This document shows positions 1-64,000 of a stretch of DNA of 64,000 nt, one piece after another; position 1 is the first letter of the stretch; each line of letters starts with the position of its first letter. The stretch is from Owenia fusiformis (lineage: Eukaryota), in contig CAIIXF020000001.1 of NCBI GenBank assembly GCA_903813345.2, positions 16,492,001 through 16,556,000 of the forward strand, read 5' to 3'. The notes under the pieces were generated by a model, which searched no databases, was not told where the DNA came from, and saw only the letters and a program-made list of their open reading frames with translations. Made by a program: the position numbers and the translations under genes.

Positions 1-1102
1 TCCAAATATTTTACTACATAATGAAATATAATAGTATAATCTTTGGTTTTACAAACTTGTATGATATTTGATAAGTGTAAAAATTGTTTTTGGAGCATTT
101 TTCTATAGCCATTTTGTAGGGGAAAAAATGATGAAAAAATGTACAATCTTTTAATTTTAAGTATGACCTGAATCGATTGCAAACTTCATATTGGCACATT
201 TGATGAGATAGACCATTTGTGTCGTATTGTGAAATTATTAAGTTTGCAATCGATTCAGGTCATAGTGTATTTTTGGTATTTCTGTGATAATCAATGGAAA
301 CCAATGGCCTCTATTGGGATCTGCTGATATCCTCATGTTAAGTCACTGGTGCACAGCCCCATGTAAGTCAATACAACCTTACTGAACGAAATGATCCCTA
401 TCTCAGCTTATGTGTGTCCGAGCACTTTAATATTTTCCAAAGTATTATATGACATTTTATTCTTCATGTTACACCTACAAATGATTCATTTTGACCATAG
501 GGATATTTGCCAATAATTGCACCTTGTCCTTTGGGAGTTGATATTTATTGACTATATAATTTGGTAGTTGATATTAATTGTATTTATTGTTAAAATGTTA
601 GAAGAAATATAAATGTATTTCAATGTTAACATATGACTTATTTAATTATAGAAGATGTTATGACAGTGAGATAATAAAACAAATATTTAATTCTATTTTC
701 GGTGAATACCTATTACACTTTCACAAGAATATCACTTGTGAAAGATGCACAGGTATTCACCTCAATAGAATTAAATATTTGTATATTGTTACTGTACATT
801 GTATTTCAAGTTTTGACAAATTGGAGAAATGATATTCTATTTTCGTAATTGATATTTTACTTAATATGGTAATGTATGAAAGACTCATTTGAAAAATGAG
901 ACATTTTGAAGATATTATTGGGATTTTGAATTGAGTTCTATGATTTTGCTTACATTTACATGACTGTTTTGGAATTTCAGATATTAGTCATTTAAATTAA
1001 TGTGGATATCTACGAATGATGGTGATTTTTGGTGTTTCAAACTTATACATGTACTGGTGATATTGCTTTTAAGATGATCAATTTAGCAATACATGTACTT
1101 AC

Positions 1103-4100
1103 ATTGAGCATAAATTGTGTTGACAGTTGGGTAATCCTTCATGTCTGTCAACAGAACAGTGGACTTCACAACTACAAGTAAAAAAAACATAATTGTGCAA
1201 AATTAAAACAAATCCAACTAAAACATATAAACATTGACTGGAAACATACTATTGATACACAACTTTTTCCTTCTATATGCCATGTTATTTTCAAAGCATG
1301 GCTTCAAAATAACCATGGCTGAAACTCCTAAATTTAAATGTTCAAAAAGTATACCTAGAATATGAATGTATTTTTCTATATAATATTGCAATTTGATTGC
1401 TTAATTTTTAATGTTTGATTGACTTTGACTGTAAAATGGACTGTGCATGCAATATATGTATACCAAAAAAATATATACACTGTCTGACTATATATAAGAT
1501 GTCACTTACTGTTTGAGAAATTACCACCAACACTGGCCAAAACTGCTTGCATATTCTTAAATACCTAATAAAAATTAAATGATTACTCATGAGACGTAAA
1601 ACTCTTAACATTGCATAGTATATGTTTTGTAATGTAATGTATGTTACATTGCAATCTTGTGGCTTTGATTTTACATTGTAATTTATAACCTTTGGACTTT
1701 AGTATATATATAGTTATAATACCTTTATTGTACTGATATTATCATGAAAGTAAAGAAAACATAAACCAGTGTTATAAATTAATACATAAAAATATGATGG
1801 AATTGATCTACAAACACAATAACATAACTTGAAAACAGGAACAATGACAGGACATTGGAGGAACACTCTATGTTCCAGTGCACTAAGTTAATTTTGCAAA
1901 GCAAAGTACTGGATCATTCTCAATGTGATGAGTAAGACGCTTACCTGATGTGCCTCGGCCTCTACTCCACCCTCTGCCATCACCCCAGATGTTGGTTCAA
2001 GTCCTATCTGTCCAGACATATACAATGTCTGATCTCACGGGATGTCATCGCCTGATTTGGTCAATGTTAGGGAGCAGGTCGTTTTTACAATAAATTTCAA
2101 TATTTTCACACAAAATATTTTTTTGCTGAAAAACTGCTCATTCGCAGAGAAAATGTACTAGCACATGCAATGACAATGTCAATCACGCTTCTGTACGAAA
2201 TTCGGCGGAAGTCTTTTATAATCTAATACGAAGTTACTAAAAAAGGCGCGAACGCCCTACACTCAAAATGATCGTTTTTCCATTATAACTTTTTAACGTA
2301 ATTTAACGAAGGCTTCTAATTATTATCCAAGATAGTCTAAATACCGATTAAAATATTTCTTACTTCAAACAGATACGCCGTCTTTTATTCAATTTTTTTA
2401 AAAATAATAAAAAATAACTCTTGTCAATGTTAGGGAGCAGTCAATGTTAGGGAGCAAAATGATTGGGGCATGGGGCAAAATCCCAAAAGGTCCCACTAGG
2501 TCCCAAGCCATGTTAAGTCTATGGAGGTCCCAACTTGTCCCATTGGTGTATACCGGGCTTTAGAGTATCATTAGCAAGTGGTACACATATAACAGAGATC
2601 GGTTATATACTGCATTGTCTGAGTATTGACAAATTGAAGTATACGTGTAAAAATCTACTATCATACATGTAACTGCGCAATGAGCCCTTCATAGCGTTTG
2701 TGCCAGCTATCAGGTGATACCCGGTCGTAAAGATAAGTGCGAGACTAACTCTCTTACTTTAATACTACACTGGTGATCCACTCGATTACGCTGGTTACCA
2801 AAACGAACCGTTTTGGTAACAAAATGTCGGAACATCCGGAAGGTACGATTTTCTCGTTTCCTTATTTTACACGTTGTAGGCAGAATTCCCACGACATTTT
2901 TTAACACAAACGTGTAATAGTATTATATGTTTAAGAAATTCAGGTACATATTTGCGAACAATTAGTTCAGAAGACAACAGAATCGTCGATTTACTTCCTC
3001 ACTTAAGTTACATAAACGGTTTGGGTTAAAAGTGCAGATCTTAACTGTTTTTCGAAAAACCGTTTATGTAACTTAAGTGAGGAAGTAAATCGACGATTCT
3101 GTTGTCCTCTGAGCTATTTTTTCGCAAACATGTACATTTTCTAAAACATATGATACTGATGCACTTTGTGAGAAAAAACGTCGTGGGGATTCCGCCTACA
3201 ACGCGTGATTTAAGGAAAAAAGAAAAATCGTGCCTTCGACGTTCCGACATTTTGTTACCAAAACGGTTCGTTTTGGTAACCAGCGTAATCGAGTGGATCA
3301 CCAGTGTACTAGGAAAATATCAAATCATAGAACTGAAGGATGTCGGAGATTTCTCAAGCCTATATCAGTTCAGATAATTTATCATCCACAATTTAGGATT
3401 GTGAACTGATGACATCATCAAAAAGTGTATATAACGATACATCCATTCATTTACAGTTAGAGGTCAACGAATAAAGAAGGAATGGTTCGCATCTAAATAT
3501 TTCTAAAACGAACGTAAACAGGATTTAGCTGAAAATAAAAAATGCAAAATAACCTTTTCAATGATTTTCTTACAATTTTAACGCTTTCCTCCCCAAAGGG
3601 TATCAAATAATCATACAAACAAAATTGTTCAGTTTATAAATGCCTTACATATTTTAAATGGCCATTTGCTACATTTTTAATATTCTGATAAAATCATTTT
3701 GCTCCCTAACATTGACTGCTCCCTAACATTGACAAGAGTTATTTTTTATTATTTTTTAAAAAATTGAATAAAAGACGGCGTATCTGTTTGAAGTAAGAAA
3801 TATTTTAATCGGTATTTAGACTATCTTGGATAATAATTAGAAGCCTTCGTTAAATTACGTTAAAAAGTTATAATGGAAAAACGATCATTTTGAGTGTAGG
3901 GCGTTCGCGCCTTTTTTAGTAACTTCGTATTAGATTATAAAAGACTTCCGCCGAATTTCGTACAGAAGCGTGATTGACATTGTCATTGCATGTGCTAGTA
4001 CATTTTCTCTGCGAATGAGCAGTTTTTCAGTAAAAAAATATTTTGTGTGAAAATATTGAAATTTATTGTAAAAACGACCTGCTCCCTAACATTGACCAAA

Positions 4101-4865
4101 TCAGGCGATGACATCCCGTGGATCTACCATTACAGCTTGACTGAAAATAGTTTATTTTTATAAAAAAGAAACGATTCAGTGTCCGGGTAACGTAGTCAGA
4201 ATCAGAGAAACAAATGGGAAATAAAAAATATCAGTTATTTTCATTATTTTTTCTAGTCTTGACAAATGAATAGGACCAATCATCTTATGAGGAAAATCTG
4301 ACTGGCGTCCAGCGGTGCAACTAAATATAATTTCCAAGGAGGATTGGCTCCCAGAGTGCACCACCGATATTCTGTCCCATATATGGGTATGTCGTAATTC
4401 AAAATTCGAATTCAAACAGCCGCCATTTTGTTCACTTCAACATTTAAATCGTGAATTTTGGTCTTATTTCCAAACGAAAAATTCCAAAACTCACAAGAAA
4501 TGATCGAGATATTGGTTCGAATCTTTTGAACTGTTTATTTTGAATTTATAGTCGGTTTTAATTTCAGAAAATAACGACATTTCGACGTTTTCATTGTTGG
4601 AAAATATCGAGTTTCGATCCTGGGAGCCAATCCTCCTTGTATAATTTCTGTAAAATAACATGGGCGATAATTAGTAATGAAATGAAATTGAAATGAACTG
4701 TATCGTCAATTTAGCCTTTATATTCAAGTTCAGTGTTTTCCTCACATATACCCCGTCACCCATGCAATTTTAAGAAAGATTAAGATGAAGTTGTCATACT
4801 CACTTATAAGGGCCAACCGCCTTTGGGGCACCGATCGTGTTTATAATCCGTCTTATACACGCCAT
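1103..4865 (-). CDS. RIDA: RidA/UK114 (2-iminobutanoate/2-iminopropanoate deaminase), exons 1-4; exon 2 interrupted by a transposon; 3' exons not found in the window
   Basis: Exons: 4865-4804 (MACIRRIINTIGAPKAVGPY), 4140-4121 + 2030-1945 (NQAVMVD/QTLYMSGQIGLEPTSGVMAEGGVEAEAHQ), 1564-1510 (VFKNMQAVLASVGGNFSN), 1171-1103 (IVKSTVLLTDMKDYPTVNTIYAQ). All GT-AG with matching phases. GPYxQA, SGQIG and VKxTVLL motifs are typical of RidA. As assembled, read-through into the insertion hits TGA at codon 34. Confidence 0.93.
2036..4120. mobile_element. Non-autonomous DNA transposon, CAC...GTG termini, 429-bp TIRs, 5-bp TSD (Transib-like signature)
   Basis: TIRs 2036-2464 and 3692-4120 are near-perfect reverse complements (one mismatch noticed). 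GATCT is duplicated at 2031-2035 and 4121-4125. Removing the element plus one TSD restores the RidA frame. No transposase ORF. Confidence 0.92.
2768..3306. mobile_element. Nested foldback MITE, CACTGGTG...CACCAGTG, 5-bp TSD
   Basis: Imperfect palindrome over almost its whole length, with the outer ~65 bp perfectly inverted. TACTA duplicated at 2763-2767 and 3307-3311. Confidence 0.88.
4335..4639. mobile_element. 305-bp MITE with 9-bp TSD (Mutator-like), copy 1
   Basis: TIR CAAGGAGGATTGGCTCCCAG / CTGGGAGCCAATCCTCCTTG; TATAATTTC duplicated on both sides; inverted second copy at 56227-56530. Confidence 0.88.
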
Positions 4866-4945
4866 CTTGTTCTTGGACAAATATATATCACGTGACAGTC
4901 ACGTGGTTTTGAAGTATTAGATTGACGCGGGAAATTCAAAATGTT
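4866..4945 (-). promoter_or_regulatory. Candidate RidA proximal promoter: tandem E-box/CLEAR-like sites plus an E2F/CHR-like motif
   Basis: TCACGTGAC 4888-4896 and GTCACGTGG 4898-4906; GCGGGAAA 4927-4934 directly next to TTCAAA 4935-4940; all just upstream of the ATG at 4865. Motif match only. Confidence 0.45.
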
Positions 4946-4991
4946 AACAACATATTTAAAAGTGATCAATAAAATAACATTTATAATAACA

Positions 4992-4997
4992 TTTATT
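4992..4997 (-). terminator. Candidate polyadenylation signal of the GH31 gene
   Basis: AATAAA on the minus strand ~10 nt after the TAA stop at 5009-5007; a second AATAAA overlaps the stop. Confidence 0.5.
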
Positions 4998-5006
4998 CAT
5001 CTTTTA

Positions 5007-17641
<12,635 letters not shown>

Positions 17642-20600
17642 TTCAATACAGAAATACTAGAATCGTGTAATTAACATTCTTATAAAATATTTATTTGGAT
17701 GGTGAATTTATTTAAGCTATATATATATGAGAATAAGCCATATGGCCAAAAGTCAAACGTGAGAAAGGTGTTTGACATTTTATTGGACCTCAAAACACGA
17801 TTCAAAACACGATGAATATAATTTAATTATCAAAGTGTCAGTAATTAAGTCAGGCCCATTTTTGATCTACACGTAAATCGCTCTGTAATATTATTCAATT
17901 GTACATGGTGTCTCATAAGCAATGATAATTATGCTATTATGTTATTTGATTATTTTATCAAGGAAATATGAAATTCATATGTAGGATAAAGGACAAGATA
18001 TATTACATTTTCCTACATGAATACTACATTTTATAACTGAACACACCACACGTTGTTTTTCATACATTTTTAAACCCATTTTTTGTTTTAATTTGGATGT
18101 ATCACTGTTGTTCACATTAGTAATTGTTCACTACAGTAGTTTTACTATATTTTATTCCTTATATTCCCCAATGCATTTTGCACAGTGGTTTCACTGTGGA
18201 TAAAGCCAATGGGGCAAGTTGAGACTCGATGGGGCAAGTGGGATTTTCCCCCATTGGTGTATACCAGTGTAAAAGGGTAGGAGGTCCTATCAAATTATGG
18301 TCCTACTTTCCATTGATTTATATGGTGACCTAAATACAACTCTTTCCCTTATTATCGTATCCACAATCAGGGCCAGTAAGGGCCGTTAAGAAAGGGGACC
18401 ATAATCCCCAGGGGACCATAATTTCTTTTACACCTCTACACAAAGTTCTTCCATCGTGTCCATAGATCTAGACTTCTTGGGTCTATGAATTGGGGCATTG
18501 CCCAGGTCGATTTTGCTTTCAGGACAATCTCGGGTTGCTTTTTCTCAATGCGTTTTGAAGATCATAGTATCAGACCAAACTGATAATCCTGTCGCACACG
18601 CTTTGACATCATGCAACAGTATGCAATAATCGGTACCTTTACCATGATTTGAAAGCTTCGACAAGATCCCAGAATAACCACTTTCTAATTTTTCAATTTT
18701 TCTGAAAATGAATAATGTGGTGAAATATGAAACTTCTCTGGAGAATGCACATACATGTTGATATGGCAATTATAAATGGAGTATTATTGTGTTAATAGTC
18801 AAAGGAAGCCTACAACTTGATATTTCATTTTGCGTGAATATTATACTGTTTCCTTATCAAATAATAATTTTAGAGCATTTTATGGGACACCCTGTAATTT
18901 ACGTTTCTCCTAAGCATAAACAAAACTACCCTTTGCATTCGTTCGACTTTACTATTTAAAAGAGAGCTTCGTTTTTAGTTTATAACTAGACTCTGCGCGC
19001 AGGGTAAAACAAAATATATGTGAATGTTATTTTGTAAAAGGTCAAATACAATAGTTTACACTTGATACACCAGCCTTTATCTCGTGTTACATAGCATGAT
19101 TTCACAACTTGTATTAATCTGAGTACGAATCTCATTTTGATCTCAAGTTTGATGTCGATATGAAACTTTATTGATTTGGACTGAAGCTTTCTGTTCGAGA
19201 TGTCATTACTCGATGTGTACTTAAATTATGTGCATCTCTCTATGGAATTCGCTAAACGATACTATCAAATAGATATACGATATAATCTCATTAGGAATTG
19301 AAATCACACAAAACTACATATACAAATATACAAGTATATGTAGCCCATTTAGTTTTTCATCTGTGTCTTTAAAAAATAACCTTGGCCTATTTAATACACG
19401 AAAACAATGTTTCGAGTAAGCTCAAACAACAGTGTTTAACAAAGTCTAGGCTAAACTAACCTCAATTCCGAATTTTGGGCTACTTTTCATATAAATCATG
19501 CCACTTTTTGCCAGTTTCGTTAAAATAGTCCTGTTTCTCGTATCTTTGTTCATAATAAACATTTAATAAATTGAAATAGAGAATAATGGTGATTTTTTGT
19601 CTATTGGAATTTCCTGAACTTGGCACTTTGCGATTGCTGCTTTATTTTGGCTTTAAAAATACTTGCAGCAATAACACAACTTTTTATCGGAGGAATTTCA
19701 AATTTTAGAAAAACATTTCACCTTTTTATTTCATAATTGATCGTTTAAAAGTTTCTAAAAATGTCAAATCATACAGAGTTTCGATTCATTCAGTAATGAT
19801 GTGAGAACCATAAAATGACTAATTGAATAACACGATTCCATTATCAAGCCAAGCTAAAAAATCTACACAACTATTATCTAAAGCACTTTCGTCAATTGGA
19901 TTCCACATCAAATGCCTATATATTTCTCCATTTTCAAGAACAATTTCTTATGATTTAAGAGGCGTGTATAAATCACATTTAACGTTGATCCTTAAAGTAG
20001 TCCCTCCAGTAAAAGTCCAATTACCCTCGGTAAATCACAGTTGAATATTGGTAATAATTTATCATTGACATGATTGCAAGAATTATACACATTCTTTGCA
20101 AGTTATATTGATTTTCCTGCAATACCAATCTGAGCATAATGGTCTCGCTCCAGATCTCCCGAGATTTTGCGTGGCTTCATAATTCAAGCGTAGTGTAAAG
20201 CTATAGATCTTATGTATTGATTTAGGTAGAAATACCATTGAATTGGCTGTTTTAATGATTGCTGTGTATTCCTCTCTGCTTCTGATCAATCATGGACGAC
20301 ATAATATAAATGGGTAAGTGTTTTACTAAGCTATATTGCGTTAATCGAAAACAAGATCTGTGAAACTGGCATTACTAATTGTATATCTTTTATATATTAT
20401 AGTTATACATGTATGTAGCTATAAAAGATTTGCACATTTCATTTAATAATTTAGTTATCGTATACTTAAAATGGGGAACTGTAAGGTACACGAGGTTGAC
20501 AAATATTGTCACGTTATCAAAGGATTGTGGTAATGATTATCCTGGACCAGTACATAAGAACATGTATGGAGAACACGGGTGTCTTATTGGCTTCAGTGTA

Positions 20601-20929
20601 TCGATCCATGGCATAGGCATAATATAGAGGAACATCTCTATGACGTCCCTTCATACATACGCTTGATGTATTGTCAATACGTATCGGTATTCCTAGATTT
20701 ATTTCCATTTTCACGAAGTGTTTTATTGGCGTTATTAAAAGCACTTTTCCCCTTGTAATAAAAACAACATGTTGGTCTGTTTGATGGGATAATAGATCAC
20801 ATGTCTATGAGAGTACTGTCATTAGTTATATTGCAAATGCTCATAGCAACCAATACGTGCTACAAAAGCAAAGCATTTTATAACACGAGAACCATTTGAT
20901 ATAATTGCCATTATTATGGACATATCATC

Positions 20930-21700
20930 TAAGCACGAGTGCCAAGGTGAAAGGACCAAAAGTTGTAATGGAACTTAGCAAGAAAAAGCAAACTCTAAGT
21001 GCATACCAGTTAAGAAAAACAAACCCCATATATCCCAAAACCATGATCTAACGTGAAAAGAAACAATGACTAATACCCCATTTCCCCCCACCATTCAAGA
21101 ACCGATATCACAATCCAAGACCAGAACACCAAGGAACATTTCATTCATACTGAAGTCATTACAATACATGTTGAAGAAAAAATTAGAAATTGATATCCAA
21201 TACTCATAACATCAAAAATAGTTGTAGATACAAGTTCTCATACAAGATAGAGCATTCAGTCTCAAATGATGTGGAATAGATAAAATCCGGTCTACAAGTC
21301 CATAGGCGTTTCAAAGGGTCAAACATAACATAGACTGTCTATTGAGTGGCTCCGCCGATCTTCAGATCATCAAAACAGAGTATTTCAAATGAAATAGTCT
21401 CATTTCCAACCCTGGGGTATTACGTGTTATTGAAAAGTCACAGCCAATAGAATGTAGAATGTAACTTATGATGTAATGAACACTAAAAGAGGAATTGAAA
21501 CTTAATAATTAATGGCATTCATGATGCAAGAACTGGTTACATCTTCGCATATTACTAAATCCAATGTGCATCTATTTTATTCGAGATTCGCTTTGATGGA
21601 GCTTCAAAAGGAGCAGAGATAGCAATTACATTTTTCCGAAAAAGGCTTCAATTAAACTTAAATTATTTTGCATTATATTCCGCAAAGTAATTTAAAAAGT
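20930..21700 (+). mobile_element. Highly decayed coding-like repeat, possibly a Ty1/copia-type retroelement remnant
   Basis: 20937-21200 aligns by eye with the reverse complement of ~30030-30270 (shared GAACACCAAGG..CATT.CATTCATACTGAAGTCATT..AATACATGTTGAAGA); 21497-21540 loosely resembles a WKL..YGL.DA.R.WY RT motif after frameshifts. Confidence 0.35.
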
Positions 21701-22320
21701 AAAAGGCACATATTTGTGGTGAGAAGACCATGTGGTCTGAAAGGTACAAGAATAAACATTTTGTTTTTGTTTGCTAACCCCTATACGTTCAATATCAATT
21801 TTGTGTTTTGCGGACAAAATACTTATACTTGTTACAAATAGATCTCCGAGGAATCTTTTGAAGTATTTTATTTCATGTTACCATATTATTTCAAAGATGG
21901 CAAATTATTTTCACCATAAGAACAACACTATTAATTGCAAAAATGGAACAATATGTTTTTCCCATGCAACATTATTTTCATAGTGAATGCTGTAGTTTAC
22001 GGTTACATTGTACGGTCAGTAAATTTCGACAGTTTAATAGAATACACTTGAAAAGTCCAAACTTTTCTCTGAAATAAAAGTTAATGAATGAAAAATCCAC
22101 CACGGCAGCCCTTTCAATGTTTACAAAAATGAAATAGTTACAATGGAATAAATCTTTTTTTAATTATAATTACTAAGAAATTGAATTAATACATGTCACA
22201 CATTATTCGAAGCTTTTTGTAATCCAAACAGTATTGCACCAATTGACCAAAATGTGGTTAACATATACGACAAATTCATGGCATTCTAATTACATTTGGT
22301 ATTATTTTATAAAAGTACAA

Positions 22321-25173
22321 CACTCAAGCCACGTATTCCTTTCATTATAACGAATTTTATGTTACATGACTATATGTTTTTATTCCGCTATTTAATATAC
22401 GCTCTACCATGAGTATTTGGTATCAAATTAAACGTCTCTTAACCCTGCAAAATATCATTTAGTTTTTATCTCAGGGTTATAAAAGCTGAACGCATTATCA
22501 ACCGTCGAACATTCCAAACTATCATTTTTTGCCTTGTAACTGATCACCCTTATGTTGATTGACAGTAACTTTTTTTATATTCTGAAACGTATTTTGTTAT
22601 GATAATTGACAATTTCATCATAAAGACTGCATTGTGTCGATTGTACGTTAGCTGGAATCAATTTATTTGCTAATTTACTATTGGAAAATCGACATTAAGT
22701 ATGTGTAGCCCTCGAAGGCACCATCATCGACACCATTCTTGAAATCAGCGGTGTCGAAAAGCCTCTGCACTATTCATGATAACCCCCCATTCACTTCTTT
22801 GAAATATAAATTGCCTTATTAACGGATGTAAAACATTTTCAAAATACATTTGAATATAACATATTTAGCTTGTTACGTATTTTTCGACGTAAAGTACCAT
22901 TTTCCAAATCATCATCGACTCTACAAGTACGTTGTCTTTGCACTCTGCTTTCAATCAAAATCAGGTTTCAATGTTAAGTAATGGTGTTGACGGTTTGTAT
23001 CAATATATATTGATAATATAAAAATACGCGTTATAGATGTTATTCTTTGACCACGTAAAGATTGAGATATTTACGACCATCAACGACTCCACCACATACG
23101 ACTCCAAAATACTATCCACATATTAAGTAGGTCACATGTATAATCGAACGATATATATTTGTTGAATGAACCTACATTCATTAAATGACTATTTTGTTGT
23201 ATGTGTAGCATTTTACAGTGATACCGAGCTAAGGATTATTAGAGCATATTGTTCATTGTAATTACAACGTGTAGTGATAAGTAAAATTGAATCTATTAAG
23301 CAGATCATGTTATTTACTTATGATGCATATTCTGTTTGTCTTGAAATGCTATGGTAATGTGACACAAGAATTGGGATGATTGAGCAGTTCATAGTTTTAT
23401 AAAATCACTGACAAATATAGATGCATATTCCCCGATATTTCTTAATTTATAAATGTTTCGTTCAGTGTACCACTAGACGAAGTGTATTTCTTTCCATTAT
23501 TGTAAAACAATAAATATTTAATTTCATTGGGATAATCAGATTTGTGACATTTTATTAATGTGCATAACTTCCCACACTCTCATTGATATATCTGTCTTAC
23601 TTATCAGACCTTTCTGATGATATAAGAATATGGCACTCACCAACGCCGAGAAGTGTCGTCGTTCCCTACAGACTACAGTACAGGGAGAGAAAGAAAAAGA
23701 AAGATACCAAAGGCTACTTAGAGCAAGAACGATTGCGACAGCGAGCATCGTATACACCGAGAAATAACCTGTCTGCTGAAGCTCTTTAATGGATCAGAGA
23801 AAAGAACAACAAGGCATCCCGGGAATACAGGGCACGCATACGCCAAGTGTATAGAGAAACAATCAAAACACGCCAGACTGAAGGGAACGCTCGGAGTCTC
23901 AAAGTGAAACTGCCAGGACACAAATGAAAATCCAAGAAATCCAAGAACGCATTATTAAAACATTGAAGATAGGGCGACTGGACTTAAACCAGTACCAGGT
24001 ACCTTTCGAATCAATGCTGTGAGAGGGGTTTCCGATAATATTGTTGAAACGCGAGAATTATCGTGCTATTGTGACGCATGCAGAACAGACAAGTCATCCC
24101 CACCCTGTGGTTGGCAAAAGAACAACCTTATAACCGTTAGGAAGACCCACCAGGCAGCTAAGGTGGTCACCGAGCAACCATCTTTATCAAAACGGACCAC
24201 ACGACGAGCACACCCGACACCCAGTACGTCAAGTAAAGCATCGACGCCCTCCGACGTTTCCACTCTTTCAACCACATTGAAGCGTCGGCCTTTAGTAGCC
24301 CCATCTATAAGTTGAAAGTCTTCAGACACAATTGTTTCCGCGAAGAAAAGGAAAGGCCCGATAAAAAGAACAGACACTGTAAATATTTGCGAGGCATGCG
24401 GTGTCAACTATTAGGCTATTCGTATTTACAATCGCAGTTCGAATCGATCAAGTGCTCAAAATGCCCCGACTGGTTTCATGATTCCGGGAAATGTTCTCGT
24501 GTAAAGGGGATACTCATTGGAGAAATATTTACATGCTTTAATTGCAATAAAAGACGACCTTAAATGTGTAAATTATGTACGTTATTGTTTAAAAACCTAA
24601 GCGACCATCAGCGACACTGTTAAATAACACTTAATATCACAAGGAGGAGTGATTGACCTATTCGGAACAATGTTGTATTTTGATGTAAGAAGACATGTGT
24701 GTCTAATTTGTACATTCATTTTGTCGATCGAGAAATTGACTTGGCATATTATTTAGCTTAGAAAACAAAATCTTGAAATTAATTATCTTTAGGGAAACTC
24801 AAAACAATGTATTTCAATGATTATCTTAATAAAATTCTCTTGTTAAGATAAACAACAACTATTGCAATTTATTTTTGTTCATGTGATTAAATAATTCAAA
24901 CTTAATACATTAGTTTATCTTTAAACTCAAAATTCATTTTGAAACATGAATCAATGTAGGCCTATGTATGCACCATCATCGACACCAGCAATTTAAGAGT
25001 ATATTTACGTTTTGATGCACAATCAAGTAATTGTTTAAAGGGTAATAAAAATATTTTGAGAAACGCTTCTTAAACCCCATGGCTAATGGTATATGCATTT
25101 ATATCTCAATCTAAAATTTCATTTTTTCAACTTTTACATTGATCAAATGTGAAAGAGATTCGTGGCTTGACTG
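22321..25173 (+). mobile_element. 2.85-kb internally deleted DNA transposon with 4-bp TSD (Sola-like) carrying decayed ORF fragments and a PHD-like finger
   Basis: Imperfect TIR CACTCAAGCCACGTATTCCTTTCA / TGAAAGAGATTCGTGGCTTGACTG; ACAA at 22317-22320 and 25174-25177. Fragments MALTNAEKCRR (from ~23630), LKPVPGT...VETRELSCYCDAC (~23985-24090), IKCSKCPDWFH...FTCFNC (~24447-24547); recurrent CCATCATCGACACC motif. Confidence 0.65.
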
Positions 25174-25769
25174 ACAAGTCACAAAAACGAAATCAAGTGA
25201 CAATACCAAATTGAGCAGACCTTTTCAACCTTCAACCACACCATCTTAGATTTGGTTGAGAACTTTATGTTTAATTAATTTCATAATAGCACATATTCCA
25301 GATTTCAATGTGGCCATATATTTCGAAAAAATTGTGATAGTCAAACCTTGCCATGTATTACTTAAACCGCAAATGCAAAATGTCTAAAACCAGAGATTCC
25401 GTATATTCAAATGTTAAAACAGAATAGGCACATCTTGTAATCGTTCATTTTCAATATATAATGGTACATGTATATATCATTTCATTTTTTCTCAGAAAAC
25501 AAGATATGGTATGGAAAATGATTTATTACAGTCATATCTTGGACGCTGATTATTGATTATGTTCTGAATATAAACAGTTTTCATTGAAATAATATTATCA
25601 ATCAAACTCTTCGAAACACATTGTTTAGGAGCGCATCTCGCAACACTTGTCAAATGAAATAGTTCTAAAAGATATTGCTTTTGAACGGGATAACGATGTT
25701 GACTACAATAAAGTTTAAAACAAGGCATTAACATGACAAAATGTCACCACCTAGTTGAAGCAAGATAAA

Positions 25770-26170
25770 AAAGACCTTTTTACCTTGAAGAGGTCATTAA
25801 AGGTCAAATCTATTTTGACCTCGGAAATGTCATTGAAGGTCAAATCTATAGTCAGATCTGAAATGTTGAGAACTTGTAGATGATTTTGTACAAAAATTGG
25901 TCGAAGCAAGTTGAAAAAAGACCCTTTTTGACCTTGAAATTGTCATTGAAGGTCAAATCTTAAATGTAACGTCAGATTTGAAAACATGTAAAAACATCAA
26001 ATGATTTTGAAAACAATTGAAGTCAGCATATACATATGTATACAGTATTTGTTAAATTATAGAAAATTGTAAGAATTTGTTACAGACGACGACCGCCGAT
26101 TGTCAACTGCCAACCACCAACCGCCAATCGCCGATCGCCGTCTAAAAAAACGAGGACCATAATAACATAC
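25770..26170 (+). repeat. TGACCTTG/AAGGTCA-rich repeat ending in a degenerate microsatellite (Helentron-associated-like)
   Basis: Repeated TTTTGACCTTGAA..GTCATTGAAGGTCAAATCT blocks followed by ACAGACGACGACCGCC... repeats; family assignment is inference. Confidence 0.4.
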
Positions 26171-26312
26171 ATTGTATGCCATATTAAAAAAATAAATAAA
26201 TATTAATTTGATAAAAAATACAACTTATGGTGATGAAATTCTTTTTCATGGTCAAAGCTTTGACTGCCTAAAATCATTCTCCATACCATGCACGGTACTT
26301 TTGTTTGATATG

Positions 26313-26412
26313 AGTTTGTTTGTTTTATTGTTTCATTTGTTTGTTTGTTTGTTTGTTTGTTTCATTTATTCGTTTGTGTAACTGTTTGTTTGTTTGTTTG
26401 TTTGCTTGTTTG
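26313..26412. repeat. (GTTT)n microsatellite
   Basis: Interrupted GTTT runs visible directly. Confidence 0.85.
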
Positions 26413-26471
26413 AGACATGTGTTTAAAATTGAATAGAGTTCGACATGTATGAACAAATACTATAAGTCATT

Positions 26472-26770
26472 GAATGATTTGAAGTGCAATACAGGATATA
26501 TTTGCTCGAGAAATTCCGTATTGGAACGAGACGGAGTCGAGTGCCAATACAGAATATCGAGAGCAGAATATATCCTGTATTGCACTTCAAATCATTCTAT
26601 AACGTTTTTATCGTGTGATCCTCTGTATTGCTACTGAGTCCCCTCCGTGCCAATATTTTCTGTATTGCGACGGAGATGATCAACGAGGACAATCTCAGTA
26701 GCAATACAGATTGGTACAGCACAAGAACTGACCAATCAGAAGGCTTCATTTCACAGATCATACGATAAAA
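26472..26770. mobile_element. Multi-hairpin non-autonomous element
   Basis: Hairpin 26472-26597 (GAATGATTTGAAGTGCAATACAGGATATAT / ATATATCCTGTATTGCACTTCAAATCATTC), then nested inverted pairs CTGTATTGCTACTGAG / CTCAGTAGCAATACAG and TTTTATCGTGTGATC / GATCATACGATAAAA. Confidence 0.65.
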
Positions 26771-26828
26771 GAGAGTGTGGAGGGAAGTTTGCTTGATTTG
26801 GAATGCACCCTACACAGATGGTGCTCTA

Positions 26829-27180
26829 CAGAAAACACTCGGTGCGGATATCATACACGTGCGGTTCGGATTTAACGGCCATTTTTGAATTTGAATTTGT
26901 GATGTATAATAACCTAAATCGTATATGATATCCCTCATAAAAAGGAAATTAATCCTCTCTCCAACGCGTGGATTTTGAAATTATCGTTTTTATACACCGT
27001 TTGCAGCCTTTCTTCAGTACTTGTGATAAATATACAATGTTGATACAAATTATTTTTGCATCTTCACCAAACATTAAACACCAAACGAGCTCTAGCACTA
27101 CTTGTTATTATTTGGGCCAAAAGTGAAAGATTTTGTACCTATTACATTAGAATGAAGTACACAACTATTTACACGATAAC
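26829..27180 (+). repeat. Partial copy of the dispersed element at 36684-37360
   Basis: Shares CGGTGCGGAT..CATTTTTGAATTTGAA, CCTCTCTCCAACG..TGGATTTTGA, TGATACAAATT..TTTTGCATCTT and TACACAACTATTT blocks in the same order. Confidence 0.7.
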
Positions 27181-27207
27181 TAGACATGAAAGGGAGTGTG
27201 CTAAATG

Positions 27208-27280
27208 CAAAGCGGGAATCGAACCCAGGACCTTCCGCACTTTTGGCCGATGCTCTTCAGCTCAAGTCAATAGAGATAGG
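27208..27280 (-). pseudogene. tRNA-derived fragment / SINE-type head
   Basis: Minus strand ...AGAGCATCGGCCAAAAGTGCGGAAGGTCCTGGGTTCGATTCCCG contains a B-box (GGTTCGATTCC) and degenerate A-box; acceptor stem does not pair. Confidence 0.5.
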
Positions 27281-30200
27281 CACTACAGTTCAGTTGGACC
27301 GTATTAGCAACGTGCTATCGAGGGACATTTCACCATCTCCCTGAAGAACGCGCGAGGCCCCGTGGCAACACTGAATATGCACATGGGCCGGGCAAATCCC
27401 ACTTCTGACACCAATGTAACGACCCATAGGCGCTTCCAGGGAGCTGCAGTGTAACAAGCCGTCTGCCTAGAGTGGAATGGTTTCCCCAAATATCTTGTGA
27501 AATAACATATTCATGGTCGAAATAATTTTGATTGCATGTTCTTTGCCTTATAGATAATACAAACCACAAGCGCCCAACAAACGCACTGATACTATTGTAT
27601 CTGCGAGGGGTGTAAAGCCGTTACATTGATGAAAAGGGTGTAGAACCTACAGATAAACTAAAGAAAACAGATGTACACTATATAAGCTACAGAGGAATAT
27701 CAAACTATCAACATAGGGGCCTCTATTGTCAGACACATGAAAGAGAGGCGGGTAAGGAATTTTTGTTTTAACCCATCAATATAATGTTAAACTGTTTATG
27801 TTTTAAGTCAGGGTCTTCCAATATTGTCTAACTGTCCATATTAAAACCTCTTGATAAAAATATGGATGTTTTGCCAAAGGAAGTCGACTACGTATATACA
27901 AATTAAGAAAGGATGAGGGACTGCCAACTAAAGGCAGTTTGATCACTTCTATACAACTACGGTCATAAATTAATATATAAAATATTGTGATCATAGTCTG
28001 ACTGTCATTTTTCTTCTGTTAAGATCTGGTCGTTAAAATTCAAGAATCATGCATGTTTGTTAAGTTATGCCGTATGCACCAGATTTCGCCATTCATTGTA
28101 GCACAACAAAACTATCAGAAAACTGCTATAAAAATTTACATTGGATACGCAAACGACAAGTTGGATTTTTTACTCTTTATATTCTAACGCTGAGCTCATT
28201 TTTATCTAACACCGAATCCACTTTGGCACCTTTATTAAAGTTCCTTATTTTATCATAGACTTTGTGTTTAAATCTAATCGAGTACATGAAACTTACTGAT
28301 GGTGTAAGCAAAACCATTTATTTTGATATCTGCCCAAGGGATCTACTTTTATTTTCTAGAAAAGCATAGTATGGAGTTTTTCTCTTTGATAAATGTAGCC
28401 GACGTATTCTCTATCTAATTATGTTTTTAAACACTTTCTCGCTTTCCATTGGTAAAACAATTTGAACAATAATTAGATGTTATTTACCTTATGGACTATA
28501 TTTAAGATAATAATTGTTATTGGTTTATTGAAAATGTGATGATAACGAGTAGGAAGGTCATAGAAATATAGAAAACCTAAATTAGAGTTTATTATCTAAT
28601 TTGATGATTACTTGACAATTATATTTTAATTACTTCTGGCATTGCAAAGTTCTTACTGATATGTTTAGTGTGAAACAATTGTGAACTCTGTCTAGAGATT
28701 TCTTTTAAAAAATTTTTTTTTTAAATTCTTGAAAATAGCTCTTTGCTGAAATCCTCCATAACTTCCAGAAATCAAGCCGATTTTCTTTATGAACAGGAAT
28801 CAACAGAGCATCAAAACTAAAGCTTCCAAGAAATAAAAAATATGCTTCTTCAACAGGACATACTTCTGGATTTTCTTGGGTTTTGGTTAGTACTATTGCT
28901 CTACACATGACCGATGCCCCACAATTGCATTTAAACGAGAATATACCAGAACTACTACATATCTCAGTTGACCTGACAACCCTAAATAACATTTTTCTTA
29001 AGGAATAGATTGAAAACTCATATTTCAACATAGGGGGGACAAGATAATATCCTTTGCTTTCTATTCTTCTTGTTGTTGTGAAAAATACTTAGCTTGTAAG
29101 TAAGTTAGACAAAAGTTCTGAGACAAATTGTCTTCAAAACCAATACCAACAGGCTCGAGTCATTAGTTATTAGGCTTATAGGATTGAGATAATTATAGTG
29201 TGGCATCAGATACCTTTTGAATGATATTAGTGTTTTGTGTGTTTTGAATGATTGGGTTTTTTGTTTCATTTTACGGGTTGTACCATTTTCGTTATTTCTC
29301 TTTCCGGCACATATGCTTTCATATTTCTTATCCGTGACAAGACTCTTGGAGGTCTATAATTGTTCACCCCTTAGTAATGGTAATCTGGCGTAAGTATTGT
29401 TGATTATTCCAGAGATTATTCGCCATTTTATCATACGGTTACTGTGACCTAATTATATTATCTACACTTTCTTTATTAGTTTATGTTCTACGTGGATGTC
29501 ATTAGTTGTAATAAGGCACAATCATCTGTCTCTAATGGCTGGAATGGACAGGGCTTTTAGGGAGCAATGACAACAGGCCTCCCTGTACCAATTGAAATTA
29601 TTCTCAAGTCCTCATGATTCCATTGTTTGAGTCATAATAATCAATATTTTTTCAAAATTAATTTCCCTTCTTGACAATAAGAATCCTATTTGCGAACTCG
29701 ACAAAAGAGTTGAAAATTATTACCAAGTGCAGTTCCAAATGTAATTGACAGGGAGAGCGGAAATGGTAACCCAAACAAATCTTAATAACGCACTCATCCA
29801 GTATGGATGTGTCAAATATGACTTTAAACCGATACTTGATGACTGAGTTATTAAGATTTTATCGGGTTACCTTTTTGTCTCACCTTGTAGAAAACGTGTT
29901 TGCATTGTAAATAAGCTTTCGGAGTATCATATGATACCTATCCTGGAAATGTGCTTCAATTATATATATCCATAAACAATTTGTTCTAAGACCTGAAAGA
30001 TTTAGCGAAAAGTAATGCTTTATTTGTATTTCAAACTCTTCAACATGTATTTCAATGACTTCAGTATGAATGTAATGTCCCTTGGTGTTCGGATCGTACA
30101 TGAGTTGAAGCGGAATTGCGGTACTAAACCTTTCCTTCCACGTTTGATTGTGTTTTGGGATAGTTTGGGTTTGTGTTCCTCATGACTGGTGTACTCTTCG

Positions 30201-30377
30201 ATTTATCTTTTTCTTACCGTGTTTTGTAATCATTTTGATATTCCCCCGTTGGCACTTGCACATACATACCCGTGCTCTTTTAGACCACTTTCTTTCTATG
30301 AAACCATCTGAGCTTGTTTCTGATCCAGTCCGACTAGAGCAAAAGAACAATGAAGCCACTTGATGCATTTAAAGCAT

Positions 30378-30924
30378 GGGACAAAAAGGTAACCCAAACA
30401 AATGTTAATAACTCAGAGATGAGTTTATAATCATATTTGAAATAATTGAACCTCGTTCAATGTTCTATCAGTCTACTAAGTTTCATTGGTCTGTTCTAAA
30501 GGGACACGATTTTGTGGCCGTTTAACAAAACATGCTCAAAATACCAGTCTCGTCTCTGGAGGCAACTTGAACGCAGCAGACGATTATACTCGGAATTTAC
30601 ACTAGCAGATATCTTGTGCAATGGCTGTCATTTTCCTTCTAATCTGTTGTCTCAACTTTCTGATGCTTCTAGGGTTGTTAGTGTAGACATTATCCTTGAA
30701 AAATTCTTGTGGTTCATATTAGATGATTTCGGCATGTTACTGTATTCTGAAAAAGTTTTGAAGAATGGCCCTTAAATCGTGCCTATTGGAAATAAATAGA
30801 CCAATGAAGCCTAGTGGAATGAATAGACACTGGACAAGGATGGATTGTGCCAAATATGAGGTAAACTTATGCTAAATGTCTAAGTTATTAACATTTTAAG
30901 TTACCTTTTTCGGCTCGACCTGTA
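30378..30924. mobile_element. Degenerate Tc1/mariner-type MITE (short relative at ~29748-29889)
   Basis: AAAAAGGTAACCCAAACAAATGTTAATAACT / AGTTATTAACATTTTAAGTTACCTTTTT inverted ends with further inner symmetry; same terminal motif in the ~140-bp element at 29748-29889. Confidence 0.55.
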
Positions 30925-33069
30925 CAACACACTAACTTTTAATATTTCAAGATCAGTCCGACCTGTAAGATGGATTTGTATGTTGAACGGTTTGGAGGTC
31001 GGTAAAATAACTTCCCACATTGTCCATACATGTAACAACATCTCACTGCGGCCGTTCACAGGTATGGATGGTAATATCGGGCAACATAGATTATTTTCTC
31101 ATCACTCAGGAGGAATTGAGGTTATAATTGCGTTTATATTGATCATCCTATGTTGATTAGAGTTCTTTAGGGACAGTAAACAGGAAGTGAAGAATGTGGA
31201 ATATAAGCCAGATATCAAGACGTATGCAACCTGATTATCTAATGAATCATATTATATTATTGAGGCTCATACTTGTGTCCTTGTGCTCGCAATGTCAGTA
31301 GGTGTAAATCAAGTGCTAAGGGGGATATTAATTTCTGTCAATTTATACTTACACTATATAAAACAATCCTAAGTACACCCAAAAGGAAAATATTCCATTT
31401 TCTAAAGATGAATAGCAATATAGAATTATGAAGAGGCCCTGTGCCGGAATGCACAATATGATGTTTTAAAGGTCAGGTTAGTCATAACAATACTAATTGC
31501 ACAAGAAATAATACCCAGGTAGAGTAACGACGATGATGAACCAGGTTAATGTTCTATAATATACCAATACGCGATAACGTTTAGTTTTAGTTCAGTTTAG
31601 TTACCTCCCGTTTGAAGAGCTCTCATGTATGGTACAACTTCGTCTACATCCGGGTTCTTTCCCATTGGATTACTCAGGAGTGCTATTTTCAATGCCGCAT
31701 TGCGACTCTATTAAACATTTATGTAAAGTTGCATTTGCACAAATGATAGGTATGTATGTAATTAAGATATATAAGAAGGCTTTTTGAACTGTAATCCCCA
31801 AATCCGATGAAATCTGTAGTTGAAAATGCCGTCCAATTCCAGTGACGTCACTGATTTCCCAGAAATTGCTCAGACTTCATCGAAGATAGAAAAAAAATGT
31901 TACTTTGAATCTCCGATTGTCTTTCTGATTATTCAATAGATTGGATCATATAACTATGCTTGAGGGCTGATGGAAGATCAGAAGCTGAGAAACGTTCAGA
32001 GTATTCGACTTGTTCGGCGGGCCAATGAAAAATTGTCCCTTCCAATCAAAGCGATGCATCATGGGAGATATTTATGTAAATTACTCTTATCGCGAATAGG
32101 AGTATTGCTAGTTTATCACATGAAGAAAACTAATGTTCAGACATGATAGGAGCCCCTGCATTATATTCTAATTTTGAAGGATGCAACACCACCGAATATC
32201 ATTCACAATCAAACAGATAAATAGAAAGGCGAAACCTGTGACGACATTAACTGAAAAAACGAAAATGGTGACACGGTGATAAAAGTAGGATATTGTTTCT
32301 GTTATGTTGTCCCTTGAGTAGCATTTAATGCGTTATGCCAGTCCAATTGTCAATATGACTTTAAATGCACACGTTTGTCCTCTTGCCATTGGGACTCATC
32401 ATCCTTGGTCCAAGGGTTTTTCACTTCTTTCCATGCTGAATTTAAGCATAAATGAAGTCCTTTGAATAAGGATGGAACTCATAACCTCATCAAGTTTCAT
32501 AATTGCATCCTATGGAAAGTCAGATGTATTATGATCATGCGGAGGGATTACAAAATGCAATAAAATATGTAAGATATATCAGGTATATTAGATTGAATTG
32601 TCATTTAGATTGTAACACGTTTGGTGCCTCTTTCTGGAGAACCCTTGACCTTTAGCAGCTGTTCGCTGACCCCTGTTGGTAGTTGATTACAAGCGAGATC
32701 ATTTTGCCTAATGTAAGTTCAATAAGATGACAATTAACAGACAGAGCAAAATCGATCGAATCTTCTTATAAAGGTATAATCTAATTTAAATCACTTGGTA
32801 TGGTCATAATATCTGGTCTCTGATGGCTTTACAGTTCTTGGAGTTAACAAGATCCTCTACTGCTCATCAGTTGCTACTTAAGCATGCCATTAATATCAGT
32901 AGTTATCGATCCACAGCCTGCTGTGTTGAACCCCTCCAATCCTCAGACATTGATCATTTCTCATCGTTGGTAGATTTAACTCTTACATGGGAGAATTACC
33001 TCATATTAATATATCCATAGCATGTACTTTTCTATTGATTTTCTGTTTGCTGCTTCACAATTCATTTTG

Positions 33070-33305
33070 TGTAACGGTATACATAACTTTACGGTACATA
33101 GCCTTATCCTGGCAGAACGAAGAAGTGAACATACTGTGTGGCGATATACATAACCTTACCATACATAGCTTACCCTGACAGCATGTCTGACGATACGTAT
33201 ACATAACCTTACCACACATAGTTTTACGCTGACACCATATAGAGGGGAACATATTGTGTGACAACATACATAATCGTACCATACATAGCTTACCTTGACA
33301 CCATG
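33070..33305. repeat. Degenerate tandem repeat (4 subunits, ~108-bp dimer)
   Basis: TACATAACCTTACCATACATAGCTTACC-like core recurs at ~33080, 33147, 33200, 33267. Confidence 0.7.
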
Positions 33306-36300
33306 GAGAGCTGGTCTAGTGCGTCAAATTATTTACTTTATTTATTCTTTACGTATTTAAATGAAGTGGAATGGACAGAAGACTTAAAATGTTGGAAGCA
33401 ATGTTTCTACAAACATACTACTGCTAGCAATTTCTAAATAGGAATTCAGATATGTTATTTAATATGTGAATTATTGAAGATATATGATACACAACTGTCG
33501 TGTCTTATGGACGCGTCTTAATTTGAAAAGACAAACATTATACTTTTCCGGAGTTAAATGTTGACAGTGTAGGTTTATGCTTGTTAGGCGTTGTAATGAA
33601 GGCATGACCATGGTGGTGTCTAGTCTTGTTTTTCTTGCAATCACAATTCCAGGAAAAGTGTTTGTCGCGTCACTTGTCTGATTTTTTCAAGTTGGCACGC
33701 TTGTTAGTTTGTTAGTTGATACCAAGTTTTAGCGCTGATTAACTTTTGGGCGGCTATTTTGTTTTCCTTCAGTCTTGTCATCGCTATTTCAGAAAATCTT
33801 CCCATCTGGTTTTCGCGCTTACTTGGTGGTATGATTTCGATTGAGGCATGTGCCTTAATTGAATTGAATGTGTCTTGTTCTTTGTATTCCTTCTTAATGT
33901 TGCTCCGGCAAAACAGCCCTAATTCACGTCACCATACTAGTCAATGGGCAAAAGGGCAAACGCCTGACTTTTTATCTCGAGTTATGGATTTATGTGGCCT
34001 CTCTGGCCTATCTGAGGTTCTAGAGCTATGTCTAAGCTACATTTTGATACTAAACTCAATAGGGGCCAAACAACTCCTTTTTGAAATAATTGGTCAAAAA
34101 TTCACAAAAATGAAGGCAAAATTAATACGCCACCTGACTCGGAATGTTCCTTCAAATAACCCAAATAAACGGATTTTCAGAAGAAATGGCATGTTGTCAT
34201 TGCAAAAAGATGACAACTGTACCTACATACTAGCTTACTGACTCGTCATAATCACAAGTGTGTTGGGACTACATTAATTTTTCAAAACTACGGAAGTGAC
34301 GTATTAAGGTATTTTGGCCTCCGCTGTTGCTTATGGTATTCTTTCATTTTCTACAATTCTGTAGTCATTGTCAATAAACCAAAATTTAATGATGAGTTCA
34401 AAGAGGAAAATTAATCTTGTGAAGCTTGGGTGATATAAATGGATTAAATATGTATCTCAATTGTGTTTTTCTATACTTTATATTTCTGTTGTGTGCTAAT
34501 GTTGTTAATGATGAAAGTAAACGGCCATCTAATATAGTTCATTTATACATTGTTAAGATATTGTTAAAACAAAGCAGAACTCATATAGAGGTAGATTAAA
34601 TCACTTTAATGTATCAATGGCATAGGGCAAGTCAAAAACCAAACAGGGACATGAATCGATCGACTAGCCAATAAAGCACATCCGAATAAAAATACATCAC
34701 CTTTGACATCACATCATTTTTCTGTCAACGTGGTAGAAATTGGGAGTAAGGATGCATTCCCTTATGTAGCATGATATATGAGCTGACATTTGCAACACAT
34801 GTAGCCTAGTGATTACTACAGACATAGACAGAGTACGTTTTACACTTCATCAGCGAACGTTACATTGATTAGCTATCGACATAAGCTGGACAAGCAAGAA
34901 AAAACATTCAATTTACAGCCTGATTTAGCGAACCGATTTAGTACGAAACTTTCATTATGAAAGCTTTTTATAAGCAAACTGACCTCATTTCAGGTTCTAT
35001 TAAACTTTTTGAGAAATAAACATTTTTTATTTCGAATTTCACTTAAAGTCAGTCAAAGATCAAATTTTAAATGTGATGTCAGACACCTGGCAACATGCAG
35101 ATGCTTTAGAAAGAATTTATTCATATTAAAGCTAGATTAGCCTTAAAACCTAAGCCACCTAAGGAATCACATAACTTTTTTAAACACAGTAAACAGCACA
35201 TAGTAACTAATACATTTTAATTTGATTGTAAGTTTACTCGATAACTAAAATATAATAACGTATTTGAACATGCTGGTTAATGAAATCATTCTAGCAATTT
35301 TTTATTTGCCCTTGTTGGTCCCCTGATTTGGGTTGTCGTGGCAATCATTTCTAATAAGATATGTATGTTGTACTAGAAAATATGTTTTGCATTATTAAAT
35401 CATTGTATGTTGCACATATCCTGGAACGACTTCAATGGAATATATTGAAAAGCAAATATTTTAGAGAAATATTACGAGAGCTTTATGCTTATCCCTCGTA
35501 CTCAAATTTTTGATGAGCACTAATTAAGCGTGCACTTAAATACAGTGCATTTATGAGAAAGGATTAGCTTGCTTCAATTTACCCCAGTATACCTTTAGGT
35601 AATTTTTGCCGTAGTATTGTTAAATATTAATTTATTAACCCAAAGGTTATACAATTCTCAACCTGTCAACCCACGCATGATCACCCAATATGTAATATGT
35701 AATTGGCCTTCAGTAACAGACGGTGACTACTAATGACTTAAGCTCTCCATCTCAGTTCCATGCGGAAGTCAAGCCATGTGATGCCAATGTTAGGTAGCCA
35801 TATCATCTAGATCCCATTTTCTCCCGATGGAGAACCTATACATCCGATGCTACCCCCTGTCATTTACCTAGTCTCTCCGATCTCTTTACGATGGTATGGC
35901 CCCCGCTCCATCTATTTTATCCTCTTTCATTTTATTTTACACATAATGCAGCAAACGTGTCGTATTCTTTCTGATATAAAAAGTTATAACAAAGGGCAAC
36001 TTTGTAATCGTTCTGGAGTACGCTATTTGTATTTCAATTTAATTGATTCAAGATCGGGTCTATAGGCATCATTACCAAACAGTTTGTTATATCAATTTTC
36101 CAAAAGGAACATTATTCAACGAAAATTAGACTAAATGGTATCTACGTATTAATATTAAACATGCACATACCATCCCGTGAAAGGATATAGAAGAGTTAAA
36201 GACCACGTCGAAAAGAAAATTGTCACCAAGGGCGTAGTCACGATTTAAATTCAGGCGAGGCTCATTTAAACTAAAGGAAGCATGTTACTACCTTTCACAG

Positions 36301-36683
36301 TGAGGCATTTGCCTCGCTTGCCTCATACCTGGATAGACCCATAGTGACTTTACTATATTTTTATTTGCATCATTCTATGTCAAGCCTAAAAATCCGACAG
36401 TTCTGATTTTATTTCAGGATAACCATACTGTAATGGTATTAATTAATTAGAGTGATTTCGTTTCACTTATTCCATTGTAATTCTGTAATAGAAAGAATAT
36501 AGATGGCACTTCCTATTTACCCAATTCTCGAATTCTGTTATACTTTTATACATACGATATAATGTTATCAGAGAAAAGAATGGAAAGGGAGACGTCTCGT
36601 TTCACAATTCCCATTAGTATGGACAATTTGGACATAAATCTTCAATAATTCTAGGCTATATCACCATAAGCAGACGATTTTCA

Positions 36684-37360
36684 CAGAGAACGCCCGGTGC
36701 GGATGTAATCATTTTTGAATTTGAAATCGTGATATTTCATTTACTAAACCGTATTGAGTATTTGGTTATATTCATATATGTAAGGATGATACCTAAAAAA
36801 GCAAATTAAGTAAATAGTTGTACTTCATTCTATAGCGACGCAGTTAAGCCTTAAACCTCTCTCCAACGTATGGATTTTGACAATGCTGCTTTTATACTCC
36901 ATTTACAGCCTTTATGCAGTATTGGTGATCAAGTTACCCTGATGATACAAATTAATTTTGCATCTTGAATGTCATTTAGTTTCTGTGTAATTTCATAAAA
37001 ATCTGAAAACATTATTGGATTGTGCTTCCCCAAAACGCTAGGTGCGGATAAGCATGTTGGCAGGAACGTTATTATTTGATGATATTGTGATATTTTGTAT
37101 CATGGATGGACTTGGACCACGCCAAATGGTCCTGGCACAACTAATTCTTATTTGAGCCAAAGGTGAAAGAGAAGATTTAATGGCCATTGTATCGCCATCG
37201 AATCGCCATACACAACTATTTACACAATTTGTTTTTAATTAGTCATTATGCGCATTTATATGAAACAATTAAATATCCAACACGGCTATAAACACAGTTA
37301 TAAAATAACTCATGCTAATTCCACACCAGGCGCGCATATATCCGCACCGATCGTTTTCTG
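36684..37360. mobile_element. MITE-like element with CAGA(G/A)AACG..CGGTGCGGAT inverted ends
   Basis: CAGAGAACGCCCGGTGCGGAT / ATCCGCACCGATCGTTTTCTG; partial second copy at 26829; no clear TSD. Confidence 0.6.
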
Positions 37361-37431
37361 AAAGCACGGCCCACAAAGGGTGTATATTTGATCAGACAAA
37401 CTCAATCATTTTTTGTAAATTGGGACTATAA

Positions 37432-37880
37432 CACGGGTGGTCATCGAAAGATTCTTCCGGCTTGGGGAGCAAGCTATTTTTCATAAAAACACTAAGAAAA
37501 GTTTATTAATTATTTCTAACTCATGTGTCGTTCTACCAAAGAAAATGAACTATTCCATGCAATGGGTATATCATTTGCGGATAACCTTCACTTCGACTTT
37601 GAAGTCGAATAACGTTAGTAGTAAAAGCTATTAAAAACGGTGTCAGAGTATCATACTCTAAATTAAACCATTTCTTTAAACACCTTTTTAATGGCACAAT
37701 ACAGTGACATGATAATTTTTACATATGTTTTCAGCATAACTTTGAAGATATTAATGCGAGAGGTGTTGTGTCTTTTTATATTTTTTTTATGAAAAAAGTA
37801 ATGTTTAATTTTTTCCCTTCTGCTTGGGGGGGCATTTTTTATTTCACATTTGAAACTGCTACCCCAAGCCGGACAACAAC
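37432..37880. mobile_element. Truncated relative of the CACGGG element
   Basis: Starts CACGGGTGGTCATCG...GGGGAGCA versus CACGGGATGTCATCG...AGGGAGCA at 2036; inverted CCCCAAGCCGGA at ~37862; matching right terminus not found. Confidence 0.45.
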
Positions 37881-37993
37881 AAAAAATTAAACGTTATTTT
37901 CTTATGAAAAAATAAAAAGGCCCAATATGATTTCATAAATACCTTCAGAAAGATACACGATGAATGAATACGATTTTATATGTTGCCATAGAG

Positions 37994-38241
37994 CATCCTC
38001 CTAAGCAGGGGTCCAGAATCCGTACCTCCTTCTTCCCCCTGCTATAACCAATTTGGAAGCACCCGACTTAACTGAATCAGGTGATCTAATTATGCGCAAT
38101 GACTTATGCATGATTTCTGTCGCAGTGTTGCGACAGCCAATCAGAATGTGAGTTCTTAAGCGGGGAAAGGGCAACTGCTTATCGCAGGGGGTATAGAGAA
38201 AGAATATATTCTGGATATTGAAGCCCTGTGATCGGAGGATG
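37994..38241. mobile_element. 248-bp MITE with 8-bp TSD
   Basis: CATCCTCC...GGAGGATG termini; CCATAGAG duplicated at 37986-37993 and 38242-38249; 77-bp derivative at 56822-56898. Confidence 0.82.
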
Positions 38242-41200
38242 CCATAGAGTGGAACATTTTGTTTATATGTTTGATAAATTTTAGTGTTGATATTTCTATA
38301 AAATGTATATATGGGCCATTTGTGATAGATATATATTTCCCCATTTACCACAAATGCTCTTTATGGTGCCTGAAGTGCATCCATTTGAGACCTTCTATTT
38401 CATTATTTTCCCATTTTTGAACTTTCCAGCTAGAAACCAGAAACTTTCTAATTGAAAAGGAGAATATAATACATCAGGTACTTAATGACTAATTTAATCA
38501 CCTCTTATCACTTGGTCTTATTATGTCACCACAACAAATGATGACATATAGTTATGTGGACGGTGTTTGGCGTTCGGCGCCTCCCAGACGACGTTCGGAG
38601 TTTGGCATCTGTAACAAATGACAGGTGAAGACATTTTGAATGTTAATGCCTTGTTTTATTAAGTGTTTTCCCTTTTCAATGTACAATGCTAATGACTTTG
38701 GGAGTATTGCACCGCTGATCGCAGCGGAGTTTTTAGAATTGTCAATTAATAGTTACTTGTAACTAATTTATTAGAATCTCACCTTTTATTTCTTTAAAAT
38801 TGTTTTCAAGTTTAAGATACATGTATTTTCGTCTGGCTACCAACATGCCTTTTATAGTTCCTGCTTGCCAATGTCTTTCGAAGATATTTCGCGCATAAAA
38901 TATTCGAAAATTGTTGTAACGCATAAAAAATATCAAACGCTGGAATGTTCACACGACTGTTTCCAAACAAAACATCTTTCGAGTCTTCATAAAGTAGGAA
39001 TTGTAGTTAATAATGAATTTCATTATCAATTGTCTCATTGTTGCATATGCATAGACTTTCGTGAAAATGTATATTGCTGATACGTCCCGTTTAAACTTTT
39101 AAAGGGAGATTTCCAGCACGGAGCTGTGATATGGCCCTATGTTCTGTTCGCGACATATTGGTCGCATAATGTTCTGGTACATTTATAGATAGCTTGAGTA
39201 GTATGTACATCTACCCTATCTTGAGAAATTTTGAAAATACGGCAATAAATATTCAAAATGTTTATAAATTATATTATTGTTATGTATGCAAATGTGACAG
39301 TCAGATGTCAATGGTATAACATAATCGTGTGTAAGGGCAGACGCTAATCAAAACATATGTCAAGCTTGCGATTGACTTAAGATAATCAGAGTTTATCTGT
39401 GGAGTTATCTTAACAAAACTGGATTGAAATCAATAAGCGTATGATACCAAGACTTGATAAGAGGGAAGAAGAGAGTGTGTTTCTGACGTCACTATAATAT
39501 AGCACCAGAAGATATTGACATTTCATGTATTCCATTGTATTTTCCGATGACACCATTCTAAACAAACTTACAAGAAAAATAAAGCTATCGATGTAAAATA
39601 GTTAACGATTCATTTTGTCCAATGGCAATCAATTGGGCAATGTCAATATTTGGTTTAACTAAATCGATATATCGTTTTGGGAGGGGTATATAAGAATTCC
39701 TTAAAATTGTTGGCCTACATCGATTTCTAACGTTTCTAACTTTTAACTTGAAAAAAAGCTCAATTACATTTAGGGAGATACAGGGTGTTCAGGAAATAGA
39801 GATAATAATGTCATAGGGTTAATGTGAAATGTAATTAATTAAAGTTTTGGGAAAAACAAAATATTGATCCTGATTTGGTCCTTTGGGCAATGCTTGGCTA
39901 ATGGAAAAACACAAAACAACGTCCTCGCAGCACTGGGTAAGAGCAATTTTAGAAAACCTAGATAAAAGAAGGGCGTATTAATTTGACGACGTTGCAAAAG
40001 TGGATTGGACACAACTCACAAAAAAGTGATCTAACCTTATCTACAGAAGAGTCCAAATTATTTGAATAAACAATAAATTGAAAAGTGAAAAGTAAAGATT
40101 CTTTCTGTCCTGGACATTTAATTGGTGTTACTTGAGATCCGTCATTAATCTGTTTTTCTTGTGGGCTATTAAGGTCGACATCAAGCCTAATCACACTATT
40201 TCACCAAAAAGGGGGGGATACCCCGGGGTTCTCAGAGATGACCATATTTTCAATTGAAATATATATATGTGTTAACCAATATTATACCTTGTTATTATTT
40301 CACGTTATGATTTCACGTTCACGTTAAGATGGAAGGAATATACTTGCATCGATTAAAAGATCACATCGACGTGCGGTATTCGGAAACGAGGATGGTGGAA
40401 ATTCGGACAAACGAGGGTGGTAAGCAAGAAAATCAAGAATCTATCTCTGCTCTTGGGTTTCTCTTACTTCAACAAAACATGTAAATTATAGCTAAATTGA
40501 TTCTATTTACTGTGCATGCACATTAAAACCTGTCTAATCCGAACGCCATTGGGCTTAAAGCGTCCGGATTAGGAAGTGTTCGGATTTCGAGCTTCTTGCA
40601 TCCCAAGATTCTGGATTTTGAAAAAATCCGATTCAAATGAATTTAGCCATGCTGAAAGACCCATTATGATTGAGACCATTCGATGTTTTTTTCAAAATTT
40701 TTGATATCATATCAAATCATGATCAGTGTTAATTGAAAATATTTGAAAATATTTCTAAATTAAATGTTTTTTCTTAGTGCCTAATTAAGGTCAAGGTCAA
40801 ACTTTAAAACGAAGTCAGTCATACTACTTCACTCATAACAAACAACTAATAGCTAGAATTCAATTATTTACTGTCTATGTACTATTACTTCGGTAAAATT
40901 AAACCTAATTCCCTATATCGCTATATGGTTAGGTTTTCATGACCGTTGCGTGCGTGCTTCATTAATTACAGTCATTAAAAGAGTATGTGGAAATTATTTT
41001 AATTGATATCAAGAGCTTCAGTATCAGCTTCTTGGAATGTTTCCCAGGATCAGCTTGCTCACCTGATAAACCAATTACCTCTAAAAATTACGTGCATTGT
41101 GGACAACATATAGACTTCCTGCAAATGAATCTTCGGATGTAAACATCTGAGATGCAGGGATGCAGCGTATATTAGAATTGAAGCTGGGCTGGCATAATTT

Positions 41201-43078
41201 ATGTCGGTGGATGCTGGCTTACTGGTTGGCTGTAACACAATACCTTGAATGTGTTTAAAAGCCAGAGTAGAGCCAAATCAACATGAATTCGTATATGTCA
41301 ATTGATGTTGTATATTCTTTGTGGTCTGATTGAGGTTGAGGCAATATATGTTTGATAGGTGAGAGATGGGGATACCTCGAGAGAACGGCGTGTGTATTAT
41401 CGACACTAGGTGCAGATAAGAGCGGGAATATCGACCGGCAGCTGCTTATGATAATGTAGCTCCCATATTGGATTTTACAATATATTCGCTCCGTCTTGAA
41501 GTAGCTCTCTCGACTTTAACCTCATTTTATCAGTGTTTGAGCTGGAAAACAGCATAACAGAGGCAGCTACACCGGACCGGACATATTGGATATACACCCG
41601 GAATCAAGTAAGACCAAACAAGACAGGGATGGTTGCGTTCACGATGACTTAAGATGCTCGACCGTCTCTCTTCTGGCATACAATATTGCTTTTATTATTG
41701 CACAGCCTTCGAGTCCGCATAATTACATGTGCTATACGTTCTGTTATTAAAATCATCAATGATTTACCAATGACGGGTGCTATCTAACTATCATGTTTAT
41801 ATTATATCAAACGAGATGATAACAACGACTTGACAGTAGATGGTGATAATAAGCACAATGGTGACGAGGACATTCAAACAAGTGAAAAGATGTTTCTTCG
41901 GGAGAACATCCGCATCAACATCCCCCTATCTAAAATAATATCAGCTGTGTGGCACTAACAAGAAATAAAGGATTTACAAACTAATCCACGGAATGTTGCC
42001 GCGATCAATAAGGCCAAGAATGGAGCTATTCACTCAACCCAGTATTTTATGTTGATACGTTGCCTGGTGGTGATTAGGCGAGATCTGCTAAGTGTATTTT
42101 TATCACTTTATCCTGCAACTATTTCTCTTCAAGTGTACAATCGTACAGAGCGTCTCTAAAATCAAGGTCAGTAGTTAGATGAAGCACTGTTGATGCCGGT
42201 TCAGTGTTAACAGTGCCAGGAATGGATAAATACTCCAACTGTATAGATAGATAGATACACTCGCTCGGGAGAGCTTATACACAAATCTTTCTATACATGA
42301 CCATAATCCTAGACTTACATTGATAATTCTAAATCAATTCATCACCTGAACACAACTAGTGTTTCCTCAAGAATCCACTGTAGACGTATTGTCAGCGTGT
42401 CAGTTCTGATGAATTCACGCCACCGACATTTGCCACTTGGTCTCGAAAGTACAGAGCACGTTTTGGAAGTGTACGAGGAAACGGTAGATCGCTTACCCCG
42501 CTTGTTACAGGGTGTAGTAGAGACGGTCACGGCCTTAGTGTTATCAGACAGAGAGCTGACAAGGCACCTTTCTTCTGAGGTAAACAGTCAGTTTTTCTCA
42601 TTCTTCAATGCTGTCACCCAAAATATTATTTCACATTTTGCCACTAATCACATTGTTCAGCTATACAAGACGTAAGATGATTTGATTTAGATTTATTCGT
42701 TTTATGTAAAATCACCTAAAAGGAGGGCTGTAGCTGTTACCATGGGTCACGATTAGTCAAGTTACAAGCCTCTGTGACTCCCCCCCCCCCCCCACATCTA
42801 CTTGACTAAACACCTTCTTGAAATGGGGGGGCGTAGCTAGACTAGGTCATGATTATCATACATGTTTGTTATTTCCTCTACAGTCCATACAGTTCATAAT
42901 AGGCATCACATTCTGTTGTCTCTGCCATATTAGGTATACATAATCATAGATAAAGGTAGTCACGTGATCCCCTCTATTTGTATAACCCCAACTAGTTAAT
43001 TTATCAACTGAGATGAAAAATCTAAAAATGTTGGATTTCAAGATTTTTTCAGTCCCATGAATCCCATACATAACCTTA

Positions 43079-44008
43079 CATCTTGTTCCAAAAGTAACAG
43101 GACTGGTGCTGGCATTTTGTCAATTCTGCACCGGGTGGCTTCAAATTTCCCAAATTGTACATTGAGGTATTGCAACTACAATTGTAAAGTTTCAGAAAAA
43201 ATGATGTAATGGGGGTAGAGTTATGGTTTCTATAGTAACATGACATCACAATACCCGGGGCAACTTTTTTATGAAAATATAATATCTCTATCATTTTTAT
43301 ATTACTGACTAGAAAGTATCTAATTCACCTATTAAAATACAACATTTCCTGTTTGCTTTATTAGTTGCTTTGTTGTAATGGTGTTGCTATGTATCTCAGA
43401 TTCAAGTATGATTATCAATAGTAATATTCATTCAATTTTCTGGAATATCACTTTGTATAACAGTCTGCACAATTCATACCCTGCGTGCAGAGTCTAGTTA
43501 AACTACAGACGAAGCTCTCTTTTAAGAATTGAAGTAAAACGAATGCAAAGGGTACACAATTCATGGTTGGGCTTTTGAAAATACCCAATTTGAAGCCAGT
43601 CATCCACCTTAATAACGCGCCTGCCTCATGTGTTTGAGTCATGGATACAAAGTGCTACTCTTGTTCTGACCAATGAGGAGCATATTTTTCAAAGTAGAGG
43701 ATCGAGGAATATCTAATGATGTAAACCAAAATGTAATATTGTCACCAGTAGTTGCATTTCAACTTTTATATGGCATGCACAAAATGCTTAAAGTCTCTGT
43801 AACTTTCTATGAGGAATGTTGCCCCGGGTATTGTGATGTCATGTTACCATAGCAACCATAATTAACTCTACCCGAGTTTCATAATTTTTGTCGAAACTTT
43901 GCAGTATTAGTGACAATACATGAAAGTACATTATGTAAAATTTTGAAGACGATTGGTGCATATTAAACAAAATACTACCACCAGTCCTGTTACTTTTGGA
44001 ACACCCTG
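43079..44008. mobile_element. Tc1/mariner-type MITE
   Basis: TGTTCCAAAAGTAACAGGACTGGTG / CACCAGTCCTGTTACTTTTGGAACA inverted ends, TA flanks, inner pair CATGACATCACAATACCCGGGGCAAC / GTTGCCCCGGGTATTGTGATGTCATG. Confidence 0.75.
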
Positions 44009-44204
44009 TATACCTCTGGTGTTATTAGTTACTTGATATCCACGGTCAGGTCCTGAACGTGTAGCAATACTTGCATGTAATCTGAGAAAGATTCAATATA
44101 TTTTACGTCAATGATGTCTCTTTCTTTTCGATTCATTTTTACGTAGTAGACTAAGTAGAGTCACACATCAATTTATTAACGCTCTATTTAGGGTATTTTA
44201 TTTA

Positions 44205-44363
44205 CAGTAAAACCTGACTTAGTGAACACCTCTCTCTGGTGTTCACCCTTCCTCCGCACATATACTCTACTAACTTCTGTATAAATTACCCTTTCTATTG
44301 TGAACACCTACCAATACTGTGTTTTTCCTTTGCAAAAATGTTCAATATACACAGGTTTTACTG
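44205..44363. mobile_element. pogo/Tigger-type MITE
   Basis: TA|CAGTAAAACCTG...CAGGTTTTACTG|TA. Confidence 0.75.
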
Positions 44364-44399
44364 TATGCAACAAGTCATTCTCGCACTAAGAAGGGTACT

Positions 44400-45630
44400 T
44401 AAGCTACTTAAAGCCATTCTTTGATTATTTAGGCTATACTACTTTAGTTACGCATCAGACAATTCTCACACGAATCAGGGTCCTTAAGTCACACATCAAA
44501 TCATCACCTCAATAAACAGGGTCCTTTAGTCATACATAATGCCATCCTCACTCTATGTGGGGTTATATTTTGTGTTAAACCATTCTCATATTACCAGGCT
44601 CCTTTAGTTACGCACCAGGCCATCCTCATGCTATGTAGAGTCATATTATGCGTTAGGCTATTTCGTACTACCAGGGTCCTTTAGTCATGCATCAAGCCAT
44701 CCTCATACCACACAGGGTTATATTATGCGTTAAGTCATTTTACCCTTTTTACGCATCAAGCCATCCGCAGATTATTCAAAGGTCCCTTTAGTTACCCATC
44801 AAGCCATCCTAAAACTATATGTATGTTCTCTTTTTACGCAACAAGTCATTCTCATATTATGTAGGCCCCTTTAGTTACCAACCAAGTCATCATCATACTA
44901 TGTATGGTCCCCTTTTACGCAACAACCCATCCTCACACTTTGTAGGCAACTTAACTTATAAATCAACCAATCCTCATACTATGTATGACATTATGTAGAT
45001 TACTTAGTTACCAACCAAACCACCATTATCATACTATGTATGGTCCCTTTTTTCGCATCAAGCCAACCTCGCATTATGTAGGCTCCTTTGGTTACCCCTC
45101 GAGCCATCGTCATACTATGTATGGTCCTTTTTTACGCATCAAGCCATCCTGAAGCTTCGTAGGCCCCTTTAGTTACCAGTCAAGCCATCGTCATGCTATA
45201 TATGGTCCCTTTTACGCATCAAGCCACGCTGATATTACGTAGGCCCATTTAGTTACCCATGAAGCCATTTTATACTATGTATGGTCCCGTTTTACGCACC
45301 AAGCCATTCTGGCATTATGTAGGTCCTTTAACTACCAACCAAGCCACCATTATCATACTATGTATGGTCCCTTTTTCGCATCAAGCCACCCTCGCCTTAC
45401 ATAGGCCCCTTCAGTTATCTGGCAAGCCATCCTTATACTATGTACATGCATGGTACCTTTTTTACGCATTAAGCCATCCCCACTTTATGTATGCCCTTGT
45501 TTACCCATCAATCCATCCTCATTCTATGTAGGCCCCTCAAACCATCCCCCCACTTTGTATCATTTGCAACATGTCAACCCCTCCTTATAATATGAAGGAT
45601 CCCTGGGTTACGCATCAAGCCATGCACATA
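44400..45630. repeat. Degenerate minisatellite (~39-40-bp monomer, ~80-bp dimer)
   Basis: Alternating TTAGTTACC(C)ATCAAGCCATC.TCATACTATGTATGGTCC and TTTTACGCATCAAGCCA...ATTATGTAGGCCC units. Confidence 0.85.
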
Positions 45631-48600
45631 TTTTTACTAAATATAGAAAGGAGTGAACTGGATATACCTTGGTTTATCTTGATGGCATCAAGCATACATA
45701 TTGCTACATGATGCCATGGTAAAATTGACTATGCATTGTACAGGTAATATTAAAGGAACTGGGAATGTTTGCAATTATCACCACTCAGCTCCACTCACCA
45801 GATTCAGGTACAGAGAGTGATTCATTGATCAATGATGCTATAAGGAATACCCTTTACAATAACTTGACGATACCTACACTCTGAAGGTAACGAATTGATT
45901 TAGCTGTATTATAGAAATTACAAGTGATGTGATACTGATTGGACCAAAATGGTGCCTTAATATATTAGCCTTTGTATTAAGGCTATTGCGGTTATGCTAT
46001 CAGTACTATTTATATACCACTGGAAAGAAAATTCAATTTCAAATAAATTGATGTATCACTACGTCAATCAAACTTAATTCAGATCGCATGTAACTGATAT
46101 GTTGTTTATCTTTATCATTTTGATTTAATTAACCTACACGTGATATAGCACTCATAGTTCTGTTAGGATTATAAAGACAACGTATGATATAAAAATGAAT
46201 ACTGTAATGTGGAATGAGCATATACGTTCCAAAAATCATTCTTTCAAGGTCCCTTAATATTTTATATCCGAAAAGTGAAAAGATTTAAGTTGACCGCATT
46301 TCCATCTTCAAATCACGGCATTTGGGCATGCATCAATGGAAATGGACTTCAAGTCAGTACGTGAGCCTTCAAAACGTAGACATGGTAGAGTGAAATGTAC
46401 TTGATGTTTATTTTACCAAACAAAAAAATACACTGTCACTTTGATGTGTTGTTCGCTTGGTTGCAAGGGGTATTGTGGCTGCTCTATATACTACTATAAG
46501 CGATAGGAGGCAATGCATTTTATGTGGTAATATGTCCTTTACAAAACAATAAACATAGTGTGCTTGATCGAGGTTTCGTGATCATTTTTCATCATCTATC
46601 ACTAAGTGTCATTATACAAGCAGGAACGTCAAAATTCAATATTAAGCATCTTGCCATACATACATTATATTACTCAGGGATATCATGTTGGTGGCTGTCT
46701 CGCGAGCTATATCAGGCGATGTGATACAGAGTTCGAAAAAAGAGTGACTGGACATCTGATCGATCCATAGCTCGATATCGCAGAGTATCAGCGTTCAGAT
46801 GATAATCGTCGCAGGAGAAAAGATAGAAAATGATGTATCGAGTTATTTAAGGTCACGAATCAATTCTATACAATTGTAATATTAGCCACACGCGGTATAA
46901 TGACTTATAGATGAGAAAACGGGGGTGAAACGAATGACGCTATTTGTGATCAGAAGGTTTTAATATACCATTAGAAATTCTGCTTGTAACAAAATTGATT
47001 AATTTACTGTCTTGAACAGGGGACAATTTTGGCATTTCTGAGTTCAAATCTTTTTAATGGGAAAGGGATCTTTGAAAGACTGGTTTGTTCAAATGAGTTT
47101 TACCTTAACTTATTCAAAAAATGTTTTAAAATAAATTTTTAATTCCCTAAATTAAGCCCCTGGTGATAAAATAGTTATTTAGACAACTTTGTAACTAGTG
47201 AACCTGTGTAAGAAGCCAGATCTTCTAAACTGACAGTCCAACCTTTCAAATGGTACATCGAAATCCCAAGCGAATTGTGTCATTTATTTTTGATTAATAA
47301 ATGGACGCTTGGAGGCAAAAGTTTGCTTGGAGGGAATAGAAGGGGTCATTTTATATAATCATTGTTTGTCTATTAGCTAGCTCAGAGGAATCGAACTTTT
47401 TCGGTCCGTAAATCGGTTGTTCTGAAATTTGCACTTATCTAATAGTTAAATAATTAGAATAATCGCATTTAAAAAAGCATACAAAACCAATTATATTTTA
47501 CCATACCATGGGTTTAATCATTTTGCGTTTTTTGTTAACATTCTCATAAAACATAAATCTGCAAATGTTTAATATTTTTGCAAAAATCGTATCTTATCTA
47601 CCATTTGTACGTTTTATATGGGCGTTCTATGTATTTTCAATTAGGTGTAAAGATCAAATTATACTTCATGCCAATATGATATAACTTTTTTAAACATTGG
47701 TTATTGAAAAATGGGATAAGACGTCGTTTTGTACGTTTTGAATATTGGGATCTTGTTAGACTCTTGCAATACATTTCTTTTACATGTATGCCCTTTAACA
47801 TGAACATTGGAATCGTATCGCTCAATTTCCAGTTTTTTATTTTTTTTATTTTTTTTTTATTTTTTTATTCATGTAATATAATTATTATCAAGTGTTACAT
47901 TGACACACAAGATACCCATAGGGGGTATATCAGTGCATTATCAAAAATTGGAAAAAACATAAAGGTTTACACGTTATGATCTTAATTAAGGACTTCAAAT
48001 TAAGATACATCAACAACTAGAACGTAATTCTCTTTTCTTAAACATTGTACAACATAATGTCACAATCATGTTATGTACTTCGAGTTCTTTGCTATAATTT
48101 ACTAAAACGGTGAGTCAATTATCAACATAGCTTGTCATATGTACAATGTATGTAATATTATGCATGTATACCTTACCAGTAGGTAGTTTTATCATTTTTG
48201 AGACGTCATATAGACGCATATAAAACAGTTTTTCTCAAAGAGAATTCGATGAATTCACAAAACATGTGATTATAAAAATGACTCACACTAACATTGTACT
48301 CAAAAAAGAATCATTCCTGATATGCAACTGGTGCATGAAATCGATCGCTTGTTGTCTTTTGGACAAACGTATTACTAGTAACGGTATTCTGCAAGGCGTG
48401 TAGTATACACATAGACATAAACATATTCTGACTTGAAGACTTAAGTCTTGGATTTTGACTTTTTAGACACTGTCACTGTCATGTCGCTGATATGTGGAAG
48501 AAATTAGATTGATTGAAAGTCAAGCAAAGTCATTTATCATGTAAAATTTTTTTCTTAATCTACTTGATATTCGAAGACATTCAGAAATGTCGTCTGGATG

Positions 48601-48690
48601 TCCAGTTATGGATTTTGTATCAGTAAGTGGCATTAACTTGCACCCAGGCAGAAGAATATAACTGAGATACAATTACGGCACAACCAATTC

Positions 48691-49451
48691 TATTTATCTG
48701 TGTTAAAATTGTTCTATAATTTATCTGTTGAGTTTACAATTTTCCTTAAAATTGGAGATATGGGAGTCTAACCTCGCATCTTGGTGTACCTTTGATGCAG
48801 TGCTTGCAGTTTCTTGAACTGGAATAAGAAGATGTTATAAAAACAAACAGATATTAATTAGATGGGGCATATAAAAAAGGCCCTGTCTAACAAAGGAGGT
48901 GTTAGGGGATTCGGACGGTGGGAAAACAAAATATATGCTTACCTAAATGCCGTGTATCAGTGGTAAAAACAAAAACAACAGCCTTACGAAATCGTGTTGC
49001 GTCTTCCTATTGTTGAAAACCCACGCTATCTAATCCTTTCTCCTCGGTCTCTGATTGGTCAGAAGTTTAGGTCAAGGGCTGTCCTGATTGGTTAGTCAAG
49101 CGACAACTTCCCAGCGGGAATATTTAAAACCAACTTAAGCCTTGAAAGAGACTAGGCTCCAATTTCTCTGATAAAGCCATTATAAATATATTATATATAT
49201 ACTATATATATTACTACTCTGTTTAAATACAGGTCAATAAATGAATAATAATAATGTTTATTTATCTATGTTAAAATTGTTCTATAATTTATCTGTTGAG
49301 TTTACAATTTTCTTTAAAATTGGAGATATGGGAGTCTAACTTCGCATCCTGGTGTACCTAAGATGCAGTGCTTGCAGTTTCTTGAACTGGAACAAGAAGA
49401 TGTTGTAAAAAACAAACAGATATCACTTAGATGGGGCATATAAAAAAGGCC
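48691..49451 (+). repeat. Direct duplication of ~190 bp (48691-48882 and 49259-49451)
   Basis: TATTTATCT.TGTTAAAATTGTTCTATAATTTATCTGTTGAG...GATGGGGCATATAAAAAAGGCC present twice with few substitutions. Confidence 0.88.
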
Positions 49452-51682
49452 ATAAAAACTAGTGACTGTTGCTCCATCCAAGTTTAAAACTAATTCTATT
49501 TCTCGGTCTCTGAAATCCCTAGGGTGTAATTGTGTACTCATTGTGTAAAACGCCTCGCTGGCACCCTACACCCCCCCCCCCCCCTAAAATGGGACAAGAA
49601 TTATAAGGCCTAAAGTTTATTTGTGCCTCGTTTTCAAATAACGACCTGAATCCTGAAAACAACATAAAAAGCCAAAATTGTTATTTCATGTATCTCGGTT
49701 TCAGACCGAGCTGGAGTTTAATGGGTGGTTTTAATTGGGAGCTATTATTTTTCAAACTCAAGTATACAGATTAGAACTAATATCGTTAACACATCGTATT
49801 GATTAACTCTGCATCCGGGTTTTGCTCACCTGATATTACAAGCGTAACAAATAATGTTCAACATGTTGAGCGTAGATAAATGCTAATCGAGTAATATGGC
49901 CCTGATCATCACACCAAGTAGTAAGTACACTACACACCGTTATGTTTATCTTGCTACCCTTTCCGTTTGAGCTGTTTTAATTATATCTCAGCGTTTCTCA
50001 CAAAATGATATCAGGATTAAAAGGAGACGTGTTGCTTGTAGCTTGAATAAAAGCTGGTTCCTATTATTACCAGACGCGTTTTCTCTGTCCACGGGCAAAC
50101 GTTACACCCAGTATTACTCATTGATTTTGCCAGAATTCTACCCCGTTATCAATATTCAAAAACATATGCTATCTTAAAAAACTTGGCTTTTGCAAGTTTT
50201 GGAAAACCCGTTTTGAAATTAAAATGTCATCATTTATTTATTTATATTATGGACGCTGGTTGACATTTGAACGTATGATATACCACATCAAAGATAAATA
50301 AATTCCCTATCCACTGGTATATAATATGACGTGTTTCCAACAAGAAAATCAATATTTATTTTTGAAATACAAGTGTCCCATTTTTGGACCACCCTGTACA
50401 TAATCATTTCAAAAATCATTTGTTATTTTATTCATGAAATCAAAAGAGCTACATAGTTTGTAGGATTACATTCTACAATCCTGTGCAATTTTCCATTATT
50501 TCACTTTACGTCAATTTGATCGAAAATTAAATTTTTGAATTTTCCTGTAGTATGGTCAGATATGATATACCTGCCCACTCAGTCGAAACGTAAAGCTATG
50601 TTCCTGCCCATTGTTGAAAAGAGCCCATCGTTGAAAAGAGAACTGTGCTTTATATTCATCAAACACGTCCAAATATAGGATACTATGAATATCCACTGGG
50701 TATAAAAACATCACACTTGATCTTTAAGTAATGGGGGGTAGGAGAAAAGCAAAATGTTGATTTGCTGATGAATGAACTTCCCTTGTGTACCTGACGTGGG
50801 GTTGGATCTATCAATTATCCAGGTACATTGAAGATATCGCAGGTGCAAATCAACCAATATGATTCCTGTGCCACTAATAACCAACATAATTCGCATAGTG
50901 CAATCAACAAATGTACAAACGTCATACGTATATTATATCATTAAGGTCGCAATTATTATATATCACTAAATACGTGTATCTGTCCTTAATTTACTTAAAC
51001 TGGTATATGATGGGTTCTTAGATAAACCACTTTAATTGTACTTTTAGGTGTCGCAAATATAACAGATTTTGACCATTTTTCTGCAAATCTAAATTCGAAG
51101 AAATGGTACATAAACAGCTTTAAATCAGCTATGATATGAATATGTGCCAAATGCTTTTTAATCGACATGCAAAAATCCTTTCACAATCAGATTACATAAT
51201 TACTGTTCAGAAAAAAATTACGTGACATTATTTTGGGATTCGTTAAGTACAAAAAGAACTGTAACTTTGTCGACTGATATAAATTCACATATATTGAATA
51301 CAGGGTGTTCCATGTTATTACCTTGGTATTGGAACTTAAATTGTACTTCCAATGATATGTAAGTTATAGTAAATACATTTTTGGAATCCGTAGTAAATGC
51401 TTCGAGTCTAATTCATTAGCCCACTCTGTATATTTGGGAACTTTTTGGACTTTTTAGTGTCATTATATTATATCAAAAATGTCCAAAGTAACAGTTGAAC
51501 TCCTATCTTCAAGTTCAAAACAATCCAATTTGGACTACCTTATTTCCTTGAATCCATCAGCCATAGTTAAATTGAAATCATAGAAGATCGTGACGATACA
51601 TGCTTGTAATGTGAGGTTTGTTTTACAGGTCGTCGTCTTGATATATCAATGAATGAAAATGTTTCTATTATTATTTTCATAG

Positions 51683-54600
51683 ATGAGTGGTATCTCGTCC
51701 AAGGCCCAACCCTCAACTACCGAGAATGACAGTAGGTTGAGGAGTAAGCTTCACGGGAATACGATCACCACTACCCAGACACAGCAACTCCAGCAGCAGT
51801 CTGGGGCAGACTCACCACCCCCATCTCCCTCTCCCTCGTCAGAGCGGGGATCCAAAGCGTGTTGTTTTTGTTGGTGCTGTTGTTGTAGTTGTTCATGGTA
51901 AGTGGAATCACCGTGACAACAACAGTGAACGGTAGAAGCTGGCAATGCTGTCCCTCCTCCTGTTTTCCCTACCCCGTGGGTCCCCTCTATAAGGTCAATT
52001 TATGTGACGCGCCCCTGCCCTCATAATCAGCCAATCAAAATCAATATCTAATTGGATCGATTGATTTGTTCTAGACACGTGCTAACTGGCCAGTGAGATT
52101 GCCCCACCCCAACAAGCAAGAATAATTGCATGAATGATTCGGGCAGGGACTTGACCACCCGTCAGGCCGTCAGGCTGTGGGCGTCTACGTATGGAGTTTT
52201 TATTCAAGTGGTGAGTGATCCTATTGGCCCTATTTCATATAATAAAGAATGCAAGAAAACTGTTTAAAAATTTATCTGAATTCTATTTTAACTCTACTCC
52301 AGCACGTATTTAGAATTCATCAATCTCACTTAGAATTAGATTGTCTCCTCTTACTCTCTATCAATAAACCACGATCGACATCATTGGTTTTACTTTTATG
52401 TAATACCTCAATCGACCTAGAAGTTTACTTTTCACTCGCCACTTCTCTATATTCAGTTAGATATTAGATATCACGTGACCTTATATTGCCAGTTTTTGCT
52501 AGTTTACTGTTGTTGTTGTTGTTATTGTTGTTTTTGTTGTTGTTGTTATTTTGGGCTTTGATATCATTGCACTTGTTGTTTAGTTTTCTGTTTGATATTG
52601 AGGACCTAGTAAAACAGCGAACTCTGCATATTGTTGACTCGTGATCTGAACTGGAATCGCTTGTACGGCATTTGGAACTTGATGTATTGTTGGAGAGAGG
52701 GCACCCAATAGAGGAATTTCTATATCTCTTTGAAAACTTGCTATTATTATCTTTTTTTCATGAGATTTTCAGAGATTTGCATATTAACTGATGACTAACT
52801 TTTCCTTCTTTTTAATACCATATTTGAATTCAGTGAAAAATTATAATTATAATTTTGATCAGTACATGATATATAGAGTTATGTTTTTTAAATCATTATA
52901 CATGACTTTTCAAACTTTCAAAATATGGATCAAATCGCCATTGATGCAATGTTTTTATTGCAACTTTTTACCATTGAAGCCTATGTCAGTCTGTCGCAAC
53001 CAAAACAAATAAAAAACAAGTGCCGACATCTTTTTATTCATATAGCAACTTCCTTATTATCTTCGAGCCTGTTGGTATTACCAGTTGGGAAAGGTGATTT
53101 CGGATAGTTAACAATTCACAGGAAATGGAAACGAATTTCAGATTGTCAAAATGCACGTTGCACGCTTTTTCGTTCACTTCGATAAACTTTCTATCGGAAA
53201 TTAAAAAATCATGCTTTTTTCGTTTTGTATTTCTGGTATTTCTAGCATCTTGTTTTTATTACATAATAAACTTAAGACAATATTCCAATTTTTGGTCTAT
53301 ACCATCCTTGGTCCAAGGGTGTTTCACTTTCCATAAATGAAGTCCTTTAAATGAAGGATGGTCTATACTTGTAGAAAGGGCACAGGATGCAACGACGTTA
53401 TTAACCCCGCAAATGTACAAGATTCATATTATCACCATTTCTATATTTATCGATATATATAATACATAGACACTGAAAACTAATAAGAATGATGATATTC
53501 TTGCTTGTTTAACATCAGAATGGGAACATGTACGAGTATCTCTAATCATAGTTCTATTGTTCAAAATGAGACTAAAATAAGTACGACTTATGATAGGGGA
53601 GTCACGAATGAAAGGATTTATAGTGGACTAGACAGGTAACCTCAAGCGCGGATTCAGATTTTTAAATTTGCTCTCTATTTGGAGTTATGCCATTGCAATT
53701 TTTATCACAAGGGAAGAAAATGATCTTTAGAATTTTTACTCTTTTTATTCGATCCTTGCATTCGTTTTGAAATCTCTTTCAAGTTTTTATTGATTGGAGG
53801 TCTATTTATAGGCTGAGGTTTTTTTTAATTAAAAAAAATTCTACGGTATCTGGTTAGATGAAAAAATTATAAATTATCATTTCACACTGTAACGTGTACT
53901 TAAAATGTATGTGCTTCATTTGACTACCGTTAAAAGAATTTAAATTTTGGTGAACAACGACAAAAGAATTAACCAGAGCAAGAGTACGTAATCCTGAAGT
54001 TATCTGTCTAGTCTACTATTCTAAAGTGAACAAAATGGATCCAATATCACCACACCATTTGCGGGTGTTAAAATCACTACAACAACTGGAGTTGAAACAG
54101 TCAGGAAAACGTCGACTTTTAGCGCGTCTTCCACAAGAAGGGCCGAAGTTTCTTTTTGCACTGCAAACTCAATAGAAGTCATATCGGAAACTACTACAAA
54201 ATCCTGGTAGGACAGTCGTACGTGATGTGGATTGATGTACAGTTTGTGATGTTGAGGGTCTAAAATCGTTTCCTTTTGTTGATTTTTGTGATAAAGAGAC
54301 TTTTCTTTTGACAAATTGCATTTGGTTGCAAGATATTGGGGTTTATTCTATCGGCCACTGTGCTTACTTCATAACGTTTTTATGGGGGAATTGTTTCTTT
54401 TTATTGATAAACACATAATTTCAGACATTACATATCTATGCGAGAATCCTCGCAATTTTCTAACAAGTTCTATAAGACTGCGTTCTGTTTCAGTTTATTC
54501 AATCTTGTAAAACTATTCTTCAAGAACTTGGTTTTGAATTCTGTAATGTGTATTTCTACTATCAGTCTACTTTTATTTTTATTAAGCAAGTAGTAAATAT

Positions 54601-57600
54601 TGTTGCCTGTAGAGAGAAAATAGGACAATTTTTCTGAGCTATCAAGGCAACATTTGGCTTAATATTCTTACAATTTGAAAATGGACTTTAACAATACTAT
54701 CCCACGTGAATCTACTTGTTGAGACTCGATCAACTTGAGTTCTTCTGAAAAAATGTGGATTTCAGCAAGGGTGTAATGACTTAATATGGGCTTAACATGC
54801 GTATACAATAATTGATTTAAAATCTGCATATATTCATGGGGACAGATAAAAATCTCAGATTCATGTGAGAGGGTATTGGCATAATCCATTTTCAATAGCA
54901 AGAATAAGGGTTCCTAAATAGGACATTAAGCTTAACTAAGGCCTTTTGAAGATTTTTGTTAGTTCTTACACGAAAAAGATAATCGCTCATTTTGGAAAAA
55001 TGATAATTCGTTTCACGTTGTAAGGACATACACATAAAATAAATATAACATGATATGATACAATGTATTGTCCGTTCTAATCAACGTTGACCAATATAAT
55101 AACTATTTGATAAAAACGACATTCTTATATATTCTGTGGCTGTGTATATATTGTACATTCATGCATATTTGCTTTTATTCCAGTTTAACCGTACGAAATG
55201 GTGATGAAAACAAATCTTCAAAAGATTCAAAGTTAGAAAATATAAATGAAAAGGACGACCCGTAAGTTTGTCACATTATTTTATACTGTATAACTACGCA
55301 TATACGAGGGTTGTCCCAGAAGTAATGCACTATATGCTCTAACTTTCTTTAATAGTCTTCAATTCAACTGAAATTTGTGTACTATAGATTTGTGTGTAGT
55401 ATATAACAATTGAAGTTTTATCTCTTATATCCTGAAGTCTAAGTCTATTAAGTCTTTAGGGGTGGGCGGGGCAGTATAACTACAATTATGAGGTGGCAGA
55501 AGAGATTTTAAAAGTGATGACTGGACCCTGGATGACAACTCCAAACATGGGAGACAAAAGCTCCACAAGTCAAAGTGGAAGAAATTGCTAAGAGTGTTTA
55601 ACCCGACAGGCATTAAAAGTACATAACATGCAAAGGGCAATATTTTGAGAAAATGTGAAATGGAACACTGTGCAACATACATACATTAAATCTAGGCTGT
55701 CCTCATAGTAATCTAGTATCTTAAAATGTATTTTTGAGCATACTTATTACAGCTACACAAAATGGTATTTGTTGATTAATTATTTCATATTTTCAATTTG
55801 TTATTCCTTTTGACGTTACATTTTAACCTGCCCCACCCTACCCAAACTCACCAACTTGATTTTATTATAACATCAATATAGTTTTATCAGTCAACATGAA
55901 AATTTGTAGAATAATCAAGATGTCTTTAAGGGACATTTACTGAAAATTTCATGGAAAAATAGTACAATAATGTCATTTCGAATGGCAATATAGTGAAATA
56001 TTTGACCGAAGGTCGAAGGCCCAAGGTTCAATATTTCACTATATTGCCCGCAGAAATGACGTTATTAGTATTATTACCACCATTAATGACCAGGGCTGAA
56101 ATAATACGAAAATCTTACGCACTGAACGATATCTAATTTCCCGGGGAAAATTGCCGGTCATTAATTGCATTATTGACCGCAATTATGGACTGCCATTATG
56201 ACGTCACATATTGCTCAGGTCGATATCAAGGAGGATTGGCTCCCAGAATCGAAGTCGATATTTTCCAACAATGAAAACGCCGAGATGTCGTTATTTTCTG
56301 AAATTATAACCGATTATAAATTCAAAATAAACAGTTCAAAAGATTCGAACCAATATCTCGATCATTTCCTGTGAGTTTTGGAATTTTTCGTTAGGAAATA
56401 AGACCAAAATTCACGATTCAAATGTTGAAGTGAACAAAATGGCGGCTGTTGGAATTCAAATTTTGTAGCACGACATGCCCATATATGGGACAGAATATCG
56501 ATGTTGCACTCTGGGAGCCAATCCTCCTTGGGTCGATATAGTAAAATGAATGCCTTCTAAACTAGCATTAAAACCCCTAGAACAGGCCCGGCAAGGTGGT
56601 AATAATATCAATTATTGATAAAGTTAGAGCATATAGTGCATTACTTCTGGGACAACCCTCGTACTCAAATTAACACATCGTCTTCCTACATAATATGTTT
56701 ATCTCATCCCGTATGTATATACTGCAATAGTGAATTATGAGTAATACATATTCATGTGTGGGTGGTGCGTGGCAAAGGGGACCAGCATTTCATGCATTGT
56801 AATTTATTACCATATAGAAATCATCCTCCGATCACAGGGCTTCATGATCCAGAATATTTTCTGAAGGTACGGATTCTGGACACCGGCTTAGGAGGATGTA
56901 TAAGAAACAGTGGATACCGTTAATGCACGTGAAATATTAAGTTATTATAATGTTTCGCTTGTTGCTTTCCAGGCCGACATTAGATGAGATAAAGTCATGG
57001 TCAGATTCATTTGACAAACTAATGACTTGTCGAGGTAAGAATTAAAACCTTTTAAACCATTTTAAAGGTATTATTACTGTTTTTACAATTTTATCCTGAG
57101 AACGGAATTTTATATTTACCTAGAATAAGTAATAAGTTTTGCTATATATGAATGAAGATTATTGGAATTATTTTGTTGTTGACGTCAGATATAGTATATA
57201 TCATGGACCCCAATCCTCTGTATCCAGCACCAACAAAGTATTATATTCTTGAACATGTTCACCAGGCTGGATTATTAAATCTTTACAAAATAAAAGTTAT
57301 GTGAAAAATTGTTTTAGTAATTTATTATATTGTTGTCAGCGTTATAAACATTCCTTTATTCCAGAATATAATTTTAACGACAGTAGTCAGTTCTAAATAA
57401 TGTATTCTTTCAGGAGGGAGAAAATCATTTAGAGAATTTCTACGGTCGGAATATAGTGAAGAGAACATGCTATTCTGGCTCGCTTGTGAGGAGCTTAAGA
57501 GGCACGACAACCCAGAAGTCGTGGAAGAAAAGGCTCGAATCATTTATGAAGATTACATTTCAATATTATCACCAAAAGAGGTACAGAAAATACACATATT

Positions 57601-58166
57601 GGCTTTAATGTTAACAATAATTAACTTGCTGACTATTAAGATATAAGCAAGAATCATTTTCGCTTGTGTATCCCAGTTACACAATTTATGAACCATTTTA
57701 TCATATCCATCGTGTAAATAGAAAGATGGCAGAGTTGTCGTTTCCCTAAAAAAACTCCAGCTTTATACGTAGTTACCCACTTGATGATATAAACTACCAA
57801 TGTTGTTTTTACTTAAAATGATGAATATGACTTCAAAACATAAATTATGGAAATGGATAAAAACATTTTTCTTGAAATGCATTGTCTTGCCCTATCAATT
57901 TAGAATAAACGATACTTCAAAATCAATGTAATACTGAATTGCAAATTAATTTTTTTATGTTTTTAATGAATTAAGCTGATTACGTTCTGTACTTTCAGGT
58001 TAGTTTAGACTCTCGAGTGCGAGAAGTTATTAACCGCAATATGGTTGATCCGACTCCGCACACGTTTGACGAGGCCCAGTTACAGATATACACTTTAATG
58101 CATAGGGATTCATATCCCAGATTTCTCAATTCTCAAATATATAAGTCACTTCTACAGCAACATTGA
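51683..58166 (+). CDS. RGS17: Regulator of G-protein signalling, RZ family (RGS17/19/20-like), with cysteine string; ~229 aa from the ATG at 51683
   Basis: Exons 51683-51897 (...KACCFCWCCCCSCS), 55184-55261 (CLTVRNGDENK...), 56973-57034 (PTLDEIKSWSDSFDKLM), 57414-57580 (GRKSFREFLRSEYSEENMLFWLACEEL...YISILSPKE), 57999-58166 (VSLDSRVREVINRN...LMHRDSYPRFLNSQIYKSLLQQH*). GT-AG, phases consistent. The symbol denotes the family; likely co-orthologous to RGS17/19/20. Confidence 0.95.
55958..56605. mobile_element. Hairpin-type element nested in the mariner-type element
   Basis: GGCAATATAGTGAAATATT / AATATTTCACTATATTGCC hairpin (~55984-56048), followed by a TATTACCACC ... GGTGGTAATA bracket. Confidence 0.55.
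56227..56530. mobile_element. 304-bp MITE with 9-bp TSD (Mutator-like), copy 2
   Basis: Same TIRs as 4335-4639, body inverted; GGTCGATAT duplicated at 56218-56226 and 56531-56539. Confidence 0.88.
56822..56898. mobile_element. 77-bp minimal derivative of the 37994-38241 MITE
   Basis: Consists only of the two ends of the 248-bp element joined, in inverted orientation. Confidence 0.75.
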
Positions 58167-60369
58167 TAAAGAAGGATGTATTATATGGAATTTTGTAAAG
58201 TCTTCTTATTTATCAATTTATTATATTGGGCAATATGATTCAAACGAAGGAAAACACCAACTGTCGTGTGTTTTCGCATATGGCCCACCAAGTCAGAGGC
58301 CTCCCTTTGTGGATACTAGGCTCAATTGGTTCCAGCGACACAACAGTATGGCAAGAACCATATTCTTCTAGGTCAGGTATGACGTATGGCAGCGTTATAA
58401 TAAGATATATATTACTTACGCGCCCTGATCTATCTGAAATTCCAATGCAAATATCGCGCATGATCATATACTATCAGAGTTATCATTCTGGATATATCCA
58501 ACGCATATGATAGCATGTGGATTATAGTGGAGCTAAGCAAGGAGGTAGAATTTCATTGTTATTGTTTGTACTCTGTTGAACTGCCTAAAGGATTAGCAGT
58601 ATGTGTCTGTTGTCAACTAGCCGTGGTGGAATTGTAACACTACCTTGTTGGACTTGCTACAGGGGACTACATCACAATATGTTCTGGTTTTGATGGCATT
58701 CTGTTATAATAAATGATTCAAACAATATGTATTTTCAATACAACTATGTAGTATAGTAAGAGATTATAAATGCATACGAATCTATTTTCAAGGTTAGTGT
58801 CAGAACTCAGAACCAGAAAATATTGTTTTTCTTATTTGTTATGTATTTTTAAGTCATCATTTAGTGTAACATTAGAAAACAGTTAGAACTTTAGAAATAA
58901 GATTCCAAATACAGGAAAATATGTCATTTAGTTCTTTATATTTAAGTCGCTCAGACTTATATAAGGCGTAAAATTGTTCAGACTTATATAAGGAAAGAAA
59001 AGGTCACGATGTGATGATTCATGAAGTACATAAAGATGCATCGGGTCAGACTTGGCCATGGTAAATTAGATTTACGCCACCATTTCAAATAATTACAAAA
59101 TGAACATCAATATGCAATCTACGTTGAATGGAGCTATCAAAAGAGAGAGAATCAAATTCAATTTAAATGTCTGTCTGCAAACTATCTAATAAAGATAGAC
59201 ACAACTATCATGCAGATTAGCCAACATGAGCAAATGATTGCTATACTTTAAATATGGAATAATAGGCTACCTGTGATGATGTCCAACCTTACCTCCGAGT
59301 GCAAACGGACAAAACACGCGCTACATCATATTGATACAATTGATGACACCATCATTTTGGTTTACATTGATCTCCAGTTGCAGTTGGATAAACTGATCAG
59401 TATCAGTCGCAATTAACGCTAGTCATGTGAGGTGAAGATATAAGTTATAAGTTGTCTCTAAATAATGTACATCTAGTAAAACAAAAATAAGTGAACGTAT
59501 GTGAAAGACGTTCGAGTCTATACGAACTTACTTATCTTTGTAGTATATTTTTATGATATTATACTTAATGCATTTGTTTAGTTAGGTCATCTCTTTTATT
59601 TCACTTTATCAGTAGTAGTGTACGATACAGAAAAATGTATTTTGGCCATGTGCAAATTGTTATAGTATTTAGAGCGAATAATCCAGACTTGAACGCATAA
59701 TGATTGGTGTAAAATGACATACTAGTACCATTCATGGTTGGTTTGGAAGTCTCCATTCCCCAATTGAATTTAGTGTCAAGGTATATGTAAATATGATAAT
59801 CTACCAAACCAGGGATAATAAGCTGAAAATATCAATTGTCCTCATTATAGAAACGCCCCCTGTGTAACCCCCCCCCCCCCTATTCTCCCCAACTATTGCA
59901 CGATACGTTCTGTCGTATGTGTCTAAGGTGCTTCCCACATCAAGATCATTAAAACTATTATTTTATAGTTATTATTTTTATTTTATTCATTATCATATTA
60001 TTCATGAATTATTTATATAATTTAGTAAACTAATTAGTGAGAAATTTCGCTGAATTTTTCTTTCTCATTGAATTAAATGATTTCCCGATATTAAATATTC
60101 TTCAAACTGTCAAATCAATTTATCTTTAGGATAAAGATTTAATGAATATGCTGTAATGAGGTAAATTGATATTTTCTGCAACACATATGTTTGATGGGAA
60201 ATCGGGTTTTCCAAGCTTATGAATGGGAACGTAACTTGATTTGATACATCTAGACAATAAGTAAAAAAATTGATATTCCGATTTTCTCTATATGTGTACC
60301 AGATTTACTTTGAATGTAGAATATAGAATATGTAGAAGGTATAGTTATGAATACCGCCAGGAACTCTCT

Positions 60370-60930
60370 GAGTACACACTCTACATGCATTCACAGTATT
60401 CCAAATGCACTCATATTTACACTGAATGCTGTCATGTGTGGACTGAATACACTCATGTGTAGACTGAATGCACTAATGCGTAGACTGGATATGAATGCAT
60501 TCATATGTACTTACAAGGCATAACATGCACACTCAAGATGCACTCAAGTGTATACTGAATGTATTCATGTGTACTAAGTATATTTGAAGTGTAGTCTACA
60601 CTCAGGTCAACACTGGATGCACTCAAGTGTACTTTGAATATACTACTGAATAGTACTGTGCAATCAAGTGCACCTTGGGTGCACTATAGTGCACTTTGAA
60701 TGTATTAAAGTGTAATCTGCACTCAAGTGTACACTGGGTGTATTCAAGTGTACTTTGAATGTTTCAAAGTGTACTTTGAATGTTTTAAAGTGTACTCTGC
60801 ACTCAAGTGTACACTAGGTGCACTAATATGAACTTTGAATGTATTAACGTGTACACTGCACTCATGTGTACTCTGGATGCTCTCAAATGTACACTGACTG
60901 CGTGCGTTCAAAGGTACTCTGAATGTAAAG
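60370..60930. repeat. Degenerate ~20-22-bp minisatellite
   Basis: Recurring GCACTCAAGTGTACACTG / GTGTACTTTGAATG units. Confidence 0.8.
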
Positions 60931-61373
60931 TTTGCCCAAGTGGTCTAGCAATGTTAAGGTACTGCTATTAAAATACTTTGCATCGAGTTAACGTTATGGA
61001 AATCATTTTCAATGAGTCAGAAATCGTGTGTATCCATATGATGTTCAATCAAAAAGGGATCTAAACATTTTCTGGGTTTCAATTTTTAGAGATTTATTTT
61101 CGCCTTGGGCTGCACAAAAATATTTTCCTCGTAGTCCTTGTATGTTCGAGGTGTTTCAGAAAACATTAGATCAGCGGCGGATGCTTGACATTCCAAGTCA
61201 AGACGCAGCTTATGACTGCGGTGACGATAGTCGAATTTTAAAAAGTTATCTACTTCCAATACCAGATATTTTGATTATTAAAATCAATATTTTCCTTGAT
61301 ATAATGATCATTTTTGTTAATTGAATTTTAGTAAGTGAACTTGATGGCCGTCACAAATATATTGAATTATATA

Positions 61374-61749
61374 CAGTTGGGTCAAAAAAGCAGTACACGT
61401 TTATATTTTTTGAAATACTAGCAAAAGTATGCATGTGGATAGATGATTTGATTCCAACGAAAATAATACACACTTTGTAGAATGCATGCTATTTGAATGA
61501 ATTTTTACATTTTACACAACATTAAGTATCATAGAGGCACGTTTTGCCATTGGGCTGTGTTGCATAATTGAATATTTCTTTCACTCACGAGTTAAAACTG
61601 GTTTTTAACACCCATTCATTATGTTCAAATCACCCCTATGTGCCCTAATTAGCATAACATTATACGAATAATTAATCGTTTTGATCAAGTATTTAGTATC
61701 GTAAATAAAGATTTTATATGAAAGTGTGCTCCATTTCTGACCCACCCTG
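61374..61749. mobile_element. Degenerate Tc1/mariner-type MITE
   Basis: TA|CAGTTGGGTCAAAAAAGCAGTACAC ... GTGTGCTCCATTTCTGACCCACCCTG|TA. Confidence 0.5.
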
Positions 61750-61769
61750 TATTATATAAAAGGTTAGCA

Positions 61770-62150
61770 TATTGTATGTTATATGAGCATTTGTTGTGTC
61801 ACATAACAACCCAGTAGGGCTATGTAATATGAACATTTGGTGCGTTACAAAAACATCCAATGTGTTACATGAACATAAAGTTTGTTATATGAACATTCAG
61901 TGTGTTACACAAACATTCGATGTGTAACATGAACATTAAGTTTGTTATATGAACATTCAGTGTGTTACATAAACATTCGATGTGTTACATGAACATAAAG
62001 TTTGTTATATGAACACTCAATGTGTAACATAAACATTTAGTGTCTTATGTGAAAATTCAGTGGGCCACATGGACGTTTAGTGTTACATGAACATCCATTG
62101 TATGACCATTAACAATACATTATGTGACATATGAGCAAACGTTACGTAAA
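61770..62150. repeat. 20-bp minisatellite with a 60-bp higher-order repeat
   Basis: Lines 61861, 61921 and 61981 are near-identical 60-mers, each built of three TGTGTTACATGAACATT.AG-like units. Confidence 0.88.
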
Positions 62151-62192
62151 ATACAATTTGTGATACATTCATGGCCGACCATATACAATGTA

Positions 62193-63288
62193 CGAGGGGT
62201 GATCAATAAGTAATGGACGCTTTTTTACACAGATACTTTTTATAGACCAATCCCTTTGATTTTCCTACCAGTGATACATCATTCAATTATCTATCAACTC
62301 TGAAGATTTGAAGACAAAATATCTAATACAGGTTGATATATCCTTATGTCTGTGAAGGAGGTACAGGTACCCCAGGACCGACATTTACGTCACATATTCT
62401 GAAGCTATTTTAGCTTGTTTAACATGCAGTGCAGTTGAATGCAGGCTGTACAAAACAAACCATAATGCTCATGAATTACCCCCATTTTGTTTTGCCATAG
62501 TTGATTTTAAATATTTTATCATCACTATGTGGTATTCATGTCATATTCATTCCACAGGGCACTCTATATAGGTTCCATAAAGTGCTACATGTACACAATT
62601 CCTCATCCTCTTAACTCAAGATTGTGAGACAAGGCTGAATCCATTCTCTGACATGGTAGCAAGATGCAGTTGCATGGGTTGTTTTATCATGTTTATTTCA
62701 TCAATGTCAATAAACCTACATCCTTTCTCTATAGAAATAAGTAGTATAGAAATTAACAAGTCACATGTGAGCAGATCTGGACAATATGGTGCATTGGCCA
62801 AGGGCTCGATTTTGAGTTCCAGGGATATTGTTTTCCGAACATTTTGAGATCTGTTGGCAGGTGCATTGTCCATATGGAGTAGGGTGTTCCCTTCTCTCAC
62901 CACCCCTTTCTTCCACAATGCTTTCTCAAATTGACCTGCAAACCCCTTCCATACAACACTCTGACATCACAATACTTTCTGTTTATGTGTTACCAGTCAG
63001 CAAAAAATTTCAAACAACACAACACTTGTTGCACATAAAAAGTTCCAATCTAACTGAAATTTACCAAACTGGCTAAAAACTGAATATGTGACGTAAATGT
63101 CGGTCCCGGGGTACCCGTACCTCCTTCACGGAAATAAGGATATATCAATAAGTATTATATATTTTGTCTTCAAATCTTCAGAATTGATAGATAATTGAAT
63201 GATGTATCACTGGTAGGAAAATCAGAGGGATTGGTCTATAAAAAGTATCTGTGTAAAAAAGCGTCCATTACTTATTGATCACCCCTCG
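62193..63288 (-). mobile_element. Internally deleted mariner with ~207-bp TIRs and a transposase remnant
   Basis: TA|CGAGGGGTGATCAATAAGT...ACTTATTGATCACCCCTCG|TA; TIRs ~62193-62399 and ~63082-63288; ORF 62918-62616 has LLHMDNAPAN and APYCPDLLTCDL, matching the mariner HDNAPAH and YSPDLAPCD motifs. Confidence 0.9.
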
Positions 63289-63674
63289 TATTACATGAGC
63301 ATAATATGTGTTATATTAGCACGTATTGTGACCAAACCTCGCTGTTATTAATAAGTCTAGGATTATGGGCAATCTCTCTTTTGACCTAGTGAATGTTTTA
63401 GCCAATATGATTTCAACTCTATATATTGTCATCAATGTCCGACTTTGTATTCTAGCGTAGATACATGTATGTCTGTCATGTTTTATATAATGGTTAATTT
63501 ATTGTTACACAATCCATGTATTTATATTTATATTTCAATTGTTTCAATGACATGTGTACGTTTTGTTTAGATTTAAACATCCATACGGTTAACACGTATA
63601 TTAATGTGAAATAAAAAAGACAAAAATATCTATACAAAAGTTTACTTTTAAATTATTTTCTAATTTCAAAAATA

Positions 63675-64000
63675 CAGGGTGGGCCAATAAAAATTGGAAC
63701 ATTATTCTATTTATTCAATTATCTTTATTTTTGCAGTTCAATCCACAAAAATTCAGATAATGGTAAACTGATTATTTGTGAAATTTTCTGCATGTGTCAT
63801 AAAAAATTCTCAAGCAGAGAAAATTTGGAATATGTTCATGACTTACACAGTATACAGATCATGACCATGAGAAGCCAAATATAATCATACATACATATTT
63901 GTATCATTGACATTTTCACAAATAATCATTTTATCATTATCTGAATTTTTGTGGACTGAACTGCAAGTATAAAGAAAATTGAATAATTAGAAAATGTTCC
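63675..64000. mobile_element. Palindromic Tc1/mariner-type MITE running off the window end
   Basis: TA|CAGGGTGGGCC start; GCAGTTCAATCCACAAAAATTCAGATAATG pairs with CATTATCTGAATTTTTGTGGACTGAACTGC. Confidence 0.7.

Follow-up and report, generated by a model that had tools for sequence, protein, structure and literature searches.

An internally deleted DNA transposon interrupts RidA exon 2 in Owenia fusiformis and belongs to a young family with putative P-like, exonuclease-bearing transposase relatives

The RidA gene lies on the minus strand of the Owenia fusiformis window analyzed here (the whole 64,000-nt stretch from 16,492,001 to 16,556,000 of contig CAIIXF020000001.1), and its exon 2 is interrupted by a 2,085-bp element. 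Taking the account as a whole, we consider it probable that this is a non-autonomous insertion mobilized in trans, that it creates a likely null, polymorphic allele of RidA, and that the mobilizing enzyme comes from a P-like/YqaJ family.

The coding part of RidA exon 1 (4804–4865, minus strand, with the ATG at 4865) is followed by a 15-nt 5′ piece of exon 2 (4126–4140) with an intact AG acceptor and, beyond the element, by a 91-nt 3′ piece (1945–2035, including one copy of the duplication) with an intact GT donor. Exon 3 (55 nt, 1510–1564) and exon 4 (69 nt, 1103–1171), both on the minus strand, have AG and GT at their borders, and exons 5 and 6 are intact to the left of the window (about G000:C1:16491185-16491240 and 16490120-16490176), in line with an earlier claim that the other exons show no decay. 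When the element and one duplication are removed, the two pieces of exon 2 join into a 106-nt exon with an AG acceptor and a GT donor, and a RidA open reading frame of 134 amino acids is obtained, as the preliminary description of this DNA had proposed. We also reproduced its read-through product, in which translation into the element gives 33 residues ending in VMVDPRDVIA and then a TGA at codon 34 (4101–4103, minus strand). Read-through ends at this stop, and an mRNA that skips exon 2 would be out of frame; a working RidA is therefore most likely not made from the insertion allele, with the effect on RNA predicted from the sequence, and the earlier assignment as a loss-of-function allele is likely to be correct.

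The intact RidA protein (P0155) scores 161.8 bits against TIGR00004 (cut-off, 106.25) and aligns with human RIDA (UK114, PDB 1oni and 9n80) over 129 residues without gaps (E = 3e-47). R106 of its P-A-R motif aligns with the human protein as well. We take this conserved arginine to be the active-site arginine of the Rid family. Compared with human RIDA, the assembled Owenia allele is interrupted, whereas the intact allele is predicted to encode a deaminase. The preliminary description had raised the question of a second RidA copy; genome searches of the O. fusiformis assembly detected one locus and found no other. A genome search with PF01042 missed the small RidA exons, and its sole match was a different gene on C8, which further RidA searches of the genome ruled out as a paralogue and which, from its frames, presumably resembles the C terminus of diphthine-ammonia ligase.

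The public protein annotated on this contig (CAH1773345.1, which is P0155) is identical to the 134-residue product obtained by excision. The element can be removed exactly in six registers, none of which has GT-AG, GC-AG, or AT-AC ends; exact canonical splicing was rejected for this reason. Because CAH1773345.1 is nevertheless the intact product, we conclude that the annotation does not truncate the gene and presumably treats the element as a false intron, which conceals the insertion. Thus, the prediction that automated annotation would mis-model the locus held insofar as the insertion is hidden, but the annotated RidA is an intact protein of 134 amino acids.

The inserted sequence (2036–4120) is an internally deleted, non-autonomous DNA transposon with ends CACGG...CCGTG, and it is flanked by exact 5-bp target duplications, GATCT, at 2031–2035 and 4121–4125; the element length and duplication coordinates proposed earlier were confirmed. 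Its terminal inverted repeats, each of 429 bp (left, 2036–2464, plus strand; right, 3692–4120, minus strand), differ at two sites (end positions 90 and 364) and are near-perfect rather than perfect. The internal deletion junction is private to this copy and lies directly behind the left terminal inverted repeat. Within the element is a nested palindromic mini-element of 539 bp (2768–3306) with ends CACTGG, perfect inverted ends of 66 bp, and its own 5-bp duplication, TACTA (2763–2767 and 3307–3311). The preliminary description had not noted this mini-element. Its 24-nt end is matched exactly 1,189 times across the assembly, the mini-element is absent from the other family copies fetched, and it may postdate the insertion into RidA. 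The nearest relatives of the RidA copy differ from it by 2–3 substitutions in 1,110 bp, which supports the earlier description of the insertion as very recent, with the caveat that the nested element suggests some age.

An exact 25-nt end of the element occurs 99 times in the genome, compared with 0 occurrences for the reversed control, and the 5-bp duplication is exact in 47 of 47 other copies for which both ends were fetched; therefore, the anatomy of the insertion is not due to chance. The center base of the duplication is A or T in 45 of the 47 paired copies. Based on the inverted ends, the fixed-length duplication, and the dispersed copies, the element is a cut-and-paste DNA transposon with terminal inverted repeats. 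The mean divergence between ends is 0.7% (91 of 96 ends aligned over >380 bp), and among 48 copies there are 44 distinct internal-deletion junctions. These sequence data indicate that the family is young and recently mobile. Longer copies keep a C2H2 zinc-finger open reading frame and the tail of a transposase, and an intact master with the ends of the RidA element was not found in the assembly; the closest long relative of the family, whose ends are 67% identical, has itself undergone deletion. In the search for a long master, nine loci that seemed to have an unpaired end proved to be changed-end copies, truncations, or short pieces, and the long open reading frames beside unpaired ends (helicase-like at L049, transposase-like at L050) either fall outside the element or showed no clear link to it. 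Two loci with fragment similarity only (C9:24.06 Mb and C4:16.15 Mb) yielded no element, and a Polinton-like identity was rejected, as no such genes are present in the copies read.

The preliminary description had called the insertion probably polymorphic, and we looked for the empty allele by comparing read-set contigs with the left junction (900–2110) in 4 of 20 listed runs. All four runs (X1, X2, X3, and X4) contain contigs that match up to exactly 2035 and then run on in non-element letters, by 32, 21, 267, and 93 letters, respectively, and that appear to continue into the 5′ piece of exon 2. Contigs of run X4 are unspliced, an RNA origin of this run being a guess, and no spliced joints were seen in the read-set contigs. 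Run X1 contains pieces with 0 differences from the window as well as a second haplotype, and the depth of its empty-site contig, relative to neighboring diploid depth, is 1.06–1.11 on a homozygous-empty fit, slightly better than on a heterozygous one (1.17–1.23) but not decisive between the two; the corresponding ratios for X2 and X3 are about 0.98 and 1.17. No contig bridging the insertion junction is present among the contigs listed for any run, X1 included, although contigs of this kind cannot show absence. From these results, we conclude that the insertion is a polymorphic allele among intact ones in the population. The empty allele and the intact exons rule out a fixed gene loss or pseudogene, and in the assembled animal the insertion probably lies over an intact allele.

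The near-full diploid depth of the empty-site contig in X1, a run that bears the window haplotype (0 differences in most pieces), would also fit a germline or somatic mosaic or another animal's allele, with the main source animal intact on both chromosomes, as would the missing junction contig among the pieces listed and the youth of the transposon family. We regard this as unlikely: the X2 and X3 ratios vary as widely, assemblers drop junctions into high-copy repeats (for X1, seven loose-end contigs at the element start are listed, whereas the assembly contains about 100 ends), a minority variant seldom survives into a consensus sequence, and the age suggested by the nested element also argues against it. 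That the insertion junction lacks read-level support among the listed contigs could likewise be taken as a sign that a repeat was mis-joined into the RidA exon, yet the exact ends and 5-bp duplication are like those of 47 of 47 other copies, and the private deletion junction and nested element occur in none of the 48 other loci compared. Therefore, the RidA insert was not copied from another assembled locus, and an assembly artefact is extremely improbable. It is also highly improbable that the insertion is tolerated through removal of the element from RNA, either as a cryptic GT-AG intron or as an exact AT-AG intron whose removal is favored when the two 429-nt arms pair with each other. Some weak cryptic sites do lie in frame and would cost the protein only 3 or 5 residues: joined to the AG at 2028, a donor at 4133 would give 129 residues lacking V-M-V-D-Q, and a donor at 4127 would give 131 residues lacking V-D-Q. 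In addition, one of the six exact registers reads AT..AG, and the annotated RidA protein is intact. However, the acceptor at 2028 is not preceded by a pyrimidine tract, splicing there would leave an upstream exon piece of 7–13 nt, all exact registers are non-canonical, and the lost residues sit in a turn that aligns gaplessly to human RidA; the intact annotated protein is accounted for by transcripts from the empty allele. We therefore retain the reading of a polymorphic, likely null allele.

The element inserted in RidA itself holds none of the P-type core, and tests of this core were made on full-length relatives. In longer copies of the family, a 60-residue frame matches positions 1409–1461 of a profile built from 71 long homologues (E = 8e-5), and the homologue search returned at least 1,855 clusters at E ≤ 0.001. 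The catalytic residues are conserved among the long homologues (D in 56/57, D in 68/71, DxxH in 69/69, and E in 63/64), as are the E-D-ExK residues of a nuclease in the 71, and a coiled coil and lambda-exonuclease domain lie between the first and second catalytic aspartates. Pfam YqaJ exceeded its cut-off in 5 of the 6 proteins of one set and in 13 of the 24 of another, and the Pfam P-type RNase H did so in only 1 of 24 long homologues. A THAP domain was found in 0 of 6 and 0 of 24 proteins scanned, some N termini of which may be incomplete gene calls, and no RAG1 Pfam match was found in the proteins scanned. The predicted model of homologue P0018 (pLDDT 82.5), which is not an Owenia protein, has P transposase as its best match (6p5a, Z 28.2, 383 residues aligned, rmsd 3.2), and its residues 272–487 match lambda-type exonucleases (Z 13); the model also matches Transib (HzTransib 6pqx, Z 12.3) and RAG1 (Z about 11). 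By sequence, solved structures yielded no match to P transposase, and one of these searches matched lambda exonucleases (E = 0.006); the nearest Atlas clusters are P/THAP9-like, with scores under 0.9 that we treat as a lead only. The profile match, the PD-(D/E)xK residues, and the structural match of the model (Z 13) identify the predicted inserted domain as a YqaJ/lambda exonuclease.

At 6 of 10 transposase-bearing loci inspected, we found inverted ends starting with CAC (one end reads CAA) and a 5-bp duplication, and these six carry the P-like transposase gene or pieces of it; at the remaining four, inverted ends were absent within the 20 kb fetched. One locus (G000:C5:4840270-4851071) has an open frame of 1,467 residues with all motifs and is an apparently intact candidate. 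In the RidA-element family and its closest relative, the zinc-finger and transposase genes are divergently oriented, whereas in five others they converge. Among seven metagenome contigs, which are short, ends were found in none. The zinc-finger motifs face the transposase at metagenome locus L117. We infer that a P-like/YqaJ enzyme moves the RidA-element family, since its longer copies keep the transposase tail and it has both its type of ends and its zinc-finger partner gene in common with transposase-bearing elements. A published description of this P-core/exonuclease design was not found in the literature searched, which did not extend to Repbase Reports, and a Repbase entry may exist.

The Owenia-type relatives resemble the P superfamily (Drosophila P, 1360, Galileo, and THAP9) in having a split RNase H core with D, D, DxxH, and E in order and a helical insertion, in their best structural match (Z 28.2 over 383 residues with 6p5a; also PDB 6pe2), and in the many different internal-deletion copies. 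Galileo has long inverted ends, as does the Owenia family. Whereas P duplicates 8 bp of its target and both 1360 and Galileo duplicate 7 bp (PMC3698922, PMC7776569), the Owenia family duplicates 5 bp (47 of 47 copies and six transposase-bearing relatives). P transposase uses a GTP cofactor and cleaves the ends with a 17-nt stagger (PMC7776569). The Owenia relatives also differ from the P superfamily in the absence of a THAP match in 30 proteins, in the coiled coil and lambda-exonuclease insert, and in the separate C2H2 zinc-finger gene. Kolobok elements target TTAA, whereas the duplications of the Owenia family are variable 5-bp sequences. KolobokE combines a DDD/E transposase that contains a C/DxxH motif with a nuclease resembling lambda exonuclease (PMC9587614), but its nuclease is placed downstream of the transposase domain, whereas in the Owenia-type relatives it is inside, between D1 and D2. 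ISL2EU elements of the PHIS superfamily are likewise DNA transposons that encode a YqaJ exonuclease, but as a separate open reading frame, with an AT duplication and ends that start with GG (PMC4482050), whereas the Owenia-type YqaJ is inside the transposase and is accompanied by 5-bp duplications and CAC ends.

The ends themselves would fit a different mover, a Transib/RAG-like transposase with the P-like gene tail as a passenger. CAC ends and 5-bp duplications are features of Transib and RAG-like transposons, and the Owenia family has both; the Transib and RAG1 folds also match the model. However, these matches (Z 12.3 and about 11) are far weaker than that with P (Z 28.2), the relatives have a DxxH motif and an exonuclease insert, six elements with a P-like transposase gene or its pieces share the end type and 5-bp duplications, and a Transib-like frame was not seen in the four longest copies read. 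We consider a Transib/RAG-like mover very unlikely and favor the P-like/YqaJ enzyme.

In the mechanism that we propose, a transposase supplied from elsewhere inserted the element into RidA exon 2 after a target cut staggered by 5 bp. The mobilizing enzyme would belong to a large unnamed P-element-like DDE family with a YqaJ domain that is catalytically intact by its residues and with no THAP domain detected, and most likely the zinc-finger protein would recognize the ends in place of the missing THAP domain. Cutting and integration by the DDE core would proceed as in P, and the exonuclease would trim 5′ strands at the breaks to leave 3′ single-stranded ends. Such ends might form on the element, where P makes its 17-nt staggered cut. 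They might instead form at the donor site, and copy-back repair interrupted there would produce many different internal deletions, a possibility that we hold somewhat short of even. Only tentatively, and with more doubt than confidence, do we join these points into an undescribed active animal transposon group of approximately superfamily rank, with a P core, a working 5′-to-3′ lambda-type exonuclease, a C2H2 protein replacing THAP, and Transib-like CAC ends and 5-bp duplications, in which the 3′ single-stranded ends that a long staggered cut gives in P would come from the exonuclease, whose resection would explain the copy-specific deletions.

The RidA allele itself is ordinary, a single deleterious insertion in a marine species with high polymorphism, and offers a natural candidate null, typable by PCR, for a metabolite-repair enzyme encoded by a single-copy gene. 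Loss of Mmf1p, the yeast RidA protein, leads to loss of mitochondrial DNA (PMC5829821). The locus also warns that an annotated protein can be intact even though its gene is interrupted in the reference sequence. To the unnamed family of at least 1,855 clusters, these analyses assign putative ends and a footprint, link a partner gene, document recent movement, and point to an apparently intact candidate. The family combines a P-type core with the kind of ends and duplications by which Transib elements are normally recognized, so that classification by ends would mislead. The purpose of exonucleases in eukaryotic transposons such as ISL2EU and KolobokE would become directly testable in one polypeptide.

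RidA lies on the minus strand of the Owenia fusiformis contig (window G000:C1:16492001-16556000 of a 499.5-Mb assembly) and has six coding exons, of which four are in the window and two lie beyond its left edge. Exon 2 is split by a 2,085-bp element (window 2036-4120) that has GATCT on both sides and 429-bp inverted ends with two mismatches. Removing the element restores a 106-nt exon 2, and the 134-residue product aligns gaplessly with human RidA (E 3e-47) and scores above the TIGR00004 cut-off. The element ends, the flanking GATCT, and the restored exon show that the insertion claimed in the preliminary description is real, and the sequence contains the stop at codon 34 that it predicted on read-through. 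If exon 2 is skipped, the product has 40 residues and is out of frame. That description also called for a search for a second RidA copy; exon-by-exon assembly searches with exon 2 and whole-protein queries, which a distant paralogue could escape, found no RidA locus other than that in the window.

Codon 21, split by intron 1 (window 4804/4140), encodes the N of G-P-Y-N, compared with G-P-Y-S in human RidA. PF01042 matches a second Rid-fold region in a longer multi-exon gene (L032/L033, G000:C8 near 27.03 Mb), which we take to resemble diphthine-ammonia ligase. Just upstream of RidA exon 1 ends a minus-strand multi-exon gene with trefoil-like Cys-rich repeats (window 7450-16608), presumably, from the motifs in its frames, similar to maltase-glucoamylase/GH31 alpha-glucosidase. 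Additional inverted-repeat elements, intronic or intergenic, are at window 4322-4652, 7132-7713, 43077-44010, 55303-56663, and 62191-63290; the arms of the last two (44 bp, 100% complementary, and 209 bp, 95%, respectively) indicate that other young families are present.

To examine the insertion site, contigs from four runs (X1-X4) were aligned to window 900-2110. Every run contained a contig whose match ended exactly at 2035, the last base common to the filled and empty alleles, and which then continued with non-element letters (32 in X1, 21 in X2, 267 in X3, and 93 in X4), which we infer to be the other half of exon 2. In X1, some pieces were identical to the window and a second haplotype was present as well, and the depth of its empty-site contig is compatible with a heterozygote and with a homozygous empty site. 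Among the pieces listed (all but 451), no contig bridged the insertion junction, a result that, coming from contigs, cannot prove absence. In the introns of window 900-2035, X2 and X3 showed many substitutions and indels per kb between runs; exon 2 had one substitution among the rows listed. Based on the empty-site contigs in all four runs, the insertion is a polymorphic allele, as proposed, and not a gene loss.

Automated annotation had been expected to mis-model the interrupted gene. The element is hidden, but the error is the reverse of that expected, since the contig's public protein (P0155, CAH1773345.1) is intact, matching the excised RidA product letter for letter, with the element presumably read as a false intron. 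None of the six exact-removal registers has canonical intron ends, and most simply the intron would stem from empty-allele transcripts that were aligned over the element. Judged from sequence, the insertion is a young and polymorphic allele, probably null, of a single-copy gene, and it is masked by annotation.

The assembly contains 99 exact matches to the 25-nt element end, compared with 0 for a control. Each of the 47 further copies retrieved with both ends is flanked by a 5-bp duplication, the central base of which is A or T in 45. The claim of a recent insertion is upheld by the youth of this family, whose ends have a mean divergence of 0.7% from the RidA copy (91 of 96 ends aligned over >380 bp); the nearest copies are separated by 2 substitutions and one gap over 1,110 bp. 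Copies range from 0.6 to 4.7 kb and are internally deleted forms of one master. With 44 different deletion junctions among 48 copies, a private deletion such as that in the RidA copy is typical of the family. Nested within the RidA copy is a palindromic element of 539 bp that ends in CACTGG and has a 5-bp duplication of its own. Its family has 1,189 exact ends in the assembly, and two other paired copies also have 5-bp duplications. The nested element was not found in the other copies fetched of the RidA element's family, so either it postdates the insertion or it was carried by a donor outside this assembly. Five other copies (L035, L037, L040, L044, and L047) carry private insertions of unrelated small elements; thus, family copies gather secondary insertions though young. 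At another locus (L049 6355-8370, G000:C8 near 37.96 Mb), a 671-residue frame, presumably with PIF1-like helicase motifs, has a 128-bp fragment of the element end and a minisatellite as neighbors; no tie to the family emerged.

The longest family copies retain a C2H2 zinc-finger ORF. They also retain a 60-residue frame, which aligns with the C-terminal end of a transposase profile (E 8e-5) and retrieves more distant loci in the genome. Ten loci containing the transposase gene or large portions of it were inspected, and inverted ends together with a 5-bp duplication were found at six: C7:33637889-33648080 (end similarity to the RidA element 67%), C3:22030556-22041577, C2:1316131-1322720, C7:16362885-16373950, C5:4840270-4851071, and C6:5362210-5371450. 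Inverted ends were not found within the 20 kb fetched at the other four. All ends of the six elements start with CAC, except one end that starts with CAA, and all six contain a zinc-finger ORF, oriented towards the transposase in five and away from it in the closest relative and the RidA family. The C5 element, with a 1,467-residue open frame containing all motifs, is a candidate intact element. Open transposase frames of 1,438 and 1,221 residues (L128/L129, G000:C11 near 10.095 Mb, and L123, G000:C11 near 19.85 Mb) had no inverted ends within 20 kb fetched and belong either to larger elements or to genes retained by the host. The 11-kb CAC-ended element in L073/L074 (G000:C3:22027700-22047599) has a reverse-transcriptase-like frame on one side and RNase H-like and tyrosine-recombinase-like frames on the other, labels assigned from motifs; its host is apparently a DIRS/Ngaro-type retrotransposon.

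Transposase relatives number 1,855 at the 50%-cluster level, one labelled Mytilus. The first D, second D, DxxH, and E hardly vary across 71 long members, and the same holds for the nuclease residues of a YqaJ domain located between the two Ds. Of 30 proteins scanned, 18 score above the YqaJ cut-off and none has a THAP hit. The predicted structure of the homologue P0018 (pLDDT 82.5) best matches P-element transposase (Foldseek E 7e-5; Z 28.2, 383 residues, rmsd 3.2), with weaker matches to Transib and RAG1 (Z 12.3 and about 11); its residues 272-487 match lambda-type exonucleases (Z 13).

The data show inverted ends, a 5-bp staggered insertion, and many near-identical copies; for the relatives, they show the order of the domains and that the catalytic residues are intact. 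A full-length master, absent from this assembly, may have moved the RidA element in trans, with the zinc-finger protein binding the element ends in place of THAP and the exonuclease resecting 5' strands. Such lambda-type trimming could leave a 3' single-stranded end similar to that of P. Alternatively, the exonuclease could resect the donor site and favor copy-back repair, the interruption of which yields deletion copies; many different internal deletions are also known for P itself, so the deletion pattern does not single out the exonuclease.

Transib has CAC ends and 5-bp duplications, and so resembles these elements in ends and duplication length but differs in its enzyme. P transposase cuts each end with an unusual 17-nt stagger and produces 8-bp duplications (PMC7776569). 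The elements described here probably work like P elements, but differ from them in two features tested, duplication length and THAP. In KolobokE (PMC9587614), the nuclease is downstream of the transposase, whereas here it is within the transposase core; in ISL2EU (PMC4482050), YqaJ is a separate gene, whereas here it is in the same polypeptide. No description of this P-like/YqaJ architecture was found in the literature searched, which took in papers but neither Repbase nor Dfam. To the protein design, the present analysis adds the ends, 5-bp footprint, partner gene, recent activity, and a candidate intact element, and the mover of the RidA element is probably a new P-like transposon variant. 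That it represents an undescribed active group in which an exonuclease shapes the transposition ends is a tentative proposal, which we favor less than its converse. The RidA finding is real yet modest; the P-like mover merits characterization.
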